Origin: a virus
Lineage: Duplodnaviria; Caudoviricetes
Virus record (IMG/VR): IMGVR_UViG_3300023108_000002
Direction: 5' to 3' (one strand)
Length of the DNA stretch: 64,000 nucleotides
Shown: positions 1-64,000 of the stretch, in pieces
How positions within the stretch are numbered: the first letter of the stretch is position 1
Layout of the letters: every line of letters starts with the position of its first letter
Position numbers and translations under genes: made by a program
The notes under the pieces: generated by a model
Told to the model about the DNA's origin: nothing
Databases searched by the model: none
The model's input: only the letters and a program-made list of their open reading frames with translations

Positions 1-2
1 GT

Positions 3-2315
3 ACTGGTTGGTATAAGATTGCTACAGTACAGAATGACTCACCAACAGCAATCACTGGCGTTTCTGGATCTTATTCACTGGAAACTGACGGAACTCCTAC
101 TGTAATCACAGCGGTTTCTACAGACCCTGAAGGATTCCCTCTGACATGGAGTTATTCTACAAGTGGACTTGGAAGTATTGCTACAGTATCGCAAACAGAT
201 AATGTATTCACAATAACTCCTAGTACTGATGATGCCAATATTGGAACTTTTACTTTAACAATTAATGCAACTGATGGTGTTAATGGTGCGGTTAGTGCAA
301 ATACATCAATCACTCTACAATTTTATATTGCAAACAGTAATTATACAACCTTGTTAGCAACAGCAGTAGATACATCAGACAACAACAATATAACCGATAG
401 TTCAGTTAACAACCATACGATCACAGTTAATGGTGATGCCATCGCTGGTACGTTTAGTCCGTATAGACATGGTGGATACAGTGCTTATTTTGATGGTGTA
501 GATTCTAGACTTTTCATACCAAACAATGAATTAGAAATAACTACACAAGATTTCACAATTGAAGCATGGATAAATTTTGAAATAGGTCTTATTACTATTC
601 AAGTTGCAAGTAATGGCGAGTGGCTTACAGGAGATAATGTAGGTTATAGTTTCAGAATTCAAACTTCTGGGAAAATTCAGCTTTCAGGTTCTGTCGGCGT
701 TTGGAACTCATCATCAATCTTTTACACTTCTACGAATTCCGTGCCAAGTAATGAATGGGCTCATATTGCTATATGCAGAGAATCTGGAGTTATCAGTTCG
801 TATATAAATGGTATTAAAGATCCAACAACTGCAAATTATTCTTCTTCACTAAATCAACTTGGAGATAACGATGGAACCGCTAATGTTGGGTATTCTTATG
901 TTGGCGCATATATTGCAGACAATACTGTGACTGGGGTGCCCACAGGATATATGGCTGATTTTCATTTTAAATTAGGCTCAGCAAAATATAATTCTAATTT
1001 TGATGTTCCAACAGAAAGATTAACAGCTGAAGCTGGAACCACTATATTATTATTTAACGACAACACAATAAAAGATAACTCTACAAATTCATTTACTGTA
1101 ACGCCTTTAGGGGGTATAAGTTTACCGCCTAAAGGGCCCTTTGACAATTTACAGTACTCAACAGGAATACACGGTGGTTCTGTTTACTTTGATGGGTCTG
1201 GGGATTATTTAAGTGTTCCTGACGATGCTTCGCTAGATTTAGGTACAGGCGACTTTACTTTAGAAGCTTGGGTTCGTATGGATAGTACATCAGGTAATAG
1301 AATAATTTTTGAAAGATATACTTCTGGAAATAATGGAAGCTTCCAATTGTACTATAGAGGTACTGGCAACTCTATAGCTTTCTGGACTGTGGCCGACGGT
1401 GTTATTGCTCAAGATCCAAGTTCTTCTACTATTAAAGTAGGCTTTTGGCACCATATAGTTGCTACTAGAGAGAGTGGTACTTTAAAATTATATGTCGATG
1501 GTTCTCAAGTAGCATCTGCTTCATGCACAACAAATTTTGATAGCACGTTATCTTTAACGGTTGGTGCACAGGTAAGTACTGGAACAAATTACTTTGGCGG
1601 TTATATATCTGATTGCCGGATAGTTAAAGGAACTGCTGTTTACACATCAAATTTCACTCCACCAACTGCTCCTCTTACTGCTATTACAAACACTTCATTA
1701 CTTCTTTCAGGAACAGACGCTTCAGTCATTGATAAATCCCAGACTAATAATCTCCAGCTTGTTGGAAACACTACTGGATCAACCACTCAGGCTAAGTTTG
1801 CTAATACTAAGTCAATGTATTTTGATGGAAGCGGTGATTATGTAAGTATTGCAAGCAATCCGGCATTTGGTTTTGGCACTGGTGATTTTACAATAGAGTT
1901 TTGGACTTATTGGGGTGGTACATTAAATACAGGAAATGGTGGCGCTTTTGTAGGACTCAGATCAGCTGTGGCAGCAGAGGCACTCGTTGTCTACTTAAGC
2001 ACATCAGGTGAAATTATGTTTTATGATGGTCCTGCAAATGTAGAGGTTGGTTCTGGAGTTACTATAACCCAAGAATGGACACATATTGCCCTTACTAGAG
2101 AGAGCGGATTATGGAGAATATTTGTTAATGGAACACTCGGCGCAACAAGAAATAGCAGTACCGATTTAGGTAGTTCGAAGCCTTGCCGAATAGGTCAAGC
2201 CGTAAATGGTACGACAACTTCGTATCACGGATATATTCAAGATTTAAGAGTCACTAAAGGTCTTGCAAGATACACCGCAAACTTTACACCGCCAACAGAA
2301 CCACTAAAAGGATAA
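3..2315 (+). CDS. LamG/concanavalin-A-like repeat virion fibre/adhesin protein (5'-truncated)
   Basis: The frame of the 351..2315 ORF stays open back to position 3 (TGWYKIATVQNDSP...TDPEGFPLTWS..., cadherin/Ig-like). Three LamG-type repeats follow (YFDG(S)GDY...GTGDFT(I/L)E(A/F)W; two end in FTPPT(A/E)PL). Confidence 0.8.
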   Translation, partial: TGWYKIATVQNDSPTAITGVSGSYSLETDGTPTVITAVSTDPEGFPLTWSYSTSGLGSIATVSQTDNVFTITPSTDDANIGTFTLTINATDGVNGAVSANTSITLQFYIANSNYTTLLATAVDTSDNNNITDSSVNNHTITVNGDAIAGTFSPYRHGGYSAYFDGVDSRLFIPNNELEITTQDFTIEAWINFEIGLITIQVASNGEWLTGDNVGYSFRIQTSGKIQLSGSVGVWNSSSIFYTSTNSVPSNEWAHIAICRESGVISSYINGIKDPTTANYSSSLNQLGDNDGTANVGYSYVGAYIADNTVTGVPTGYMADFHFKLGSAKYNSNFDVPTERLTAEAGTTILLFNDNTIKDNSTNSFTVTPLGGISLPPKGPFDNLQYSTGIHGGSVYFDGSGDYLSVPDDASLDLGTGDFTLEAWVRMDSTSGNRIIFERYTSGNNGSFQLYYRGTGNSIAFWTVADGVIAQDPSSSTIKVGFWHHIVATRESGTLKLYVDGSQVASASCTTNFDSTLSLTVGAQVSTGTNYFGGYISDCRIVKGTAVYTSNFTPPTAPLTAITNTSLLLSGTDASVIDKSQTNNLQLVGNTTGSTTQAKFANTKSMYFDGSGDYVSIASNPAFGFGTGDFTIEFWTYWGGTLNTGNGGAFVGLRSAVAAEALVVYLSTSGEIMFYDGPANVEVGSGVTITQEWTHIALTRESGLWRIFVNGTLGATRNSSTDLGSSKPCRIGQAVNGTTTSYHGYIQDLRVTKGLARYTANFTPPTEPLKG

Positions 2316-2326
2316 ACTCAAAAACA

Positions 2327-2334
2327 TATAAATA
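2327..2334 (+). promoter_or_regulatory. T4-type late promoter TATAAATA
   Basis: Exact T4 gp55 consensus immediately upstream of gp13. Confidence 0.85.
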
Positions 2335-2357
2335 GTCATATCAAAGAGAGGTATGAC

Positions 2358-3104
2358 ATGGCCGTAGTTACATCCAGAACAGAATTCAAATCTTATTGTC
2401 TAAGAAAATTGGGTTCTCCCGTAATTCAAATAAATGTAGCAGATGAACAGGTAGAAGATAGAATTGATGATGCATTGGAGTATTATCAAGATTATCACTA
2501 TGATGCAGTTGAAGATACATATCTTGCACATCAAATTACTCAGACGGATATGGATAATAAATACATTCCTATCAATAATAATATTATTGGTATCAAACAA
2601 GTAATTCCTTTATTTCAATCGGAAAATAGTTCAACAAATATGTTTGATATTAGATATCAACTTTTCTTGAATGATGTTTATGATTTACAAAGTGCAGAAA
2701 TGTTGACTTATCAACTAACACAAGATCATCTTCAAATGGTAAATGAAATCATTACTGGAAGAGTTCCAATTCGTTATAATAGACATGTGAATAAATTATA
2801 TCTTGATATTGATTGGACTGCTGCTGTTAGTGTAGGAGAAAATATTATCATAGAAGCAACAAGAGTTATAGACCCAGACACATATACTGATGTATGGAAT
2901 GATAGATGGCTTAAAAGGTATGCAACTGCTCTTATTAAAAAACAATGGGGAGAAAATCTAACAAAATACGAAGGTGTTCAATTGCCTGGCGGAATTACTT
3001 TCAATGGTAGTAGAATTTTAGATGAAGCAAATCAAGAAATTGAAAAGTTGGAACAGGAAATGTCTTTAAGTTACGAGCTTCCAGTAGATATCATGGTAGG
3101 ATAA
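2358..3104 (+). CDS. gp13: neck protein gp13
   Basis: YCLRKLGSPVIQINVADEQVEDRIDDAL and WLKRYATALIKKQWGENLTKYEGVQLPGG; synteny. Confidence 0.93.
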   Translation: MAVVTSRTEFKSYCLRKLGSPVIQINVADEQVEDRIDDALEYYQDYHYDAVEDTYLAHQITQTDMDNKYIPINNNIIGIKQVIPLFQSENSSTNMFDIRYQLFLNDVYDLQSAEMLTYQLTQDHLQMVNEIITGRVPIRYNRHVNKLYLDIDWTAAVSVGENIIIEATRVIDPDTYTDVWNDRWLKRYATALIKKQWGENLTKYEGVQLPGGITFNGSRILDEANQEIEKLEQEMSLSYELPVDIMVG

Positions 3105-3105
3105 G

Positions 3106-3756
3106 ATGGCAACTAATCCTTATATAAACACTATCAACTTTACGGCTGAACAGGATTTGATTGGAAATCTAGTAATAGAATCGATTCAAATGCATGGACA
3201 AGATTTTATATATGTTCCAAGACAGATTGTAAATGAAGATACAATATTTAATGAAGATACATTGAGTTCGTTCACTGAAACACATACTATAGAAATGCAT
3301 ATAGAAAGTGTTGATGGGTTTGAAGGTGAGGGTGATATGTTATCTAAATTTGGATTGGAAGTTAGAGATCAGCTAATTACAACTGTTTCGATAAGTAGAT
3401 TTACTGAAGTCACATCAACTGAAAGACCAAAAGTTGGAGATTTATTATATTTTCCCATAACAGATAAAGTTTTTGAAATTAAGTTTGTCGAAGATGAGGT
3501 TCCATTTTTTCAACTTGGAAAAATGCATGTATATCGATTAACATGTGAATTATTCTCATGGGCAAGAGAAACAATCAATACTGGAATAAACGAAATTGAT
3601 AATAACTTTATTGCGCCCGCACAACCGGCAGCTGCGGTTGATAGTACAGTAGATAATTCACCAGATCCAGACACGCAACTTATTCCATTGTCTCCACAAA
3701 CAGTCGATGGTGTCATTGACTTTACGAAAACAAATCCATTTAGTGAGGATTACTAA
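3106..3756 (+). CDS. gp14: neck protein gp14
   Basis: EQDLIGNLVIESIQMHG, FEGEGDMLSKFGLEVRD, FFQLGK..Y.LTCELF, DFTKTNPF; synteny. Confidence 0.92.
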   Translation: MATNPYINTINFTAEQDLIGNLVIESIQMHGQDFIYVPRQIVNEDTIFNEDTLSSFTETHTIEMHIESVDGFEGEGDMLSKFGLEVRDQLITTVSISRFTEVTSTERPKVGDLLYFPITDKVFEIKFVEDEVPFFQLGKMHVYRLTCELFSWARETINTGINEIDNNFIAPAQPAAAVDSTVDNSPDPDTQLIPLSPQTVDGVIDFTKTNPFSEDY

Positions 3757-4520
3757 TGTTAGGTAATGCACATTTTTATAGAAGCACAATTAGAAATTAT
3801 GTGATTGCATTTGGTTCTATATTCAACGATATAGATATAGAAAAAACTGACGCGAATGGAAATGTTTTACAAGTTATTAGAGTTCCTATCTCATATGGGC
3901 CGACAGAAAAATATCTTTCAAGAATTAATAAAATAACTACAACTGGAGATCCAGCAATTGTTCTACCAAGAATGAGTTTTGAAATTTCTGGTTTTAATTA
4001 TGCAGCGGATAGAAAATTACCAAAAATTAAAAAATTATCAAAACAAAATTCCTCTGATGCAGATAAGAAGAATCTTGTGTATCAACCAGTTCCATATGAT
4101 ATTGGATTTACACTTTCTATTATGACAAAAAATGCGGATGACGCAATGCAAATTGTGGAACAAATTCTTCCATATTTTACTCCATCATTTATTATTCCAA
4201 TTAAAGAAGCAAATGAACTAGGTATCGTAAGAGATACAGCTCTTACATTAGAGTCTGTAGATTATTCTGATGATTATGAAGGCGACTATATATCTAGAAG
4301 AGCTCTCATTTGGACATTAGGATTTAATATGTCTGGTTATCTATATGGATTACCAAGAGAACAAAAAATTATTAGAACTGCAACTACAAATGTAAAAGGA
4401 TTGCCAGATCAAACTACACAGTTTTCTAAAAGTACAATTACTACAGACCCAATTGATGCGCGGAGTACAGACAATTATACTTTCATAGAAACTTATGATG
4501 ATTACTTTGGGGATGAATAA
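3756..4520 (+). CDS. gp15: tail sheath stabilizer/completion protein gp15
   Basis: HFYRSTIRNYVIAFGSIFNDI, LPRMSFEI, PVPYDIGFTLSI, QIVEQILPYFTP. Confidence 0.93.
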   Translation: MLGNAHFYRSTIRNYVIAFGSIFNDIDIEKTDANGNVLQVIRVPISYGPTEKYLSRINKITTTGDPAIVLPRMSFEISGFNYAADRKLPKIKKLSKQNSSDADKKNLVYQPVPYDIGFTLSIMTKNADDAMQIVEQILPYFTPSFIIPIKEANELGIVRDTALTLESVDYSDDYEGDYISRRALIWTLGFNMSGYLYGLPREQKIIRTATTNVKGLPDQTTQFSKSTITTDPIDARSTDNYTFIETYDDYFGDE

Positions 4521-4978
4521 TGAAAAAGACATTGAATGATAAATTAAGTGATTATTTAGAAATAGAAAATAAAATTGAAGAACAATCTAAAGAAATAATC
4601 GAAAAACAAAAAAGTAATATTGAACAATATTCTACAAGAGATCAAAGAAGTCAGGATTTGTTTGATGATTATAACGATCATAGAGATACATTGAAAGACT
4701 TGGTTTCTATGGGACAAGAGAGTTTAGCCAGTTTGATTCAATTAGCAAAAGAGAGCGAACATCCAAGAGCATATGAGGTTGCGGGACAACTGATGAAAAC
4801 AACTGGCGAGTTAACAAAAGACTTGATCGAATTACAACTCACTATGAATAAAATTGAAAACACAAAAGATGGCGGAAAACCCGCCAAGGTCACAAACAAT
4901 GCTATTTTTGTTGGAAACACAAACGACTTGTTAGAGACTCTAAGAGGAAAAAATAGAGAAGAAAAATCTGATGAGTAG
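4520..4978 (+). CDS. gp16: terminase small subunit gp16
   Basis: AKESEHPRAYEVAGQLMK and TNNAIFVGNTNDL; directly upstream of gp17. Confidence 0.92.
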   Translation: MKKTLNDKLSDYLEIENKIEEQSKEIIEKQKSNIEQYSTRDQRSQDLFDDYNDHRDTLKDLVSMGQESLASLIQLAKESEHPRAYEVAGQLMKTTGELTKDLIELQLTMNKIENTKDGGKPAKVTNNAIFVGNTNDLLETLRGKNREEKSDE

Positions 4979-6599
4979 TGACATTTATTTAAACAATCCA
5001 AATTTAAAGGCTGTTGGAGTAGAAATAGATTGGAGTGAAGAACAGGCAGCAGAATATGTAAAATGTATGGAAGATCCTGTGCATTTTGTAAAAACATATA
5101 TGAAAATTGTGAATGTTGATAAAGGACTTGTAAATTTTGAGTTATATCCATTCCAAGAAAAAATGATACGTTCTTTCAATGAAAACCGTTTTACTATCTG
5201 TAAGATTGGTAGACAGTCTGGAAAATCAATTACATGTATTGCATTTTTCTTACACTATATTCTTTTTAATAAAGATGTGTCGGTTGCATTGCTTGCAAAC
5301 AAATTGGCTACTGCAAGGGAATTGTTGAGTAGACTGCAAAGAGCATATGAAAATTTACCTCATTGGTTGCAACAGGGAGTGATGGTTTGGAACAAGGGCT
5401 CTATTGAATTAGAAAATGGAGCAAAGGTTTTGGCAGCTGCCACATCTTCAAGTGCAATTCGGGGTGGTTCGTATAACATTCTTTTCTTAGACGAATTCGC
5501 ATTTGTTCCAAATGAAATTGCCGAAGAGTTTTTTAATTCTGTGTATCCTACAATTTCATCTGGACAATCTACAAAGGTTATTATTGTTTCTACTCCACAA
5601 GGAATGAATCACTTTTATAAATTATGGGTAGACGCAGAAGAAGGAAGAAATACATATAATCCAATATCTGTTCATTGGAGTGAAGTTCCTGGCCGAGATG
5701 AAAAGTGGAAACAAACTACAATTAAAAATACAAGTCCAGAACAGTTTAGACAAGAATTTGATACGGAATTTTTAGGCAGCACAAACACATTAATAAATGT
5801 GACGAAATTGAAAAATATGCCATATAAAAATCCAAGAAAAGTTGGAGAAAATGGAAACTTAAAAATATATGGATTTCCGAAAGAAGGAAAAACTTATTTT
5901 TGTACAGTTGATGTTTCAAGAGGAAAGGGTGGAGATTATTCTGCATTTTCTATTTTTGATGCTTCCGAAGTTCCATATACACAGGTTGTAACTTATAGAT
6001 CTAATAATGTCCCTCCATTAGTTTATCCAACTATTATAAGAAGAGTTGCTCAAATGTATAATGAGGCTTATATATTAATAGAGGTAAATGATGTTGGCCA
6101 ACAAGTGAGTGACATCTTATATCACGATATGGAATATGAGAATCTAATAAGTATTAACAGCGATACAAGAAAAGGACAAAGTATAAGTTCTGGATTTTCA
6201 GGAAGAACAACAACTATGGGAATTCGCACAACCAAGGCTACAAAGAAAATTGGTTGTATGAATATGAAAAGTTTAATAGAAGAAGATAAATTAATCATAA
6301 AAGATTTTGATACTATCAATGAATTGACATCTTTTGTTTCTAAAGGTCATAAATATGAAGCAGAGACAGGAAAATTTGATGATTTGGTAGACACCTTAAT
6401 TTTGTTTTCGTGGATGACAACCGATAGTTTTTTCAAAGAACTATGTGACTTAGATACTAGACAAGAAATATACGAAGAAAGATTAAGACACTTAGAAGAG
6501 AATATGTTACCATTTGGATTTATTTCATCATCAAATTCCGCTGATATTTTTGTGGATGATGATGGAGATGTATGGACTACAGATGGCATGAATGTGTAA
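4971..6599 (+). CDS. gp17: terminase large subunit gp17
   Basis: Walker A-like GRQSGKS, LFLDEFAFV, RuvC-like C-terminal domain (TVDVSRG, DDLVD); no intein apparent. Confidence 0.97.
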   Translation: MSSDIYLNNPNLKAVGVEIDWSEEQAAEYVKCMEDPVHFVKTYMKIVNVDKGLVNFELYPFQEKMIRSFNENRFTICKIGRQSGKSITCIAFFLHYILFNKDVSVALLANKLATARELLSRLQRAYENLPHWLQQGVMVWNKGSIELENGAKVLAAATSSSAIRGGSYNILFLDEFAFVPNEIAEEFFNSVYPTISSGQSTKVIIVSTPQGMNHFYKLWVDAEEGRNTYNPISVHWSEVPGRDEKWKQTTIKNTSPEQFRQEFDTEFLGSTNTLINVTKLKNMPYKNPRKVGENGNLKIYGFPKEGKTYFCTVDVSRGKGGDYSAFSIFDASEVPYTQVVTYRSNNVPPLVYPTIIRRVAQMYNEAYILIEVNDVGQQVSDILYHDMEYENLISINSDTRKGQSISSGFSGRTTTMGIRTTKATKKIGCMNMKSLIEEDKLIIKDFDTINELTSFVSKGHKYEAETGKFDDLVDTLILFSWMTTDSFFKELCDLDTRQEIYEERLRHLEENMLPFGFISSSNSADIFVDDDGDVWTTDGMNV

Positions 6600-6620
6600 T
6601 TGTGGTGAGTTTAATGTTTT

Positions 6621-6628
6621 TATAAATA
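6621..6628 (+). promoter_or_regulatory. T4-type late promoter TATAAATA
   Basis: Exact consensus upstream of gp18. Confidence 0.85.
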
Positions 6629-6670
6629 AATAGAAAATAACTTTATAATTTAATCAAAGGAGATAAAAAA

Positions 6671-9600
6671 ATGGCATTCCAAGTAAGTCCTGGCGTTAAC
6701 ATTTCTGAAATTGATGCATCTACTAGCGTTCCAGCCTTAGTTACTAACATTGGTGCTATGGTTGGGAGATTTTCTAAAGGACCAGTTGGTCAAATCACAG
6801 AAGTCTCCAGCGAAGAAGAATTGGTGACAATTTTTGGCAAACCAAACAATGCAAATTATAAATCATGGTTTACGGCTGCGAATTTCTTAACATACTCAAA
6901 CTCTTTAAAAATAGTTAGAGTTGCAAATGATTCAGCAGTAGCACAAGCTAATAAGGCTCTAAATGCAGTATCAGGTAAAGTTACAGTTTCTTCTGCGACA
7001 GCAGGAACACAAACAGCAACAGGTACAGCAGAGTCATCAACTACAATATATGGTTCATCTGCACAAACATTTACTGCTGCAATCACAGGTTCAGTTCAGT
7101 CATTTGACCTTTTTGATGGGGTAAATGATGGTACTAACGATCAATATTTACTTCCTCGTTTGGATAATACAAGCGCATTGGTTACTGCAAATGGTTCAGC
7201 GGCCGGCACAGACACAAATATAAGAGACTTGATTGCATCTGATGTAACGGTTTCTGTTAGAGGTGTTGGAGAAACATCTGGCGGTCTAGTTCCAGCATCG
7301 AGATATGCTTTAGCTACTGGTACAAATTCTGGTGATGTTACTAAAATCACACTTCAGGAAGTTATTGGTGATAATTCTAACTCCGGCCCTTGGTATATTC
7401 ATGCTCAAGCAAACGCAGCATGGAAAACAGATGGAACAGGATATGCAACAGGTGGGTTCTTCTATCCACTATATACAAGAATGACTGATGCAAACGCAGC
7501 TGATTCTGCAGCGGGCGGTACTGGTTCTTCACACGGCCATTACTTCTCAAAATATGCTAGTGCGTTTGACTCAAGTTCAATTGCAGCTAACACTATCACA
7601 CTAACAAATGCAAATCATGGATTTGCACAAGGAGATGTTGTAATCTTTAAAGAAGGAACAGCAGGTGATACTTTAGGACTTACAGATGGAACATCATATT
7701 ATGTTGCAAGTGTAAGCGGTGCTGCTGTAACACTATCTGAAACATATACATATTCTACTAATACAGCTGGCGCAGAAATCGCTCTTTCAGCTGGCGCACA
7801 AGCAGACCATATGTTACATAAAGTATTTTATATGCCAGACCTTTCTACTTTGGCTGTACACGAAGGAGCTGCTGCACCAGCAGACACAAATATTCTTCTT
7901 TGGGCAAACAATAATGACGAAGTAGTTATTGCTGTAGCACTACAACAATCACACTTGATGGATACAGCGCCTGGTTCATATGCAGTTCAAAATGGACTCG
8001 TAACAGCAACTAACAGTGTTGATGGTGCATATTCGGCATCTGACTTTACAGTTTCAGCAAATAGTACGACTATTACATTTACATCAAATGCACCAGCAAC
8101 TGGAGAAACAGTAACAGTTATAGTCCCTGCGAGAAGATCGTTTCCATTGTCTCCAGCAGTAAATTCAACAACAGGACAAACTCTAGAAGTTGATGTTGCT
8201 GGAACTGCACAAGTTTCTGGAACCGATTTCACACTATCAGCTGATGGTGCAACGGTAACTTTCTCAACTGCCCCAGCAGACGCGGCCGCGATTACTTTCA
8301 CAATCAGAAACGCAGCTGCTAATTCATTCTCATATACTGGAGCAACTCTCTATATCAAAAATGATGATGATTTTGATAATAATTTTGGGTTTGGTGCGGC
8401 AGTTGCAAATGGTCATGAATTTGCAGCGAAACATCCAGGCACATGGGCAAATGGCATGAAAGTGTATATTGTAGATGAAACTACATATACAAACTTTAAA
8501 ACCACAAATCCTGCAATTGCCTCTGCACTCAAAGGTGTACCAAGAGCAAATGACATGACAATTGATTTGACAGCATCAAATCCAGTGGGAACCCCAGATA
8601 ACGAAAAACTCACACAAGGAATTTCGTTGGTCGTAACAATGACTGACCCACAAACTGGAACTGAAAGAGTTGTTGAAACTATCGAAGAGATGTCAAAGGC
8701 AGCAAATGGTAAAACAGAAGTTGGTGAAAATCGTTACTATGTAAATGTTATCAACTCCTCATCAAATTGGGTAAAAATTCTTAATCATCCAATTGCAAAT
8801 GGTGATTGGGGCGGTGATATTGTTGTAAGTAATGGAGGCAGTGTTGCTTCTAAGAGATCATTTGCAACATTGGCGACTTCTGGAAACACAGATGGAACTG
8901 AACTGTTCATTTCTCGCCCATTTGGTGGTGGACAAGATGGTATTACTCCAACTGTTCAACAGTTTCAAGCCGGATATGACATGTATGCAGACGCAGAAAA
9001 TGTAGACGTAGGTTTCATTTTACAGGGCGAAATGGCAGATGTAGCAGATAGTTTGGCTGCAGCGCAAGGTGCAGTTGGACACATCATTGATATCGCAATC
9101 TCAAGAAAAGATGCAATCGCATGTATTTCTCCTAGAGAAACAGATGTTGCCGCTGATAGAGATGCGATGTCTAGTGACAATACTATTGCATTCTTCCAAG
9201 GTGTTAAATCAAGCAACTATGCATTCGCAGACTCAAACTACAAATATATGAGTGATAAATTTAATAATACATATAGATATGTTCCATTCAATGGAGATAC
9301 TGCTGGATTGATGGTTAGAAGTGAATTGGAAAGAGATGCTTGGTATTCTCCAGCCGGATTTAATCGCGGTGTATATAGAGGCGTAGTAAAAACTATGCAA
9401 AATCAAACAAAAGCAGACAGAGATGCGCTTTATTCAGCAGCAATTAACCCTGTTGTTAGTTTTGCTGGACAAGGAACTGTTCTGTTTGGTGACAAAACCT
9501 TCACACAAAAACCATCTGCATTTAGTAGAATTAATGTTAGAAGATTGTTTATTGTTCTTGAGAAATCTATTGCAACTGCTGCTAAATTCACTCTATTCGA

Positions 9601-9856
9601 ATTCAACGACGAATTCACAAGATCTCAGTTTACATCTCTTATCGAACCATTCTTGAGAGATGTACAAGGTCGCCGTGGAATTTATGATTTTAAAGTTGTC
9701 TGTGACGCAACAAACAACACAAGTGAAGTGATAGATAGAAACGAATTTATTGGAGACATCTTTATTCAGCCTGCAAGATCAATCAACTTTATCCAACTCA
9801 ACTTTGTTGCAGTTAGGACAGGCGTTGATTTCAATGAAATTGTTGGTGCAGTTTAA
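6671..9856 (+). CDS. gp18: tail sheath protein gp18 with large internal insertion (1061 aa)
   Basis: N-terminal MAFQVSPGVNISEID and C-terminal WYSPAGFNRG, RINVRRLF, FEFNDEFTR, INFIQLNFVAVRTGV. About aa 100-560 are non-canonical beta-rich modules. Confidence 0.95.
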   Translation: MAFQVSPGVNISEIDASTSVPALVTNIGAMVGRFSKGPVGQITEVSSEEELVTIFGKPNNANYKSWFTAANFLTYSNSLKIVRVANDSAVAQANKALNAVSGKVTVSSATAGTQTATGTAESSTTIYGSSAQTFTAAITGSVQSFDLFDGVNDGTNDQYLLPRLDNTSALVTANGSAAGTDTNIRDLIASDVTVSVRGVGETSGGLVPASRYALATGTNSGDVTKITLQEVIGDNSNSGPWYIHAQANAAWKTDGTGYATGGFFYPLYTRMTDANAADSAAGGTGSSHGHYFSKYASAFDSSSIAANTITLTNANHGFAQGDVVIFKEGTAGDTLGLTDGTSYYVASVSGAAVTLSETYTYSTNTAGAEIALSAGAQADHMLHKVFYMPDLSTLAVHEGAAAPADTNILLWANNNDEVVIAVALQQSHLMDTAPGSYAVQNGLVTATNSVDGAYSASDFTVSANSTTITFTSNAPATGETVTVIVPARRSFPLSPAVNSTTGQTLEVDVAGTAQVSGTDFTLSADGATVTFSTAPADAAAITFTIRNAAANSFSYTGATLYIKNDDDFDNNFGFGAAVANGHEFAAKHPGTWANGMKVYIVDETTYTNFKTTNPAIASALKGVPRANDMTIDLTASNPVGTPDNEKLTQGISLVVTMTDPQTGTERVVETIEEMSKAANGKTEVGENRYYVNVINSSSNWVKILNHPIANGDWGGDIVVSNGGSVASKRSFATLATSGNTDGTELFISRPFGGGQDGITPTVQQFQAGYDMYADAENVDVGFILQGEMADVADSLAAAQGAVGHIIDIAISRKDAIACISPRETDVAADRDAMSSDNTIAFFQGVKSSNYAFADSNYKYMSDKFNNTYRYVPFNGDTAGLMVRSELERDAWYSPAGFNRGVYRGVVKTMQNQTKADRDALYSAAINPVVSFAGQGTVLFGDKTFTQKPSAFSRINVRRLFIVLEKSIATAAKFTLFEFNDEFTRSQFTSLIEPFLRDVQGRRGIYDFKVVCDATNNTSEVIDRNEFIGDIFIQPARSINFIQLNFVAVRTGVDFNEIVGAV

Positions 9857-9864
9857 TATAAATA
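9857..9864 (+). promoter_or_regulatory. T4-type late promoter TATAAATA
   Basis: Exact consensus between gp18 and gp19. Confidence 0.85.
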
Positions 9865-9885
9865 GATTAAAATAGGAGATAATAA

Positions 9886-10422
9886 ATGGCATTCAACATA
9901 GAAACATTCAAATCAAATTTTGGGGATGGTGGTGCAAGACCCAATCTATTCAGAGTACAGCTTACTATGCCAACTGGCGTAACACCATTACCAGACAATG
10001 CCGCGTTTCTTGTTCGTTCCGCACAAGTTCCTTCGTCCACCATTGCACAGGTGGACGTGCCATACTATGGTAGACAGGTAAGAGTGGCTGGAAATAGAAC
10101 TTTCGAACCGTGGACGGTGACAATTCTAAATAGAGAAGATTTCAATGTAAGAAATCGTCTTGAACAGTGGATGAACAATATCAATTCACACAATGGAAAC
10201 ACAACCACATATGCTGGCCAGGGATATAAAAGTGATGCTATTGTAGAACACTTTGGTAAAGCTGGAGAAGGTGACATTATTGCAAGATATGAATTTAGAG
10301 GTTTATTCCCAACAGAATTATCATCAATTGAATTATCATGGGATACAAATGATGTTGTAGAAGAATTTACATGTACTTTTGCCTACGATTATTGGCAACA
10401 CAGCGGCGTAGTAAGTTCTTAA
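9886..10422 (+). CDS. gp19: tail tube protein gp19
   Basis: GGARPNLFRV, AGNRTFEPWTVTILN, FPTELSSIELSWD, EEFTCTFAYDYW. Confidence 0.96.
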   Translation: MAFNIETFKSNFGDGGARPNLFRVQLTMPTGVTPLPDNAAFLVRSAQVPSSTIAQVDVPYYGRQVRVAGNRTFEPWTVTILNREDFNVRNRLEQWMNNINSHNGNTTTYAGQGYKSDAIVEHFGKAGEGDIIARYEFRGLFPTELSSIELSWDTNDVVEEFTCTFAYDYWQHSGVVSS

Positions 10423-10450
10423 GCAACTCAACTAGTTATTGGAATATAGT

Positions 10451-11947
10451 ATGGAAGTGAAATTATTTGGGTTTACCCTATTAAAAACAGCAGAGCAATC
10501 AAAAGAATCTAAGTCATTCATACCCCCAGAGAGTATGAATGACGATGGTTCTTTGCATGTTTCTACAAATTTTTATACAACTACATATAATTTGGAAAAT
10601 AATGCAAAAAGTGACGCAGAATTAATCGATAGATATAGAGATATGTCTATCCATCCTGAAGTTGAAATTGCAATTGATGATATTGTATCAGAAGCAATTG
10701 TCAATGAAGCAGATCAAAATCCAGTAAAATTATTAACTAAAAATGTAAATCAACCAGCTTCTGTTAAGAAGGCTCTTGTCGAAGAATTTGACAATGTTCT
10801 TTCTTTATTAAATTTCAACAGAGCTGGTTATGATATTTTTAGAAATTGGTATATTGACGGTAGAATTTATTTTCATATAATTATCAATCAATCTAAACCA
10901 AAAGATGGTATTATAGAACTCAGAAAAATTGATCCTAGAAAGATCAAAAAAGTAAAACATATAGAAAAAGACGAAAAAACTCAAGGAAAATTGGTTAAAT
11001 CTGTCTCAGAATATTATGTTTACAACGAAAAAGGCCTTTCCAACGGCGACAAAACTACTGGAATTCCCATTTCCCCAGACTCAATAGCACATGTAAACTC
11101 TGGCCTAAGAGATGCCAGACGACAATATGTTATTGGTCATTTACACAAAGCAATCAAAGCCCTCAATCAATTACAAATGGTGGAAGATTCTGTAGTAATT
11201 TACAGATGGACACGAGCACCAGAAAGAAGAGTTTTCTATATTGATGTAGGAAATCTTCCAAAAGTTAAGGCTGAACAATATATTGCAGACATTATGAATC
11301 GTTATAAAACTAAAGTTGCATATGATGCTGCAACTGGTGAAGTAAAAGACGATAGACGCCATATGTCTATGCTTGAAGATTTTTGGTTTCCACGCAGAGA
11401 GGGCGGTAGAGGTACAGAGATCGAAACTTTACCAGGCGGTTCTAATTTAGGTGAAATGGATGATGTTGTCTATTTTCAGAAAAAACTTTATAAATCTCTA
11501 AATGTTCCTATTTCTAGATTAGAACCAGAACAGTCTCTTGCATTGGGCCGTGCTACAGAAATAAATAGAGATGAATACAAATTTAATAGATTTATTGTAA
11601 GATTAAGAAACCAATTCAGTGAACTATTTCTTGACCTTTTGAAAAAACAAATGATATTGAAAGGTATTGTTACTTCAGAAGAATGGAAAGCAATATCTCA
11701 ACAAGTTATCTTTGACTTTACACAAGACTCTTATTATTCAGAAATTAAAAATACTGAAATGATAAGAGACAGAGTTGCTTTGTTATCCGAAATGACAGAT
11801 TATATGGGTAAATATTACTCTCATACTTGGGTACAAAGAAATATTCTAAAGTTTAGTGATGATGAAATAAATAATATGAGAAAAGAAATTCTTGCTGAGC
11901 AAGAAGATGAAATTTTTGGAAAAAATGAAAACGAAGAGGGCTTTTAA
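10451..11947 (+). CDS. gp20: portal vertex protein gp20
   Basis: WYIDGR, RAPERRVFYIDVGNLPK, MLEDFWFPRREGGRGTEI. ATG at 10451 preferred over TTG at 10439. Confidence 0.97.
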   Translation: MEVKLFGFTLLKTAEQSKESKSFIPPESMNDDGSLHVSTNFYTTTYNLENNAKSDAELIDRYRDMSIHPEVEIAIDDIVSEAIVNEADQNPVKLLTKNVNQPASVKKALVEEFDNVLSLLNFNRAGYDIFRNWYIDGRIYFHIIINQSKPKDGIIELRKIDPRKIKKVKHIEKDEKTQGKLVKSVSEYYVYNEKGLSNGDKTTGIPISPDSIAHVNSGLRDARRQYVIGHLHKAIKALNQLQMVEDSVVIYRWTRAPERRVFYIDVGNLPKVKAEQYIADIMNRYKTKVAYDAATGEVKDDRRHMSMLEDFWFPRREGGRGTEIETLPGGSNLGEMDDVVYFQKKLYKSLNVPISRLEPEQSLALGRATEINRDEYKFNRFIVRLRNQFSELFLDLLKKQMILKGIVTSEEWKAISQQVIFDFTQDSYYSEIKNTEMIRDRVALLSEMTDYMGKYYSHTWVQRNILKFSDDEINNMRKEILAEQEDEIFGKNENEEGF

Positions 11948-11949
11948 AA

Positions 11950-12189
11950 ATGAGCGAAGAAAATATAAATAATAAATATCTAGATATAGTAGACAATTCT
12001 ATTTTAGGAAATGGTACTGCAGCTGCAGATGCAATCAATTCTATTTTGAAGGACAAAATTGCCACAGAAATAGATGATTATAAAAAAGAGTTTGCAAACT
12101 CCATGTTTAATGGAGAACAGGAAACAGATGTTGATTCGGAAGAAGAAGTAGAAGCCGAAACACCAGAAGAAGAAACAGAAGAGGCATAG
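11950..12189 (+). CDS. gp67: prohead core protein gp67-like
   Basis: Small acidic protein between gp20 and gp68. Confidence 0.65.
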   Translation: MSEENINNKYLDIVDNSILGNGTAAADAINSILKDKIATEIDDYKKEFANSMFNGEQETDVDSEEEVEAETPEEETEEA

Positions 12190-12193
12190 AAAA

Positions 12194-12460
12194 ATGTTAA
12201 GTTTTGAAGAATATCTTTCACAAGACCTTGATGAAGCAATCAAGAGAAAGGTTGTAGTTCGTGGTGGCAAAAGAAAGATTAAATTCAAAACTAACAGAGA
12301 TGGCTATAAAGTCGTAGGAAACAAAGAAGTAAGAATTAGTCCTACGGATGCTAAAAAAATGAGTATTAGAAATACTAGATCTGCAAGAAAAAGAAAAGGT
12401 AAAGTAAATATCTCTAATATTCGTAGAGCAAGATCAATGACAAAAAGGACGGGTCTATGA
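12194..12460 (+). CDS. gp68: prohead core protein gp68-like
   Basis: MLSFEEY..LDE leader then a highly basic body (KRKVVVRGGKRK...ARSARKRK); position before gp21. Confidence 0.75.
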   Translation: MLSFEEYLSQDLDEAIKRKVVVRGGKRKIKFKTNRDGYKVVGNKEVRISPTDAKKMSIRNTRSARKRKGKVNISNIRRARSMTKRTGL

Positions 12461-13095
12461 TGAAACTCATAACAGAAGTAGTAGAAGAAATCTTAGTAGA
12501 ACAAAAAGGAAAAGACCTTTTTATCGAAGGCGTTTTCCTTCAATCAAATATAAAAAATAGAAATGGTAGAGAATACCCTTCCGAAGTCATGGATAGAGAA
12601 GTTGCAAGATATAATGAAAAATATATTGCAAAAAATAGAGCCTTTGGTGAATTAGGACATCCAGAAGGCCCTACAATTAATTTAGAGAGAGTTTCGCACA
12701 TGATAAAATCTCTTACCAAAGAAGGCAATAACTATGTTGGTAAGGCAAAAATCATGACTGAAACTCCATATGGTGCTATTGTGTCAAACCTAATTAAAGA
12801 GGGTGCATCATTAGGTGTTTCTTCTAGGGGTATGGGTAGTGTTAAGCAATCAGGTGGAAGGAATATAGTACAAGACGATTTTTATTTGGCCACAGCAGCC
12901 GATATTGTTGCGGACCCAAGCGCTCCAGATGCGTTTGTGAACGGTATCATGGAAGGAAAAGAGTGGGTCTGGAATAACGGAATTGTTCAAGAAAAATCAA
13001 TTGCTGAGTATCATAGAAAGATGCAAGAGGCAAAACAAAGAGAGCTCGAAGAAGTAAAAATCAACTTGTTTAAAAATTTCATGTCAAAATTGTAA
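12457..13095 (+). CDS. gp21: prohead protease gp21
   Basis: MKLITE, IEGVFLQS, NRNGREYP, ALGELGHP-like FGELGHPEG, GVSSRGMGS, DIVADPSAPDAFV. Confidence 0.97.
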   Translation: MMKLITEVVEEILVEQKGKDLFIEGVFLQSNIKNRNGREYPSEVMDREVARYNEKYIAKNRAFGELGHPEGPTINLERVSHMIKSLTKEGNNYVGKAKIMTETPYGAIVSNLIKEGASLGVSSRGMGSVKQSGGRNIVQDDFYLATAADIVADPSAPDAFVNGIMEGKEWVWNNGIVQEKSIAEYHRKMQEAKQRELEEVKINLFKNFMSKL

Positions 13096-13099
13096 TTAT

Positions 13100-13107
13100 T
13101 ATAAATA
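13100..13107 (+). promoter_or_regulatory. T4-type late promoter TATAAATA
   Basis: Exact consensus upstream of gp22. Confidence 0.85.
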
Positions 13108-13138
13108 AATATAAATTAAACTCGTAGGAGAATCAAAA

Positions 13139-14203
13139 ATGGAAAATTTAGAAAATAAAGAGATTGTTGACGAAACGAAAGTTGAAGAAGCAATCGAAGA
13201 AAAAGTTGAAGTTGTTGAAGAAGAAGCAGTTGAAGAAATTGCTGAAGAAACAACTGATGAAGTAGAAGTTTCTGAAGAATCTGAAGAAACAAGTGAAGCT
13301 CCATTGGAAGAAATGGACCACAGTAAAAAGAAAAAAATGAACGCTTCTAAAGATAAAGATATGGAAGATGAAAATAATGAAGATGATGCAGATGATGACG
13401 AAGAAGTGGTAGAAAAAAAGAAAAAAATGAACGCTTCTTATAAAGTTAAAGCAGAAGATGTTGACGTTAAAGAGGATGTCGATGCAATGCTACAGGGACA
13501 AGACCTTTCTGAAGAGTTTCAGAATCAAGTAACAACAATCTTTGAGGCCGCCGTAGTTTCAAAAGTCAACGAAAAGTTGGAAGAAATTTATGCAGACTAC
13601 GAAACTGAGCTTCAGGAAAATGTTGCAGAAATTAGACAAGAACTGTCTGAAAAAGTTGATGAGTATCTTTCATATGTCGCAAAAGAGTATGTTGCTGAAA
13701 ACAAACTTGCGGTAGAAAATAAACTCAAGCTTGAGATTATGGAAAATTTCATGAGTGGTCTGAAAAAGGTCTTTGAGGAAAATTATGTTGATGTTCCAGA
13801 AGAAAAAGTCGATCTTTACGGTGAAGCTTTGGAAACTTTGGAAGAAAAAGAACAAAAATTGAATGAGCAATTTGAAAAGAATATCAAGTTGTCTAAAAAA
13901 CTTGAAGATCTTGAAAAAGAAATTATCTTGAAAGATGTAACTGAAGGACTTACTGTTTCTCAAGCAGAAAAAGTACGTTCTTTGAGCGAAAGCCTTGAAT
14001 TCACTACCAAGGAAGATATGATGGAAAAAGTTACATTGATCAAGGACAATTATTTTCCATCTGAAACAATTGTAGAAAGCGCAGTATTAGATGAAAGTGC
14101 ATTAGAAACTTCAGTTGAAGATTCTCCAGTGGTTCAAGAGGAAAATAAATTTCAATCTGTGATGGATGTTTATGCTAGAGCACTAAATAGACCTAAAGAT
14201 TAA
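13139..14203 (+). CDS. gp22: prohead core scaffold protein gp22
   Basis: Acidic coiled coil; LSEEF..TIFEAAV, VDEYLSYVAKEY, FMSGLKKVFEENY; position before gp23. Confidence 0.93.
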   Translation: MENLENKEIVDETKVEEAIEEKVEVVEEEAVEEIAEETTDEVEVSEESEETSEAPLEEMDHSKKKKMNASKDKDMEDENNEDDADDDEEVVEKKKKMNASYKVKAEDVDVKEDVDAMLQGQDLSEEFQNQVTTIFEAAVVSKVNEKLEEIYADYETELQENVAEIRQELSEKVDEYLSYVAKEYVAENKLAVENKLKLEIMENFMSGLKKVFEENYVDVPEEKVDLYGEALETLEEKEQKLNEQFEKNIKLSKKLEDLEKEIILKDVTEGLTVSQAEKVRSLSESLEFTTKEDMMEKVTLIKDNYFPSETIVESAVLDESALETSVEDSPVVQEENKFQSVMDVYARALNRPKD

Positions 14204-14208
14204 AATTT

Positions 14209-14216
14209 TATAAATA
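14209..14216 (+). promoter_or_regulatory. T4-type late promoter TATAAATA
   Basis: Exact consensus upstream of gp23. Confidence 0.85.
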
Positions 14217-14256
14217 TAATATAGTATAGCAAATAAAATCTACTAAGGAGAAAAAA

Positions 14257-15648
14257 ATGCACGACTTTAATGCAATCCAAATTCAGGAGTTGAAAGAAAA
14301 GTGGAAGCCTGTGCTTGAGCATCCTGATCAAGCTGAAATCAAGGACCCATATAGAAAAGCGGTTACTGCCGTTCTTCTCGAAAATACAGAAAGAGCTACA
14401 AGAGAAGAAAACGCTCTTGGAACACAAACCATGGCATCTCTCAACGAGACTAACGTGGCTCCTACTGCACCAGACAGCGGAAACCTAACATATTCTGATC
14501 CAGTAATCATTTCCATGATTCGCAGAACTATGCCAAACCTTATGGCATATGACCTTGTAGGTGTTCAGCCAATGACAGGCCCAACAGGTTTGATTTTCGC
14601 AATGAAATCGCGTTATACAAATCAGACTGGAACAGAAGCTCTCTTCGATGAAGCTGACACAACATTTTCTGGAACAGGCACACACGCCGGTACAGATCCA
14701 TTCGCAGGTTCTTCACTTGGTGTAAACGCAGGCGGAGAAGCATTTGTAGAATCAGCAAATGGTTCACAAACAGGTGCAGCTGGTTCAACAGCAGCTGGTG
14801 AAGGCCTTGGAAAGGGTGTTGATCAGGGAATGGGCACTAACGGACATTTCAACGAAATGGCATTCTCAATCGATAGAGTATCGGTAACTGCGAAAACCAG
14901 AGCGTTGAAAGCAGAGTACACAACTGAACTCTCACAAGACTTGAGAGCGGTACACGGTCTTGACGCAGAGTCAGAACTCTCAACAATTCTCTCCACAGAG
15001 ATTACTGCTGAGATTAACCGTGAAGTACTTAGAAATCTTTACGACCAAGCAAAATTGGGTTGTGCGGCACAAACAACAAACAAAGGTATCTTTGATTTGA
15101 CAACTGATGCTGATGGCCGTTGGAGTGTTGAGAACTTTAAAGCTCTTATGTTCCAAATCGAAAAAGAAGCAAACGTAATTGCAAAAGAAACACGTAGAGG
15201 AAAAGGTAACGTAATCGTATGTTCTTCTGATGTTGCTTCTGCTCTTGCAATGTCTGGTCTTCTTGACTATAACCCACAAATGGACACAGCACTTAATGTT
15301 GATGACACAGGACAAACATTCGCCGGCGTACTCAACAAAAAGTTCAAAGTGTACATTGACCCATACTTCTCATCCGCTGGTGCATATGACTTCGCAATGG
15401 TTGGATACAGAGGTTCTTCACCATTTGATGCTGGTTACTTCTATTGCCCATATGTTCCAATGCAAATGGTTCGTGCAGTTGGTGAGAATACATTCCAGCC
15501 AAAAATCGGGTTCAAAACTCGTTATGGAATGGTTAAAAACCCATTTGCTGGTGCGGCTCGTACTCCTGCTGCGGATGGCGCTTTCCCAACAGACGGCAAC
15601 CAGTACTACAGATTGTTCCGCGTGGACAACATCAACTCTGCTGCTTAA
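14257..15648 (+). CDS. gp23: major capsid protein gp23
   Basis: GVQPMTGPTGLIFAM, TAKTRALKAEYT.EL.QDLRAVHGLDAE, AEINREV, FQPKIGFKTRYG. Confidence 0.98.
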   Translation: MHDFNAIQIQELKEKWKPVLEHPDQAEIKDPYRKAVTAVLLENTERATREENALGTQTMASLNETNVAPTAPDSGNLTYSDPVIISMIRRTMPNLMAYDLVGVQPMTGPTGLIFAMKSRYTNQTGTEALFDEADTTFSGTGTHAGTDPFAGSSLGVNAGGEAFVESANGSQTGAAGSTAAGEGLGKGVDQGMGTNGHFNEMAFSIDRVSVTAKTRALKAEYTTELSQDLRAVHGLDAESELSTILSTEITAEINREVLRNLYDQAKLGCAAQTTNKGIFDLTTDADGRWSVENFKALMFQIEKEANVIAKETRRGKGNVIVCSSDVASALAMSGLLDYNPQMDTALNVDDTGQTFAGVLNKKFKVYIDPYFSSAGAYDFAMVGYRGSSPFDAGYFYCPYVPMQMVRAVGENTFQPKIGFKTRYGMVKNPFAGAARTPAADGAFPTDGNQYYRLFRVDNINSAA

Positions 15649-15679
15649 TAAAAACAATAAAAAAAGAAAAGCAGAATAT

Positions 15680-15705
15680 GGGGGGCTCAATGCCCCCCTT
15701 TTTTT
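15680..15705 (+). terminator. Rho-independent terminator after gp23
   Basis: GGGGGGC-TCAAT-GCCCCCC stem-loop followed by a run of T. Confidence 0.88.
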
Positions 15706-15740
15706 ATTCCTAAATAGTAAGATAATAAGGAGATTTCGCA

Positions 15741-16256
15741 GTGGATGTAGATACTCAAAATGTAAATTACCTCAATACACAGAACTTTAGTTTTTCTACA
15801 AATATGTGTCCATCACTAGAGGACTATGTTCAATCTGTAAGTATTCCTGGCGTGACTTTAGGCGAAGCAATAGTGGAAACGCCATTTATTAAACGTCCAG
15901 AGCCTGGAGATAAATTAATTTTCTCTGTTATGTCAATTGGATTTTTAGTAGACGAAGAAATGAAAAATTGGAAAGAAGTTTATAATTGGTTACTTGCATT
16001 AGGATTTCCAGACAATTTTCAACAATATGGAAACTTTACTAATGCAAGAAGATTAGAACTTGGAAAATCTGTTTTTTCAGATTTAGTATTAATTGTTTAT
16101 AACAACCAAAATACACCAGTTTTAAAATTCACATTCAAAGATGCATTTCCTATAGCCATAGGAGATATTCCACTATCTTCTACAGAAACAGCAAGTATTG
16201 CGCCTCTGACAACAGCAGATTTTATGTTTAGGAGTTATTCGGTAGAAAACTTATAA
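15741..16256 (+). CDS. gp3: tail tube terminator/completion protein gp3
   Basis: NYLNTQNFSF, VQSVSIPGVTLG, FLVDEEMKNWKEVYNWL, F.DAFP; late-promoter variant CCTAAATA at 15709-15716. Confidence 0.85.
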   Translation: MDVDTQNVNYLNTQNFSFSTNMCPSLEDYVQSVSIPGVTLGEAIVETPFIKRPEPGDKLIFSVMSIGFLVDEEMKNWKEVYNWLLALGFPDNFQQYGNFTNARRLELGKSVFSDLVLIVYNNQNTPVLKFTFKDAFPIAIGDIPLSSTETASIAPLTTADFMFRSYSVENL

Positions 16257-16273
16257 TATTATTGGAGAACATT

Positions 16274-16729
16274 ATGGAAGAAAAATATTCAGTGAAATTG
16301 GCTGAGTTGACACAGGAATCCGAAAAAGATATAAAAATAGATTACCTGAAATTAGCAGATGAAATTGTTCACAATCAGAATTTGATTGGGAAGTGGATGA
16401 CTCATCAACAAGTATACGAAATAAAATATCAGTTTTTAGAGATAGAACACAAAAAGCTTTTGGCAATAAAGACAAAGTACTATACAGGAAAAATGTCGGA
16501 AGATGAAATTGTGGCAAGAGGATGGGAAATTGAAGGAACAAAAATATTAAAATCTGATTTGAATATCTGGATAGATGATGACGAAGAAATTATTAAATCT
16601 AAAAAAAATCTATTGATATTAAAACAGATAATAACTTTGATTGATAAAACCATTGATATTTTGATAGATCAAAAGAAATGGACTATCAAAAATTTTATTG
16701 ATTATAAGAAATGGTTAGAAGGTAATTAA
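16274..16729 (+). CDS. uvsY: recombination mediator UvsY
   Basis: KYYTGK motif, KILKSDL..WIDDDEE, WTIKNFIDY; synteny with uvsW. Confidence 0.88.
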   Translation: MEEKYSVKLAELTQESEKDIKIDYLKLADEIVHNQNLIGKWMTHQQVYEIKYQFLEIEHKKLLAIKTKYYTGKMSEDEIVARGWEIEGTKILKSDLNIWIDDDEEIIKSKKNLLILKQIITLIDKTIDILIDQKKWTIKNFIDYKKWLEGN

Positions 16730-18219
16730 TGAGCAAGTTTTATGTTCACAAACTAAACGAAGTGTATGTTCAAGTAGATTCCCCAGAACTTTTTATGTTG
16801 AAAGAACTGGTGGACTACTTTACCTTTAAGGTGCCTGGCGCTGAGTTTATGCCCGCATATAAGAATAAATATTGGGATGGAAAGATAAGACTTTTCAATC
16901 CTACTAATTGTAAGTTATACTTAGGCCTTGTTGAACAACTAAAATATTTTTGCGAAAAAAATGATTATGAAATAGAATATGATGAAGATTTACAAGATCA
17001 AAATTTTTCACCAAAAGATTTGGAAGCACTTGCAAAATTCATTAATCCACATAGTCAAGGAAAAAAAATTGAATATAGAGATTATCAGTTAGATGCAATC
17101 TATCATGCAATCAAAAAAAATAGAACATTACTTCTTTCCCCGACAGCTTCTGGTAAATCACTCATCATTTATACTTTGGTAAGATTCTATAACATGCACC
17201 CAGAAGTAAAAGGAAAAAAAATTCTAATCATAGTTCCAACCACTTCACTAGTTTCGCAGATGTATGGTGATTTTGCCGATTATGGATGGGATGTAAATAA
17301 GTATTGTCATAAGATATTTGCTGGCCAAGAAAAATATACAGATAAAAAGGTAGTGATATCTACTTGGCAATCGATATACAAAATGCCGAGAGATTATTGG
17401 GATCAATTTGGAGTAGTGATTGGCGATGAATGTCACTTATTTAAAGCAAACTCTCTTAACAAAATCATGGATAGATTAACAGAGTGTAGATTTAGATTTG
17501 GAACAACAGGAACATTAGATGGAACAAAAACTCATAAACTTATTCTTACAGGAATGTTTGGAGATGCAAAACAAGTCACATCTACAAGAAAGCTAATTGA
17601 TAACAAAACTCTCGCAGATTTTAAAATACAATGTCTGGTACTAAAATATCCTATGGAGACATGTAAAGAAATCAAAAAACTGAAATATGCTGATGAGGTA
17701 GAATGGATTGTAACAAATCCTAGAAGAAATGAATTTATAAAAGACTTGACATTAAATCTAAAAGGTAATACACTAGTTCTTTACAATTTTGTAGAAAAAC
17801 ATGGAATACCTATGTACAAATTAATAAAGAATTCTGTAGAAGAAAATAGAAAAGTATTTTTTGTTTCTGGCTCAGTAAATGCAGAAATAAGAGAACAAAT
17901 TAGAGCAACAACGGAAAAAGAAGATAATGCAATTATTATTGCATCTTATGGTACATTCTCTACTGGTGTAAACATTCGTAATTTGCACAATGTTGTTTTC
18001 ACATCTCCGTCAAAGAGTAGAATACGAAACTTGCAGTCTATAGGAAGAGGCCTCAGAAAAGGAAATAATAAAACATCAGCAGTCTTATATGATATAGCTG
18101 ACGATTTTCGTTATAAGAATTATATGAATTTTGCAATACGCCATTTTTACGAACGTATAAATATCTATAATGAAGAAAAGTTTTCGTTTAAAATAAATGA
18201 AATCAAATTATTTGGTTAG
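16729..18219 (+). CDS. uvsW: DNA/RNA helicase UvsW
   Basis: WDGKIRLF, SPTASGKS, DECH, GTTGT, ASYGTFSTGVNI, LQSIGRGLR. Confidence 0.96.
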   Translation: MSKFYVHKLNEVYVQVDSPELFMLKELVDYFTFKVPGAEFMPAYKNKYWDGKIRLFNPTNCKLYLGLVEQLKYFCEKNDYEIEYDEDLQDQNFSPKDLEALAKFINPHSQGKKIEYRDYQLDAIYHAIKKNRTLLLSPTASGKSLIIYTLVRFYNMHPEVKGKKILIIVPTTSLVSQMYGDFADYGWDVNKYCHKIFAGQEKYTDKKVVISTWQSIYKMPRDYWDQFGVVIGDECHLFKANSLNKIMDRLTECRFRFGTTGTLDGTKTHKLILTGMFGDAKQVTSTRKLIDNKTLADFKIQCLVLKYPMETCKEIKKLKYADEVEWIVTNPRRNEFIKDLTLNLKGNTLVLYNFVEKHGIPMYKLIKNSVEENRKVFFVSGSVNAEIREQIRATTEKEDNAIIIASYGTFSTGVNIRNLHNVVFTSPSKSRIRNLQSIGRGLRKGNNKTSAVLYDIADDFRYKNYMNFAIRHFYERINIYNEEKFSFKINEIKLFG

Positions 18220-18226
18220 GAAACTC

Positions 18227-18628
18227 ATGCACGATTTCAAAATAGTCAGGCTATCAACAAAAGAAGTAATTATTTGTAAGACAAATTCTAAAAATGCGTC
18301 TGCAAGTTCAATTATTTTGGAAGATCCGTTTGAAATAAAATCGTTCATGAATCCTCAAACTGGAGACTTTAATTCAACTCTCATAGATTGGTTACAATAT
18401 AGTGATGATACTATAGTAGAAGTTGCCGCGTACAATGTCATTGCAATGAATACACCTTCCCCAGAAATTATTGACCATTATGAAATGATTTTAAGAAGAA
18501 AGGCTGCAGCTGCAAATTCTGAACTCAATGAAACTGAAGGGCCTGGATTAGAAGATGTTGATGAAGAACATGAACATACTATTGAAGAACTTATGAGAAT
18601 GATAAACGGTAATAAAGTCTATCATTAA
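18227..18628 (+). CDS. conserved T4-like protein with Sm-like N-terminus (KIVRLSTKEVII)
   Basis: The KIVRL.xGEE-type motif also occurs in the 34832 ORF; position between uvsW and gp55. Confidence 0.5.
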   Translation: MHDFKIVRLSTKEVIICKTNSKNASASSIILEDPFEIKSFMNPQTGDFNSTLIDWLQYSDDTIVEVAAYNVIAMNTPSPEIIDHYEMILRRKAAAANSELNETEGPGLEDVDEEHEHTIEELMRMINGNKVYH

Positions 18629-18642
18629 GGGTCTACATACCC

Positions 18643-18671
18643 AGTATAACAGTAGAATCAACTTGTGTCAA
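18643..18671 (-). promoter_or_regulatory. antisense sigma70-type promoter TTGACA-N17-TATACT with extended -10 TG
   Basis: The minus strand reads TTGACA caagttgattctactgt TATACT and points into the 18227 ORF and uvsW. Confidence 0.7.
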
Positions 18672-18700
18672 TAGAAAAAAAAATTTATTTTCTATTGACA
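18666..18700. repeat. 13-bp inverted repeat containing back-to-back -35 boxes
   Basis: TGTCAATAGAAAA (18666-18678) is the reverse complement of TTTTCTATTGACA (18688-18700); 9-nt spacer. Confidence 0.85.
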
Positions 18701-18724
18701 AGAAACACTTTTTTATGGTATTAT
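18695..18724 (+). promoter_or_regulatory. sigma70-type early/middle promoter for gp55-47-46
   Basis: TTGACA-N18-TATTAT with TG extension and an A/T-rich UP element. Confidence 0.75.
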
Positions 18725-18753
18725 CTTTGTAATTGTATAAGGAATTATTATGT

Positions 18754-19305
18754 ATGGCTAAGAAAAGCACTAGAAATCATTATGTAGATAACAAAAAGTT
18801 GTTGGAAGAGATGACAAAATATAAGGATGCCGTCAACCTTGCCGCTGAGCAGGACACAGAGCGCCCAAGAGTTCCAAATTATATTGGTGAGTGTATTATG
18901 AAGATTGCACAGCATCTCTCTTATAAACCCAATTTTATCAACTATACATATAAAGAAGAAATGATATCAGATGGTATTGAAAATTGTCTATTGTATATTG
19001 ATAATTTTAATCCAGAAAAATCAAAAAATCCATTCGCATATTTTACTCAGATTATTTACTATGCTTTCATTCGAAGGATTCAAAAAGAAAAGAAACAGAC
19101 TTATGTAAAATATAAGGCATTGGAAAATCAAGAATTGATTGATGAAATTATGCAAGGACCAAATGGTAGTCCTATGAAAAATAATTTCTTAGAATTTATT
19201 CACAATAATATGGATGATTTTCTTGCAGACTTTGAAGAAACCCAAAGAAAGAAAAAACAAAAAGCCAAGGAAAAGAGAGAAGGTAAGGAATCTGAAACTT
19301 CATGA
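18754..19305 (+). CDS. gp55: late-transcription sigma factor gp55
   Basis: HYVDNK, YIGECIMKIA.HLSYKPNFINY, MISDGIENC, NPFAYFTQIIYYAF.RRIQKEKKQ. Confidence 0.97.
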   Translation: MAKKSTRNHYVDNKKLLEEMTKYKDAVNLAAEQDTERPRVPNYIGECIMKIAQHLSYKPNFINYTYKEEMISDGIENCLLYIDNFNPEKSKNPFAYFTQIIYYAFIRRIQKEKKQTYVKYKALENQELIDEIMQGPNGSPMKNNFLEFIHNNMDDFLADFEETQRKKKQKAKEKREGKESETS

Positions 19306-20324
19306 AAATTGCACTGATTACGGACACTCACTTCGGCGCTAGAGGTGACTCCACACTTTTCCATGACTATTTTATGGAATTTTATGATAATGTATTTTTT
19401 CCTTACTTGGAAAAGAATAATATTAAGACTGTAATTCATCTTGGAGATGTTACAGACCGAAGAAAGTTTATCAACTATAATATTCTTGATGGCTTACGAA
19501 GTGGATTTATAAAGAAGATTAAAGACTATGACTCTTATTTTATTATTGGTAATCATGATGTGTATTATAAAAACACAAATCGTATTAACTCTATGGAGCA
19601 ACTTTTCGGGGATGATTTCAAGACTTATACAACGGCCACTACTCTTAATTTTGATGGGACTGACATTTGTTTTATTCCTTGGATAAATTCTGAGAATTAT
19701 GATGAAACTCTAAAACACATAAAGAAAACCAAAGCAAAAATTGCGTTAGGACATTTAGAACTGAATGGTTTTGAAATGATGCGTGGTATCAAGTGTGAAG
19801 CTGGTATGTCTATTGAACACTTTAAAAAATTTGATTTGACTTGTTCTGGACATTTCCATCATAAAAGCAATCAAGGAGAAATTCATTATTTGGGAGCCCC
19901 ATATGAATTATTTTGGAATGATTGTGATGATCCTAAAGGATTTCATATTTTAGATACGGGCTCAATGGAATTGCAGTTTGTTCAAAACCCACATCAAATG
20001 TTTCATAAGATTTATTATGATGAAAATAAAAAATATGATTTGTCAAAATATGAAAACAAATATGTAAAAATTATTGTTAAAAATAAAAGATCTCAATATA
20101 AGTTCGATACATTTGTTGACTCTTTATATAAGAAAGATGTTGCTGATTTATCTATTGTCGATGAAACAGATTTTCAGTTTGAAGAACAAAGTGATGTAGA
20201 CACTACAAAAGACACTATGTCTCTTCTTACAAGTTATATCGATAATTATGAGATTGATGTTGACAAGAACAAACTAAAACAGATTATGCAAGATTTATAT
20301 GTCTCTGCTTTGAGAGGTGATTGA
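19302..20324 (+). CDS. gp47: recombination endonuclease subunit gp47 (Mre11/SbcD-like)
   Basis: ITDTHFG, HLGD, GNHD, GHLE, SGHFH metallophosphoesterase motifs. Confidence 0.96.
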   Translation: MKIALITDTHFGARGDSTLFHDYFMEFYDNVFFPYLEKNNIKTVIHLGDVTDRRKFINYNILDGLRSGFIKKIKDYDSYFIIGNHDVYYKNTNRINSMEQLFGDDFKTYTTATTLNFDGTDICFIPWINSENYDETLKHIKKTKAKIALGHLELNGFEMMRGIKCEAGMSIEHFKKFDLTCSGHFHHKSNQGEIHYLGAPYELFWNDCDDPKGFHILDTGSMELQFVQNPHQMFHKIYYDENKKYDLSKYENKYVKIIVKNKRSQYKFDTFVDSLYKKDVADLSIVDETDFQFEEQSDVDTTKDTMSLLTSYIDNYEIDVDKNKLKQIMQDLYVSALRGD

Positions 20325-22039
20325 TGATTGAGTTTAAAACTATTAAATGGAAGAACTTTCTTTCCACTGGTAATTATTTTACAGAAGTGCAACTAAACCG
20401 TTCATCTTCTACTCTTATTGTTGGTGAGAATGGAGCAGGAAAATCTACCATTTTGGATGCATTGACATTTGGTTTGTTTGGAAAATCTTTTAGAAAAATT
20501 AATAAACCACAGCTTATAAACTCTATAAACAATAAAGATGCTTTGATTGAGATTACCTTTAAAATTGGTAAGAATGATTACTTGGTGCGCCGCGGTATCA
20601 AACCCAATATTTTTGAAATATGGGTAAATGGTAAAATGTTAGACCAAGATTCAAAAATTCGTGATAGCCAGATTTATTTGGAAGAAAACATTCTCAAACT
20701 GAATTATAAGTCATTTACTCAAACTGTTATTTTGGGTAGTGCTACTTTTGTTCCTTTCATGCAACTTTCTGCAATCGATAGAAGAGAAATTATTGAAGAT
20801 ATTTTGGATATAAAAATCTTTTCTGCAATGAATGAAATTCTAAAAGCAAAAATGGCTGCATTGAAAGAAACAATGACAGAAAATGAAAAAAACCGTGAAG
20901 TCCAAGATTATAAGATTGAACTTCAAGAAAGAAATATTGAAGATGCAAAGACGACAAAGAAAACTGCGATTAATACTTTTAAGAAAAAGATAAAAGAAAA
21001 GAAGGCTGAACAGAAACAGTGTATTGACAAAAATACAGAATTGCATGAACAAATATCAAATTTATTGGAAAAGATTATACATGAAAGTAAAATATCTGAT
21101 AGAAAGAAAAAACTTGAACGTCTAGAAACTAAACTCTCAAATAATGCAGAAAAAATACAAAACGACATCTCATGGTTTGAAGGCAATGATGTTTGTCCAT
21201 CATGCCAACAAGATATTAATGAAGATCATAAGAATTGTATTGTGGAAGAGAAGGATAAGAAAAAGGAAGAAGTTTTGACAGCTGTTCAATCTTTGTCTGA
21301 TGAATTGATTGAGATTGATTCTGAATTACATTATATTGAAGAAACCAAAACATCTATCACAAATCTTAATAATGTAGTTAGTTCTAATAATGATAAACAT
21401 CAATATCTACAAAAAAATATTGATGAACTTGAGGCTGAAATAGAAGATGCGGAAAATAATAATACAAGCGTTTCTAAATTAGAAAAGGAATTAAAAGAGT
21501 TTAAAAAGATTTCCAAAGAGTTGGACAATGAACGCAAAACTCTTTCCGAAACAAAAAACTATCATGTGGTTGCATCACAGTTTTTGAAGGACACTGGTGT
21601 AAAAACTTCTATTATAAAATACTATTTGCCAATAATGAACAAGTTAGTAAATAAGTATCTACAAGAAATGGATTTCTATATTAACTTCACAATGGATGAA
21701 AAGTTTAATGAGAATATTAAATCCAGAGGCAGAGAAGGATTTACATATAGTTCTTTTAGTGAAGGAGAGAAGATGAGAATTGACCTTGCTCTCTTGTTTA
21801 CTTGGAGAGAGATTGCTCGAATGAAGAACAGTGTCAACACAAATCTTCTGATTCTTGATGAGGTGTTTGATAGTTCTTTGGATGCGACTGGTACAGACGA
21901 GTTTTTGAAGTTGTTGAACACATTAGGCGGCAACAATGTCTTTGTGATTTCACATAAAGGAGATATTCTATATGATAAGTTTCACAGTGTGATTAAATTT
22001 GAAAAAGTAAAAAACTTTAGCCAAATTGAAAAAAATTGA
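20324..22039 (+). CDS. gp46: recombination endonuclease subunit gp46 (Rad50/SbcC-like)
   Basis: GENGAGKST, CPSC zinc hook, FSEGEK signature, LILDEVFDS, ISH. Confidence 0.97.
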   Translation: MIEFKTIKWKNFLSTGNYFTEVQLNRSSSTLIVGENGAGKSTILDALTFGLFGKSFRKINKPQLINSINNKDALIEITFKIGKNDYLVRRGIKPNIFEIWVNGKMLDQDSKIRDSQIYLEENILKLNYKSFTQTVILGSATFVPFMQLSAIDRREIIEDILDIKIFSAMNEILKAKMAALKETMTENEKNREVQDYKIELQERNIEDAKTTKKTAINTFKKKIKEKKAEQKQCIDKNTELHEQISNLLEKIIHESKISDRKKKLERLETKLSNNAEKIQNDISWFEGNDVCPSCQQDINEDHKNCIVEEKDKKKEEVLTAVQSLSDELIEIDSELHYIEETKTSITNLNNVVSSNNDKHQYLQKNIDELEAEIEDAENNNTSVSKLEKELKEFKKISKELDNERKTLSETKNYHVVASQFLKDTGVKTSIIKYYLPIMNKLVNKYLQEMDFYINFTMDEKFNENIKSRGREGFTYSSFSEGEKMRIDLALLFTWREIARMKNSVNTNLLILDEVFDSSLDATGTDEFLKLLNTLGGNNVFVISHKGDILYDKFHSVIKFEKVKNFSQIEKN

Positions 22040-22049
22040 AAAAAAACTA

Positions 22050-22079
22050 TTGACGAACCATGCAGTAATGGTATATACT
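22050..22079 (+). promoter_or_regulatory. sigma70-type early promoter heading the DNA-modification operon
   Basis: TTGACG followed by TGGTATATACT at 16-18 nt spacing; upstream A-tracts. Confidence 0.7.
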
Positions 22080-22121
22080 GAGATAATACGTCACTCAAAC
22101 TACATTAGAGGATTTTTTCAC

Positions 22122-23531
22122 ATGAATGAAGATGAAATAATTAATATTATCACAAATAGTAGTTTTCAAGATTTACAAAAACTTAGGGTGGACTCTGACC
22201 ACATATCACTTATTGAATTACCAGACATTTATGGTGCTCACCTATATTGCACTTTCATAAATTCTGGAGAGACAATGGATAGATATTTTGGGTGGCATAA
22301 AGGTGAGTTTAATGGTACATACTATGGTTCGCCAGTTAAACATTCAAAAAAGTTCTGGTCAGATATGCGAAAGTATCCTAGTTTAACTTTATGTTTTAAT
22401 GTTGGAACTCCAAGAGATATGAATGTGAGGGAGGGTAAAATACTGAAGGCTATCGATGCAAAGTCTAATGAAAAGTTCTTCAATGAGAGCAATGGTGGTG
22501 GTGCATTAACTAAAGGTCAAAAATCAATTACTGCATTAGATAATATTGTTTATAACTTAGAAAAAAATGTATATCCAATTCAAAAAGTAGATAAACATAA
22601 ACTCTATGCTATACAACCACACCAAGTAAGAGAAGTAATGGAAATACCTAATAAGGTGCAATCTATTCTTAATCATATACTAGATACAAAAGGTAGATGG
22701 TTGGATGGAAATTTTCATTACGTTTTAATTCTTAAAGATTTCTATGGTAAAGATAAACATCTTAGGATAGGTAGTTTTCACACACTAAAAGCTTGTATGA
22801 AAACAGATTTTGTTGGTGAATTAGATGCTGTCTTTATACCGAAAAAAGATTGGATTAATTTAGACGAAACTGAAATTAAAGATTTAGGACATACAGATAA
22901 CAAAAGAGATGATAAGGTAAATGATTCTGTAAGTTTATCAGAGGCTATATCAAATGCCGTTTCTTTTATTAGAAATAATAATATTGAAGACCATAAAGAC
23001 CAAAGTGTAAAAGATAAATTCATGCGTTGGGGATTTACTAAAACTGAATGGGAAGCAACTATTAGAAAAACTTTACGAAATACACTAAATGATAGTAAAG
23101 CAAAAAATGCAATACCACCCAATCATATTAAAAAAAGCTGGACTGAAAAAGAAAAGTCTCAGATGATTGAAAGACATACAGACGAGAATACTTTTGTTTT
23201 TATTTTATCCACAGCTTGGTGGTCAAATAGATGGGTAGGTTTTGACGCACTAATGAATATTGTAAAGAATGAGGAAGCATTTAAAAAAGATTATTGGAAA
23301 ATATTCTGGTTAAATGAATCAGACACAGCGTTTTTAGATTGGAATAAGATAAAAACTAAAAAAGATGAAGAAGGTAATGTGGTTTTAAAACCAACAAGAA
23401 AAACTAATATTGAACATGATTTACAAATTTTGTTTTCAAAGTTTGCTGAAGATATTAGACCTATTCTTATTTTTGAAGATTTACCATATTCAGAACCTAA
23501 CGAAATTAAAAATGATAAAAAAGTATCTTGA
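22122..23531 (+). CDS. hypothetical protein: GIY-YIG(Seg)-like N-terminal domain plus ParB/Srx-like central domain
   Basis: LYC...YFGWH...YYGS...REGKIL...KFFNESNGG resembles Seg-type GIY-YIG. QVRE...IGSFHT resembles a ParB-like fold. ATG at 22122 follows GAGG and the promoter; the ORF-finder start at 22026 lies upstream of the promoter. Confidence 0.5.
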   Translation: MNEDEIINIITNSSFQDLQKLRVDSDHISLIELPDIYGAHLYCTFINSGETMDRYFGWHKGEFNGTYYGSPVKHSKKFWSDMRKYPSLTLCFNVGTPRDMNVREGKILKAIDAKSNEKFFNESNGGGALTKGQKSITALDNIVYNLEKNVYPIQKVDKHKLYAIQPHQVREVMEIPNKVQSILNHILDTKGRWLDGNFHYVLILKDFYGKDKHLRIGSFHTLKACMKTDFVGELDAVFIPKKDWINLDETEIKDLGHTDNKRDDKVNDSVSLSEAISNAVSFIRNNNIEDHKDQSVKDKFMRWGFTKTEWEATIRKTLRNTLNDSKAKNAIPPNHIKKSWTEKEKSQMIERHTDENTFVFILSTAWWSNRWVGFDALMNIVKNEEAFKKDYWKIFWLNESDTAFLDWNKIKTKKDEEGNVVLKPTRKTNIEHDLQILFSKFAEDIRPILIFEDLPYSEPNEIKNDKKVS

Positions 23532-24372
23532 AAAACATATTAAAGATAATGTGTTAGATGAAGAAGTTAGTTTACTATTAAGTGGTGGTCTTGATTCTAT
23601 ATCTGTTGGTATTTCTGCTGAACTAGTTGGGAAGAAAGTAAACGCATATAGTTTTTATCTTGAAGGTGTTCCTTCATATGACTTTGCAATGGCTGCTAAT
23701 ATTGCATCACAAAGAGGTTGGAATTTTACTCCAGTAGTTGTTCCTACTACAAATCTTAATGAAGATTGGTTTAGATTAGTTGATTTGGGTTGTAGAAAGA
23801 AAACTCATTTTGAGTGTGTATTTCCTTTCCTATATGTTTATCCAAAAATAAAAGAAAAGTATGTTCTTACTGGTTGGGGGGCGGATGGATACTTTGGACC
23901 AAGTAAAAAAGCTATGATGCGATATTCTAGTTATAGAAATAAAAAAAACTATGTTAAATATTGTAAAGAACACAATCAAAAAAGATTGAACTGGAACGAA
24001 TTCAGACTTGAATATCTTGATGGAGACTGTGCTGGTTACAAAGAACACACAACCCTTGCGGAAAAACATGATAAGATACACATAGCACCATATAAAGATA
24101 GTAAAGATATTAGAAAAGAATTGATGAATAAGAGTTGGACAGAGTTAAATACACCCAGACAAAAAGAAATTATAAGAAAAGACTTTACAATACTAAAAAA
24201 GTATGGTAATATAAAGCCACATATAAATTTACACCTCGGTTCTGGTATAGATAAATTGTTTGAAACTTTTTTGAAAGACTCGACAATTAATTTCAATAAT
24301 AGAAAAAGAATAATGGATGTTTGTAAAGATTGGTATAAAAATCCGAATAGTTTGAGAAGGTATAATATATGA
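23512..24372 (+). CDS. asparagine-synthetase-like (PP-loop) ATP-dependent amide ligase lacking a glutaminase domain; CmoY-like
   Basis: LLLSGGLDS PP-loop and VLTGWGADGYFG (cf. AsnB TGEGADE.FG). 286 aa from ATG 23512, overlapping the previous stop. Confidence 0.75.
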   Translation: MIKKYLEKHIKDNVLDEEVSLLLSGGLDSISVGISAELVGKKVNAYSFYLEGVPSYDFAMAANIASQRGWNFTPVVVPTTNLNEDWFRLVDLGCRKKTHFECVFPFLYVYPKIKEKYVLTGWGADGYFGPSKKAMMRYSSYRNKKNYVKYCKEHNQKRLNWNEFRLEYLDGDCAGYKEHTTLAEKHDKIHIAPYKDSKDIRKELMNKSWTELNTPRQKEIIRKDFTILKKYGNIKPHINLHLGSGIDKLFETFLKDSTINFNNRKRIMDVCKDWYKNPNSLRRYNI

Positions 24373-25565
24373 GTTATACACCATATAATTTACAAGATGT
24401 TTATGATGCATCTGAACAGAACAAATTTAAAGTGATTTCAACTTTTGCCGGTGGTGGTGGATCTTCCACTGGCTATCGTCTTGCTGGTGGTAAGGTTCTT
24501 GCAGTAAATGAGTTTGTAGAAGAGGCATGTAATACCTATAAAGAAAACTATCCAGAGACACCTATTCTGCCTGGCGATATTAAAGAATTGACTGGGCAAC
24601 ATTTCTTGGATGCAGCTGGAGTAAAAGTTGGGGAGATAGATATTCTGGATGGTTCTCCGCCATGTTCTGCGTTTTCTGTGGCAGGCAAACTATCTCATAA
24701 TAGTATTGAAACTGAATACTTAGATTTTGATGGTAATGTTATGACACGCAAAGAAAGTGGTAAACATTCTGATGGATGGGGTCAAACTAAAAAGTATTCT
24801 GATGGAAAGATAGTTGAAAATATTGAAGATTTGTTTTTTGATTTTCTGAGAATTGCTGATGAAATAAAACCAAAAGTAATCATTGCAGAAAATGTTAAGG
24901 GATTGACTGTTGGAGAAGCAAAAAACTATCTTAATCAAATACTCAATAGATTCGAGGAAATTGGATATAATATTTCGTATCAAGTTTTGGATAGTAGATA
25001 TTTTGGAGTTTCGCAGACTCGAACCAGATGTATTTTTATTGGAGTAAGACAGGACATTGCCGATCAAGTTGGCTTGAACTTTATGACAATTCAAAATGTT
25101 TTTCCAACTCCAGATTTGAAAACAATTCCTCTGAAAGATGCTTTGATTGGTTTAGAATATGATGATGAAGAAATTTCTTATCTTACTGAAAAGTTTTCTA
25201 ATACTGCATATTGGAAACAAACTGGTAGTATAATGCCCGTTGATCCAGATAAAGTTCTAACAGGAGGCGATTATCACCCGAAAGGACACCACTTTAACTT
25301 GAAAAGAGTATCACAGTATGCTCCAGCACCGACCTTAACCGCTATGGGGAGTGCTGATACTACTGCTGGTGCATTCCACTGGGCAGAACCTAGAAAGTTG
25401 ACCCTCGGCGAGCTGAAGCGCATTATGTCACTTCCAGATGACTTTAAACTTACTGGAAAATGGAATCAAAAAGCAGAAAGAATTGGAAGGATGGTTCCGC
25501 CACTGATGATGAAAAGAATTGCAGAATCTGTATATAAAAATGTTTTGGAGAAATATAATGGCTGA
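24369..25565 (+). CDS. C5-cytosine DNA methyltransferase-fold enzyme, predicted carboxymethyltransferase (CmoX-like)
   Basis: Motif I FAGGGG, motif IV SPPC (Cys99), motif VI ENV, motif VIII QTRTR. Motif X reads IGRMVPP instead of the canonical IGNAVPP. Confidence 0.85.
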   Translation: MSYTPYNLQDVYDASEQNKFKVISTFAGGGGSSTGYRLAGGKVLAVNEFVEEACNTYKENYPETPILPGDIKELTGQHFLDAAGVKVGEIDILDGSPPCSAFSVAGKLSHNSIETEYLDFDGNVMTRKESGKHSDGWGQTKKYSDGKIVENIEDLFFDFLRIADEIKPKVIIAENVKGLTVGEAKNYLNQILNRFEEIGYNISYQVLDSRYFGVSQTRTRCIFIGVRQDIADQVGLNFMTIQNVFPTPDLKTIPLKDALIGLEYDDEEISYLTEKFSNTAYWKQTGSIMPVDPDKVLTGGDYHPKGHHFNLKRVSQYAPAPTLTAMGSADTTAGAFHWAEPRKLTLGELKRIMSLPDDFKLTGKWNQKAERIGRMVPPLMMKRIAESVYKNVLEKYNG

Positions 25566-26256
25566 TTTCACATTTGCACACCGCGAAGAAGGTTTTGATG
25601 AACATATTGATAAAAGTATTAGAGGTTATGGAGATTTGTTGGATGATGTAATTTCTCTATCAAGATACTTTGTGGAAGATGGTACTAATGTTTATGATAT
25701 TGGATGTTCAACTGGTAAACTGACTCAACGAATGTTGGAGGCAAATCAGGATTTTTGTTATGATGCAAATTATATTGGTATTGAAGTTGCAAATGGATTT
25801 TATGATGATATGATAAAAAGACAGGAGCATATCAGATCAATACACCCTTGGGTCCGTGTTGATTTTAGACATGAAGATGTAAGAGACACTGAATTTGAAA
25901 ATGCCTCTTTAATTACTTCAATATTTACTTTGCAGTTTATGTCAAAAATTGATCGGCGATTTACTATTCAAAGAATTCATGATGGATTGAATGAAGGTGG
26001 CGGTTTTATTTTTGCAGAAAAAACTATTTGTCAAAATGCAAATTTTCAAGACATGCTCACATTTAATTATTATGATTTCAAAAGAAAATCTTTTGATACA
26101 GAAGATATTATGAATAAAGAAAGAACTCTTAGAAACATGTTGAAACCAAACACTTGGCAAGAAATAAATGAAATGATGTGGGACGCAGGTTTTGAAGATG
26201 TCCAACCTTTCTGGAGAAATCATATGTTTGTTGGAGCAATTGCCATAAAAAAATAA
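25558..26256 (+). CDS. cmoA: carboxy-SAM synthase CmoA homolog
   Basis: F.F......FDEHIDKSIRGY, VYDIGCSTG, SIFTLQF, GGGFIFAEK and KERTLRNML follow the CmoA pattern. ATG at 25558 after GGAG. Confidence 0.8.
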   Translation: MADFTFAHREEGFDEHIDKSIRGYGDLLDDVISLSRYFVEDGTNVYDIGCSTGKLTQRMLEANQDFCYDANYIGIEVANGFYDDMIKRQEHIRSIHPWVRVDFRHEDVRDTEFENASLITSIFTLQFMSKIDRRFTIQRIHDGLNEGGGFIFAEKTICQNANFQDMLTFNYYDFKRKSFDTEDIMNKERTLRNMLKPNTWQEINEMMWDAGFEDVQPFWRNHMFVGAIAIKK

Positions 26257-26264
26257 AAAGGCCC

Positions 26265-26293
26265 TTGACAAAACTGATTCGTTCCTGTAGCAT
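26265..26293 (+). promoter_or_regulatory. sigma70-type early promoter
   Basis: GGCCC-TTGACA-N17-TAGCAT; GATTC in the spacer. Confidence 0.7.
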
Positions 26294-26331
26294 GTAAATA
26301 TAAGTGATGATTCCTATGAAGGAAATATGTG

Positions 26332-28704
26332 ATGTCAAATGTTCTATTTACAAAGAACTCCAAAAGTCTCCTAGCCAAACTGATGGCAGAAGAAGACCTT
26401 ACGGTTCAACATCGTAAAGTTGAAACCGCGTTTTTTGACGTTGAAAAACGTCTATTAGTTGTACCAATTTGGAAAGATATGTCCGATAACCTTTATGACT
26501 TGTTTATGGGTCATGAAGTTGGACATGCTTTATATACTCCAGCGGATACAGAAGTTCTCCAAGAAGCAATCGACCGTTCCAACAAAGACTTTGTAAACGT
26601 AGTCGAAGATGCTCGTATTGAGAAAATGATGAAAATAAAATTCCCTGGCTTGCGGGCTCCTTTCTACAAAGGATATCAAGAGTTAAATGAGCGAGATTTC
26701 TTTGGGACAAATAATAAAGAAATTTCTACCTTTTCTTTCATTGACCGTATCAATCTGTTTTACAAATCTTCAATGAATGATTTTGAGTTTAACATGATAT
26801 TTTCAGAAGAAGAAAAACCTCTTGTGAAGAAAGTTGGAAAAACAGAAACTTTCGAAGAAGTTGCAGCTGTTGCAGAAGAGATTTACAACTTCATCAAAGA
26901 TAAAGTTCAAAATCGTCAAGAACAGAATTCCCAACAAAGTGGTGGTGAAGGTTCTGGTGAACAATCTCAAAATTCAGAAATGTCAGAACTAAAAGATGAC
27001 AATTCACACTCTTCTTCATCTTCTCAAACTGAAACTGAAAATGAAGAAGAAAATCAAACGGATGGTTCTGGTGATGGCGGTTCTTCTGATGATACAGGTG
27101 AAGATGAACAAAATTCACAAGAATCTGGTAGTTCTTCTAATTCTTCTGATGACGAATCTGATGGAGAAAATGGAAAATCTTATACATCAGCTGAAGAAGA
27201 ACAAAATGCAAATGATGTTGCATCATTGGGTGGTGGAAGTGGTTTCTCTGACCCTGATGAATTTTCCTCTAAAACTGACAATTCAATGTCAGAAAATATG
27301 TCACAAATGATTGATCGTATGGCAGATAATATTGAATATTACACATTATCTGATTTAAATCTGAAAGATCATGTGATAAGTCATGATATGATTCATGATG
27401 CAATCGATGCGGCCAAAACTTATTTTTACAATAACTCAGATTGGACTAGTTTTGCAAAAAATAATGTAGACAAGATTTCTCTTTACAAAAAAGTATTGAG
27501 TGATAACAACGCTACTATAAACTATCTTGTAAAAGAATTTGAAATGAAAAAATCTGCACAAGAATATGCAGCGAGTTATGAAACAAAATCTGGAAATCTG
27601 AATACCAGCAAAATTTGGAGTTACAAACTAAATGATGATATCTTCAAACGTAAATCGATTACTCCAGAAGGCAAAAATCATGGCATGGTAATGATGGTCG
27701 ATTGGTCGGGTTCTATGCACTCTATGTTATATAAGACCGTTGTTCAAACTGTTGTCCTTGCCACATTTTGTAAACGTGTTGGAATTCCTTTTGATGTTTA
27801 CAATTTCTCTGATCAAAACCGAGATTATGATGATGGTAAAAAGTTGTTTGCCGATAAAAAGAACGGTGTTTATAACAATCGGACATTTATCTATAATAAT
27901 GTTAAACTTCATCATGTTCTCAGCAGTTCAATGAAAAAATCAGAATTTATCAGGGCATGTAACAACTATCTGTTTTTGGCTTGGGGATTGAACAATTGTT
28001 ATGGATTGATGCGTTCTAACAAATTGCCTCATAATGTCGATCTTCAGCTTGGTGGAACTCCTCTAAATCAAAGTTTGATGATTCTTGACAAAGTTGTTCA
28101 TGAATTCAAACGGAAACATTCTGTAGAAAAAATGAACTTTGTTGTTTTGAGTGATGGTGCTGCCGGCGATACAATTGAGATAGTTGATGAAAATTCTGGT
28201 TGGCATCGTTCAGTTGCAGCAACCTGGCGGCATCATCCCAAAACTTCTGTGGTTTATCATGAGCGTTCAAAAAAGACTTTCGTTCATCAACAAGGTTATC
28301 GTTCTAAAAATAAAAATGCAAAAAATCCTACTGAGTTTCTTGTCGAAACAATGAAAGAAGTTCATGGTGCAAAATCGATTGGATTTTACATTATAGACCG
28401 TACTTATGATCTAAATAACGCAATTCGGGCATATGTATTTCGGGATCGTGATGGATACCATATGTATAATAACGAACTTTCAAAAGTTCGTTCAGAGTGT
28501 CGCAAAAATGGGTTTTATGCAGCAAAAGATTGTGGGTATGATGAATACTATATTCTTGATATGCGTACTCAAAATGAAGATAGTGAACTTGAAGTTGATG
28601 AAAATATGACAAAAGCAAAAATTGCCAAACAGTTTTCAAAATTCCAAGGTTCAAAGAAAACCAGTCGGCAAATGTTAAATAAATTTGTCGATATCGTGAA
28701 GTAA
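26332..28704 (+). CDS. CobT-like protein: N-terminal HExxH metallopeptidase-like domain, acidic Ser/Gly linker, C-terminal VWA domain
   Basis: HEVGH...EDARIE; MIDAS VDWSGSM, GGTP, LSDG. Confidence 0.8.
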   Translation: MSNVLFTKNSKSLLAKLMAEEDLTVQHRKVETAFFDVEKRLLVVPIWKDMSDNLYDLFMGHEVGHALYTPADTEVLQEAIDRSNKDFVNVVEDARIEKMMKIKFPGLRAPFYKGYQELNERDFFGTNNKEISTFSFIDRINLFYKSSMNDFEFNMIFSEEEKPLVKKVGKTETFEEVAAVAEEIYNFIKDKVQNRQEQNSQQSGGEGSGEQSQNSEMSELKDDNSHSSSSSQTETENEEENQTDGSGDGGSSDDTGEDEQNSQESGSSSNSSDDESDGENGKSYTSAEEEQNANDVASLGGGSGFSDPDEFSSKTDNSMSENMSQMIDRMADNIEYYTLSDLNLKDHVISHDMIHDAIDAAKTYFYNNSDWTSFAKNNVDKISLYKKVLSDNNATINYLVKEFEMKKSAQEYAASYETKSGNLNTSKIWSYKLNDDIFKRKSITPEGKNHGMVMMVDWSGSMHSMLYKTVVQTVVLATFCKRVGIPFDVYNFSDQNRDYDDGKKLFADKKNGVYNNRTFIYNNVKLHHVLSSSMKKSEFIRACNNYLFLAWGLNNCYGLMRSNKLPHNVDLQLGGTPLNQSLMILDKVVHEFKRKHSVEKMNFVVLSDGAAGDTIEIVDENSGWHRSVAATWRHHPKTSVVYHERSKKTFVHQQGYRSKNKNAKNPTEFLVETMKEVHGAKSIGFYIIDRTYDLNNAIRAYVFRDRDGYHMYNNELSKVRSECRKNGFYAAKDCGYDEYYILDMRTQNEDSELEVDENMTKAKIAKQFSKFQGSKKTSRQMLNKFVDIVK

Positions 28705-28718
28705 AAAATGAAAAGCCC

Positions 28719-28747
28719 TTGACAAAAGGGCTATCATTTGATACCAT
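28719..28747 (+). promoter_or_regulatory. sigma70-type early promoter
   Basis: TTGACA-N17-TACCAT with TG extension; the -35 overlaps the inverted repeat AGCCCTT/AAGGGCT. Confidence 0.7.
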
Positions 28748-28795
28748 AATAATGTAATTGATGATTCGTGAAACCTTCCAAGTGGAGAATATATA

Positions 28796-29956
28796 ATGTG
28801 GAATAAAACGAAAAAAATTGAGTTTCTTACGAAACTCATGGCAGAAAGTGGTTCTGTTGTTTCCAAACAAGAAATCAAGTCGGCGGCTTCCGCTTTTGGT
28901 GAAGCAAGTCCACAATGGATGTGGAAACCAGAATTTCGAGCCGGACATGGTAAATATGATATTTCAAAATATGCAATGAAACTCACTGGTAATGTAGTCC
29001 AGATGAAACCAGTTGCACAAACAGTGACTGCTGTTCCTACTACAGTAGTTTTGCCTGAACGTCATATCGATTCTCTCGTTCCAGAGAAAGATCCTAACTT
29101 TGTGAAATTTGGATTTTACAATGATTTGAAAACTATCCTTCAATCAAAAATGTTTTATCCTGTTTTCATTACTGGTTTGTCTGGTAACGGTAAAACTTAT
29201 GGAACACAACAACTTTGTGCCCAACTAAATCGTGAATGTATCACGGTTCCTATTACAATCGAAACTGATGAATCTGACCTTCTTGGCGACAAAACTCTTG
29301 TTGATGGTAATGTTCTGTTTTCTCAGGGCCCTGTAATTGACGCAATGGAACGTGGCGCAGTTCTTATTCTTGATGAAGTTGACCTTGCATCAAATAAAAT
29401 TATGTGTTTGCAATCCATTATTGATGGTAAAGGTGTTTACCTCAAAAAAGATAATCGGTTTGTAAAACCAGCTCCCGGCTTTACTGTGATTGCTACAGCA
29501 AACACAAAAGGTAAAGGTTCTGATGATGGACGTTTCATTGGTACTAATGTAATGAACGAGGCGTTTCTTGAGCGTTTCAAAATTACATTTGAACAAGAAT
29601 ATCCCAATCAATCAGTTGAGAAAAAAATTCTCAGCAACCATCTGCAATCTTGCAAAGGTTCTGTTACTGATGAAGATGTGTCGGTGATTGAAAATCTTAC
29701 GGTTTGGGCATCTGCCATTCGTAAAACCTTTGAAGAGGGTGGGATTGATGAAATCATTTCGACTCGGCGTTTGGTTCACATTGTAGAAACATTCTCTATC
29801 TTTGGAAATGTTTTGAAGGCTGTTGAACTTTGTACAAATCGTTTTGATGATGATACGAAAGCATCATTTGTAGATCTATTTTCCAAAATTTATGGCGGAG
29901 AAGAAATCAATGAAACTGAAACTGAAGAAACATATGAAGAGGAAGTACCCTTTTGA
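28796..29956 (+). CDS. cobS: MoxR/CobS-like AAA+ ATPase
   Basis: Walker A GLSGNGKT, Walker B ILDEVD, ATANTKGKGSDDGRFIGTNVMNEAFLERF, ISTRRL. Confidence 0.88.
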   Translation: MWNKTKKIEFLTKLMAESGSVVSKQEIKSAASAFGEASPQWMWKPEFRAGHGKYDISKYAMKLTGNVVQMKPVAQTVTAVPTTVVLPERHIDSLVPEKDPNFVKFGFYNDLKTILQSKMFYPVFITGLSGNGKTYGTQQLCAQLNRECITVPITIETDESDLLGDKTLVDGNVLFSQGPVIDAMERGAVLILDEVDLASNKIMCLQSIIDGKGVYLKKDNRFVKPAPGFTVIATANTKGKGSDDGRFIGTNVMNEAFLERFKITFEQEYPNQSVEKKILSNHLQSCKGSVTDEDVSVIENLTVWASAIRKTFEEGGIDEIISTRRLVHIVETFSIFGNVLKAVELCTNRFDDDTKASFVDLFSKIYGGEEINETETEETYEEEVPF

Positions 29957-30258
29957 TAGACTATAAATTCAATGAAGATGTATTGCTCGAAGAAGTTCGA
30001 GCATACATTGATAAGACCTACGAAGGTCATTATTCTAAAAACACATACCAATCAACTGAAGTAATCATGGGCAGAGGACATGGTGAAGGTTTTTGTATGG
30101 GCAATATAGACAAATACTCTAATCGATATGGTAAAAAAGGTTCCACAGAAGATTGGAGAAAAGACTTGCTTAAAATCATTCATTATGGTATACTGGCTTT
30201 ATATAATCATGATATGACTTATGGAGAAAATGATGAGCATCAATCTGAAACATTCTGA
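29953..30258 (+). CDS. DUF3310-like conserved phage protein
   Basis: YI..TY..HY, FCMGNIDKY..RYGKK, DLLKIIHY. Confidence 0.65.
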   Translation: MIDYKFNEDVLLEEVRAYIDKTYEGHYSKNTYQSTEVIMGRGHGEGFCMGNIDKYSNRYGKKGSTEDWRKDLLKIIHYGILALYNHDMTYGENDEHQSETF

Positions 30259-30394
30259 TAACTTGGATCGAGACTATAAAAAACTCAGCAAGGGCAGAAA
30301 AGAATATGTCAAAAAAATGGCATCAAAACAAAAACAAACTATTTCTAATTACTTGAATTCTAAATATGGAGAAATTGAAAATGAAATTGAGTGA
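30230..30394 (+). CDS. small basic hypothetical protein (54 aa; missing from the ORF track)
   Basis: GGAG RBS then MMSINLKHSDNLDRDYKKLSKGRKEYVKKMASK...EIE*. It fills the gap and overlaps both neighbours. Confidence 0.55.
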   Translation: MMSINLKHSDNLDRDYKKLSKGRKEYVKKMASKQKQTISNYLNSKYGEIENEIE

Positions 30395-31079
30395 GCAAAC
30401 GCAAAATATATTGAAGAATTATTCGACTATTAATCAGTCAATTTACTTGAAAAAAGGAAGTCGATTATCCACTATTTCTGTTATGAGAAACATTTTATCA
30501 GCAACTGATGTAAGTGAAGAATTTCCAGTAGATTTTTGCATTTATGATTTGGGAAAATTTCTAAATCTTTTGAAGATTTATCCAGAACTAGATTTTCATG
30601 ATAAGTTTGTCATGATGAGCAATGGAGCAAAGACATATAAATTTATGGCTGCCGAACCATCTATTATTGTCTATGTTGAGAATACCTTTGAATTAGAAGG
30701 AAGCGACAACAATCCAGAAGGATCGAAACCTTCGCCGGATTGGGATATTAATGTAAAGCTTCCAAATTCTACACTACATACTATCAATCAAGTGGCATCC
30801 ATTTCTGGACTTCCTGATTATTCATTGTCAACAAAAGACGATGGAGTTGTTTATTTTTGTGCATTGGATAAAAAAGATGATACATCCAATGTTGCTGAAG
30901 AACCAGTTGGTGAATCAAATGCAACATTTAATATGTACTTCCGTTCAGAAAACCTAAAGCTAATCGAAGGTGATTATGATGTAGGGATTTCTAAAAATAA
31001 AATCTCAACTTTCCGACACCAGAAATTGCCAATTCAATATTGGATTACACTTGAACAAGATTCGACTTATGGGGAGTAA
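30381..31079 (+). CDS. gp45: sliding clamp gp45
   Basis: MKLSEQT..ILKNYSTINQSI, EEFP..F.IYDL..FL, ENLKLI.GDY.V.IS, Y.I.LE.DS. Confidence 0.95.
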   Translation: MKLSEQTQNILKNYSTINQSIYLKKGSRLSTISVMRNILSATDVSEEFPVDFCIYDLGKFLNLLKIYPELDFHDKFVMMSNGAKTYKFMAAEPSIIVYVENTFELEGSDNNPEGSKPSPDWDINVKLPNSTLHTINQVASISGLPDYSLSTKDDGVVYFCALDKKDDTSNVAEEPVGESNATFNMYFRSENLKLIEGDYDVGISKNKISTFRHQKLPIQYWITLEQDSTYGE

Positions 31080-31081
31080 GT

Positions 31082-32032
31082 ATGGACAATTTTTTATGGG
31101 TAGAAAAATATCGTCCATCCGATATCGATAATTGTATTCTAACTGATGAACTAAAATCAACATTCAAAGAGTTTGTTGATACAGGAAGTTTACCCAATCT
31201 CCTATTGTCTGGCGGGCCAGGTGTTGGTAAAACAACTCTGGCTCGTGCCTTGTGCAATGAAATGAAAATGGACTATATCTTAATCAACGGTTCCGAAGAT
31301 AGTGGTATTGATGTTCTAAGAAATAAGATTCGAAACTATGCATCAACTGTAAGTTTTGATACTGGAAATAGTAAAGAATTTGGAAAGGTTATCATTTTAG
31401 ACGAAGCGGATTATCTAAATCCACAATCAACTCAGCCCGCTCTGCGTGGATTCATTGAAGAGTTTTCTGGTAATTGTAGATTTATTCTTACATGCAATTT
31501 CAAGAATCGTATCATTGAACCACTGCATAGTAGATGTTCTCTTGTAGAATTTAAAATCAAAAAATCCGACAAACCAAAATTGGCAGGAACTTTTTTCAAT
31601 AGAGTAAAAACTATTCTTGATAAAGAAAATATTTCTTATAAAGAAAAGGTGGTTGTGGAACTTGTAATGAAACATTTTCCAGATTGGAGAAGAGTCTTAA
31701 ATGAACTCCAGAGATATTCTGTTGGTGGTGAAATAGATGAAGGCCTTCTAACTGATGTGGGAGAGGTAAATATAAACAAACTCACATCGGCGATGAAGGA
31801 TAAGAATTTCACAGAGATTAGAGGATGGACAACTCAGAACTTGGATAATGATCCAAATACTTTATATAGAAAAATCTATGATGGACTGTATGAACACGCA
31901 GAACCATCTTCAATTCCTCAAGCAGTTGTGACTATTGCAGACTATTCATACAAGTCTGCATTTGTTGCCGATCAAGAAATAAATCTTGTGGCGTGTTTGA
32001 CAGAGTTGATGATGGAGTGTGATTGGAAATGA
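31082..32032 (+). CDS. gp44: clamp loader large subunit gp44
   Basis: LWVEKYRP, GGPGVGKTT, IILDEAD, CRFILTCN, SRC, FPDWRR. Confidence 0.97.
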   Translation: MDNFLWVEKYRPSDIDNCILTDELKSTFKEFVDTGSLPNLLLSGGPGVGKTTLARALCNEMKMDYILINGSEDSGIDVLRNKIRNYASTVSFDTGNSKEFGKVIILDEADYLNPQSTQPALRGFIEEFSGNCRFILTCNFKNRIIEPLHSRCSLVEFKIKKSDKPKLAGTFFNRVKTILDKENISYKEKVVVELVMKHFPDWRRVLNELQRYSVGGEIDEGLLTDVGEVNINKLTSAMKDKNFTEIRGWTTQNLDNDPNTLYRKIYDGLYEHAEPSSIPQAVVTIADYSYKSAFVADQEINLVACLTELMMECDWK

Positions 32033-32250
32033 TAAAACCAAATACATCATTCTATTTAAATGTGAGAGACATTGAAATTATTGAACAAGCTCTCAGGGCA
32101 AAAGCAGGCCGAAGAGGCCTTGCTATCGCTCAGGGAGAAACAAGCGATAAACTTAGAGAAGAGATGCATGAAATTCAAGATTTATTAGGAAGAATTCATG
32201 AACAAAAAACATGGTATCGGCCTCAAAAAGATATATATGTGAGTGGATAA
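32029..32250 (+). CDS. hypothetical protein inserted between gp44 and gp62
   Basis: ATGA overlap with the gp44 stop; helical 73-aa product. Confidence 0.55.
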   Translation: MIKPNTSFYLNVRDIEIIEQALRAKAGRRGLAIAQGETSDKLREEMHEIQDLLGRIHEQKTWYRPQKDIYVSG

Positions 32251-32636
32251 TGAGTTACGATTTATTTAAAGATTATGTGCCAGCAATTTCTCATACTAAA
32301 AAGAGATTGATGGATTCTTTGGACGAAGAATGGGAAAAGAAGTATCAATCATTTTTGGTAAATAGAAACTTTTCTAATTATCACGATACTATTATGTATG
32401 CAAATGAAATGAATATGCGTCCTCATATGGACAAAAAAATGCAATTTGATTATTTACTAAATAGTATACGTCCAAGGAAAAGATTTTCGCCTTGGCATAA
32501 AAAGTCTATTCATAATGATTTTAATCATGTAAAAGAATATTATGGATATAATAATAAAAAAACAGAGGAAGCTCTTAATATCCTCTCAAGCGAACAGATT
32601 GATGAAATTAAGAGCAAACTGAATAAAGGCGGATAA
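32250..32636 (+). CDS. gp62: clamp loader small subunit gp62
   Basis: FLVNRNFS, YANEMN, QFDYLLNSIRPRKRFSPW, VKEYYGYN..K. Confidence 0.95.
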   Translation: MSYDLFKDYVPAISHTKKRLMDSLDEEWEKKYQSFLVNRNFSNYHDTIMYANEMNMRPHMDKKMQFDYLLNSIRPRKRFSPWHKKSIHNDFNHVKEYYGYNNKKTEEALNILSSEQIDEIKSKLNKGG

Positions 32637-32638
32637 TT

Positions 32639-33028
32639 ATGTCGATTTTAGAATCACTAGTAGAAGTCACTCTTAGCGATCAAGAGGACTTCTTAAAAAT
32701 AAGAGAAACACTCACTAGAATTGGTGTTGCATCTAAAAAAGATAAAAAACTTTATCAATCTTGTCACATTCTTCACAAACAGGGTAAATACTACATTGTT
32801 CATTTCAAAGAGCTATTTAAGCTTGATGGAAAATCATCTGATTTTTCAGAAAATGATAGAGCAAGAAGAAATACAATCGTTAACCTTTTAAAAGAATGGG
32901 GATTGATTAATATTATCAAAGAAGATGAACATGTTGATGCACCAATTTCACAGATAAAAATTCTCTCTCATAAAGAAAAAGATGATTGGGAATTAGTACC
33001 TAAATATAATATTGGAAGAAAGAAATAA
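32639..33028 (+). CDS. regA: translational repressor RegA
   Basis: DFLKIRETLTRIGVAS, LYQSCHILHKQGKYYIVHFKELF.LDG. Confidence 0.97.
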   Translation: MSILESLVEVTLSDQEDFLKIRETLTRIGVASKKDKKLYQSCHILHKQGKYYIVHFKELFKLDGKSSDFSENDRARRNTIVNLLKEWGLINIIKEDEHVDAPISQIKILSHKEKDDWELVPKYNIGRKK

Positions 33029-33402
33029 TGACTAACTTCGAAAAAGTGAAAGAATTTATGGAAACATACGGGCAAGAAGTGTTAACTGATGCTCGTTTTC
33101 CAGATGCAAATACTATCGCACTTAGAAATGAGTTGATAGAAGAAGAACTAAATGAACTGAAACAAGCCTCGCTTGAGGATGAAGAATTGGTTGATGTTGC
33201 AGATGCACTAACTGACTTATTATATGTCGTTTATGGAGCTGGACATGCATATGGAATTGATTTAGATAGATGTTTTGAAGAAGTACATCGTTCTAACATG
33301 TCTAAATTAGGCGAAGATGGAAAGCCAATTTACAGAGAAGATGGAAAAGTACTCAAGGGCCCAAATTTTTTTGACCCTGATTTGAGAAAAATTGTTTTTT
33401 GA
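33028..33402 (+). CDS. MazG-like nucleoside-triphosphate pyrophosphohydrolase
   Basis: LIEEELNEL...DVADALTDLLYVVYG...EVHRSNMSK..DGKVLKGP. Confidence 0.85.
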   Translation: MTNFEKVKEFMETYGQEVLTDARFPDANTIALRNELIEEELNELKQASLEDEELVDVADALTDLLYVVYGAGHAYGIDLDRCFEEVHRSNMSKLGEDGKPIYREDGKVLKGPNFFDPDLRKIVF

Positions 33403-33421
33403 TTATATATAGTATAGGATC

Positions 33422-33510
33422 GTGGATTCCTTCACGCTTTGCGGTAAAATCCACTTGGTGCTCATTAGAGGCCAATTTCAAAACCTTGCTTAATAGGAGG
33501 AAAAAACATG
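33422..33510 (+). ncRNA. ROSE-like RNA thermometer in the hsp20 5' UTR
   Basis: Two 5' hairpins (GTGGATT/AATCCAC; TTGG..CTC/GAG..CCAA), then CC-TTGCT-TAAT-AGGA-GG pairing the Shine-Dalgarno with a bulged G, 7 nt before the ATG. Confidence 0.7.
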
Positions 33511-33966
33511 GTTACGAAATTTAAAACTTTAGACCCTTTTATGCGTTATAGTGTCGGGTTCGATAGATTGTTTAATGAACTTGAGAATTTGTCTCAAACA
33601 ACAACGCAAAACTATCCCCCATACAATGTAGTAAAAGTAAACGATTCTGATTATCGTATTGAAATTGCTGTATCGGGATTTTCTGAAGATGAACTTGATG
33701 TTGAAGTTAAAGAAGATACTCTTACAGTAACAGGTACAGTAACAGAACGCGAAGAATCTAACTACTTGCATAAGGGAATTTCGTCTAGAAATTTTGCTAG
33801 AACATTCACTCTCAATCCAGACATTGTTGTGAATGATGCGAAACTTTCTAATGGAATGCTTGTAATCGAATTGGAACATGTAATTCCAGAAGAAAAACAG
33901 CCTAGAAAGATTGAGATTAATCGATCAATTGGCAAAAAGGGAAAGAAAACTCTTTTAGTTGAATAA
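33508..33966 (+). CDS. hsp20: small heat-shock protein Hsp20 (IbpA-like)
   Basis: VGFDRLF, NYPPYNV, IEIAVSGF, YLHKGIS.RNF.RTF.L, A.L.NGML.I, PRKIEI. Confidence 0.95.
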   Translation: MVTKFKTLDPFMRYSVGFDRLFNELENLSQTTTQNYPPYNVVKVNDSDYRIEIAVSGFSEDELDVEVKEDTLTVTGTVTEREESNYLHKGISSRNFARTFTLNPDIVVNDAKLSNGMLVIELEHVIPEEKQPRKIEINRSIGKKGKKTLLVE

Positions 33967-33975
33967 TAAATTATC

Positions 33976-33994
33976 GGGGAGCATTTTGCTCCCC
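33976..33994 (+). terminator. GC-rich stem-loop downstream of hsp20 (no U-tract; weak terminator or stability hairpin)
   Basis: GGGGAGCA-TTT-TGCTCCCC perfect 8-bp stem. Confidence 0.5.
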
Positions 33995-34014
33995 AACTAA
34001 CCAAGGATAGAAAA

Positions 34015-34200
34015 ATGGAAACTCATGATCAGCTAACTATTGAATTGGAACAATATAAAATAGAAAACGAGAAGTTTAAAAATGGAAATAAATCTGCCGG
34101 AGTTCGGGCAAGAAAACATTTGAATGAACTTGTAAAACTTTGCAAAACACGCCGAATGGAAATTCAAGATGAAAAGGAATGGATTGTAAAGGGAACATAA
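34015..34200 (+). CDS. histone-H1-like Hc1-family small protein
   Basis: EKFKNGNKSAGVRARKHLNEL.KL.K..R.EI matches the Hc1 N-terminal pattern as I recall it. Confidence 0.7.
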   Translation: METHDQLTIELEQYKIENEKFKNGNKSAGVRARKHLNELVKLCKTRRMEIQDEKEWIVKGT

Positions 34201-34203
34201 ATT

Positions 34204-34548
34204 ATGTCAGATAATGAAAATCAGGTGAATGAAGAACCTATCGAAGAGCCAATTCTATATCGGACTAGTTCAAATGGTAAAGATATTAGATTCAATCCAG
34301 GCCTTCCGCACGATAAACTGATGCAAGAACTTTTAAACAATAGACAAATTGTAGAGGCAAGTCCTCATATTGTTCAGAAAGTTTTGAACATGGAATGGAA
34401 ATGGTTTGAACGCAGAGTAATTAAATGGTTAGGAGATACGGAGTATTCTAGAAAGTTGCAGCAATCTCTGAGAAACCATATTAAAAATGAGAAAAAATGG
34501 GTTGAGCGTGGTGCAAAAGCCGAAGAAGTTCAAAAATATCAAGGATAA
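34204..34548 (+). CDS. hypothetical protein
   Basis: Tightly packed ORF in the operon; no motif recognised. Confidence 0.55.
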   Translation: MSDNENQVNEEPIEEPILYRTSSNGKDIRFNPGLPHDKLMQELLNNRQIVEASPHIVQKVLNMEWKWFERRVIKWLGDTEYSRKLQQSLRNHIKNEKKWVERGAKAEEVQKYQG

Positions 34549-34563
34549 CATAGGAGTGATATA

Positions 34564-34842
34564 ATGAAATTAGATTATACAAGCAGTTTAAAATTACGAG
34601 CATTAATTCGTAAATATGAATTTGAAAGAGATGCAGCAATTGCAAATCTTCAAGTATATTTCGAAAATGGTGCTGGTGTAGGGGATCATGGAGATACTAT
34701 TGGATCTATGGATGATTTAGTTACGCAGTTGAATGAAGCGGAAACTAAACTAAAAACTATTATTGCTTATTTTGCAAATGTTCCACAATCACAACCAGTA
34801 CCAGTTTCTACAGAAGAAGCACCATCAACAGATGGCAATTAA
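34564..34842 (+). CDS. hypothetical protein (conserved-looking, GVGDHG motif)
   Basis: GGAG RBS; AIANLQVYFENGAGVGDHGD. Confidence 0.6.
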   Translation: MKLDYTSSLKLRALIRKYEFERDAAIANLQVYFENGAGVGDHGDTIGSMDDLVTQLNEAETKLKTIIAYFANVPQSQPVPVSTEEAPSTDGN

Positions 34843-35179
34843 GGTAGTCAGACTTCTATCTGGCGAAGAATTGATGGGAGATATTGAAGATAAAGGCGAA
34901 GGTAAGTATTTCTTAAAAAATGCTTGTCAAATTGTCACTTCATATGCAGATACAACAACAGCAACAGCAAGAGTTGGTCTGTCTCCCTTCATGCCTTATA
35001 CAAAATCGTCTGATGGAATAGAATTAGAAAAAGCATATATTGGATTTATTGTTGATCCTGTAAATGAACTAACTACGGAATATAATAAAGTATTTGGTAG
35101 TGGTTTAGTTCTTCCCCCAAGCAAACCAACACTTACTACATCTCCGCCCCGCGGCAATCATGGTTTTGTAAAAATATAA
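34832..35179 (+). CDS. Sm-like-fold T4-type protein
   Basis: MAIKVVRLLSGEELMG...PFMPY; ATG at 34832 overlaps the previous stop. Confidence 0.65.
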   Translation: MAIKVVRLLSGEELMGDIEDKGEGKYFLKNACQIVTSYADTTTATARVGLSPFMPYTKSSDGIELEKAYIGFIVDPVNELTTEYNKVFGSGLVLPPSKPTLTTSPPRGNHGFVKI

Positions 35180-35184
35180 AAACC

Positions 35185-35213
35185 TTGACAATTTGAATTT
35201 TATAGTATATATT
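35185..35213 (+). promoter_or_regulatory. sigma70-type promoter for gp43
   Basis: TTGACA-N17-TATATT. Confidence 0.8.
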
Positions 35214-35223
35214 ATGAGGTATT

Positions 35224-37755
35224 ATGCGTTTTTATACTAATGTACAAAATATTGGAAACAAAATTCTTGTTAGAGAATATAACAATGGTGAACGAAAAAA
35301 ATTAAGGTTAGATTATAAACCATCTTTATTTTTTGAAACAAAAGACAGAACATCAAAATATAAATCTCTTGATGGAAAAAATCTAAAAAAAGTAACATTT
35401 TCGGCCATTAACGAAGCAAGAAGTAAGATGCGAGAAGTCGAAGGACTGTCTCCTATTTACGGAATGACGCCTTTTATCTATCCATTTATATCTGATACTT
35501 ATAATGATATGGAATTTGATATTGATAAAATCAATATCGCAACACTTGATATTGAGGTTGAATGTGAACAGGGATTTCCAGAACCAGCAGCTGCGGCTGA
35601 ACGAGTGAATGCTATTACTTTAAAATATAATGGACTTTATACAGTTCTTGGTCTTGGAGATTGGGAACATAAAACTCCAGAAGTCGAACATCTGAATATC
35701 AAATATTACAAATGTACAAGTGAAATGGAACTTCTACGTTCATTTCTGAATTTGTGGGAGTCTGCTGATATTGATATTGTAACTGGATGGAATGTAAACT
35801 CTTTCGATATATTATATCTTGTAAATAGAATTACTAAAATCTTGGGCGAAGAACAGATGAAACGTCTGTCACCTTGGCGTTCTGTAAACAAAGTTCAAAA
35901 AAATATTAGAGGACAACTTACAGAACATGTTCAGCTACTTGGATTAAACATTATTGATTATCTTGACTTGTATAGAAAATTTACATATGTCACCAGAGAA
36001 TCTTATCGATTAGACCATATTGCATTTGTTGAACTTGGCCAAAGAAAACTTGACCACTCTGAATTTTCATCGATGCATCTATTTTATAAGATGGACTATC
36101 AGAAATATATAGATTATAACATCATTGATGTTGAACTTGTCGATAGACTTGAAGATAAACTAAAATTGTTGGAACTTCTCATTACTATTGCATATCAGGC
36201 AAAGGTTAATTATGATGAAGTTTTTTCTCCAATCAAAACATGGGACTCGATTGCGTTTAATCTTCTAAGACGAAACAAGATAGTAATTCCACCAAAAACA
36301 ATAAGTCAAAAGACTGAGGCCTATGCCGGTGCATATGTAAAAGATCCAATTGTTGGAATGCATGATTGGGTCATGTCTTTTGATTTGAATAGTTTGTATC
36401 CACATCTTATCATGCAATATAATATCTCACCAGAAACATTAGTTGAAACAGATCGTGTTGATACAAATGTAAATACTTTGTTAGAGAAAGGAACGGACAC
36501 AGAAGCATGTCAACAATATGGATATTCTCTCACACCAAATGGCGTTCTTTATGATAATTCAAAAAAAGGATTTCTTCCAAAATTGATGCAAGGTATGTAT
36601 GATGACCGTGTACAATATAAGAAAGAAATGTTAAAATGTAAACAGAGAAAGATTGACGGCGACGGCGATCCAGTGGAATTAGATAAGAAAATCGCCGCAC
36701 TAAACAACAAACAAATGGCAGCAAAAATTCTTCTCAATTCAGCTTATGGTGCGTTAGGAAATCAATATTTTAGATATTTTGATATTAGACAGGCTGAGTC
36801 GATTACTTTATCTGGTCAACTAAGTATTCGTTGGATTGAGAAAAAAGTAAACGAATACATGAACAAGGTATTAGGAAATGAAGAACAGAAAGAATATGTC
36901 ATTGCAAGCGATACAGATTCGATATATGTTGTTTTTGGTGACTTGGTACAAAGAGTGTTTGGAAAAGGAGATTCGATATCGGAGAGTGATGGTGGTATAC
37001 AAACCGAGCGAGTGGTATCATTTCTTGATAGAGTTGCTCAGGAGAAATTGGAACCTTTTATTGATAAGGCTTATAAAGAACTTGCTGAATATATGAATGC
37101 ATATGACCAAAAGATGGTAATGGCTAGAGAGGTGATTGCATCAAAGGGTTTGTGGACTGCGAAGAAGAGATATATCTTAAATGTTCATGATAACGAAGGA
37201 GTCAGATATAAAACCCCAGAACTAAAAATTATGGGTATTGAGGCTGTTCGTTCTTCAACTCCGGCTGCGTGTAGAGATAAACTAAGAGAATCCTTTAAAG
37301 TTATAATGAAGGGTGATAATGATGAGTTGATTGAGTTTATTGATAAATTTAGAGAAGAATTTAAAACAATGGATGTACCAGACATTTCTTTTCCAAGAAG
37401 TGTTAATGGCCTAAAGAAATACTTTGATTCGAAAGATTTATATACAAAAGGCACACCAATTCATGTGAAAGGTGTGATTCATTATAATAATTTGGTGCAA
37501 AAACACAAACTTGGAATGTCTTATCCTTTAATTAAGGAAGGCGAAAAGATTAAGTTTGTATATTTGAAAGAGCCAAATCCGATAGGAAACAATACAATTG
37601 CAATTCAAGATTCTTTACCAGAAGAATTTGACTTGCATCGATATATTGACTACAACAAACAATTTGAAAAGGCGTTTCTTGACCCTATTCAAACTATCAC
37701 AGACACAATTGGTTGGAAAACTGAAAAAATATTTACAATTGATGACTTTTTTTAA
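35224..37755 (+). CDS. gp43: family B DNA polymerase gp43
   Basis: Exo DIE, GWNV..FD..Y; pol SFDLNSLYP, KILLNSAYGALG, SDTDS, KKRY; unsplit, no intein. Confidence 0.98.
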   Translation: MRFYTNVQNIGNKILVREYNNGERKKLRLDYKPSLFFETKDRTSKYKSLDGKNLKKVTFSAINEARSKMREVEGLSPIYGMTPFIYPFISDTYNDMEFDIDKINIATLDIEVECEQGFPEPAAAAERVNAITLKYNGLYTVLGLGDWEHKTPEVEHLNIKYYKCTSEMELLRSFLNLWESADIDIVTGWNVNSFDILYLVNRITKILGEEQMKRLSPWRSVNKVQKNIRGQLTEHVQLLGLNIIDYLDLYRKFTYVTRESYRLDHIAFVELGQRKLDHSEFSSMHLFYKMDYQKYIDYNIIDVELVDRLEDKLKLLELLITIAYQAKVNYDEVFSPIKTWDSIAFNLLRRNKIVIPPKTISQKTEAYAGAYVKDPIVGMHDWVMSFDLNSLYPHLIMQYNISPETLVETDRVDTNVNTLLEKGTDTEACQQYGYSLTPNGVLYDNSKKGFLPKLMQGMYDDRVQYKKEMLKCKQRKIDGDGDPVELDKKIAALNNKQMAAKILLNSAYGALGNQYFRYFDIRQAESITLSGQLSIRWIEKKVNEYMNKVLGNEEQKEYVIASDTDSIYVVFGDLVQRVFGKGDSISESDGGIQTERVVSFLDRVAQEKLEPFIDKAYKELAEYMNAYDQKMVMAREVIASKGLWTAKKRYILNVHDNEGVRYKTPELKIMGIEAVRSSTPAACRDKLRESFKVIMKGDNDELIEFIDKFREEFKTMDVPDISFPRSVNGLKKYFDSKDLYTKGTPIHVKGVIHYNNLVQKHKLGMSYPLIKEGEKIKFVYLKEPNPIGNNTIAIQDSLPEEFDLHRYIDYNKQFEKAFLDPIQTITDTIGWKTEKIFTIDDFF

Positions 37756-37767
37756 TAGGAGAATAAT

Positions 37768-38787
37768 ATGACATCTGGACTAATGAGTAAGTTAAGAAAG
37801 AATACGTCTTTCAAAGATGGAAGAGTTAATACTTTATCAGAATCGCCGTTTTTACATGAAAAGGATAATATTCCTACAAATATTCCAGCAATGAATGTTG
37901 CATTTTCTGGATCACTGGAAAAAGGATTTACTTCTGGTTTGACAATGATTGCAGGTCCAAGTAAACACTTTAAAACGGCATTTGGTTTGATTATGATGAA
38001 ATCGTATCTAGACAAATATCCAGATGCGGTTGCTCTTTTTTATGACAGTGAATTTGGAACTCCACAGAACTATTTTGATGTATTTGAAATTGATACCACA
38101 AGAGTAGTTCACATTCCAGTTACTGATTTGGAAGAATTGAAATTTGATATGGTTTCTCAGCTAAAAGAAATAGAAACAGAAGATAAACTTTTTATCATGG
38201 TTGATTCTGTAGGAAACCTTGCATCGAAAAAAGAAGTAGAAGATGCGGAGAATCAAAAGTCTGCCGCTGATATGACAAGAGCAAAACAATTCAAATCTTT
38301 GTTTAGAATGGTAACACCACATCTAACAATGAAAGATATTCCAATGGTTGCAATTAACCACACATATGACTCACAGGGGTTATATCCAACTAAGGTTGTA
38401 TCTGGTGGCACTGGAATGTATTATAGTGCTGATACTATTTGGATTATTGGTAGACAACAAGACAAGGTTGGTACAGAAATTCAAGGATATCATTTCGTAA
38501 TCAATGTAGAGAAATCTAGATTTGTAAAAGAAAAATCTAAAATTCCAATTTCAGTTTCATGGGAAAATGGTATAGATAAAACTTCAGGTCTTCTTGACAT
38601 GGCGGTAGATTATGGTGTAATATCCAAATCAGGTGGATGGTATCAGATGGTTGATCCAGAAACTGGAGAAGTAGACGATAAAAAGTTTCGTGAAAAAGAA
38701 ACACATAATATGGAATTTTGGGAAACTTTATTACAAGATTCTAAATTTGATGGATTTTTGAAAAAGAAATATAGAGTAGGTAACTAA
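37768..38787 (+). CDS. uvsX: RecA-like recombinase UvsX
   Basis: AGPSKHFKT, FYDSEFG, VDSVGNLASKKE, SGGTG.YYSAD, KSRFVKEK. Confidence 0.96.
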   Translation: MTSGLMSKLRKNTSFKDGRVNTLSESPFLHEKDNIPTNIPAMNVAFSGSLEKGFTSGLTMIAGPSKHFKTAFGLIMMKSYLDKYPDAVALFYDSEFGTPQNYFDVFEIDTTRVVHIPVTDLEELKFDMVSQLKEIETEDKLFIMVDSVGNLASKKEVEDAENQKSAADMTRAKQFKSLFRMVTPHLTMKDIPMVAINHTYDSQGLYPTKVVSGGTGMYYSADTIWIIGRQQDKVGTEIQGYHFVINVEKSRFVKEKSKIPISVSWENGIDKTSGLLDMAVDYGVISKSGGWYQMVDPETGEVDDKKFREKETHNMEFWETLLQDSKFDGFLKKKYRVGN

Positions 38788-39113
38788 TGGCAATTTGGGC
38801 TTCTGATTTTATATATCAACAGAGAATGCAGATTTGTAATTCTTGTGAAGAGTTTGTAAAAACATTAAAGGTATGTAAATCTTGTGGATGTTTTATGCCT
38901 GCCAAAGCTAAAATTGCTAATCTAAGATGTCCAAAAGACAAATGGACAGAAGTTTATGGAACAGAAGATCAAGAACCAAAAACTTTGTCTTTACATAAAG
39001 GCTCAGATGATATAGAGAAAAAGAAAGAGTCTTTATTAAGACAGGCACAACATTTAAAAGATGAGTCCGATAGGTTGTTTAGAGAGGCTAAAAAATTAGA
39101 TGGAACTAACTGA
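38787..39113 (+). CDS. Cys-rich metal-binding hypothetical protein (DUF6171-like)
   Basis: R..ICNSC...CKSCGCFM..K......CP..KW followed by a coiled coil. Confidence 0.6.
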   Translation: MAIWASDFIYQQRMQICNSCEEFVKTLKVCKSCGCFMPAKAKIANLRCPKDKWTEVYGTEDQEPKTLSLHKGSDDIEKKKESLLRQAQHLKDESDRLFREAKKLDGTN

Positions 39114-40485
39114 ACAAGTTGTTATGAATTGTTTGTTTTCGGATGATGCTTATGTAAGAAAGGCATTGCCGTTTATAGAACGAGAATATTTTCAAACCGA
39201 ATCCAATAAAATTATTTTTGATATGATTAAGAATCATATCGAAAAATATAATGATTTGCCTACCAAAGAATCTTTATTGATTTCTTTAGACGATATAAAT
39301 GTTTCTGAAAATATTTACACAGAATGTTCTCAGTTTATAAATTATCTCCATAATCAAAGAGATGAACATAGAAATAGTGAATGGCAATTGGATGCAACTG
39401 AAAAGTGGTGTCAAGATAGAGCTATATATAATGCGGTGATGAAATCTATCAATATCATTAATGAAGATTCTCCAGAAAAAGGAAACATGCCAAAGATTTT
39501 GAGTGAGGCTCTTGCAGTTTCATTTGATAGTAATATTGGTCATGATTTTATTGATGATTGGGAAGAACGATTTGACTTTTATCAGAGAGTTGAAGAAAAA
39601 ATTCCATTTCATCTTGATATGTTAAATCGTATCACGAAGGGTGGACTTCCAAAGAAAACATTGAATGTTGCACTTGCTGGAACTGGTGTTGGTAAATCTC
39701 TGTTTATGTGTGATTGTGCAGCAAACCATCTTCTAATGGGATATGATGTTTTGTATATTACATGTGAAATGGCAGAAGAAAAGATTGCAGAAAGAATTGA
39801 TGCAAATCTTTTAAACACCAGCATTCAAGATGTTTCTGCAATGGCAAGAGGTACATTTGATAAAAAGATTGATCGAATCAAGAAAAAGACAACTGGTAAA
39901 ATGATTATCAAAGAGTATCCAACAGCTGTCGCAAATGCAAATCATTTCAGACACTTGTTGAATGAGTTATCTTTGAAGAAGAATTTTAGACCAAAAGTTA
40001 TCTATATTGATTACCTAAATATATGTGCATCTGCAAGAATTAAACCTGGCGCTGGTGCAAACTCATATACATTGATAAAATCAATTGCAGAAGAACTAAG
40101 AGGTCTTGCTGTTGAAAATGATGTGCCTATTGTGACTGCAACACAGACGACCAGAGGTGGTTATGCAAACAGTGATGTTGATTTGACTGACACATCTGAG
40201 AGTTTTGGTTTGCCTGCTACAGCAGATTTGATGTTTGCTCTAATATCAACAGAAGAACTTGAAGATATGGGACAGATATTGATTAAACAATTGAAGAATC
40301 GATATAATGATCCAAATGAAAATAAAAGATTTGTTGTTGGAATTGATAGACCAAAAATGAGGTTGTATGATGTTGAAGATGACGCACAGGATGAATTAAT
40401 ACAGGAAAGAACTGATAATACTTATAGAGAAACATTCTCTAATAAATCTAGCAAAAAGATAGGAAAAGTGGAGATTAAACTATGA
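39100..40485 (+). CDS. gp41: replicative helicase gp41
   Basis: LAGTGVGKS, EMAEEKIAERIDAN, IDYLNI, IAEELRGLAVE, TATQTTR, SESFGLPATAD, QLKNRY. Confidence 0.97.
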   Translation: MELTEQVVMNCLFSDDAYVRKALPFIEREYFQTESNKIIFDMIKNHIEKYNDLPTKESLLISLDDINVSENIYTECSQFINYLHNQRDEHRNSEWQLDATEKWCQDRAIYNAVMKSINIINEDSPEKGNMPKILSEALAVSFDSNIGHDFIDDWEERFDFYQRVEEKIPFHLDMLNRITKGGLPKKTLNVALAGTGVGKSLFMCDCAANHLLMGYDVLYITCEMAEEKIAERIDANLLNTSIQDVSAMARGTFDKKIDRIKKKTTGKMIIKEYPTAVANANHFRHLLNELSLKKNFRPKVIYIDYLNICASARIKPGAGANSYTLIKSIAEELRGLAVENDVPIVTATQTTRGGYANSDVDLTDTSESFGLPATADLMFALISTEELEDMGQILIKQLKNRYNDPNENKRFVVGIDRPKMRLYDVEDDAQDELIQERTDNTYRETFSNKSSKKIGKVEIKL

Positions 40486-41114
40486 CGGACGAAAAAGAAG
40501 TAGTAAATTTTGAGGTAGACCAAGAAACTTTTAGAGTTAAACCACCAGATGGTAACATGGCTTGGATTTCTGTATGGGACAATGTTTTGTCAGCAGAAAA
40601 GTGTGAAGAAATTATTGAAGAGTTTGAAAAGGCTTCTGAATATCATAAGAAAACAGAACATCCAGAATATAGAAGTTTTACTGAATTGAATTTTTTTGAT
40701 CCAGCACTTCTTTCTGCAAATCCGAAGTTTGAAGAACTATCAATGGAACTTTTAGGGAAAGTTTCCGAATATGTTGAGAGTTATAGACAACACAATAATA
40801 TCGCATTTTTTCCTCAACAATGTCATAATGAAGAAGTGAGAATGAAAAAATATTTTGCTGGTTCTGAGGATGATTTCAAGTATCATGCGGATGTTGGTGA
40901 TTATGCTTCTGCAAGAAGATTTCTTGTGTGCTTCTTTTATCTCAATACTGTAGAGGAAGGGGGAGAGACCGTATTTCCTGATTACAATACAAGTATCTCA
41001 CCAGTACAGGGCAGACTCGCAGTGTTTCCGCCTTTTTGGACGCATCCACACCAAGCTCAGCCCGCTGTATCCAATGATAAGTACATTGTAGGTACATATC
41101 TACACTACATGTAA
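40482..41114 (+). CDS. 2OG-Fe(II) oxygenase (prolyl-4-hydroxylase-like)
   Basis: HAD metal ligands, YLN.VEEGGET.F, G.L.VFP..WTHPH, K.IV. Confidence 0.88.
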   Translation: MTDEKEVVNFEVDQETFRVKPPDGNMAWISVWDNVLSAEKCEEIIEEFEKASEYHKKTEHPEYRSFTELNFFDPALLSANPKFEELSMELLGKVSEYVESYRQHNNIAFFPQQCHNEEVRMKKYFAGSEDDFKYHADVGDYASARRFLVCFFYLNTVEEGGETVFPDYNTSISPVQGRLAVFPPFWTHPHQAQPAVSNDKYIVGTYLHYM

Positions 41115-41117
41115 AAT

Positions 41118-41125
41118 TATAAATA
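41118..41125 (+). promoter_or_regulatory. T4-type late promoter TATAAATA
   Basis: Exact consensus heading the 41.2-53.5 kb block. Confidence 0.8.
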
Positions 41126-41163
41126 GTGGTATTAACTCAATATATAAAGGGTAATTCCATTTC

Positions 41164-42492
41164 ATGGCTTATAATTATAGACCAAAATCATCCCAAGATA
41201 TAAAAGATCTTGGGGTGGTAATGAGTAAAGAAAAAGTTTTGGTTTCATTATTCGAAGAAATGAAATCGAACTTTGGAAAATCTTTTGATGAATTTATTAC
41301 AATAGAGACAGGTAGCGCAGGATTCGGAAACGCAAAGATTCTTAATGATTTTAAGAATATGGTCGATATAAATTCATATAAGAAAAAATATATAGGAATA
41401 TCTCTTAAATTTGGAAATGGATCTAATCCAAGTAGTAATGCTCCTACTACTCAACAACAAGAATTAATTACTCTTAAAATATTTGAAGAATTATTATCTA
41501 GTAAAACAAAAAATTACAAGAAATTCGACCAATTGCTTCCGACACTCTTAGAAATATATCCCAATCTTCCATATGAAAAGTCTTGGTATAATTCGTTTGA
41601 ATTGCAATTTAATCAAATCGAAAAAGAAACCAAACTACCCAATAGTACATTTGATGTTTATAATCGTGATGGTGGATTTATGGATTATATATCAAAATTA
41701 GTAAATAGTAAGTTTGATATTGCAAAGAAAGATTCGTGGAATCCTGCTGATATATGGCTTTTAAGGTCGTCTGCTTATAAAAAATACGAAGCGATGTTAA
41801 ATGAAGCGGTTAGTATTCAAGAGTGTAATGCCATATTAGTTTCTGCGTATAATAATACAGACATTGTTGGTATTTCTTTGAAAAAGAATGATGGAAAAAA
41901 ATTAAATTATGATTTAATAAATTTAAAATCTTCTACTAAAGAAAGTTCTGTAGACTATTCAAAGTTTCTTTTAAATATTCCATATAATGAAAAAACAAAG
42001 TCTTTTACTTCGGTTACTAGTCAATTAGAAGTAAAATACCAAAACAAAACTTATCGTATGGGAGTAAAAAGCAATCAGGCTCAAATTGGAAACATCACAT
42101 ATGAGTTTGTTGGAACTGGAGCTGCTGCGTTTTTAGGAAAAGTTCCAAAAGATATGTTGAAACTTGAATTAAAAAAAGATGGATACTTGATGCCAGAACA
42201 CACTCATTATATGAAGTTTGATAGGAAAGATTTTGAAAATAAAATATCGGTTATAAAAAGAAATAAAACACTTTTTACAATTGATGGAAATTTAGATAAA
42301 TTTGTAGACCAACTTGAAGAATCTTGGTCAAAAGGAAGAAGTAAAGATAATGTTGTTATATCTCAAATCGTATGTTTTGCATATATTATAGCAAATTTAT
42401 CATTATCTAGAAGAAAAGAGTTTATAAGGGATTTATTTTTTATGGCACAGAAAAAAGGCCCAATGTTCGGCCCATTTGGAAAGTTATACTAA
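41164..42492 (+). CDS. putative PD-(D/E)XK nuclease-like protein
   Basis: TTQQQE...KDSWNPADIW...GISLKK resembles a PD-(D/E)xK active-site arrangement. Confidence 0.5.
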   Translation: MAYNYRPKSSQDIKDLGVVMSKEKVLVSLFEEMKSNFGKSFDEFITIETGSAGFGNAKILNDFKNMVDINSYKKKYIGISLKFGNGSNPSSNAPTTQQQELITLKIFEELLSSKTKNYKKFDQLLPTLLEIYPNLPYEKSWYNSFELQFNQIEKETKLPNSTFDVYNRDGGFMDYISKLVNSKFDIAKKDSWNPADIWLLRSSAYKKYEAMLNEAVSIQECNAILVSAYNNTDIVGISLKKNDGKKLNYDLINLKSSTKESSVDYSKFLLNIPYNEKTKSFTSVTSQLEVKYQNKTYRMGVKSNQAQIGNITYEFVGTGAAAFLGKVPKDMLKLELKKDGYLMPEHTHYMKFDRKDFENKISVIKRNKTLFTIDGNLDKFVDQLEESWSKGRSKDNVVISQIVCFAYIIANLSLSRRKEFIRDLFFMAQKKGPMFGPFGKLY

Positions 42493-43748
42493 TGAAAAGT
42501 TTTAGAACACATTTAAACGAATCAAAAGAAGGTAAAAATTTACACCTAGAACATCTTGAAGATGAAATTATTAATAATGGTATTAATGGTGCAAGAGGCG
42601 CAGTAAACTTTTTAAGAGCCCTTAGAGATATGTTATCTGGTTCTGCTACTTCTAAGATCAATATGACCGTAAAGTGGGACGGAGCTCCAGCAATTTTTGC
42701 TGGTACTGATCCTTCCGATGGTAAGTTTTTTGTCGCAAAAAAGTCTGTATTTAATGCAGTGCCATTGTTGTATAAAAGCATAGATGAAATTGAAACAACT
42801 TCCGACTTGTCGCCAAACCTAAAGTCAAAATTTAAAGTTGCATTTTCAGAGTTTTCCAAGTTGGGAATCAAAGATGTTATTCAGGGCGACCTGATGTATA
42901 CTGATGAAAGAGAAGAAAAAACTTTGGATGGCAAAACTTATATTACATTTCAACCAAATACATTAGTATATGCTGTTCAAAAAGACTCTTCTATTGGAAA
43001 AGAAATTTCTGCATCTAAGGTTGGTGTTGTTTGGCATACAACATATAAAGGAAAAGATTTGCAAGGAATGACAGCTTCATTTGGAGTTAATATTTCTGGG
43101 CTCAAGAAAACATCTTCAGTTTGGATGGATGATGCAACATTTAAAGATGTTTCTGGGACTGCTAAGTTTACTGCATCTGAATTGAAAACTCTTAATGGAC
43201 AACTCTCATCTGTCGGTAGAAAATTCAAAAAAATCAAAGCAAATGAATTTAATTCATTTTTAGAAATTCAGAATAAAACATTGGTGAAAGGATTGTCTGG
43301 TGCAAGTTTCAAAACTTTCTTGAATGCATACATCAGAGAAGGAAAGAATATTTCGACAAAAAATTTGAAAAACTTTGATTATTCAATGTATGTCAAAAAT
43401 TATTTTGATAATAAGATAATTTCCAAATTGAAAACAGAAAAATCACGTCAAATAAAAGAAGAATTAAGAGATGAATTGGTCAAAAAACTAATCAAGTTAG
43501 ATTCGGTTGTATATGCGATAGTTGACTTTATGGAAGAAATGATTGCAGCTAAAACTCTAATCGTAAATAAACTAAATAGTATTAAACAAATGACGGATAT
43601 TTTTGTTAGAACTGATAATGGTTATAAAGTAACAAATCCAGAGGGATATGTTGCAATTGACCACACTGGAACTAATGCTGTGAAACTTGTAGATAGAATG
43701 GAATTTAGTTATAACAACTTTACCGCAGCAAAGGCATGGGACAAGTAA
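42492..43748 (+). CDS. DUF6267-like protein with ATP-dependent ligase/nucleotidyltransferase motifs
   Basis: MKSF..LNE leader; KNLHLEHLED; VKWDG (motif I), IQGDL (III), EGYVAI (IV), AVKLV (V). Confidence 0.6.
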   Translation: MKSFRTHLNESKEGKNLHLEHLEDEIINNGINGARGAVNFLRALRDMLSGSATSKINMTVKWDGAPAIFAGTDPSDGKFFVAKKSVFNAVPLLYKSIDEIETTSDLSPNLKSKFKVAFSEFSKLGIKDVIQGDLMYTDEREEKTLDGKTYITFQPNTLVYAVQKDSSIGKEISASKVGVVWHTTYKGKDLQGMTASFGVNISGLKKTSSVWMDDATFKDVSGTAKFTASELKTLNGQLSSVGRKFKKIKANEFNSFLEIQNKTLVKGLSGASFKTFLNAYIREGKNISTKNLKNFDYSMYVKNYFDNKIISKLKTEKSRQIKEELRDELVKKLIKLDSVVYAIVDFMEEMIAAKTLIVNKLNSIKQMTDIFVRTDNGYKVTNPEGYVAIDHTGTNAVKLVDRMEFSYNNFTAAKAWDK

Positions 43749-44852
43749 ATGGACATAATAAGAATTATAGAAAGACTTAGATTGGAAGAAGGTGTTAACG
43801 ATCCTTCTATTTTTAAAGCAGTATTTCTTGCCGGCGGGCCCGGTTCAGGAAAATCTTTTATTGTGGGAAAAACTGCACTTACTTCTCTTGGAATGAGAGT
43901 TGTAAATTCAGACCCAGCGTTTGAAAAGGCACTTGCAAAGGCTGGACTTGAAATGACACCAGACGATATTTGGTCTGATGCTGGTCAGACTGCCAGAGTT
44001 CGAGCAAAAAAAGTAACATCCAAACAACAATCTCTCTATGTACAGGGTAGATTGGGATTGGTTATTGATGGTACGGGAAAAGATTATGAAAAGATTGCAA
44101 AACAAAAAGCTCAGTTAGAAAAACTTGGTTATGAAACTGCAATGATTTTTGTAAACACAAATTTAGAAACGGCCGTTGCTAGAGATGCCGCGAGAAGCAG
44201 GACGCTTGGTGCCGCCGAAGTTGGTAAGATGTGGAAAGGAGTTCAAGATAACATTGGAAAGTTCCAAAGAGCATTCAAATCAAAAATGTTCATTGTTGAT
44301 AATTCTGATGGCGCAGATTTTGAAAGAGATGTTATGGCAACATATAGAGCAATTTCATCATGGGCAAAGAAAACTCCTGAAAATAAAGCTGCTCAAAAAT
44401 GGATTTCTGGACAAAAGGCAAAAAGAAATATTAAAGAAGAAACTTTAGAGGAACAAAAGTTTTCGGACAAAGAAATCAAAATGGCTATAGGCGTTGCATC
44501 TGATAAGCGTTATAAAGATGGTAATATGACAGGCGCAGTTAAAGCAATTGATAAAATCAAAAAAGGTTTATCTGACCACCCACAAGTTAGGGCTGTTTTG
44601 CGGAGACAAAATGAAAATATTTCTGAAGAAAGAGATTTTGTGGGCGAGACTGCCGAAATGATGATGCGCGACATGATAATCATGCAAAACAAATTAGATG
44701 AACTTATAGATGCAATGGAAGAAGAGATGGGAAGACCTCAGATAGAGAAATTTGAAATCGAACCTTGGATTGTATCTAAAATTACAAAAGCCAAAGATTA
44801 CATCGATTCCGTGTATGATTATAGTATAATGGATGATCTGGATTTTGAATGA
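43749..44852 (+). CDS. P-loop kinase (AAA_33/zeta-toxin/PNK-like) with appended small modules
   Basis: AGGPGSGKS, VNSD, VIDGTG, RDAARSR lid; the C-terminal ~135 aa are unrelated modules. Confidence 0.7.
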   Translation: MDIIRIIERLRLEEGVNDPSIFKAVFLAGGPGSGKSFIVGKTALTSLGMRVVNSDPAFEKALAKAGLEMTPDDIWSDAGQTARVRAKKVTSKQQSLYVQGRLGLVIDGTGKDYEKIAKQKAQLEKLGYETAMIFVNTNLETAVARDAARSRTLGAAEVGKMWKGVQDNIGKFQRAFKSKMFIVDNSDGADFERDVMATYRAISSWAKKTPENKAAQKWISGQKAKRNIKEETLEEQKFSDKEIKMAIGVASDKRYKDGNMTGAVKAIDKIKKGLSDHPQVRAVLRRQNENISEERDFVGETAEMMMRDMIIMQNKLDELIDAMEEEMGRPQIEKFEIEPWIVSKITKAKDYIDSVYDYSIMDDLDFE

Positions 44853-45145
44853 TGCAAAGCTTTGCTCAATTTTTGGACGAAGGAATTAAATTCAAGTTAA
44901 TCCGTGGCAAAGACATGGATGTTTTAAAGATGTGGAATAAGGGCGATAACAAATGGGTAGAATTAAGAGGCAAGCCTGGTTTTGAAACCAGATATGACCC
45001 TAAAGACCCATTACATAAAGCAATAACTGCGTTAGGAAAATCTGCTAACATATCAGATTTTATGAATGGAGATGAAGTAAGTATTAATCCAAAACATCCA
45101 GACGCTAAGAAGGCGTTGAAAACAATACAGGGTTTGATGAAATGA
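44849..45145 (+). CDS. hypothetical protein with capsid-targeting-like leader (MQSFAQFLDE)
   Basis: Leader resembles the T4 IP capsid-targeting sequence; ATGA coupling. Confidence 0.6.
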   Translation: MMQSFAQFLDEGIKFKLIRGKDMDVLKMWNKGDNKWVELRGKPGFETRYDPKDPLHKAITALGKSANISDFMNGDEVSINPKHPDAKKALKTIQGLMK

Positions 45146-45678
45146 AAAGTTTTAGACAGTTTCAAAATATTGAAGAGATGGTAGAATATCATGTTATTAG
45201 TGAAATTCCATTATTAGATAATGTATTTCGTTTAGGATCGAATGCATTTTTTGAAACTTTTAATATTGCAAGAAAAATGTATGAAGAAGGAAAACTAGAA
45301 TTCGATTCATATGATATAGAAATTCTTGAAACAGATATTGGAAAGTGGGAATTGTTTGAAAATGAACATGTCCCGCTCGATTGTCCTTTTTTGGTTGAGG
45401 AAGAAAAAGATGTAGAATTAAATTCTCCCAAAAGAGGCGGTAACAAGAAATACTATGTTTATGTGAAAAATGAAAAGGGAAATGTTATAAAGGTTGAGTT
45501 TGGAGATACAACTGGATTGACTGCAAAAATTAATAACAAAGAAGCTGCTAGAAATTTTGCAGCAAGACATAATTGCGATCAGAAAAACGACAAAACAAAA
45601 CCTGGCTACTGGGCATGTAGATTGCCTAGATATGCAAAACAACTTGGATTGAGTGGAGGCGGAAGCTATTTTTGGTGA
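45142..45678 (+). CDS. DUF6321-like protein with capsid-targeting-like leader
   Basis: MKSFRQF..IEE; C-terminal KKYYVYV...VEFGD...FAARHNC...PGYWACR. Confidence 0.6.
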   Translation: MKSFRQFQNIEEMVEYHVISEIPLLDNVFRLGSNAFFETFNIARKMYEEGKLEFDSYDIEILETDIGKWELFENEHVPLDCPFLVEEEKDVELNSPKRGGNKKYYVYVKNEKGNVIKVEFGDTTGLTAKINNKEAARNFAARHNCDQKNDKTKPGYWACRLPRYAKQLGLSGGGSYFW

Positions 45679-45682
45679 TACT

Positions 45683-45958
45683 ATGAGACCTTATATGGAA
45701 TGGATGGAAGAAGAAAGCTGTATTTTAAGAGAATTTAATGAGGATGTAGATAGTGAAGAATTGGTTTGGCATAGAGACAAAAATGATAGACTAGTTCGTA
45801 TTATGGAATCTGATGGATGGTTTTTTCAATTTGAAGATGAATTTCCTTTTGAGTTATTGAAAGGAATGTGGTTGAAGATAGATAACCACAGATATCATAG
45901 AGTAATAAAAGGCGATAACAATGGGAGTTTATTAATCAAAATTTACGAAGGGGGATAG
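45683..45958 (+). CDS. small cupin-like protein
   Basis: ELVWHRD...GW.FQF...YHRVIKG cupin-type His motifs. Confidence 0.6.
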   Translation: MRPYMEWMEEESCILREFNEDVDSEELVWHRDKNDRLVRIMESDGWFFQFEDEFPFELLKGMWLKIDNHRYHRVIKGDNNGSLLIKIYEGG

Positions 45959-45959
45959 A

Positions 45960-46181
45960 ATGTTTCATCAGTTGCTTGATATTCATTTATCTAATATAAA
46001 AAAGTTTGATGATGTAATGAATACCAATTATTTACAAGAATATAAAAAAATAATGTGGCATGCCCTGAATGAATTTGAAAAACCGTTGATGAGTGCTGTT
46101 TTTACAAATGGTAGACAGTGGAGAAAACTCAAAGACCAATTTTTGTATGTGCCAGAGGAAGGAACTAAAAATGACAGATGA
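45960..46181 (+). CDS. hypothetical protein
   Basis: GGGGG RBS; tightly packed between neighbours. Confidence 0.45.
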   Translation: MFHQLLDIHLSNIKKFDDVMNTNYLQEYKKIMWHALNEFEKPLMSAVFTNGRQWRKLKDQFLYVPEEGTKNDR

Positions 46182-46551
46182 CATAGATTTTGGATTTACT
46201 GCCGTTGACGAAGAAGAGCTGAGAAGTATTGCACCTTCTCCGGCATCTAATGAAGTGTCAGAAAAACTTGAAAGCACTGGAGAAGGACTCAAGTTATTAG
46301 AATATAAAATGGACAATTTAGTTGATAAACTTGGTGAAATGTTAGACGAAGTTGAAACGGTGAAGGAATTTTATAATAACGAAAAAGTAATTGTAAATTC
46401 TAAGTTGAAAGATGTTGAAAATCTAATTTTACCTCTACTAAATAATTTGATGAAAAATAAAGAAAAAGAGTATATTTACTGGCCAAACCGCGAAGCAATT
46501 ATCACTCAACAAATAAATCGTATAACGAATATAACAAGAGCAGAAGAATGA
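46171..46551 (+). CDS. hypothetical coiled-coil protein
   Basis: MTDDIDFGFTAVDEEEL...LPLLNNLMKNKEKEYIYWPNR; ATG at 46171 after GGAA/GAGG. Confidence 0.6.
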   Translation: MTDDIDFGFTAVDEEELRSIAPSPASNEVSEKLESTGEGLKLLEYKMDNLVDKLGEMLDEVETVKEFYNNEKVIVNSKLKDVENLILPLLNNLMKNKEKEYIYWPNREAIITQQINRITNITRAEE

Positions 46552-49013
46552 AAGATACTGTAGTTTTTACATTTGGTAGATTTAATCCACCAACAACTGG
46601 ACATGAAAAACTAATAGAGAAAGTTGCTGCCGTCGCAAGAAGCGAAAAGGCGGATTTTATGGTATTTCCAAGTCAATCTACAAATCCTAAAAAAGACCCT
46701 CTAGATTTTAGAACAAAAGTTTCTTATATGAAGAAAATGTTTCCAAAATATTCTAAGAATATCATGTCCAATAAAGATGCAAAATCTGCTTTTAATATCG
46801 TTCCTATGCTATATAAGATGGGATATGAAAGATGTATTATGGTTGTAGGTGGCGATAGAGTTTCAGAATTTGAAACAATATTGAATAAGTACAATGGTGT
46901 TTCTGGTAGTCATGGTTTCTATGAGTTTGAAAATGGAGTTGAAATTGTTTCTGCCGGAGAAAGAGATGAAAATGCTACTGATGTAAGTGGTATGTCTGCA
47001 TCTAAAATGAGAGCAGCTGCAGCTGCTAATAGATACGAAGATGAAAAGATTGGTGGAAAAATTCTTCAAGGATTCAAGAGTGGACTTCCAAGTAAATTTG
47101 AAAGAACGCATGGAAAGAAACTCTTTGCAGACCTAAGAAAAGCAATGAACCTCAGCGAAGAAATGATCGAATTTCTTAATTCCGTTGGAGATGATTTGCT
47201 AGAGTTTATGCAAACAGATTATATGGGATATGTAGACGATGCAACTGATAACAACCTGTACAACGAGATATATGAAGAATTTTTTGCGGAAAGAAAGGTT
47301 GCTCAGGACAAAGATATCGAAGATAGAGAAGGTACACAACCTAAAAAATACTACGCAAAAGATGCAGACGGCGATGAAATGTCAAAGTCAACAAAACAAG
47401 CTCGCGCAAGACATTTCGCAAAATATGGAAAAAAATCAGACGATTCAGACAGTTCTTACAAACCAGCACCTGGCGATGCGAATGCAAAAACAAAACCCTC
47501 AAAATACACCAACCTATATCATAAAATGTATGGAGAGGATGTATCTCAAAAACAAATAGACGATTTGGAAAAATTTGCAGATAGAATGCTTGCAAAATAT
47601 GATATTGATATTACATTTACAAGACATTTTGTTGATAGAATGAATGACAATAGAAACGATCCAGAGATCAAAGTTGCAGAACTTCAAAAGTTTTTCAAAA
47701 AGATTCAGAAGAAAAAAGGTTCTCAGATCAAGGCGAACCCCGATATCGAAGCAGTTCTCAAAGACATGTCAACTAACTTAAATCTGCCTGTAGTTATCAA
47801 CTATAAGAATGGTGAGTTTGAAGTTGTACATAAAACAATCATGCGTAAGAAAAACTTCTCTACATCAAGTAAAGAATTAAAATACGAAGAGGTAGATATG
47901 AATATTGAAGAAAAACTTAACGAAATATCTAACATGCGCCGTTTGAAGCTTGTCAGCAAAATTAAGAATTCTGGTGTTGTAAAACAGGGTTCTATGTCTA
48001 AGGATAATAAAAAAGAAGCAGCAAATCCAGCTCAACAAGCTGCCATTGCTATTGCAAAGAAAAAATCGGGAAAATACGATGATGATGGAAATCTTAAAGA
48101 ATTGACATCAGCAGAAAAAAAACTTATTGATAAAATGTATGACAAAAAAGGTAACTTGACGCCATTGGGTAAAAAAGTTATGGAATATGGTAAGAAAAAT
48201 GAAAAACTAGGCAAAGATGCTGATGCTGGTGATTACATCGATGATTTTAGAAAATCAGATGCTCCGCAATTCAAAGGTAAGTCCGATGAAAAAATAAGAC
48301 AAATGGCGGTTGCCGCATATCTTAAAGCAAAAGAAAAAAATGAAACTGTTGATGAAAAAATTGCAACCAATAAAGAAAGAATGAATATGGCTGCTCTTGA
48401 TGCGTTAAAAAAATTGATTGCATCAAAAGGTGATAAACAGTCTTTAAAATCATATGTATATACTATCGCTAAATCTTTCAGTGGAGTGTCGGGTAAAGAT
48501 TTAGAGACTCTTTATAGAAATTCTATTAAAGAACAAGTTGAACTTGATGAAGAAAGATGGAAATATAAGGGCGACACAAATTACAAAGTAGGTGGTAATC
48601 TAAGATATGATGATAAGTTAGATTACAAACTTTCAAAGGCAGATGCTGATATTTTAAACAAATACATGAAACAAGCTAAAAATGATGCAGCACGTAGTAA
48701 AGTGTGGAATATGTTCTGGGATTCAAAAGAAACAGGTAATACGGCCAAGGGCCCAGAAAAAGCGATCAAATTTGCCAAAAATTCTATCAAAGAAGAACTA
48801 GATGAACAAATCGAGGGACTTAAAAAGAAAGCAGAAAAGTCGGGTATTTCATATGGTATTCTAAAAAAGGTATATGACAGAGGTATGGCTGCTTGGAAAA
48901 CAGGACATAGGCCAGGAACTACTCCACAACAGTGGGCATTTGCTAGAGTCAATTCATTTATCACTGGCGGTGGCGCACGGAAGTCGGATGCAGACCTTTG
49001 GGCTGAAAGATAG
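46548..49013 (+). CDS. multidomain protein: N-terminal cytidyltransferase-like (HIGH-family) domain, many small modules, DUF5824-like C-terminus
   Basis: FGRFNPPTTGH, MVVGGDRV.EF, SAGERD, MSASKMRAAA; C-terminal VYDRGMAAWKTGHRPGTTPQQWAFARVNSF. Confidence 0.75.
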   Translation: MKDTVVFTFGRFNPPTTGHEKLIEKVAAVARSEKADFMVFPSQSTNPKKDPLDFRTKVSYMKKMFPKYSKNIMSNKDAKSAFNIVPMLYKMGYERCIMVVGGDRVSEFETILNKYNGVSGSHGFYEFENGVEIVSAGERDENATDVSGMSASKMRAAAAANRYEDEKIGGKILQGFKSGLPSKFERTHGKKLFADLRKAMNLSEEMIEFLNSVGDDLLEFMQTDYMGYVDDATDNNLYNEIYEEFFAERKVAQDKDIEDREGTQPKKYYAKDADGDEMSKSTKQARARHFAKYGKKSDDSDSSYKPAPGDANAKTKPSKYTNLYHKMYGEDVSQKQIDDLEKFADRMLAKYDIDITFTRHFVDRMNDNRNDPEIKVAELQKFFKKIQKKKGSQIKANPDIEAVLKDMSTNLNLPVVINYKNGEFEVVHKTIMRKKNFSTSSKELKYEEVDMNIEEKLNEISNMRRLKLVSKIKNSGVVKQGSMSKDNKKEAANPAQQAAIAIAKKKSGKYDDDGNLKELTSAEKKLIDKMYDKKGNLTPLGKKVMEYGKKNEKLGKDADAGDYIDDFRKSDAPQFKGKSDEKIRQMAVAAYLKAKEKNETVDEKIATNKERMNMAALDALKKLIASKGDKQSLKSYVYTIAKSFSGVSGKDLETLYRNSIKEQVELDEERWKYKGDTNYKVGGNLRYDDKLDYKLSKADADILNKYMKQAKNDAARSKVWNMFWDSKETGNTAKGPEKAIKFAKNSIKEELDEQIEGLKKKAEKSGISYGILKKVYDRGMAAWKTGHRPGTTPQQWAFARVNSFITGGGARKSDADLWAER

Positions 49014-49042
49014 ATAAATAGTAAAAAAACTGGAGAACTCTC

Positions 49043-51001
49043 ATGACTAATAGGAAAAATATTCCCGAAGAAATTTTAGACGATGATGTAGCAGATTTCA
49101 TCGGCGCAGCTTCTGCTGCGAAGGCGGCAGGAAAAAAGAAATTTAAATTTGGTGATAAAGAATATCCTGTCACAATTTCTGATAAAATTGCAAAGACTGT
49201 TAATAAAGAAGCCGTTGTTGGTATTATGCAAAACAAGGACGATGAAAAGGTTTCCAAGGGTTCACAAAAAATGGGAAGTGCAAAAAATGAATCTTTAGAT
49301 GGAAGAACTAAAGCATTTAAAGAAAAATTGCAAAAGCTTTCCTATTCAGAGAAGAAAAAAGATGACCTAGAAAACGAGAAGAATTTTGATGGCCGCGGCA
49401 AAGAGTTCAAAGAAAAACTAGTCAAACTTGGATATAAAAAGCCTACTATGGAAGAAAGACTTCTAGAAAAAATGGGCAAATCTTCAACTGGTTATGATTT
49501 GTATCACAAAGATTTTTCATCTGCAATGAAACATGCATACGAATTTGCAAAGAAAAAATATGGTATTGATATTGATCCAAAAGAAATTGATGATAAAGTT
49601 GCCACTGGGCCTCGCAAACCAACATCTGGTAAAACCAATTCTTATCGTTTACTTGATAAAGATGGTAAAAAAGCAGTTCAAATTCAAGTATACAATATGG
49701 ACAATAAGAAATATGAATTGAATATGTATAAAGAGGAAAAGGAATTTGAACCTCATATGATGTACGACCCAAAAACTGGTAAAGGTTATAAAGCCGAAAA
49801 ACCAGAAGATCATGAACGTATGTCTAAGATGGGATATACTCATGAAAAACCAAAAATGGAAGAATTTCATTTACATGAAGCATCAATTCAAATGGTAGCA
49901 AGAGATCTCGAATCATATGCTAAAAAAGATAAAAAGGGTATGGATTATGATGATTTCATGAAAGCAGCAAAAATGATGAAAGATAATCAATTGAAAGCTT
50001 TGATTTCATTTGTGAATGATTTGGACACAGAACCAAGAGAAAAAATCCTCATGATTGTTAAGAATGTTCTTGGTAAGAAAACTGCTGAGAAAATGTTTGG
50101 GGTAAGATTTTTTGATAGTAAAATTAATGAGATTAAAGAAATGAAACAGCCCTTCGTAGTTGTTGATACTGCTGATGGTAACAAAGTCGTAGGTATGGCT
50201 TCTGATGAAAAGGGAGCAAAATCAATTATTTCCACTTCTCAACTTCCACCAATGAAAATTAAAGACAAGAAAACTTTGAAGATTGTAAAGACAAGCAAAA
50301 AACAAGATATTGGATTTCCTGTGAAAGAAGATCAAGAGGTCGATGAAGTCTCTCAAGATACTTTACGTAATTATCATGGTAAAGCAGGTGCTCAACTTAA
50401 TAAATTAAGAGATAAAAATGCTAAAGGAAAGTTAACTTTTGCTGATCTTAAAAAGGGCCAAAACAGAGCAAAAGGTCTTAATAGAGCTGCTAATAAGATG
50501 GAAGAGATTGAACTAAAAGAATTTGAAACAGAGATTGATTTACAAGAAAAACTTTCTCCAGCCCAAATCAAAAAATTAAAAAGTGAATTTGAAGACCTGA
50601 GAGGAAAGAAAATCTCTGCACAGTCAGGAATGAAACTTTCCAAAGCTTTGGACAAATTGGACAAGGAACAAACGATTGCTCTTGTTAATTTAGATTTGCC
50701 ATTCGTTTCTACTCTTGCTGTTAGCAAACTAATGATGAATTTTAACATGTCTCCAAGCGAAGTCAATAAAATAATTGATGGAAAAGATGAATCATTTGAT
50801 CCAAAACTCAAAGAAGAACTAAAAATTAAAGAATTGATTGAAAGTTCTGATAAAAAAGATGCAGAGGAAATGAAAGAAATTGTTCTTGCAATGAACCCTA
50901 AATATAATAAAAAACAGGTTCAAAAAGAAGTTGAAAAAATGGCGATGGAGAAATATGGAAATTCCTCTCGCGCTAAAAAGATTGCTAGCTACGTTAAATA
51001 A
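49043..51001 (+). CDS. modular Lys/Glu-rich protein, probable capsid-internal polyprotein
   Basis: Late-promoter variant GATAAATA at 49013-49020; short modules separated by (L/I/V)xE sites; an internal 16-aa repeat. Confidence 0.6.
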   Translation: MTNRKNIPEEILDDDVADFIGAASAAKAAGKKKFKFGDKEYPVTISDKIAKTVNKEAVVGIMQNKDDEKVSKGSQKMGSAKNESLDGRTKAFKEKLQKLSYSEKKKDDLENEKNFDGRGKEFKEKLVKLGYKKPTMEERLLEKMGKSSTGYDLYHKDFSSAMKHAYEFAKKKYGIDIDPKEIDDKVATGPRKPTSGKTNSYRLLDKDGKKAVQIQVYNMDNKKYELNMYKEEKEFEPHMMYDPKTGKGYKAEKPEDHERMSKMGYTHEKPKMEEFHLHEASIQMVARDLESYAKKDKKGMDYDDFMKAAKMMKDNQLKALISFVNDLDTEPREKILMIVKNVLGKKTAEKMFGVRFFDSKINEIKEMKQPFVVVDTADGNKVVGMASDEKGAKSIISTSQLPPMKIKDKKTLKIVKTSKKQDIGFPVKEDQEVDEVSQDTLRNYHGKAGAQLNKLRDKNAKGKLTFADLKKGQNRAKGLNRAANKMEEIELKEFETEIDLQEKLSPAQIKKLKSEFEDLRGKKISAQSGMKLSKALDKLDKEQTIALVNLDLPFVSTLAVSKLMMNFNMSPSEVNKIIDGKDESFDPKLKEELKIKELIESSDKKDAEEMKEIVLAMNPKYNKKQVQKEVEKMAMEKYGNSSRAKKIASYVK

Positions 51002-51011
51002 GGAGAAAAAA

Positions 51012-51329
51012 ATGGATTTACCAAGTTGGGCAAGGCCAAAAAACTGGATGAAGAATGCAGTTGCAACTAATCGCGGTTGGGTCAACGAAAAAACTGGAGA
51101 GATGTATAAAAAGCACTCAAATTTGAAAGACAAAATTGATGCACTTGCGCCTGCAAAACCAGCACCAAAACCAAAACCAAAACCAACATCAGCACCGAAA
51201 GATGAAGGTGTAGATCTTTCAAGTATGACAAAGGACGAATTGGAAGAGTTGGGTAGAGAACATGGAATTGAGTTGGACAAGAGAAAAACTAAAAAGGATT
51301 TAGTTGCTGAAATCAAAGACGTAATATAA
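51012..51329 (+). CDS. small protein with Pro/Lys linker and C-terminal Rho-N/HeH-like helical domain
   Basis: AGGAG RBS; PAKPAPKPKPKP linker; MTKDELEELGREHGIELDKRKTKKDLV. Confidence 0.65.
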   Translation: MDLPSWARPKNWMKNAVATNRGWVNEKTGEMYKKHSNLKDKIDALAPAKPAPKPKPKPTSAPKDEGVDLSSMTKDELEELGREHGIELDKRKTKKDLVAEIKDVI

Positions 51330-51349
51330 TATTATAAAGAACAATAATA

Positions 51350-51745
51350 ATGGATCACTTTGAAATTTTGAATGAAAACAATGTTTTCAATTATCAGATG
51401 AAATCTTATGATAATCCTCAGTGTCATAGCATGGAAGAGTTTCTTGACGATATGAAACGTATCAAATATGTCAAGAGACTCTTTCACAAATATCACACTA
51501 AAGGTTTATTAAAAGAGAGATTGATAATAAATCATCTGGTAATTTTGTTTAATGTTTTGGGAAATGTTCCGTGTAGTAGAATTTTATTTTTGAAAATTGA
51601 CAAAAATCAACACTACATCTTAGCAAGTTTTTTGCACTTTTTACACAAACTTCCAAAAGAAGTAAAAGGAATTGAGGGTAGAACTATAAATTTAGAAGAA
51701 ATTGTTCTTGATAAATATATATTAGAAACATTAGGAAAAATTTAA
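51350..51745 (+). CDS. conserved T4-like hypothetical protein (DUF7207-like)
   Basis: YDNPQC...EEF.DD.KRIKY.KRL...LKERLI.NH.VIL.NV. Confidence 0.65.
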   Translation: MDHFEILNENNVFNYQMKSYDNPQCHSMEEFLDDMKRIKYVKRLFHKYHTKGLLKERLIINHLVILFNVLGNVPCSRILFLKIDKNQHYILASFLHFLHKLPKEVKGIEGRTINLEEIVLDKYILETLGKI

Positions 51746-51746
51746 G

Positions 51747-52409
51747 ATGGCCTCAGTATTTAATGCATATCTAGCATATCAATTTATAAAAATTCTCACT
51801 ACGCCGTGGGAAGAAACTGAAGCATATAAAAACGGCGTGGTTGATGCATCTGGAAAACAACTTAAAAAATCTGGTGATTTAAAAACGGATGCAGAAAAAA
51901 AATCTTTCACCATTTTTCATAAAATCATTTTCAATTTAAAAAGAATTCTTTCAAAGTTTCCAGGCGGAAAATCTAGAATTGCATCTTACGCAGCTGCTAT
52001 GGCACTTCTTAGAGAAAATAATGAAAATCTAAAAGAAGAAGATTTAAATCTTCTTGAAAATCTTCTTATAGATTATATCAATAAACAAGAGGAAGAATTA
52101 TATGAAAGTGGTATTCTTATCGAAGAGATGGGGTCGGGAGGAATAGCTAATTCGGTTGGTGATGGTTCGAAGTTAGGAAACTTTATAAACAATCCATATA
52201 AATTTTCTGGTATGCAAATTTTCAAAGTCGATCCAGATAGTTTTGATAAATTTATGAAAGGTAAGAAAAAGTATTCTCGTTGGGATAATTTTATTCGCAG
52301 AGAAGATGCTTTACATATAAGAAAATATATAAAGAACAACCCAACTAAAAGAGTTGTGTTGCAGGATTCACAAAACGGTTCTATGATTATCTTACACAGA
52401 GATTTGTAA
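51747..52409 (+). CDS. conserved T4-like virion-associated protein
   Basis: YQFIKILTTPWEET.AYK.G..D..G...FHK..FNLKRIL...SYAAAMALLRE; IEE-type cleavage-like site before a second module. Confidence 0.6.
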   Translation: MASVFNAYLAYQFIKILTTPWEETEAYKNGVVDASGKQLKKSGDLKTDAEKKSFTIFHKIIFNLKRILSKFPGGKSRIASYAAAMALLRENNENLKEEDLNLLENLLIDYINKQEEELYESGILIEEMGSGGIANSVGDGSKLGNFINNPYKFSGMQIFKVDPDSFDKFMKGKKKYSRWDNFIRREDALHIRKYIKNNPTKRVVLQDSQNGSMIILHRDL

Positions 52410-52801
52410 TGTTTGGTATTTTCAGTACAGCAAAAATAGCGGTAGTAGTTGTCGCTCTCACAGTAGCCGGCGGGGGCTATTGGTATGTACAAAAACTACA
52501 AACTCAGGTAAAAACTCTAGAGGCAAACCAAGTTATCTTGAGTGGTGCTATGGAGTCAAAAGATTCAGAAATTGCAAGATTGAATGCAGATATTAAAGAA
52601 GTAAAAGAAATCAATAATCGAATTTCTACAGAAAGTAAAGTCTTGAACGGACAAGTCGATGAACTTAGGAGAAAACTTTCAGAACACGATTTGGGGTTCT
52701 TGGCAGAAAACAAACCTGGCCTTGTAGAAAAAATAATAAATAATGATATACAAAATACTTTGAAAAGTGATTTAGAAGATATTATGGAAACAGAAAAATG
52801 A
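52409..52801 (+). CDS. i-spanin-like (Rz-like) protein
   Basis: Single N-terminal transmembrane helix followed by a coiled coil; overlaps a lipoprotein gene. Confidence 0.65.
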   Translation: MFGIFSTAKIAVVVVALTVAGGGYWYVQKLQTQVKTLEANQVILSGAMESKDSEIARLNADIKEVKEINNRISTESKVLNGQVDELRRKLSEHDLGFLAENKPGLVEKIINNDIQNTLKSDLEDIMETEK

Positions 52802-53148
52802 ATAAATATATACAATTGACTCTTATATTATTTATTGGCTTGAGTATCACAGGATGTAGTAGTACACAGGAAAAGATTGTTACTGAAGAAGTTCTAGTAA
52901 ACAAAGTTCCTCTTGATCTTGAAATGCCAAAACCAGTGACATGGCAAAATTTTGAATTTGTTGTGGTTACTCCTGATAACTATCAGGAAACTGTTGATAA
53001 ATTGAAATCCGGCGGTAAGAGTATTGCGCTGTTTGCATTAGATGAAGATTCTTATAAGAATTTATCTATTGTAGTAAATGATATGAAAAGATATATGGGT
53101 GAACAGAAAATTATAATTTTAGAATATAAAAAATATTATGAACAATAA
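52798..53148 (+). CDS. o-spanin-like (Rz1-like) lipoprotein
   Basis: Signal peptide with lipobox SITG-C20; 4-nt overlap with the i-spanin candidate. Confidence 0.65.
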   Translation: MNKYIQLTLILFIGLSITGCSSTQEKIVTEEVLVNKVPLDLEMPKPVTWQNFEFVVVTPDNYQETVDKLKSGGKSIALFALDEDSYKNLSIVVNDMKRYMGEQKIIILEYKKYYEQ

Positions 53149-53171
53149 TAAAAATAATAAGGCGCAAACTA

Positions 53172-53453
53172 ATGACCGATTATGATTCTAGATTAGAAAG
53201 AATAGAAAGCAAGATTGATCAACTTGCAGATGCAATGATATCTATGGCTCGGGCCGAAGAAAAAATGACTGCTTTACGAACCGACCATGAAAAAATGTAT
53301 GAAAGAATAAACAAACTTTCTATAAAAATGGATGAATTAGATCGGATGGCGCGAGAAAACGCAAGAACAACTGCTATATTTTTGAAGGCATTTTGGATAG
53401 TTTTTGCTGCAGCTGTATCATCTGTCGCAGCACATTTTTATCTCTGGCAATAG
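53172..53453 (+). CDS. coiled-coil protein with C-terminal TM helix (holin-like candidate)
   Basis: RLERIESKIDQL coiled coil; AIFLKAFWIVFAAAVSSVAAHFY TM helix; next to the spanins. Confidence 0.45.
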   Translation: MTDYDSRLERIESKIDQLADAMISMARAEEKMTALRTDHEKMYERINKLSIKMDELDRMARENARTTAIFLKAFWIVFAAAVSSVAAHFYLWQ

Positions 53454-53461
53454 AATAATTA

Positions 53462-53490
53462 TTGACAACCCCTAAAAAATAGTATAATAT
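53462..53490 (+). promoter_or_regulatory. consensus sigma70 promoter for primase/RNR
   Basis: Perfect TTGACA-N17-TATAAT. Confidence 0.88.
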
Positions 53491-53516
53491 GAACTTTACT
53501 TACATGTGGAGTTGTG

Positions 53517-54539
53517 ATGATATATATTGATCGAGCATACATTCAGAGATTATCCCCACAATTAGAAGGTTTCGTACAGAAGAAAAATAATCTGTACAAC
53601 TTCCGTTGTCCTATCTGTGGCGATTCTCAGAAAAAAACCTACAAGATGCGTGGGTTTATTTACGAAAAAAAGAATAGTTTTAGATATATGTGTCATAATT
53701 GTGGCGCAAGTATGTCTTTTGCTAATTTCATAAAAGAACAAAATCATTCTTTATATGAAGAATATGTAATGGAAAAGTGGAAAGAAGGACAAAACAAATC
53801 TGGCCCTACTCAAAATCTTCAAAACACAGAAAAAGATGTTAAGTATGATTTTGACTTCAAGCCTAAATTTTCTACGAAATGTGTTTTTGAATATGGAGAG
53901 AAAATATCCGATTTGCATCCAACACACCCATCTAGAATGTATTGTGAGAAAAGAAAACTTCCAAAACTAGATGTATTGTATCATACACCAGATTTCAAAT
54001 TTGTAGTAGATAAGGTGGCAAAAGGATATAATATTCCTAAAAATGAAAAAAGAATAGTCATTCCATTCTTTAATGAGAAATGTGAACTGATTGCCTTACA
54101 AGGAAGGAGTATGGACCCTAAAAATCCTATGCGATATATCACCATTAAGGTAAAAGATGTCCCAAAAGTATATGGATTGGATAGAATTGATCCAGCAAAA
54201 ACTACATATGTAACAGAAGGCCCTTTTGATTCTCTTTTTCTTGATAACTGTCTTGCTATGGCAGGTAGTGATGTAGATAAAAAATATTTCAAATCATTTT
54301 CGGATATTGTTTTTATATACGATAATGAACCAAGAAACAGAGAGATAGTGAAGAAAATGGAACGGACTATTGACTCAGGATTTTCTATTTTTATATGGCC
54401 AAAAAATATTAAAGAAAAAGATATTAATGATGTAATATTGTCTGGAATGGACACTTTAGAATTACAATCACTTATAAGTATAAACACCTACAAAGACCTA
54501 CAAGCAAAACTCACTTTTTCTGCTTGGAAAAAATGTTAA
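53517..54539 (+). CDS. gp61: DNA primase gp61
   Basis: NFRCPICGDS...CHNCG zinc finger, RIVIPF, QGRS, VTEGPFDSLF, DNEPRN. Confidence 0.97.
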   Translation: MIYIDRAYIQRLSPQLEGFVQKKNNLYNFRCPICGDSQKKTYKMRGFIYEKKNSFRYMCHNCGASMSFANFIKEQNHSLYEEYVMEKWKEGQNKSGPTQNLQNTEKDVKYDFDFKPKFSTKCVFEYGEKISDLHPTHPSRMYCEKRKLPKLDVLYHTPDFKFVVDKVAKGYNIPKNEKRIVIPFFNEKCELIALQGRSMDPKNPMRYITIKVKDVPKVYGLDRIDPAKTTYVTEGPFDSLFLDNCLAMAGSDVDKKYFKSFSDIVFIYDNEPRNREIVKKMERTIDSGFSIFIWPKNIKEKDINDVILSGMDTLELQSLISINTYKDLQAKLTFSAWKKC

Positions 54540-54574
54540 TTACCACCAAAAAATATCAAAAAAGAGGATAAGCT

Positions 54575-56800
54575 ATGTTGAAATTAGTCAATACACAAAA
54601 AGATTTGGATGCAAGAAAAATTATGTCTCAGGCAAAATTTTATGAGTCATATTCTAGATGGATGGAAGATGAAGGAAGATATGAATCTTGGGATGAATCT
54701 GTAAAACGTGTAATGGATATGCACAGAGCATATTACAGTGACAAAATTTCTCCAGAACTTAATCTATTAATTGATGAAGCAGAATCTCTTTATAAATTAC
54801 AATACACATTAGGCGCACAAAGAGCGCTTCAGTTTGGTGGTGAACAACTTCTGAAACATCAAATGCGTATGTATAACTGCACTTCTTCTTATGCAGATCG
54901 TGCTGCGTATTTCCAAGAGTTGTTTTACATTCTTCTTTGTGGTGCTGGAGCAGGATTTTCTGTACAGAAACATCATGTCGCAAAACTACCTGCTATAGCA
55001 GAGAGAAAGAAACAAGCGAAAGGTTGGAAAGTAGAAGATTCTATAGAAGGCTGGGCAGATGCTCTAGGGGTGCTAATGTCCTCTTATTTTGTAGGTGGTG
55101 GAACTTTTCCAGATTTCGAAGGGCGTAGAGTATATTTTGACTTGTCAGAGATTAGACCTCAAGGTGCAGAGATTTCTGGTGGATTTAAGGCGCCAGGCCC
55201 AGAACCACTCAGGAAAGCATTAGATAAGATTGAACATCTTGTGCAATCTTTAATTCTCAGCGGCGAAACTACTCTCAGGCCAATTCATGTATATGATATT
55301 TCAATGCACGCTGCCGACGCGGTTCTGGCCGGTGGAGTTAGACGTTCTGCGACCATTGCATTGTTTTCGCATGATGATGAAGAGATGACCAAGGCTAAAA
55401 CTGGAAATTGGTTTGTCGAAAATCCACAAAGAGGACGTAGCAACAATTCAGCAGTTTTAGTGAGAAGTGAAGTTACGAAAGAACAGTTTAAAGAATTGAT
55501 GCAACCAATTAAAGAATTTGGTGAGCCTGGTTTTTATTTTGTAGACAATAAAGAACATACCACAAACCCATGTGTAGAAATTGGAATGTATCCTCAAATT
55601 GATGGAATATCTGGATGGCAGGGTTGTAATTTGACAGAAATCAATGGTGGCAAGTGTGTTTCCAAAGAAGAATTTTTTAAGGCGTGTCGTGCCGCCTCTA
55701 TTCTTGGAACACTTCAAGCCGGTTACACAGATTTCAAATATATATCAGAAGATTCTAAAAGAATTTTTGAGAGAGAAGCCTTGTTGGGAGTTTCTATCAC
55801 AGGATGGATGAACAATCCAGAGATTCTTTTAGATGCAGATATTCAACGAGAAGGAGCAGAAATTGTTAAAAGAGTTAATAAAGAAGTTGCTGCGCTTATT
55901 GGAATTAACCAAGCCGCGCGTACTACTTGTGTAAAACCATCTGGTAATGCATCTGTTCTTCTGCAAACTGCCTCTGGTATTCATGCAGAACATTCACCAA
56001 AGTATATTCGTCATGTACAGATGAATAAAGACGCTGAAGTTGCACAACTGATTGCACAGACAAATCCATACATGGTCGAAGAGTCTGTCTGGTCAAGTAG
56101 TAGAACTGATTACTGTATCGGTTTCCCTGTCATCTCTCCAAAAGGTTCTCTTTACAAAGAAGATCTATTTGGAACCGATTTGTTGAAAAAAGTTCAACTC
56201 GTTCAACAGAATTGGGTCGAAGCGGGAACTAATGTAGATTTGTGTGCAGACCCAACAGTTCGTCATAATGTTTCTAATACAGTAACTGTTGCATCGCATA
56301 TGTGGAATGAGGTAGAAGATTTTCTTTATGAAAATAAAGACTACTTTGCTGGAGTTTCTTTCTTATCTGGCATGGGAGATAAGGATTTTCATCAAGCTCC
56401 AATGACAGAAGTATTAGATGAAACAGAAATTGTGAATAAGTACGGAAGAGGTGCAATGTTTGCTGCTGGATTGATTGTTGATACTAGAAAAGGGTTTAAC
56501 AATCTATGGGAAGCATGTTCAATTGCACAAATGCCAATTGAACACCAAGGAGAGATTTCTGATCTTCGAGCTGAATGGATTCGTAGGTTTAAGAAATTTG
56601 CCGATAATTACTTTTATGGTGATATGAAAGATGCAGAATATTGTTTGAAGGATGTTTTCTTGTTGCATAAATGGACAAAAATTCAACAGAATTTGACACA
56701 TATAGATTTTAATACGCAACTCGAAACTAAAAAATTCACAGACATTGATACTATGGGCGCGATTGCGTGTCAAGGTGGTGCCTGTGAAATAACCTTTTGA
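54575..56800 (+). CDS. nrdJ: class II (adenosylcobalamin-dependent) monomeric ribonucleotide reductase
   Basis: YNCT, GGVRRSA, RSNNSA, TNPCVEI, GCNLTE, CVKPSGNAS, C-terminal CQGGACE; no nrdB partner nearby. Confidence 0.9.
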   Translation: MLKLVNTQKDLDARKIMSQAKFYESYSRWMEDEGRYESWDESVKRVMDMHRAYYSDKISPELNLLIDEAESLYKLQYTLGAQRALQFGGEQLLKHQMRMYNCTSSYADRAAYFQELFYILLCGAGAGFSVQKHHVAKLPAIAERKKQAKGWKVEDSIEGWADALGVLMSSYFVGGGTFPDFEGRRVYFDLSEIRPQGAEISGGFKAPGPEPLRKALDKIEHLVQSLILSGETTLRPIHVYDISMHAADAVLAGGVRRSATIALFSHDDEEMTKAKTGNWFVENPQRGRSNNSAVLVRSEVTKEQFKELMQPIKEFGEPGFYFVDNKEHTTNPCVEIGMYPQIDGISGWQGCNLTEINGGKCVSKEEFFKACRAASILGTLQAGYTDFKYISEDSKRIFEREALLGVSITGWMNNPEILLDADIQREGAEIVKRVNKEVAALIGINQAARTTCVKPSGNASVLLQTASGIHAEHSPKYIRHVQMNKDAEVAQLIAQTNPYMVEESVWSSSRTDYCIGFPVISPKGSLYKEDLFGTDLLKKVQLVQQNWVEAGTNVDLCADPTVRHNVSNTVTVASHMWNEVEDFLYENKDYFAGVSFLSGMGDKDFHQAPMTEVLDETEIVNKYGRGAMFAAGLIVDTRKGFNNLWEACSIAQMPIEHQGEISDLRAEWIRRFKKFADNYFYGDMKDAEYCLKDVFLLHKWTKIQQNLTHIDFNTQLETKKFTDIDTMGAIACQGGACEITF

Positions 56801-56848
56801 AAAAATACATAATTCTAAATAATAAAATATTTCAAAAGGGAGTAGTAA

Positions 56849-57013
56849 ATGGAGCATATTGGATGTACAGAATGTGCAGCGGAATTTTCCGTAGAAACTC
56901 ATAATGAAGAAGTTGTAAGGTTTTGTCCCATCTGTGGAGAGGCTCTTGAAGATTGTATAAATATAATCAAAGAGTTCGACATGGAAGAGGATGAAGAGTG
57001 GTTAGAAGAATAG
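56849..57013 (+). CDS. small zinc-ribbon protein (54 aa; missing from the ORF track)
   Basis: GGGAG RBS; MEHIGCTECAAEF...FCPICGEAL followed by an acidic tail. Confidence 0.75.
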   Translation: MEHIGCTECAAEFSVETHNEEVVRFCPICGEALEDCINIIKEFDMEEDEEWLEE

Positions 57014-57558
57014 GTGGTATTGATTACAGCTTAACTTGCCCATCAGTGTGCATATATACAGGAGAGAAAGAAGATTTTAGTTTTGAAAAATGCTTAATCT
57101 TCTTTCTTTCAAATACAAAAAAATACGAAGATTTTCAATATAAAAATATTGAAGGTTCGCAACAAATTCAAAATTGGCAGACAGCAGAGGAAAGATATGA
57201 TTTTATCTCAGACTGGGCCTTAGACATTTTCATACATCATAATATCGAAGAAATAGTCTTAGAGGACTATAGTTACGGATCGAAAGGAAAAGTGTTTCAT
57301 ATTGCCGAAAACACTGGAATTTTGAAGTGGAAACTGTGGAATTCAGAACTAGAATATCATGTAGTGCCTCCGACAGTGATAAAGAAGTTTGCCACTGGTA
57401 AAGGTAATGCTAATAAAGAAATGATGTACGAATCATTTTTAGAAGAAACTAATGTAAATTTGAACGAAAGTTTAGAAATAAAATCAGAAAAAATAGGAAA
57501 CCCTGTTTCAGATATTGTAGATTCTTATTATATTTGTAAATTAGCCCTTGACTTATAA
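56998..57558 (+). CDS. ruvC: RuvC-like Holliday junction resolvase
   Basis: GGIDYS, VLEDY, AENTGILK, KKFATGKGNANK, DIVDSYYI. Confidence 0.8.
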   Translation: MVRRIGGIDYSLTCPSVCIYTGEKEDFSFEKCLIFFLSNTKKYEDFQYKNIEGSQQIQNWQTAEERYDFISDWALDIFIHHNIEEIVLEDYSYGSKGKVFHIAENTGILKWKLWNSELEYHVVPPTVIKKFATGKGNANKEMMYESFLEETNVNLNESLEIKSEKIGNPVSDIVDSYYICKLALDL

Positions 57559-57576
57559 ACACATAGTTGTTATATT
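57548..57576 (+). promoter_or_regulatory. sigma70-type early promoter
   Basis: GCCC-TTGACT-N17-TATATT with TG extension. Confidence 0.78.
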
Positions 57577-57604
57577 ATATGTGTATTAACAAATGGTAAA
57601 TTCA

Positions 57605-58165
57605 ATGAACATTTTTGTACTAGATGAAAATCCAACTGTAGCCGCACAACTTCAATGCGACAAACATGTAGTAAAGATGATTGTCGAATCGGCACAAATG
57701 CTTTCCACGGCGCATAGAATGTTGGATGGTAAACATGAGAAACGACCATCTATCTCAGGAAAACGCATGGTCGACTATTGGGTTCATCCTAACCCAAACC
57801 TAGAGAAAACTCTTTACAAGGCTGTACACTTCACTCATCCCTGCACAGAGTGGACCACCGAGTCTCTTGCAAATTATATCTGGCATTACAACCATTGGGT
57901 GGCTCTATGTGACGAATACACATACAGATATGGAAAAATACATTCTACCGATGAATTATTGCGAGAGGTTTTGATCACACCTCCAATAAACATTGCAGAA
58001 GATGGACTCACTCCATTCAAACTTGCAATGAAAGATTCTCCTCAATGTCAATTTCCAGATGATCCTGTAAAGTCTTATCAGTTATTTTACCAAACAAAGC
58101 AAGAAAGGTTCAATATGGTATGGAGTAAACGGAACATTCCAGAATGGTTTCAAAAAACTCCTTGA
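57605..58165 (+). CDS. pyrimidine-dimer DNA glycosylase/DenV-family protein
   Basis: MNIFVLD..P..AA...CDKHVVKMIVESAQMLSTAH, HPCTEW, WVALCDEYTYRYGK.H. Confidence 0.75.
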   Translation: MNIFVLDENPTVAAQLQCDKHVVKMIVESAQMLSTAHRMLDGKHEKRPSISGKRMVDYWVHPNPNLEKTLYKAVHFTHPCTEWTTESLANYIWHYNHWVALCDEYTYRYGKIHSTDELLREVLITPPINIAEDGLTPFKLAMKDSPQCQFPDDPVKSYQLFYQTKQERFNMVWSKRNIPEWFQKTP

Positions 58166-58191
58166 CAGACTAGAATGAAATATGTTATAAG
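58162..58191 (+). promoter_or_regulatory. sigma70-type early promoter
   Basis: TTGACA-N18-TATAAG with TG; the -35 contains the upstream TGA stop. Confidence 0.7.
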
Positions 58192-58224
58192 TAATAGTAT
58201 GTAAAACAAAATAGAGACAAAATT

Positions 58225-59127
58225 ATGATTTTGATAGATCTAAGTCAAGTTATCATTTCTAATCTCATGACTCAGGTAGGCCCCAATACTGAAGATATTG
58301 ATGATGGCTTGATTCGACACATGATACTGAATAGTATTCTAAGAATTAAGAAAAAGTTTTCAGCAGAGTATGGAAATATCGTAATCTGTTGTGATAACAA
58401 AAATTATTGGAGAAAGGACATTTATCCATACTATAAATTCTCTCGCAAAAAAGAGAGAGAAGATTCTGGTATTGATTGGAGTCTTATCTTCAACACAATG
58501 AATGAAGTAAAGACAGACCTCAAGGAAGTCTTTCCTTACAAAATCATTGAACATGACCGTGTTGAAGCGGATGATATTATTGCAACCTTGACTCAGGCTT
58601 TTGCTCCTTATGAGAAAATCTTGATTATGTCTAGTGATAAAGACTTCAAACAACTGCAAAAATATCCCAATGTTTCTCAATATAGTCCTATGCAAAAAAG
58701 ATATCTCGTAGAGAAAAATCCTCAAAGATATTTAAGAGAGCATATTATTCGTGGTGATAAATCAGATGGAATACCTAACTTTTTGAGTGATGATGAAGTT
58801 TTTATAGAAAATCGTAGACAAAAACCCATCACAAAGAAAAACTTAGGAGATTGGCTTGATATGAGTCGTTGTCCAGAAGATTTCTGTGATGCAAATATGT
58901 TGAAACGATGGAAGAGAAACGAAGCACTTGTTGATCTTACATTGGTTCCAGAAGATATCAGAACTAAAATACTTGAAAAATTTGAAAATGAACCAGAAGG
59001 AGATATGAAAAAGGTATTCAATTATTTTATCAAGAACCGTATGATGATGTTGATGGAAGAAATTGACGGATTCAAAGAAAGTAAATATAAAACCTATCAT
59101 GAAGAAGATGTTATGAGGACAGCATGA
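58225..59127 (+). CDS. rnh: T4-type RNase H (5'-3' exonuclease)
   Basis: MILID.SQ, YWRK..YP.YK..R, EADDIIA, SSDKDF.QL, I.GDKSDGIPN. Confidence 0.95.
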   Translation: MILIDLSQVIISNLMTQVGPNTEDIDDGLIRHMILNSILRIKKKFSAEYGNIVICCDNKNYWRKDIYPYYKFSRKKEREDSGIDWSLIFNTMNEVKTDLKEVFPYKIIEHDRVEADDIIATLTQAFAPYEKILIMSSDKDFKQLQKYPNVSQYSPMQKRYLVEKNPQRYLREHIIRGDKSDGIPNFLSDDEVFIENRRQKPITKKNLGDWLDMSRCPEDFCDANMLKRWKRNEALVDLTLVPEDIRTKILEKFENEPEGDMKKVFNYFIKNRMMMLMEEIDGFKESKYKTYHEEDVMRTA

Positions 59128-59321
59128 AAGAGAAATCCAAAAATTACAAGTGTTACTCAAAGGTAACACCAATCGTCTTTGAAAACCATTGTTATGGTTT
59201 TGAAGTAAAGGTAACTGAGGTGAACAGTAAATGGTCAAGAGATGGTCGTTCAATTGTAACCAAAAAGTTTTTTATCGATGAAACTAAAGCCACAGAGTTT
59301 GCAGAAAGTGTTAGAGTGTAA
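59124..59321 (+). CDS. hypothetical protein
   Basis: ATGA-coupled to rnh; 65 aa. Confidence 0.5.
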   Translation: MKEKSKNYKCYSKVTPIVFENHCYGFEVKVTEVNSKWSRDGRSIVTKKFFIDETKATEFAESVRV

Positions 59322-59353
59322 TCAACGATTCCGTGGCGGAAATAGAGGAAAAA

Positions 59354-59848
59354 ATGAAAAGATTATTCGCTATATTAACAATGTCAATCCTATCAACAGC
59401 TGCATATGCTCAGAGTTATGCAGAAGGAACGATTGTTGATGTACAAACAATCTATGGTTCTAATTCTTATAATGTTCCAAAAAGAATTTGTAGTGATGTA
59501 GATGTTCCTGTTTATCGAAATGGCAATAATTCAAATAATATTATCACTGGTGCTATTATTGGTGGTGTTATTGGACATCAATTTGGTAAGGGGGATCAGA
59601 GAAAAGATAATAGAAATGCTGGTGCAATTATTGGTGGATTGATTGGAAGTCAAAATCAGAATGGAAATGTTGTGCAATATCGCAGAGAAACGCAATGTAG
59701 AACTGAGTATCAGCGTCAAGAAGAAAGTTTTATTTCACATTATATTGTTGTAATTAATGTGCATGGTAACACTATTCGTCAACAAACAGGAATTGCATAT
59801 AATGTAGGAGATACGGTAAGATTGAGAGTTTCTTATTCTCTAAATTAA
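59354..59848 (+). CDS. secreted glycine-zipper 2TM protein (YcfJ-like)
   Basis: Sec signal MKRLFAILTMSILSTAAYA; GAIIGGVIGHQFGKG...GAIIGGLIG; RETQCRT. Confidence 0.8.
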   Translation: MKRLFAILTMSILSTAAYAQSYAEGTIVDVQTIYGSNSYNVPKRICSDVDVPVYRNGNNSNNIITGAIIGGVIGHQFGKGDQRKDNRNAGAIIGGLIGSQNQNGNVVQYRRETQCRTEYQRQEESFISHYIVVINVHGNTIRQQTGIAYNVGDTVRLRVSYSLN

Positions 59849-59872
59849 TTGAAAAAAACTTAGCTCGGGCCC

Positions 59873-59901
59873 TTGACTTTTGGGCCCGAATCACTTATAT
59901 T
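59873..59901 (+). promoter_or_regulatory. sigma70-type early promoter, -35 enclosed by an inverted repeat
   Basis: TTGACT-N17-TATATT; TCGGGCCC (59865-72) and GGGCCCGA (59882-89); GAATC in the spacer. Confidence 0.8.
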
Positions 59902-59934
59902 ATATATGTAAGTTAAGAAAAAGAGAGAAACAAT

Positions 59935-60273
59935 ATGATGAATACCGCCCTTGAAAATCTTCTTGAAAACATCAAAACTGACTATTACAACTGGACAAGT
60001 CGTAATGGTACTAAAGAGTTGACTCATATCAATCTAGATATGATTGAAGAATTCAACAACGGATTGTCATGGACAGTTGGTAGTAAATATATCAAAATTA
60101 TCTCAAACGGTGGTGTCTGGGGATTTGTTGTCAACACTGAAAATGACAAAAAATTCCGCATGGGTGATATCTTGAAAGCTGCTGGTTGGAACGCTCCTGC
60201 TCGAAATGCGGCGCGTGGAAATGTCTTTGAAGATTATGATATTCGGTGGACTGGACCTAACTACTTGATATAG
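59935..60273 (+). CDS. conserved phage hypothetical protein
   Basis: KYIKI...VWGFV...GDILKAAGWNAPARNAARGN. Confidence 0.65.
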   Translation: MMNTALENLLENIKTDYYNWTSRNGTKELTHINLDMIEEFNNGLSWTVGSKYIKIISNGGVWGFVVNTENDKKFRMGDILKAAGWNAPARNAARGNVFEDYDIRWTGPNYLI

Positions 60274-60281
60274 GAGTTACT

Positions 60282-60530
60282 ATGGAAGATATGATTGTAA
60301 GTTCTCTAGGCTATACAAAAGCGCAACTCACTGTTGCGTTTGACAAACTTACAGAAGGAATGGATAACTGGAAAATGCCAATCAGTTCTACCATTCATAT
60401 TTCTGATTGGAATGTGATGTGTGAAGCATGTGCGTTTTTCACAGGTTCCGAACTTTATCAAACATACGACAATGGTGATGGGACCATGAATGTAAAAGCG
60501 GAGGGCTATTATAACGCAATTGGCCCTTGA
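60282..60530 (+). CDS. hypothetical protein
   Basis: AGGAG RBS; NWKMPI...AC.FFTGS..; its TGA stop lies inside the next -35 box. Confidence 0.6.
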   Translation: MEDMIVSSLGYTKAQLTVAFDKLTEGMDNWKMPISSTIHISDWNVMCEACAFFTGSELYQTYDNGDGTMNVKAEGYYNAIGP

Positions 60531-60556
60531 CAATTCAAACCGAATCGGTTATATTA
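60526..60556 (+). repeat. 31-bp promoter-containing direct repeat, copy 1
   Basis: CTTGACAATTCAAACCGAATCGGTTATATTA, containing TTGACA-N17-TATATT. Confidence 0.9.
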
Positions 60557-60582
60557 TACCCCTAACAAAAAGAGATGATCCC

Positions 60583-61143
60583 ATGCAACTAACATCTGAA
60601 CAAATATACAATGTGGCAAACTCAGCCGTAATTCAAAACTACATTCAAGAAAATCTTTATGATCCTTGGATAGATACTCCATTTGAGGGATATCGCTATA
60701 TGGATAGTAAACAAAAAGGGGCGCTGGGCGAAATATATGTCAGCCTTCTTTTTGAGGCTTGTGGATATGATGTGGAATTTGCTGAAACTTCTACGGCTGG
60801 TCACGATAGAGTTATAAACGGAATTCGCACTGAGATTAAATTTTCTCTTGCACACACCAACAACAAAAAAAGAATTCTAAAAGAAGATTGTTTTACTATG
60901 AATCATGTTGCTGTCGGTAAAGACTGGGAACGATTGATCTTCCTTGCGATTAACGGTGATCCCAACAAAGTTCGCGCCATGTATATGACGAAGAAAGAAT
61001 TCAAGCAGGCACTTGATACTAGTGAATATTTCTCTCATCAACAAGGTGGCAAGAGCGGTGACAATGATGATTATATGATTGCATCTGGTAAAATCGTAAA
61101 ACTAATGAACTCTGGATATATGAAGTCTCTTAGCGAATGGTAA
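60583..61143 (+). CDS. putative type II restriction endonuclease (PD-(D/E)XK)
   Basis: KGALGE...HDRVING..TEIKFS; overlaps the downstream MTase start. The ATG at 60583 lies downstream of the promoter. Confidence 0.6.
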   Translation: MQLTSEQIYNVANSAVIQNYIQENLYDPWIDTPFEGYRYMDSKQKGALGEIYVSLLFEACGYDVEFAETSTAGHDRVINGIRTEIKFSLAHTNNKKRILKEDCFTMNHVAVGKDWERLIFLAINGDPNKVRAMYMTKKEFKQALDTSEYFSHQQGGKSGDNDDYMIASGKIVKLMNSGYMKSLSEW

Positions 61144-61877
61144 AACTAGACTTATATAATGGTGATTGTTTGGAAATCATGAAGACTATTGAAGACAATA
61201 GTGTTGACATGATTATGGCCGATCTACCATATGGCACCACAGCATGTAAATGGGATTCAATCATACCACTTGATGTGCTGTGGGAGCAATACAATCGTAT
61301 TTGTAAGAAGAATGCTGCCATGGTGTTTACAGCAGCACAGCCTTTTACTACGATTCTTGCTGCCTCTAATATTAAGAATCTTCGTTATGAATGGATATGG
61401 GAGAAGCCTCAGGGTACTAATCCTATGAATGCAAAGATTATGCCTCTTAAATCGCATGAGAATATTCTTGTATTCTACAGAGAGAAGCCTACATATAATC
61501 CACAAATGTGGTATAGCACTCCATATTCTGGTTATAAGAGTGATACTGCAACGATTGGTGAGGTTTATGGTAATGCAAAATCAAAGCATCGTGATAATCC
61601 AGATGGATCACGATATCCCAAAACAATCATCAAACATAAACAAGAGAAAGGATTTCATCCAACTCAAAAGCCAGTTGGTCTTATGGAATATCTGATCAAG
61701 ACTTATACAAATGAAGGAGATGTTGTTTTAGATAATACTATGGGGTCTGGTACAACTGGTGTTGCTGCGCAAAACCTTTGTCGTGGGTTTATTGGGATTG
61801 AAATGGACGAAAATTATTTCAACATCGCCAAAGAAAGAATTGAAAATAATTCTAATCTTTCTCGCTTTTTGTCTTGA
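61137..61877 (+). CDS. beta-class N6-adenine/N4-cytosine DNA methyltransferase
   Basis: GDCLE, catalytic ADLPYG, HPTQKP, SAM-binding VLDNTMGSGTTG, GIEMD. Confidence 0.92.
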   Translation: MVKLDLYNGDCLEIMKTIEDNSVDMIMADLPYGTTACKWDSIIPLDVLWEQYNRICKKNAAMVFTAAQPFTTILAASNIKNLRYEWIWEKPQGTNPMNAKIMPLKSHENILVFYREKPTYNPQMWYSTPYSGYKSDTATIGEVYGNAKSKHRDNPDGSRYPKTIIKHKQEKGFHPTQKPVGLMEYLIKTYTNEGDVVLDNTMGSGTTGVAAQNLCRGFIGIEMDENYFNIAKERIENNSNLSRFLS

Positions 61878-61903
61878 CAATTCAAACCGAATCAGTTATA
61901 TTA
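61873..61903 (+). repeat. 31-bp promoter-containing direct repeat, copy 2
   Basis: CTTGACAATTCAAACCGAATCAGTTATATTA; one mismatch to copy 1. Confidence 0.9.
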
Positions 61904-61927
61904 ATAATGTAATAAGAAAGACTGTTA

Positions 61928-62512
61928 ATGATTGCTAAAAAAGAAAAAACAATACTAGTAGACTGCGATGGCGTTCTCCTTGATTGGGAGTACGCCTTTG
62001 ATTGTTGGATGACTCGGCATGGATATGAAGTTGTCCAAGAAGGCGAATACAAAATGGATTTGAAATATGGACTTGCACGGGCCGAAGCAAAACGGCTGGT
62101 ACGAATGTTCAATGAATCTGCTTGGATTCGGAAATTGCCTCCTTTACGGGATGCGATCAAATATGTGAAAAAACTTCATGAAGAACATGGTTATATTTTC
62201 CACGCAATTACTAGTTTGAGTAACGATCAATATAGTCAACATCTTCGGACTAAAAACCTTCGGGAGTTGTTTGGAGATAGTGTCTTTGAACGGTATGTCT
62301 ATCTTGACACTGGTGCTGACAAAGACGAAGCTCTTTTGGAATACTCTGGTTGTGGATGTTTTTGGGTTGAAGATAAACCTGAGAACGCAGACCTTGGTTT
62401 GCGGATGGGTTTAGAAAGTCTTTTGGTTGCTCATGAACATAACTCTGGATACACTGGTAGTGCTCTTCGGGTTCAAAACTGGAAAGAAATCTATGGATTG
62501 ATTACCGATTAA
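61928..62512 (+). CDS. HAD-family 5'(3')-deoxyribonucleotidase-like protein
   Basis: ILVDCDGVLLDW (DxDG motif), AITSL, WVEDK..NA. Confidence 0.82.
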   Translation: MIAKKEKTILVDCDGVLLDWEYAFDCWMTRHGYEVVQEGEYKMDLKYGLARAEAKRLVRMFNESAWIRKLPPLRDAIKYVKKLHEEHGYIFHAITSLSNDQYSQHLRTKNLRELFGDSVFERYVYLDTGADKDEALLEYSGCGCFWVEDKPENADLGLRMGLESLLVAHEHNSGYTGSALRVQNWKEIYGLITD

Positions 62513-63999
62513 CTCATTTCATATAACCAAATTTTTCCAACCCCTGTTACAATAAATCTTGTTGTTCCAGGCAGTACGTGAATACCTGTGGCGAGATATC
62601 CAATGCCGGTATTTGTTATTGAAGATATTACCGAATCCCACGTATTGTTTGAATAATTATAATTCCTAAGATTAATACTATCGTGGTCGGTATAAAGAAG
62701 TGTCAATTTTTGGTTTGTACTATCGTGAGAAATACAGGTAGCTGTAGTACATTCAAGAAGTCCTGTGTCTACTAACCCACTATCTCCTGAGTTCGCACTA
62801 AATCCTGCTGATTTCGACCCACCATAAGTAGCAGCATCAATGTTTGCTGACATATCTCTATAAAAAAGTTTATATTTTTCTGATGTTGCACTACCCGAAT
62901 CCACTTCATTTGTAGTTACTATAAATGAATGAGGCCATTGGGAGTGTACTGATCTTGATAAATCCCAAGAATTCGCAAAATCCTGACTAGTTCCACTTAC
63001 TGTATTGAATTCACTCGTATAGGCGAAGTGTTGGTCTATTAAATTTCTGTCTAGAGAATTGAAAGTATCAGTCGAAGATTGTTGATCATAATTGTCTACA
63101 ACCCAGTGGCCAGTTCCGGCTGAAATATCCCAATCAAAAACTTCAATTTTGTGTCCTCTATATGTACCAGCGCTATGATGTTGATAAAATGACAGATAGT
63201 ATGAACGTAATATATCACTTCCGCCAACACTGAGTTGATGTTGTGCTAATAATTGTCCACGTTTAGTGCTATGTGTTGGATGAGTATTATGATTTCTATC
63301 CCCAGAAGGCAAATTCGGTTGTTGTTTTGGGTGGTTACTTGATACAAACTTAAAATAAGTATCTGAAGTCACAGCCGATGTGTAGTACGTAGCATCATTG
63401 ATGTATGATTCATTAAATTTTTTCATATAAAATTCTGTCGGCTGACCGCCACTATTGTAAGAGGTTCCTGGCACAACATTTAGATTGGACGAACGGGTTC
63501 CTGACTGATCTTTACCAACAAGTCCAATAACGTATTGAGAAGTATCCGGCGCCCCCATATATCTTGTAGTACCTTGGTCGGGTGACGCAAGTGAACCATA
63601 TGCAGTTGCGTGTGATTTATGACCTAAAGTTTCTGTACCACTCACCCAAATTATATGTTGGGGTGTACTATCGGGTGAAAACGAGGATCCGCTGTCTCCT
63701 ATCATCATTGCATGATAGCCATATGGTTTAGTACCACCACTATCTGTGACTTTACCTATACCTATTGTGCCATGTGTGTTAATTGACCAACCACCAGAGG
63801 CAGTTGGTGTATAATTACTGTTAGTTGGAGCTTCTGTGATTTGTGCAGCCCCCGTTACTGCCCCCCAATCAACCGTTGGATAGAATATTGAAGGTTCGCC
63901 TGCGCTTCTATTTGAGTAACCACTAGTAATTACACGAGCTCTTGCTTCCTCTATTCTAGTAGGATATGCCAACAATCCAGAAGTTCTCATTCCACCACC
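62509..63999 (-). CDS. Ser/Thr/Gly-rich probable virion structural protein (likely 5'-truncated)
   Basis: The frame stays open past the ATG at 63990 to the window edge (GGT GGT GGA ATG). Beta-rich composition and opposite orientation to the early genes. Confidence 0.55.
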   Translation of the reverse strand, partial: GGGMRTSGLLAYPTRIEEARARVITSGYSNRSAGEPSIFYPTVDWGAVTGAAQITEAPTNSNYTPTASGGWSINTHGTIGIGKVTDSGGTKPYGYHAMMIGDSGSSFSPDSTPQHIIWVSGTETLGHKSHATAYGSLASPDQGTTRYMGAPDTSQYVIGLVGKDQSGTRSSNLNVVPGTSYNSGGQPTEFYMKKFNESYINDATYYTSAVTSDTYFKFVSSNHPKQQPNLPSGDRNHNTHPTHSTKRGQLLAQHQLSVGGSDILRSYYLSFYQHHSAGTYRGHKIEVFDWDISAGTGHWVVDNYDQQSSTDTFNSLDRNLIDQHFAYTSEFNTVSGTSQDFANSWDLSRSVHSQWPHSFIVTTNEVDSGSATSEKYKLFYRDMSANIDAATYGGSKSAGFSANSGDSGLVDTGLLECTTATCISHDSTNQKLTLLYTDHDSINLRNYNYSNNTWDSVISSITNTGIGYLATGIHVLPGTTRFIVTGVGKIWLYEMS

Positions 64000-64000
64000 A

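Follow-up and report, generated by a model that had tools for sequence, protein, structure and literature searches.

Does the gene cassette following gp46 in this phage encode a complete pathway for DNA hypermodification, and what does the gene at its head contribute? We analysed the cassette within the whole stretch of 64,000 nucleotides, referred to as the window. The products of cmoA, cmoX and cmoY are, judged by sequence, clear orthologues of the enzymes of phage S-B43. The pathway is already published for S-B43, and the window is another carrier of the known CmoA-CmoX-CmoY set. It carries an additional gene, ORF1.

The cassette (22122-26256) consists of four genes on the same strand, each overlapping the next, as the initial annotation had described (Table 1). 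The overlaps are 20 nt between ORF1 and cmoY, 4 nt between cmoY and cmoX and 8 nt between cmoX and cmoA. Shine-Dalgarno-like sequences precede ORF1 (AGAGGA), cmoX (GAGAAGG) and cmoA (GGAGA). We did not find one ahead of cmoY, which suggests that translation of cmoY is coupled to ORF1.

Table 1. Features of the Cmo cassette and its surroundings in the window.
Feature	Position	Strand	Length (aa)	Description
gp46	20321-22039			Upstream neighbour of the cassette
Promoter candidate	22050-22079	+		Sigma-70-like, TTGACG-N18-TATACT; 10/12 consensus match; in the 82-nt gap 3' of gp46
ORF1	22122-23531	+	469	GIY-YIG-like and ParB/Srx-fold protein
cmoY	23512-24372	+	286	Predicted PP-loop ATP-dependent amide ligase, no glutaminase domain
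cmoX	24369-25565	+	398	Predicted DNA cytosine-C5 carboxymethyltransferase, C5-MTase fold
cmoA	25558-26256	+	232	Predicted carboxy-SAM synthase (SAM + prephenate -> Cx-SAM)
phrog_459 protein			791	Downstream neighbour of the cassette
AAA_5 ATPase				Downstream neighbour of the cassette
gp45-like clamp	30366-31079			Beyond the phrog_459 protein and AAA_5 ATPase
gp44 clamp loader	31082-32032			Beyond the phrog_459 protein and AAA_5 ATPase

A promoter had been proposed at position 22050. The site does lie in the intergenic gap, and it is this position alone that makes it plausible; 10/12 promoter-like matches occur at chance frequency in the AT-rich region (59 found, 56.5 expected). The cassette had also been placed between gp46 and gp45. 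It adjoins gp46 upstream, but on the other side two genes come before the gp45-like clamp. In a second, independent metagenome of marine origin, one contig after another covers the cassette stretch. Three salt-marsh RNA libraries contain short contigs identical to it, which indicate presence only and not transcription. The source is a T4-like myophage, uncultured and from a marine or salt-marsh habitat, with approximately 34% G+C.

CmoA matches TIGR00740 with an E value of 4e-34, covering model positions 13-239 of 239, and the next best family reaches 2e-7. Its PDB matches are CmoA/YecO only (4GEK, 4IWN, 1IM8). The initial annotation had asked beforehand whether this protein groups with generic class I methyltransferases; the best family and the three structures are all CmoA. 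It should be noted that the score of 118 bits is below the NCBIfam equivalog cut-off of 193. CmoA is 61% identical to SpCmoA of phage S-B43, for which a kcat has been measured (PMC12783734). The E. coli CmoA cofactor contacts Y39, D62, G64, S66, D117, F137 and E164 (residue list from PMC3663124) are all kept. A Glu is aligned to Arg199 of E. coli CmoA, with Arg at +1 and +4; SpCmoA has the same pattern, yet is active.

CmoX matches DNA_methylase (PF00145, E value 5e-58) and the crystal structure of SpCmoX (8YF3, E value 9e-141, 58% identity). The motifs FAGGGG, SPPC (C99), ENV, QTRTR and GRMVPP, the last containing R374, are present, and 78 of 81 close homologues share SPPC and the Arg. Arg374 replaces the Asn of motif X exactly as in SpCmoX, which accepts Cx-SAM as its sole cofactor and is dead as an R350N mutant (PMC12783734). 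An insertion of 17 aa past the catalytic-Cys motif, in the catalytic loop, is common to 37 of the 81 homologues. In its target-recognition region conservation is only moderate and there are small insertions, which leaves GC specificity uncertain. GpC sites hold approximately 17% of the cytosines in the window.

CmoY matches Asn_synthase (PF00733, E value 1e-10), phrog_26038 (E value 3e-29) and the characterised SpCmoY (41% identity, E value 3e-73), relative to which it has a 16-aa insertion. The PP-loop is conserved as SGGLDS (SGGxDS). A domain search gave no GATase/glutaminase domain in CmoY, and SpCmoY likewise has none. The ligases of two other loci (L055 and L087) differ in being 474 aa long and GATase-fused. 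The profile searches agree with the three enzyme identities first assigned, a PP-loop Asn-synthetase-like protein, a C5-MTase and CmoA.

We suggest that the cassette is very probably a working Cmo system. In brief, it would be expressed early, as a DNA hypermodification unit. CmoA would convert SAM and host prephenate to carboxy-SAM. CmoX would flip cytosine out, Cys99 would attack C6 and the carboxymethyl group would be transferred to C5, with Arg374 gripping the carboxylate of Cx-SAM. 5-carboxymethylcytosine (5cxmC) would arise post-replicatively, probably at GpC sites. The PP-loop of CmoY would then adenylate the carboxyl of 5cxmC and couple an amine, and by analogy with S-B43 this amine is probably glycine, which would give 5gcxmC. 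In all likelihood both Cx-SAM and 5cxmC are made in this phage, and formation of some amide is very likely. The modified phage DNA is expected to resist restriction enzymes. This order of events had been proposed in the initial annotation and is supported by the orthology (61%, 58% and 41%), R374 and SPPC; its mention of the S-B43 trio is correct (PMC12783734).

The end product might differ from that of S-B43, either through another amine (a polyamine, ammonia or an amino acid other than glycine) or through a non-GC motif of CmoX. We regard this as unlikely, though the modest identity of CmoY to SpCmoY and its insertion would allow it, as would the divergent variable region and catalytic-loop insertion of CmoX. 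Several ligase clusters with different pockets have been predicted (PMC12783734). However, the E value of CmoY against SpCmoY falls within the network threshold of 1e-56 used in that paper for the glycine/alpha-amino-acid ligase cluster, so the amine is probably not new, and CmoY has no glutaminase domain able to supply ammonia.

ORF1 has no match in Pfam, NCBIfam or PHROG. Its AF2 model is confident (pLDDT 91.8) and has a GIY-YIG-like domain (residues 38-123, approximately), a ParB/Srx N-domain (approximately 137-265), a three-helix HTH-like bundle (271-330) and, at the C terminus, an alpha/beta domain (336-460). Structure matches of the model are ParB, Noc, KorB, PadC and sulfiredoxin, and the I-TevI catalytic domain (1LN0) is matched with Z 5.2 over 81 of 92 residues. 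The modelled fold bears out the earlier description of the head gene as nuclease/ParB-like. The ORF1 family comprises 218 cluster representatives. Across 85 sequences the mean column identity is 19%, while Y42, Y55, G57, Y67, E104, N121 and N260 are invariant and Q168 and R170 are 99% conserved. Six of the 85 have weak SegE_GIY-YIG or GIY-YIG Pfam matches. PF02195 gave no match in the family. ORF1 lacks the arginine box (GERR) that ParB CTPases have, and the canonical GIY-YIG Arg is absent from it and not conserved. Feature searches with ORF1 gave weak leads to DndB (0.85) and to a cluster of viral proteins with GmrSD_N + GIY-YIG (0.80), both below the tool's own reliability level.

Eight other Cmo loci (L005, L006/L007, which are one arrangement on two contigs, L023, L024, L025, L031, L041 and L092) likewise have a member of the ORF1 family immediately 5' of cmoY, and so do two loci of permuted gene order (L009 and L063). 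Distant members adjoin a C5-MTase and Tet_JBP in phage Melnitz, and elsewhere TAGT (L101, L112), a glycosyltransferase (L118) or Mom (L010). The slot 5' of cmoY is nevertheless occupied by at least ten unrelated gene families, and many Cmo cassettes are without an ORF1 family gene. Phages with nearly identical CmoY have unrelated genes in this slot, and locus L013, syntenic with the window and with a CmoX 94% identical, has an unrelated 410-aa gene there. On the CmoY tree, presence of ORF1 requires at least six changes, no better than shuffled labels (48/500). As unrelated genes fill the slot in close relatives, ORF1 is dispensable. We conclude that ORF1 is a conserved but dispensable, understudied accessory associated with hypermodification genes.

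Our tentative reading is that ORF1 may be a helper or activator, a DNA-bound ParB-type protein assisting the second step on DNA and carrying a GIY-YIG-like nicking domain. It draws on the analogy with 5mYOX dioxygenases, whose action on double-stranded DNA is activated by phage ParB proteins. The fold and invariant residues of ORF1 and the position of its family beside cmoY and other modification genes speak for it. Against it, SpCmoY is active without such a protein, unrelated genes fill the slot next to nearly identical CmoY, the distribution of ORF1 on the CmoY tree is no better than that of shuffled labels, and the GERR box and the canonical GIY-YIG Arg are missing.

Alternatively, ORF1 could be a nuclease that distinguishes modified from unmodified DNA, the phage's restriction-like partner to the Cmo modification. 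The ParB/Srx module would sense the state of the DNA, the GIY-YIG domain would cut unmodified DNA of the host or of rival phages, and 5cxmC or its amide would shield the phage's own. Parallels are T4 EndoII, which acts on dC-DNA, and GmrSD-type enzymes, whose nuclease is combined with a ParB-like domain. The invariance of Y42, Y55, G57, E104 and N121 in so divergent a family argues for a working GIY-YIG active site, and the neighbours of the family are always DNA-modifying enzymes, of various chemistries, as restriction-modification logic predicts. The DndB and GmrSD_N + GIY-YIG leads point the same way, as leads only, and GmrS has a ParB/Srx fold (PMC4619093). We nevertheless consider this role doubtful: the canonical Arg is missing, the I-TevI match is modest, the gene is absent from many Cmo cassettes and the leads are under the reliability level of the tool.

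A further reading would make ORF1 a selfish element, a free-standing homing endonuclease of the GIY-YIG type comparable to the T4 Seg proteins, which occupies a variable slot by chance and plays no part in the modification pathway. We consider this improbable. The GIY-YIG-like domain combined with an HTH-like DNA-binding part would fit such an element, as would its patchiness among phages with nearly identical CmoY, the many families sharing the slot and the replacement in L013. However, the family recurs beside Cmo, MT/TET, TAGT, glycosyltransferase and Mom genes in unrelated contexts, keeps its position 5' of cmoY where gene order is permuted, and has a large conserved ParB/Srx core (Q168, R170, N260) foreign to Seg proteins.

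Finally, it is very improbable that the MTase-fold enzyme makes plain 5mC from SAM, with the CmoA homologue serving tRNA cmo5U or a SAM drain: the C5-MTase fold and every catalytic motif are present and bacterial CmoA homologues act in tRNA modification, but Arg374 is the motif-X residue of the Cx-SAM-dependent SpCmoX, cmoA overlaps cmoX, the two genes occurring together in 69 of 80 related loci, and a tblastn search of the window found no CmoB homologue (best E value 0.32), which makes a role in tRNA modification unlikely.

In S-B43 it was demonstrated experimentally that CmoA makes Cx-SAM, that the altered C5-MTase writes 5-carboxymethylcytosine and that the Asn-synthetase-like ligase amidates it (Yang et al., Nat Commun 2025, PMC12783734). 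The same paper also reported what R350 does, described the GC motif and detected 5gcxmC in virion DNA; on ParB it mentions unexplained PF02195 ParBc neighbours and no more. The window shares with S-B43 the three enzymes, SPPC, the motif-X Arg, the PP-loop, a ligase without glutaminase domain, the lack of CmoB and a T4-like (Kyanoviridae-like) phage background. Gene order here is ORF1-cmoY-cmoX-cmoA past gp46, whereas it is cmoA-cmoY-cmoX past the primase-helicase region in S-B43. The CmoX and CmoY insertions, ORF1 and the low G+C content also set the window apart. According to the same paper, where it is cited, the engineered carboxymethyltransferase M.MpeI N374K shows that a C5-MTase can use Cx-SAM once the motif-X Asn position holds a basic residue; that enzyme is artificial, has Lys and targets CG, whereas the Arg here is natural and the target presumably GC.

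A precedent for base-modifying enzymes that depend on ParB comes from phage ParB homologues, with which 5-methylpyrimidine dioxygenases become active on dsDNA (O'Toole et al., PNAS 2026, PMC13229309). Like these homologues, ORF1 has the ParB N-domain fold, is encoded beside post-replicative base-modifying enzymes and keeps the Q-x-R and Asn of the CTP site (Q168, R170, N260), and its Melnitz relative adjoins Tet_JBP. Unlike them, it has an additional GIY-YIG-like N-terminal domain, the HTH-like bundle and another C-terminal domain, and lacks the GERR arginines and a PF02195 match.

With the GIY-YIG nucleases of T4-like phages (I-TevI, Seg, EndoII/DenA), ORF1 shares the invariant Y...Y-x-G...E...N at the usual spacing, the 1LN0 fold match and the few weak Pfam matches in its family. 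It differs in that the family has no conserved catalytic Arg and is linked to modification genes. Joined to its GIY-YIG-like domain, ORF1 has a ParB/Srx module where these nucleases usually carry DNA-binding modules of other kinds.

We found no significant sequence match of ORF1 to GmrSD, SspE or BrxU-type proteins, in which a DUF262 ParB/Srx-like NTPase is combined with a nuclease, and domain order and nuclease type differ. These are host defence systems, whereas ORF1 is phage-encoded beside modifying enzymes. ORF1 likewise joins a ParB/Srx-fold module to a nuclease-like domain, and both occur in settings where the modification status of DNA matters (PMC4619093), a likeness that we treat as a lead.

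The four overlapping genes that the initial annotation placed at 22122-26256 are present, all on the plus strand. Consecutive genes overlap by 20 nt (ORF1/cmoY), 4 nt (cmoY/cmoX) and 8 nt (cmoX/cmoA). Shine-Dalgarno-like sequences precede ORF1, cmoX and cmoA. No such sequence was found before cmoY, and its translation is therefore probably coupled to that of ORF1. The promoter proposed for the cassette can be located (TTGACG-N18-TATACT, 22050-22079), but it matches at only 10 of 12 positions, a grade of match that is as frequent in this AT-rich DNA as chance predicts, and the sole argument for it is its position within the 82-nt gap after gp46.

Genes resembling gp55, gp47 and gp46 lie upstream of the cassette. 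Downstream, the order is a phrog_459 protein (E 1e-195) that contains a long low-complexity stretch, acidic and rich in Ser, an AAA_5 ATPase, a clamp resembling gp45 and then the gp44 clamp loader. The phrog_459 protein and the ATPase, placed between the cassette and gp45/gp44, look like a CobT/CobS pair. The listed phrog_459 start is a GTG, and the next codon, ATG at 26332, may be the true start. No tRNA genes were found within the window. One marine metagenome contig (run X10) links 23518 to 25607 via 37 other letters and thus omits cmoY and cmoX; it is weak evidence, with only 24 letters on one side and a foreign organism as a possible source.

Coordinates of the cassette genes, their neighbours and the features within their products
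Feature	Window position	Strand	Length or residues	Remark
ORF1	22122-23531	+	469 aa	
ORF1, first domain			~38-123	resembles I-TevI GIY-YIG catalytic domain, 81/92 residues
ORF1, second domain			~137-265	ParB/sulfiredoxin N-domain in fold searches of the model
ORF1, third domain			271-330	three-helix HTH-like bundle; AFDB and Atlas ParB_N + HTH_ParB clusters
ORF1, fourth domain			336-460	alpha/beta domain, no clear match
cmoY	23512-24372	+	286 aa	
cmoX	24369-25565	+	398 aa	
CmoX insertion	24684-24734		17 aa, residues ~106-122	just after catalytic-Cys motif
cmoA	25558-26256	+	232 aa	
phrog_459 protein	26329-28704		791 aa	
AAA_5 ATPase	28796-29956			after phrog_459 protein

The CmoA/CmoX/CmoY trio that the initial annotation mentioned for Synechococcus phage S-B43 has indeed been described (Yang et al., Nat Commun 2025; PMC12783734). 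In brief, the S-B43 CmoA makes carboxy-SAM (Cx-SAM) from SAM and prephenate, CmoX is a C5-MTase homologue that accepts Cx-SAM only and writes 5-carboxymethylcytosine (5cxmC) at GC sites, and CmoY ligates glycine to the carboxyl in an ATP-dependent reaction; S-B43 virion DNA carries the glycine amide (PMC12783734). In the crystal structure of S-B43 CmoX (SpCmoX, PDB 8YF3), the cofactor carboxylate is bound by Arg350, and an R350N exchange abolishes activity (PMC12783734). The annotated route from CmoA via Cx-SAM and 5cxmC to an amide is thus already published, and orthology supports it here: the window proteins are 61% (CmoA, E 2e-107), 58% (CmoX, E 2e-165) and 41% (CmoY, over 280 residues, BLASTP E 3e-73) identical to their S-B43 counterparts. 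The family searches proposed with the annotation also matched all three products, PF00733 (Asn_synthase) for cmoY at E 1e-10, PF00145 (DNA_methylase) for cmoX at E 5e-58 and TIGR00740 (CmoA) for cmoA at E 4e-34.

The TIGR00740 match covers the full model length and scores 118 bits, short of the equivalog cut-off of 193. CmoA is the best family by far, with the runner-up at 2e-7. The cofactor contacts of E. coli CmoA are Y39, D62, G64, S66, D89, D117, F137 and E164 (PMC3663124), and the S-B43 enzyme, SpCmoA, has a kcat of 2.33 per second (PMC12783734). The window CmoA keeps Y39, D62, G64, S66, D117, F137 and E164, has Glu for D89, Ile for N132 and Val for I118, and has no clear counterpart of N90. 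SpCmoA, although active, also lacks N90 and N132, the latter being replaced by Leu. In E. coli CmoA, Arg199 forms a salt bridge to the Cx-SAM carboxylate. This position is Glu in the window CmoA and in all three phage CmoAs; an Arg is found nearby at +4 (LRNML, common to SpCmoA) and, in the window CmoA only, at +1. As the active SpCmoA shows the same pattern, the Glu need not speak against the predicted CmoA function. We did not find CmoB in the window, which argues against a role in tRNA modification.

The window CmoX matches structure 8YF3 over residues 4-395 (E 9e-141) and has all the expected motifs, FAGGGG, SPPC (Cys99), ENV, QTRTR and G-R374-MVPP. FAGGGG, ENV and QTRTR, corresponding to C5-MTase motifs I, VI and VIII, are invariant. 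Yang et al. recognise CmoX by two features, SPPC and an Arg in place of the motif-X Asn (R350 in SpCmoX); the window protein has both, as do 78 of 81 close homologues. Based on the conserved Arg and the identity to SpCmoX, we infer that the window CmoX uses Cx-SAM rather than SAM and modifies GC sites. GC specificity is likely but not assured, since the window CmoX differs from SpCmoX by the 17-aa insertion and, in the variable region, by a second, small one. The 17-aa insertion splits the close homologues into two length classes, 37 with and 44 without it. The window shows neither avoidance nor enrichment of GpC (odds ratio 1.01), and no clear avoidance of short palindromes that could be tied to the mark.

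The PP-loop SGGxDS is kept in CmoY, with S24, G26, D28 and S29 invariant and G25 nearly so among 24 homologues. The family scan gave no match to a GATase (glutaminase) domain. The match to SpCmoY lies within the 1e-56 threshold of the published ligase network (PMC12783734), a rough comparison only, as the E-values stem from databases of different size. On this ground glycine is the best guess for the amine joined by the window CmoY, and a reasonably probable one. A different amine is possible, because CmoY carries a 16-aa insertion. Two further ligase arrangements were seen in related loci. In two cmoX-cmoA loci (L055:942-2363 and L087:563-1987) GATase and Asn_synthase are fused into a single 474-aa ligase; such fused ligases form a second, still uncharacterised cluster with glutamine as the predicted ammonia source (PMC12783734). 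In the other arrangement, cmoY is directly preceded by a second ligase gene of the Asn_synthase-like type (L022:5387-6292, PF00733, E 3e-9; also at L027:1074-1979), and these tandem ligases might produce a longer or different amide.

ORF1 did not match Pfam, NCBIfam or PHROGs, even when its domains were searched singly at E 5. Among 1.84 billion representatives, a profile search detected 218 relatives, mostly of 400-480 aa. The AlphaFold model, built from an 85-sequence alignment, has a pLDDT of 91.8. The description of ORF1 as nuclease/ParB-like holds at the level of the predicted fold (I-TevI, Z 5.2; pNOB8 ParB-N 5K5D, Z 8.1 over 162 residues). Further matches were PadC, KorB and sulfiredoxin (Z 7.1-7.7) and, with Foldseek, Noc and ParB (E 1e-4, probability 1.0). 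At ~137-330 the model thus combines a ParB/Srx N-domain fold with an HTH after it.

In the GIY-YIG-like domain, Y42, Y55, G57, E104 and N121 of the GIY-YIG pattern are invariant among the 85 sequences, and H59 (72%) and Y67 (100%) are also conserved. These sequences have no conserved Arg in this domain that would correspond to the canonical catalytic Arg of GIY-YIG nucleases. Weak GIY-YIG Pfam matches were obtained for 6 of the 85 family members. In the ParB-like part, Q168-x-R170 (99%; Q168-V-R170 in ORF1) and N260 (100%) fall on the ParB CTPase motifs Q-P-R and E-N-x-x-R, and the GERR box is G-x-H-T. PF02195 matched neither ORF1, even at E 5, nor any of the 85 family members. As judged from the model, ORF1 has a ParB fold and is not a recognisable PF02195 member. 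The ORF1-family profile found nothing among PDB sequences (best E 0.09). The sole PDB sequence match of ORF1 itself, to Crl (E 0.04), is at chance level and was discarded. A predicted complex of ORF1 and CmoY had a median score of 0.16 against a mark of 0.32, which is evidence neither way.

More than 550 IMG/VR stretches carry CmoX relatives (tblastn E <= 1e-3). We examined the best 80, with CmoX at least 73% identical to that of the window, and scored their ORFs with our own profiles. The architectures were cmoX-cmoA (32 of 80), cmoY-cmoX-cmoA (22), cmoX alone (11), cmoX-cmoA...cmoY (8), ORF1-cmoY-cmoX-cmoA (5), cmoY-cmoX (1) and cmoX-cmoA-ORF1-cmoY (1). ORF1 is also adjacent to cmoY in the further contigs L005, L006/L007, L009 and L092; a locus search with a narrow ORF1 alignment found one locus, and three contigs with ORF1 homologues are too short to reveal the context. 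In Cmo contexts ORF1 is always directly upstream of cmoY, even in permuted arrangements of the pairs.

The slot that ORF1 occupies is variable. Locus L013 shares the gene order of the window (gp47-gp46-X-cmoY-cmoX-cmoA-791 aa-AAA) and its CmoX is 94% identical, and X (5345-6592) is a 410-aa gene unrelated to ORF1. Across loci L012-L081, the position directly upstream of cmoY is filled by at least 10 unrelated families (290-540 aa, nearly all without Pfam matches), and one of these is the second Asn_synthase-like ligase. ORF1 is scattered on the CmoY tree with 6 changes, and near-identical CmoYs occur with and without it. ORF1 is dispensable, since it is absent from S-B43, replaced in L013, located in a variable slot and scattered on the CmoY tree. 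A ParB-like nature of the slot proteins of L013, L030, L054 and L046 was unsupported by hhalign against the ORF1 profile (not significant, probabilities <1%). The L013 slot protein has 3 close homologues only, and an Atlas feature search with it remained below chance level.

Outside Cmo cassettes, members of the ORF1 family adjoin other enzymes of DNA modification. In Methylophilales phage Melnitz (L003:3691-7230) the gene order is C5-MTase, Tet_JBP oxygenase, ORF1 homologue. This MTase is 39% identical to the window CmoX and keeps SPPC. Its motif-X residue is Leu (GLMV), as opposed to the Arg of CmoX and the Asn of ordinary MTases. Distant relatives adjoin a TET-associated glycosyltransferase and a DruA-like protein (L101, L112-L114) or a glycosyltransferase (L118). 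The 313-361-aa genes beside distant homologues were not recognised by jackhmmer with the Melnitz Tet_JBP protein. On contig L010 (32-2725) an ORF1-family gene and a 136-aa gene precede a Mom-family protein (PF25680, E 1e-49), which links the family to adenine modification too. A Tet/JBP-like dioxygenase resembling that of Melnitz (jackhmmer E 2e-70) is located ~0.8 kb downstream of a cmoX-cmoA pair without cmoY (L039:12651-14000); its possible substrates are carboxymethyl-C, which it would process further, or T.

Phage ParB homologues serve as activators of their cognate 5-methylpyrimidine dioxygenases, and they do so specifically on double-stranded DNA (PMC13229309). Based on this analogy and on the steady link with enzymes acting on bases within DNA, we tentatively favour a reading in which ORF1 would bind DNA and there assist or activate the second modification step. 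The perfect conservation of the GIY-YIG-type residues keeps alive a second, rather unlikely reading, that ORF1 is a nuclease sparing modified DNA. The patchy distribution of ORF1 in a variable slot would suit a selfish homing endonuclease, which we consider improbable.

With some doubt, we speculate that the ORF1 family is a general, unnamed component of post-replicative phage DNA hypermodification, either a ParB-type activator or a nuclease on unmodified DNA. If so, the family would be common to carboxymethyl (Cmo), MT/TET, TAGT/glycosyl and Mom cassettes; an activator would give second-step enzymes access to double-stranded DNA, a nuclease would destroy DNA lacking the modification, and ORF1 in the window would serve to adjust the 5cxmC amide mark or to make use of it. 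This raises the questions of why the slot varies and what ORF1 does beside four chemically different DNA-modification systems. An answer would bear on the ways in which phages regulate post-replicative hypermodification or profit from it, and would be useful to those adopting CmoX and CmoY for the labelling of double-stranded DNA.

The phage is T4-like, and it shares only ~50% identity with cyanomyoviruses and Melnitz in both gp46 and DNA polymerase. The stretch is found in salt-marsh and marine metagenomes. Three salt-marsh RNA libraries contain short contigs identical to the window, which shows presence and does not prove transcription. The Cmo system also extends to a low-G+C marine or salt-marsh myophage whose DNA polymerase is this distant from those of cyanophages.

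Orthology, motifs, the PP-loop and the absence of CmoB place the cassette in the published Cmo system, and the chemistry in the window phage is inferred by orthology. The core chemistry has been known since December 2025, and the window mainly confirms how common it is. S-B43 has no ORF1; of further interest are an uncharacterised family with GIY-YIG/ParB folds, missed by standard profile libraries, and the variable slot before cmoY.

Follow-up and report, generated by a model that had tools for sequence, protein, structure and literature searches.

An asparagine synthetase-like protein with no glutaminase domain, encoded beside a DNA cytosine methyltransferase homologue in an uncultured marine T4-like phage, raises the question of what it acts on and which amine it couples. 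The gene lies in a 64,000-nucleotide stretch of viral DNA (IMG/VR record IMGVR_UViG_3300023108_000002; Duplodnaviria, Caudoviricetes), hereafter the window, and its product, P0001, had been predicted to adenylate a DNA-bound carboxyl group and to couple to it an external amine from an unknown donor. The first part of this prediction describes a chemistry that has been seen experimentally for a homologue, SpCmoY (PMC12783734), while the second part is outdated at the family level because SpCmoY uses glycine. Since P0001 is only 41% identical to SpCmoY, its own co-substrate need not match. Overall, P0001 is most probably a CmoY-type ATP-dependent 5cxmC-DNA amide ligase, i.e., the enzyme of the last step of the CmoA–CmoX–CmoY pathway. 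As an enzyme alone it adds little, given that a December 2025 paper (Yang et al., Nat Commun 2025, PMC12783734) already described both this pathway and the use of glycine by SpCmoY; when we searched the literature for newer studies of CmoY variants, that paper was the only one returned.

A stand-alone synthetase domain with a basic C-terminal half

The translation of the P0001 gene is an open frame, and the strand opposite is rich in stops. We placed the start at ATG 23512, because SpCmoY and >100 homologues (280–290 aa) align from residue 1 of the resulting protein; TTG 23410 was considered as an alternative start and rejected. The stop of the upstream open reading frame (ORF) and the start of P0001 overlap by 20 nt, and the P0001 stop overlaps the CmoX ATG as ATGA, i.e., the gene is translationally coupled on both sides (Table 1).

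Pfam Asn_synthase (PF00733) matched residues 15–164 (E 1e-10), and the PHROGs match was phrog_26038, a family without a name. As originally predicted, the PP-loop lies close to the N-terminus: only 23 residues precede SGGLDS, with one helix ahead of the loop in the AF2 model (pLDDT 94.5, pTM 0.91). The predicted lack of an Ntn glutaminase domain was likewise borne out, since a profile built from 96 family members covers residues 208–443 of E. coli AsnB, the synthetase domain alone; the same profile aligned to residues 224–462 of beta-lactam synthetase. The protein as a whole is basic (pI 9.4, net +15), including the C-terminal half that had been singled out for its charge (pI 9.6, net +12). 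This basicity does not reflect AT bias or base composition, because its neighbors CmoX (pI 5.5) and CmoA (pI 5.1) are acidic. A large share of the charge is located in a K/R-rich insert at residues 139–159, which probably helps to hold DNA.

Table 1 Coordinates of the ligase cassette, its neighbors and selected P0001 residues in the window
Feature	Position	Strand	Remarks
Sigma-70-like promoter	22050..22079	+	TTGACG, 18 nt, TATACT; ahead of cassette; conserved in G001
Swapped segment (upstream ORF + CmoY)	22089..24354		G001 has a non-homologous 2.07-kb segment; flanks 98.4–99.2% identical
Upstream ORF, 469 aa	22122..23531	+	ParB/Noc/sulfiredoxin-like domain (AF2 + Foldseek)
P0001, CmoY-type ATP-dependent amide ligase (probable)	23512..24372	+	286 aa, AsnB-family synthetase domain only
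PP-loop SGGLDS, residues 24–29	23581..23598	+	ATP pyrophosphatase motif; S24–S29 = AsnB 234–239 (profile alignment)
Trp122	23875..23877	+	= AsnB Glu348, beta-lactam synthetase Tyr348 (profile alignment); Ile in SpCmoY
D125			= AsnB D351 (profile alignment)
K/R-rich insert SSYRNKKNYVKYCKEHNQKRL, residues 139–159	23926..23988	+	A-type-specific; absent from SpCmoY and G-type
K218			= AsnB K429 (profile alignment)
H237			= AsnB K449 = beta-lactam synthetase/CarA K443 (profile alignment)
His241, HxNLxLG loop	24232..24234	+	= catalytic-loop His447 of beta-lactam synthetase/CarA (profile alignment)
CmoX, DNA cytosine C5-carboxymethyltransferase	24369..25565	+	SPPC motif; IGRMVPP with motif-X Arg
CmoA, carboxy-SAM synthase homologue	25519..26256	+	61% identical to SpCmoA; matches CmoA equivalog models

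Homology and gene linkage to the carboxymethylcytosine pathway

SpCmoY is the ATP-dependent 5cxmC-DNA:glycine amide ligase of Synechococcus phage S-B43 (UniProt A0A514ABJ0, GenBank QDH50619.1; its identity as CmoY is from the source data of PMC12783734). The purified protein requires ATP and glycine, S-B43 DNA carries the glycine-ligated carboxymethylcytosine base, and phage contigs hold 5,615 CmoX genes and, in company with these, 2,251 CmoY-type ligases (PMC12783734). P0001 aligned to SpCmoY over residues 1–274 of its 286 with E 4e-73, and the two proteins are identical at H99, Y127, R165, Y168, K218, R222, K235, H237, and N239 and different at 122 and 241. By sequence, P0001 would fall within the SpCmoY similarity-network cluster, cut at 1e-56 and said to keep the glycine-carboxylate-binding residues (PMC12783734), with the caveat that our E-value comes from a single pairwise comparison and can be set against the network threshold only approximately.

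The genes downstream of P0001 point to the same pathway. CmoX of the window is 58% identical to SpCmoX of S-B43, and its IGRMVPP motif has Arg at the place of the methyltransferase Asn; CmoA probably starts at ATG 25558 (MADFTFAH). Linkage to cmoA and a methyltransferase, which the original prediction had named as a test, was found throughout: CmoX adjoined the ligase in 31/31 IMG/VR loci with a P0001 relative, and a CmoA homologue was present in all of these wherever the contig was long enough. Searched exhaustively, 1.84 billion cluster representatives yielded 544 clusters at E ≤ 1e-3, nearly all of them stand-alone proteins of ~270–290 aa, the long exceptions being ligase–C5-methyltransferase fusions in both orders. 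Every methyltransferase fused to a CmoY-type ligase carried the motif-X Arg. Taken together, linkage and fusions support a DNA-bound substrate for P0001.

The same neighborhood bears on whether P0001 could instead be a QueC-like 7-deazaguanine enzyme, or a PP-loop enzyme acting on RNA or free nucleotides. Some family members do give weak QueC (PF06508) matches, confined to the PP-loop region, yet P0001 itself matched neither PF06508 nor TIGR00364, its whole-length fold matches were AsnB, beta-lactam synthetase, and CarA with no QueC chain among the Foldseek matches listed, and the annotation of the ORFs between 16729 and 29956 included no deazaguanine genes. Moreover, no CmoB was found beside the genes of the P0001 cassette, and the enzyme that accepts the carboxymethyl group is a DNA C5-methyltransferase homologue. 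We therefore consider an enzyme of this kind exceedingly improbable.

Active site compared with AsnB and the beta-lactam synthetases

Homology, fold, intact catalytic motifs, strict linkage, and gene fusions are established for P0001. The top Foldseek ranks for its model were beta-lactam synthetase (1MC1, TMq 0.72), carbapenam synthetase (1Q19, 0.70), and AsnB (1CT9, 0.65). With AsnB (E. coli, PDB 1CT9; human ASNS, 6GQ3), P0001 shares the synthetase fold, the PP-loop SGGxDS, the Mg-binding Asp D125, the lysine K218 of the EKxxLR motif and, presumably, a chemistry in which an acyl-adenylate is followed by an amide, but it differs by the absence of both the N-terminal Ntn glutaminase domain and the ammonia tunnel. 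The residues of the catalytic and Asp-binding set of AsnB, i.e., T322, T323, R325, E348, and K449, are matched in P0001 at T322 only: T98, H99, E101, W122, and H237 stand at these places, and the T322/T323/R325 segment reads KTHFE. The AsnB model TIGR01536 scored 33.1 bits on P0001, far under its cutoff of 267.1. Pfam and database names do say asparagine synthase, as would suit an ammonia-dependent asparagine synthetase or small-molecule amidotransferase serving phage or host metabolism rather than DNA. This is nonetheless hardly credible given the TIGR01536 score, the replaced Asp-binding segment, the changes of Glu348 to Trp and Lys449 to His, the strict linkage to CmoX, sometimes as a fusion, and the activity of the homologue SpCmoY on DNA in vitro (PMC12783734).

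Beta-lactam synthetase (1JGT/1MC1) and CarA (1Q15/1Q19), the closest structural matches of P0001, are relatives of AsnB with a non-ammonia nitrogen nucleophile, and His241 of P0001 lies at their His447. They differ from P0001 in keeping a dead N-terminal domain, of which P0001 has none, and in closing a ring inside one small molecule. Their Tyr348/Glu382/Lys443 set is also not conserved: P0001 has Trp122 and His237, and the Glu382-aligned position is variable. By analogy with the Tyr348–Glu382 pair of beta-lactam synthetase, Trp122/Glu178 and Trp122/His179 were considered as catalytic pairs and rejected, as residue 178 varies within the clade and the family shows no co-variation between positions 122 and 179.

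Across the family, P0001 keeps every invariant or 90%-conserved residue (S24, G26, D28, S29, D57, K97, E101, P105, G121, D125, R165, P193, P215, and K218 among the conserved positions) with the sole exception of position 241, where 92% of family representatives, as well as SpCmoY, have Gln and P0001 has His. Because all of these columns except 241 are retained, P0001 looks active as judged from its sequence. In the profile alignments, Trp122 falls where AsnB has Glu348 and beta-lactam synthetase has Tyr348, the residue next to the attacking amine. Few positions vary as much among family members (L, I, W, V, S, H, M, A, Y, D, and others), a variability that, as read from alignment to AsnB and beta-lactam synthetase, fits a role in the choice of amine.

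In the pathway that we propose, CmoA would produce carboxy-SAM, from which CmoX would place a carboxymethyl group onto C5 of cytosines in phage DNA. P0001, as a stand-alone AsnB-type PP-loop synthetase domain, would then adenylate the carboxylate of 5cxmC at the expense of ATP, and attack of a free amine on the adenylate would leave an amide on the base, with release of AMP and PPi. For the A-type branch of ligases to which P0001 belongs (see below), we infer that the enzyme is active, that it acts on DNA, and which amine it couples, most likely glycine, which would give 5gcxmC, or another alpha-amino acid.

A metagenomic branch with its own signature

We termed “A-type” all ligases ≥55% identical to P0001. 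These amount to about 130 sequences (>120 clusters at 55–93% identity), all metagenomic, and >120 of them retain the same motifs as P0001. A tree built from 128 family members placed P0001 in a well-supported 22-row clade that SpCmoY joins at a 39-row node, i.e., P0001 and SpCmoY are sister lineages within one sub-group (39 of 128 rows). Both are stand-alone AsnB-type synthetase domains of ~270–290 aa with the PP-loop ~24 residues from the N-terminus, they have all family-invariant residues in common, and each belongs to a CmoA/CmoX/CmoY cluster of a T4-like marine phage. They differ in gene order (Y-X-A in the window, A-Y-X in S-B43), in charge (pI 9.4 for P0001, 5.8 for SpCmoY), in the 21-residue K/R-rich insert, and in the gene that precedes P0001, which is ParB/Srx-like and has no counterpart at this place in S-B43.

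Several of these differences characterize the A-type as a whole. The core of the insert, NY(V/I)KYC, is conserved, the clade has a median pI of 9.3, and its members differ from SpCmoY by Trp122 for Ile, His241 for Gln, and further fixed changes, with Gln in place of His241 in some members. This A-type signature, i.e., the K/R-rich insert together with His241, is newly described here at the level of sequence. In the collection searched, none of the cultured phages carried an A-type ligase, the nearest being those of the S-B43 group at 41% identity, and a single-protein search of genome contigs with P0001 returned a PP-loop-only match in a Clostridia MAG and nothing else, so that the branch was not found in cellular genomes. 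The A-type thus forms a large, uncultured, and purely metagenomic branch with its own insert and a substitution in the active-site loop.

Repeated exchange and loss of the ligase cassette

The virus record nearest to the window in the collection searched (G001; IMGVR_UViG_3300007236_000007, 44.6 kb) is collinear with positions 2229–45216 in three blocks of 98.4–99.2% nucleotide identity (~99% over 43 kb), and the main break in this collinearity is the segment that holds the upstream ORF and the ligase. Two genes fill this place in G001: an unrelated ORF of 410 aa and a CmoY of 272 aa that shares 44% identity with P0001 and 47% with SpCmoY; we refer to the lineage of this ligase as “G-type”. 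CmoX and CmoA downstream of the slot are 98% identical between the two genomes. The divergent stretch begins just after the promoter-like site and stops 14 nt short of the CmoX ATG. For this putative promoter, a consensus scan alone was not significant, and the support lies in the site being conserved at the left boundary of the swap.

This polymorphism extends to related phages. We surveyed the slot upstream of CmoX in the 80 IMG/VR loci that ranked highest by CmoX similarity: an A-type ligase was present in 22 loci, the window included, a G-type ligase in 27, and a ligase of another lineage in 3, while 22 had no ligase and 6 could not be assessed. On the CmoX tree, these states required at least 19 changes, and none of 200 label shuffles was as clustered as the observed states; slot state therefore partly follows descent, yet switches often. 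Four independent near-isogenic pairs exemplify such switches, each with its break at the CmoX start: A-type faces G-type in L075/L074 (99.86% identical over 3.5 kb) and in L006/L103 (99.3%), and no ligase in L063/L064 (98.2%) and L091/L100 (98.4%). A further pair, L071/L019, was rejected as an A-versus-G swap, being near-identical sequences of intermediate type divided by the 55% rule. New here is thus that the ligase slot is exchanged or lost repeatedly among near-identical marine phages.

That 22 of the 80 related contigs go without a ligase marks the slot as dispensable, as might be expected if P0001 were a decaying, non-working passenger of the neighboring ParB-like gene. Against this, the frame is open with all catalytic motifs intact, the same motifs recur in >120 relatives at 55–93% identity, and the gene is translationally coupled on both sides, all of which makes a decaying passenger very improbable. 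The slot swaps point to the decoration step, rather than to carboxymethylation, as the fast-evolving part of the system.

Does the ligase lineage set the amine?

Natural near-isogenic phage pairs with flanks of 98–99.9% identity thus differ only in whether their ligase cassette is A-type, G-type, or lacking, and pose the question of whether diverged CmoY lineages put different amides on DNA. Recurrent replacement is the pattern expected of non-interchangeable alleles, although the slots would look alike under neutral mosaicism, or if selection acted on the upstream gene that is swapped along with the ligase. Specifically, A-type ligases may couple an amine other than that of SpCmoY, i.e., another amino acid, ammonia, or a polyamine, in which case the final base would not be 5gcxmC. 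In favor of this are the conserved signature of the A-type (His241 and the K/R-rich insert), the Trp at the AsnB Glu348/beta-lactam synthetase Tyr348 position where SpCmoY has Ile, and the repeated swapping, in backgrounds 98–99.9% identical, of ligase lineages that are themselves 44% identical, always with a break at the CmoX start. However, some members of the A clade have Gln instead of His at position 241, which may hence be neutral, Trp122 is common to A-type and G-type and does not separate them, and the remaining fixed differences between these two are conservative. In addition, T4-like marine phages commonly exchange cassettes in a mosaic fashion; such exchange can be neutral, or the co-swapped ParB-like gene can drive it. 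A Trp, moreover, is larger than Ile and would disfavor a bulkier amine. On balance, we regard a different amine as possible but rather unlikely. If it were nevertheless true, near-identical phages carrying an A-type ligase, a G-type ligase, or neither would differ in cytosine chemistry, and in almost nothing beyond what decorates their carboxymethylcytosines, and form natural “base serotypes”, presumably kept by selection from host defenses that recognize particular modified bases.

A handle placed on the base and then decorated is known from other phages, e.g., from the glucosylated hydroxymethylcytosine of T-even phages, with its alternative alpha- and beta-glucosyltransferases, and from the amino-acid adducts derived from 5-hmdU. 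These hydroxymethyl-pyrimidine systems share with the P0001 pathway the two-step logic and decoration genes that vary between close relatives (in part from the Discussion of PMC12783734), but their handle is a hydroxyl that undergoes glycosylation or passes through a pyrophosphate intermediate, whereas that of the P0001 pathway would be a carboxyl to which an amide is ligated.

The co-swapped upstream gene

The 469-aa ORF that is exchanged together with the ligase had no Pfam or PHROG match, and specifically no Pfam match to a GIY-YIG domain even at E up to 10. Its AF2 model (pLDDT 73) had Noc (7NFU, E 1e-4) as the first Foldseek match, followed by ParB-CTP and Srx. For this ORF and for the 410-aa ORF of G001, the protein atlas gave ParB_N, DndB, or GmrSD_N, which we treat as leads only. 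Homologues of the 469-aa ORF (25–32% identity) also lie upstream of the A-type CmoY in four further loci (L004, L005, L012, and L014). A ParB-like protein at this position agrees with the observation that ParBc-domain proteins are frequent companions of CmoX (PMC12783734).

Exchange of the ligase and its upstream ORF

The CmoY-type ligase and the 469-aa ORF that precedes it are exchanged as one between near-identical phages. By fold, this ORF carries a ParB/Noc/sulfiredoxin-like domain (Noc 7NFU, E 1e-4); no sequence-family match was found for it. In G001, the near-identical phage with another CmoY cassette in the ligase slot, its place is taken by a 410-aa ORF that is unrelated to it and gives a weak lead to ParB_N. 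Across 43 kb at ~99% identity, only one other internal break separates the two phages, i.e., ~557 bp present in G001 and absent from the window. In addition, no alignment to the window is obtained for the G001 contig at its left end, which may represent another variable region.

Coordinates of window features and compared loci
Feature	Sequence	Position
469-aa ORF	Window	22122-23531
CmoX	Window	24369-25565
CmoA (as listed)	Window	25519-26256
Site of extra G001 segment	Window	32250-32253
Extra segment	G001	31096-31654
Non-aligning left end	Window	1-2228
Non-aligning left end	G001	1-1266
CmoY relative, MTase, CmoA-like	L027	2390-4761
CmoY relative, MTase, CmoA-like	L028	2780-5379
CmoX, CmoA, A-type CmoY	L013	1637-5825

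Window CmoX and CmoA genes

Aligned with SpCmoX, its homologue in Synechococcus phage S-B43, the window CmoX displays a 17-residue insertion directly after the SPPC catalytic motif. The listed start of the carboxy-SAM synthase homologue CmoA is a TTG, giving a 47-nt overlap with CmoX; because homology begins at MADFTFAH, the true start is probably the ATG at 25558.

Variation in ligase arrangement across loci

In several natural proteins, the CmoY ligase and an Arg-type C5-MTase (CmoX) are fused into one chain, in both orders (ligase first in P0178, P0191, and P0265; MTase first in P0190 and P0284); each is a candidate for a "write and decorate" enzyme in a single protein. At L013, the order is CmoX, CmoA, ~1.5 kb, then an A-type CmoY (≥55% identical to the window ligase), and the ligase is therefore not in every case directly upstream of CmoX. 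At L027 and L028, CmoY relatives (45–46% identical) adjoin very divergent MTase (23–28%) and CmoA-like (27–28%) genes, and these loci may represent a remote version of the Cmo system. The cultured cyanophages S-CRM01 and RN05-S encode both CmoA and CmoX, with no ligase between or adjoining them; like the 22 metagenomic loci lacking a ligase, they are natural "handle only" states.

Separately, in protein P0258 (413 aa), a CmoY-like N-terminal part precedes a region weakly matching the uracil-DNA-glycosylase superfamily (residues 262-404 to PF03167, E 1.6e-4, under the Pfam cutoff).

Follow-up and report, generated by a model that had tools for sequence, protein, structure and literature searches.

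The reading frame at positions 24369–25565 of the 64-kb window (the whole stretch of viral DNA analysed here) very probably encodes a CmoX-type DNA cytosine C5-carboxymethyltransferase that acts in a pathway with the products of the adjoining cmoA and cmoY genes, and in which an arginine (Arg374) at the position of the canonical motif X asparagine binds the carboxylate of carboxy-SAM (Cx-SAM). For this phage the case is built on sequence, fold, conserved residues and gene linkage; the chemistry and the arginine contact are taken from the orthologues of Synechococcus phage S-B43 (PMC12783734), and we infer that the enzyme is active, that GpC is its target and which amine is attached.

Neither the CmoX family nor its arginine is new: both were described, together with a crystal structure, in a paper of December 2025. 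In this natural system of DNA carboxymethylation it is the arginine that determines cofactor specificity, and it makes CmoX enzymes recognisable from sequence alone, apart from the 5mC methylases with which annotation pipelines lump them together. To this the window adds a divergent member of the family and an independent replication of the linkage between the arginine and cmoA (164/166 Arg-type loci against 0/84 Asn-type loci). What is left of interest is the diversity of the CmoY cassette and an upstream ORF that is swapped along with it. The features discussed below are as follows.

22122–23531, plus strand: ORF without known family at the head of the cluster, in the swapped cassette (ATG at 22122; the longest frame runs from a TTG at 22026)
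23512–24372, plus strand: cmoY-like ATP-dependent amide ligase, 286 amino acids (PF00733; 41% identical to SpCmoY)
24369–25565, plus strand: cmoX, DNA cytosine C5-carboxymethyltransferase homologue, 398 amino acids (PF00145, 8YF3 match, AlphaFold2 model)
24654–24665, plus strand: catalytic motif IV, S96-P97-P98-C99, with the nucleophile Cys99 equivalent to SpCmoX Cys98 (alignment)
24687–24737, plus strand: 17-amino acid insertion, residues 107–123, 3' of the catalytic cysteine (alignment with SpCmoX and S-CRM01 CmoX)
25482–25502, plus strand: motif X, I-G-R-M-V-P-P, with Arg374 at the canonical Asn position (sequence, phmmer, global alignment)
25558–26256, plus strand: cmoA, carboxy-SAM synthase homologue, 232 amino acids (61% identical to SpCmoA)

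The reference point for all that follows is the S-B43 system described by Yang et al. (Nat Commun 2025, PMC12783734), whose CmoX survey covered 5,615 sequences, taken from IMG/VR v4 among other databases. In S-B43 the phage CmoA produces Cx-SAM, the carboxymethyl group of which is moved by SpCmoX onto cytosine C5 at GC motifs, and in a ∆cmoA host the product, 5cxmC, is lost. CmoY, an asparagine synthetase homologue, then couples glycine to 5cxmC, and the resulting 5gcxmC is the base present in virion DNA. In the 1.9 Å SpCmoX structure, Arg350 stands where HhaI has Asn304 and is in direct contact with the carboxymethyl group of Cx-SAM, an arrangement said by the authors to be 'strikingly mirroring' the engineered M.MpeI N374K; an Arg–carboxylate contact has been proposed for CmoB too. 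Wild-type SpCmoX uses Cx-SAM only and not SAM, whilst the R350N protein is inactive with both (PMC12783734).

The cmoX reading frame and its motif X arginine

The cmoX product has the fold of a C5-cytosine DNA methyltransferase (Pfam PF00145, E = 4.8e-58; TIGR00675) and carries the FAGGGG, SPPC (with Cys99), ENV and QxRxR motifs of these enzymes. SPPC, the catalytic motif that served Yang et al. as their CmoX criterion (PMC12783734), is invariant in our 44-sequence alignment. In motif X, Arg-Met replaces the Asn-Ala/Ser of the canonical G-N-(A/S)-V. Positions 25482–25502 (att gga agg atg gtt ccg cca) read in frame as I372-G373-R374-M375-V376-P377-P378, with the AGG at 25488–25490 encoding Arg374, and the stretch can be recognised as motif X because phmmer pairs its IGRMVP with IGNAVP of HaeIII. 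The initial annotation had placed an arginine at the motif X asparagine position, and reading frame, HaeIII alignment and 8YF3 alignment all confirm this. Conservation of Arg-Met in 80/80 IMG/VR relatives (75–98% identity) and of Arg in 86 more distant loci excludes chance as its origin.

The initial annotation had also pointed to an Asn-to-Lys change in M.MpeI (N374K) that yields a carboxymethyltransferase, and this gain of activity is documented (PMC12015181). That the M.MpeI asparagine and the window arginine share the number 374 is a coincidence of numbering. The similarity of M.MpeI to the window protein is low (phmmer E = 3e-8, residues 163–328 only) and does not cover motif X, so that the equivalence to N374 rests on the HaeIII alignment and on two points of Yang et al., their superposition with HhaI N304 and their explicit statement.

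Much closer is SpCmoX itself, which is 58% identical over its full length and whose structure, 8YF3 ('DNA cytosine C5-carboxymethyltransferase in complex with Cx-SAM', from Yang et al.), is the best PDB sequence match (E = 9e-141). The block ER(I/V)GRMVPPLMMK aligns without gaps between the two proteins, making Arg374 the equivalent of Arg350. Global alignment also shows the Cx-SAM contacts F25, E47, F48 and D69 of SpCmoX to be identical in the window protein (F26, E48, F49 and D70), as are S95-P96-P97-C98 and R350 (S96-P97-P98-C99 and R374). An AlphaFold2 model built from the 44-sequence alignment (mean pLDDT 90.6) finds 8yf3 as its best PDB match (TM 0.96 by target, rmsd 1.9 Å), with HhaI and HaeIII far behind. 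Alignment and model thus do not place Arg374 away from the cofactor pocket, which is one of the two outcomes that the initial annotation had named as refuting its proposal of a natural carboxylate-binding residue; that proposal is further supported by the contact between the equivalent Arg350 and the carboxymethyl group (PMC12783734).

The mutant assay that had been suggested alongside, in which R374N would be compared with SAM and Cx-SAM, fares less well as a specificity test: SpCmoX R350N is dead with either cofactor and shows no switch (PMC12783734), and a finding that R374N does not change specificity would therefore not refute the Cx-SAM model. The same result means that the arginine is necessary but that asparagine restores no methyltransferase activity, so other changes in the pocket must contribute. 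A candidate for one of these is Met375, at a position usually held by Ala or Ser.

Two regions set the window protein apart from SpCmoX. The target recognition domain (TRD) is about 45% identical (47/104 aligned residues) and contains a 6-amino acid insertion, and the 17-amino acid insertion follows the catalytic cysteine. The latter is absent from SpCmoX and S-CRM01 CmoX but present in 73/80 close relatives, with a conserved pattern (SHN-x-x-EE-x-x-DL-x-GNV), and is modelled at low confidence as a β-hairpin (pLDDT 52–71). With a TRD this divergent and an insertion beside the catalytic loop, sequence specificity and kinetics could differ from those of SpCmoX.

Neighbouring genes and linkage of the arginine to cmoA

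The three genes are tightly packed. The cmoY stop codon overlaps the cmoX start (ATGA) and the cmoA ATG overlaps the 3' end of cmoX by 8 nt, and cmoX is translationally coupled to cmoY upstream and to cmoA downstream. CmoY, whose start at 23512 was placed from the alignment with SpCmoY, comprises an asparagine synthetase PP-loop domain (PF00733) without a glutaminase domain, unlike the GATase-bearing 477-amino acid CmoY of contig L095, and matches SpCmoY over 280 amino acids (E = 1e-72); sequence searches found no relative of it with a solved structure. CmoA is 61% identical to SpCmoA, whose activity has been verified biochemically (PMC12783734), and aligns over its full length to E. coli CmoA (4GEK, E = 1.3e-27), although its scores lie below the equivalog cut-off of TIGR00740 (117.9 bits against 193.3) and the cut-off of NF011995 (97 against 285). 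Within the 64-kb window there is neither a second C5-methyltransferase nor a second CmoA.

By analogy with S-B43, the pathway would run in three steps. CmoA would make carboxy-SAM from SAM and prephenate. CmoX would then use normal C5-methyltransferase chemistry, in which Cys99 attacks C6 and the carboxymethyl group of Cx-SAM is passed to C5, with Arg374, in place of the canonical asparagine, pairing with the Cx-SAM carboxylate; the product would be 5-carboxymethylcytosine, probably at GpC. Finally, CmoY would adenylate the carboxyl group and ligate an amine to it (glycine in S-B43). The hypermodified base would be expected to shield the phage DNA from restriction.

The source of the window is an uncultured T4-like (Kyanoviridae-like) myovirus. 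Among its genes are those for tail sheath, portal, a gp41-like helicase and a gp43-like polymerase, the last being approximately 67% identical at the nucleotide level to polymerase genes of cyanophages. The window has a G+C content of 34%, with a strong excess of A over T and of G over C on the coding (plus) strand. Observed/expected ratios show a deficit of CpG (0.66) and TpA (0.71) but not of GpC, whose ratio of 1.03 is uninformative on CmoX specificity.

A survey of the co-occurrence of the arginine motif with cmoA had been proposed in the initial annotation, and we carried this out on 250 IMG/VR loci of the CmoX subfamily, namely the 80 closest relatives and 170 further loci. Among the former (75–98% identity), all 80 have G-R-M-V-P and a cmoA gene directly downstream, and in about 55 cmoY also lies upstream; the closest is 98% identical to the window cmoX. 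The 170 further loci were fetched with Arg-type and Asn-type alignments and searched with a CmoA HMM built from the cmoA neighbours of the closest relatives. Matches were found at 84/86 Arg-type loci, mostly within 0–2 kb, the two exceptions having the methyltransferase gene at or near a contig end, and at 0/84 Asn-type loci (Fisher p = 4e-47, a value that overstates independence, the loci being related). Across the whole survey cmoA thus accompanies 164/166 Arg-type and 0/84 Asn-type loci, as had been predicted. Six of the Asn-type loci emerged beside Arg-type ones in a neutral-pattern search, so that the way the search was set up does not by itself account for the contrast.

The association is partly phylogenetic, however, and this bears on how the arginine is to be weighed. 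It was originally held to support the Cx-SAM model independently of gene neighbourhood: the support stands but the independence does not, since residue and cmoA travel together in evolution.

A wider phmmer search of 1.8 billion cluster representatives returned 906 relatives at E <= 1e-30. In the top 150 of these the motif X residue is Arg in approximately 104 and Asn in approximately 30, with Leu, Asp, Lys, Met, Gln or Tyr occurring occasionally. Distant Arg-type members (P0004, P0008, P0010) are accompanied by cmoA, and the CmoY of P0008 bears a GATase domain; Asn-Met types (P0137, P0074) are found in integrase or restriction-modification-like contexts without cmoA. Three members on short contigs (P0098, P0007, P0113) were left out of this comparison of neighbours. 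Natural residues other than Arg or Asn at the cofactor-facing position are seen in P0078, P0113, P0115, P0132, P0020 and at L084:2567–3694. The lysine of P0078 is a natural counterpart of the engineered N374K, and its 5.2 kb contig contains no detectable cmoA; Asp, Gln and Tyr are found too, and Flavobacterium phage tooticki6-1 has a methionine (IGMSVPP).

Alternative readings and the exchanged upstream cassette

Given that the 58%-identical SpCmoX, with the same motif, takes Cx-SAM only (PMC12783734), and that cmoA was found at 84/86 further Arg-type loci as against 0/84 Asn-type loci, it is very improbable that the window protein is an ordinary SAM-dependent 5mC methyltransferase in which an arginine is tolerated and beside which cmoA serves some other use, such as tRNA cmo5U modification. 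In favour of such an enzyme, Pfam and NCBIfam name only a C5 DNA methylase, the motif X position varies within the subfamily (Leu, Met, Asp, Lys, Gln, Tyr) and Leu-type relatives that presumably form 5mC adjoin TET genes; against the tRNA use of cmoA, S-B43, in which the pathway was demonstrated, has no CmoB homologue (PMC12783734). Yet another reading, in which cmoX is a decayed or inactive copy whose arginine reflects relaxed constraint, has next to no probability: the 398-amino acid frame is intact, SPPC, ENV and QxRxR are invariant, start and stop codons are coupled with those of both neighbours, the motif is conserved in 80/80 relatives down to 75% identity and the fold is confidently predicted. 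Conservation effectively refutes it.

A more serious question is whether a CmoX-type carboxymethyltransferase in this phage leads to the same end product as in S-B43. It is possible, if somewhat doubtful, that the target is not plain GpC, that the amine added by CmoY is not glycine, or both, so that the final base is not 5gcxmC. The divergent TRD and the clade-specific 17-amino acid insertion point in this direction, as does the low identity of CmoY both to SpCmoY (41%) and to its counterpart in a phage with 99%-identical flanks (44%); moreover, ligase clusters with differing pocket residues have been reported (PMC12783734). On the other hand, the related TET-associated phage C5-methyltransferases prefer GpC as well (Burke et al. 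2021, PMC8256090), and members of SpCmoY's sequence similarity network (SSN) cluster, at roughly 30% identity, keep the glycine-carboxylate pocket (PMC12783734), a cluster in which, at 41% identity, the window CmoY would be expected to sit.

The phage with 99%-identical flanks is the nearest record, IMGVR_UViG_3300007236_000007 (L004), and comparison with it reveals an exchange immediately upstream of cmoX. The DNA flanking the exchange is 99.0% identical on one side and 98.7% on the other, but between these flanks window positions 22089–24354 and L004:3920–5985 have no detectable DNA similarity. One breakpoint is situated 14 nt upstream of the cmoX ATG, the other approximately 60 nt into the upstream ORF. 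In the window the cassette consists of an ORF of about 470–500 amino acids, of no known family, and its own CmoY subtype, whereas L004 has an unrelated 410-amino acid ORF and a CmoY 44% identical to that of the window. Both CmoY subtypes recur across the clade, and both are 41–47% identical to SpCmoY. Because CmoY is distant from SpCmoY and differs in subtype from its counterpart in the nearest relative, the identity of the final adduct is uncertain.

The window ORF (22026–23531, 501 codons; P0003) is absent from L004 and has no match in Pfam, PHROG or NCBIfam. Atlas feature and structure searches gave weak ParB_N-, DndB- and GmrSD_N-like leads that fall below the reliable range; ParBc-domain proteins are frequent on CmoX contigs (PMC12783734). 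Homologues of 26% identity precede the same CmoY subtype in three further loci (L026, L043, L073). One could picture the cassette as a swappable 'amine-choice' module by which near-identical phages put different amides on the same 5cxmC handle, the final base of the window phage being an undescribed 5cxmC amide and not 5gcxmC, which the co-swapped ORF might supply or recognise; we consider this unlikely, but unexplored chemistry may remain in an amide-ligase module that is exchanged between near-identical phages.

Comparison with related systems

The window cluster resembles that of S-B43 in its motif X (ER-x-GRMVPPLMMK), its Cx-SAM contact residues, its SPPC motif, its cmoA and cmoY partners and its T4-like, cyanophage-type genome. 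It differs in gene order (cmoY-cmoX-cmoA, against cmoA-cmoY-cmoX in S-B43 and cmoA-cmoX in S-CRM01), in the two CmoX insertions, in its distant CmoY and in the extra ORF at its head. SpCmoX has been characterised biochemically, whilst the window protein is described here from its sequence and predicted fold. With the engineered M.MpeI N374K and M.MedI N377K the likeness is one of principle, a positively charged motif X side chain pairing with the Cx-SAM carboxylate to give 5cxmC. Those enzymes are lysine point mutants of CpG methyltransferases that retain the use of SAM (PMC12015181), whereas the natural enzyme has arginine, uses Cx-SAM only and targets GpC (both as reported for SpCmoX), and comes with its own Cx-SAM synthase. 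In the bacterial CmoA/CmoB pathway to tRNA cmo5U, a CmoA homologue makes the same cofactor as the window CmoA, but CmoB acts on tRNA ho5U; the acceptor enzyme in the window has a C5 DNA methyltransferase fold and its substrate would be DNA cytosine.

The TET-associated phage C5-methyltransferases, for which a preference for GpC has been reported (PMC8256090), belong to the same subfamily. A representative of this subfamily that sits with TET (P0090, L270:242–6446) is 44% identical to the window CmoX over matched stretches. Like the window cmoX, its gene follows a gene for a gp46-like SMC/AAA_23 ATPase and specifies the enzyme that opens a cassette for post-replicative cytosine hypermodification. 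Its motif X, however, has leucine (ERIGLMVAP) and not arginine, its partners are Tet_JBP and a TET-associated glycosyltransferase and not CmoA and CmoY, and it presumably uses SAM to make 5mC. A single phage methyltransferase scaffold and genomic slot thus appears to serve two routes to cytosine hypermodification, one through 5mC and TET and the other through Cx-SAM and an amide.

Two further contigs show other gene arrangements. A metagenomic contig (L096:481–3614) carries a cmoA gene (37% identical) and a chorismate mutase gene (Pfam CM_2) together with two tandem Arg-type C5-methyltransferase genes. Such an enzyme in a phage would provide prephenate, the co-substrate of CmoA; a tblastn search with this chorismate mutase as query found no match within the window, and no paper in the literature searched links CmoA, chorismate mutase and phage. 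A GATase-bearing, glutamine-dependent type of ligase could not be expressed by Yang et al. (PMC12783734). It is this type that occurs on a phage contig that is not T4-like and has a PolIII-alpha polymerase (L095:8001–11232), where an Arg-Ala CmoX is followed by a 477-amino acid CmoY with GATase and Asn-synthase domains and by a divergent CmoA (28% identical).
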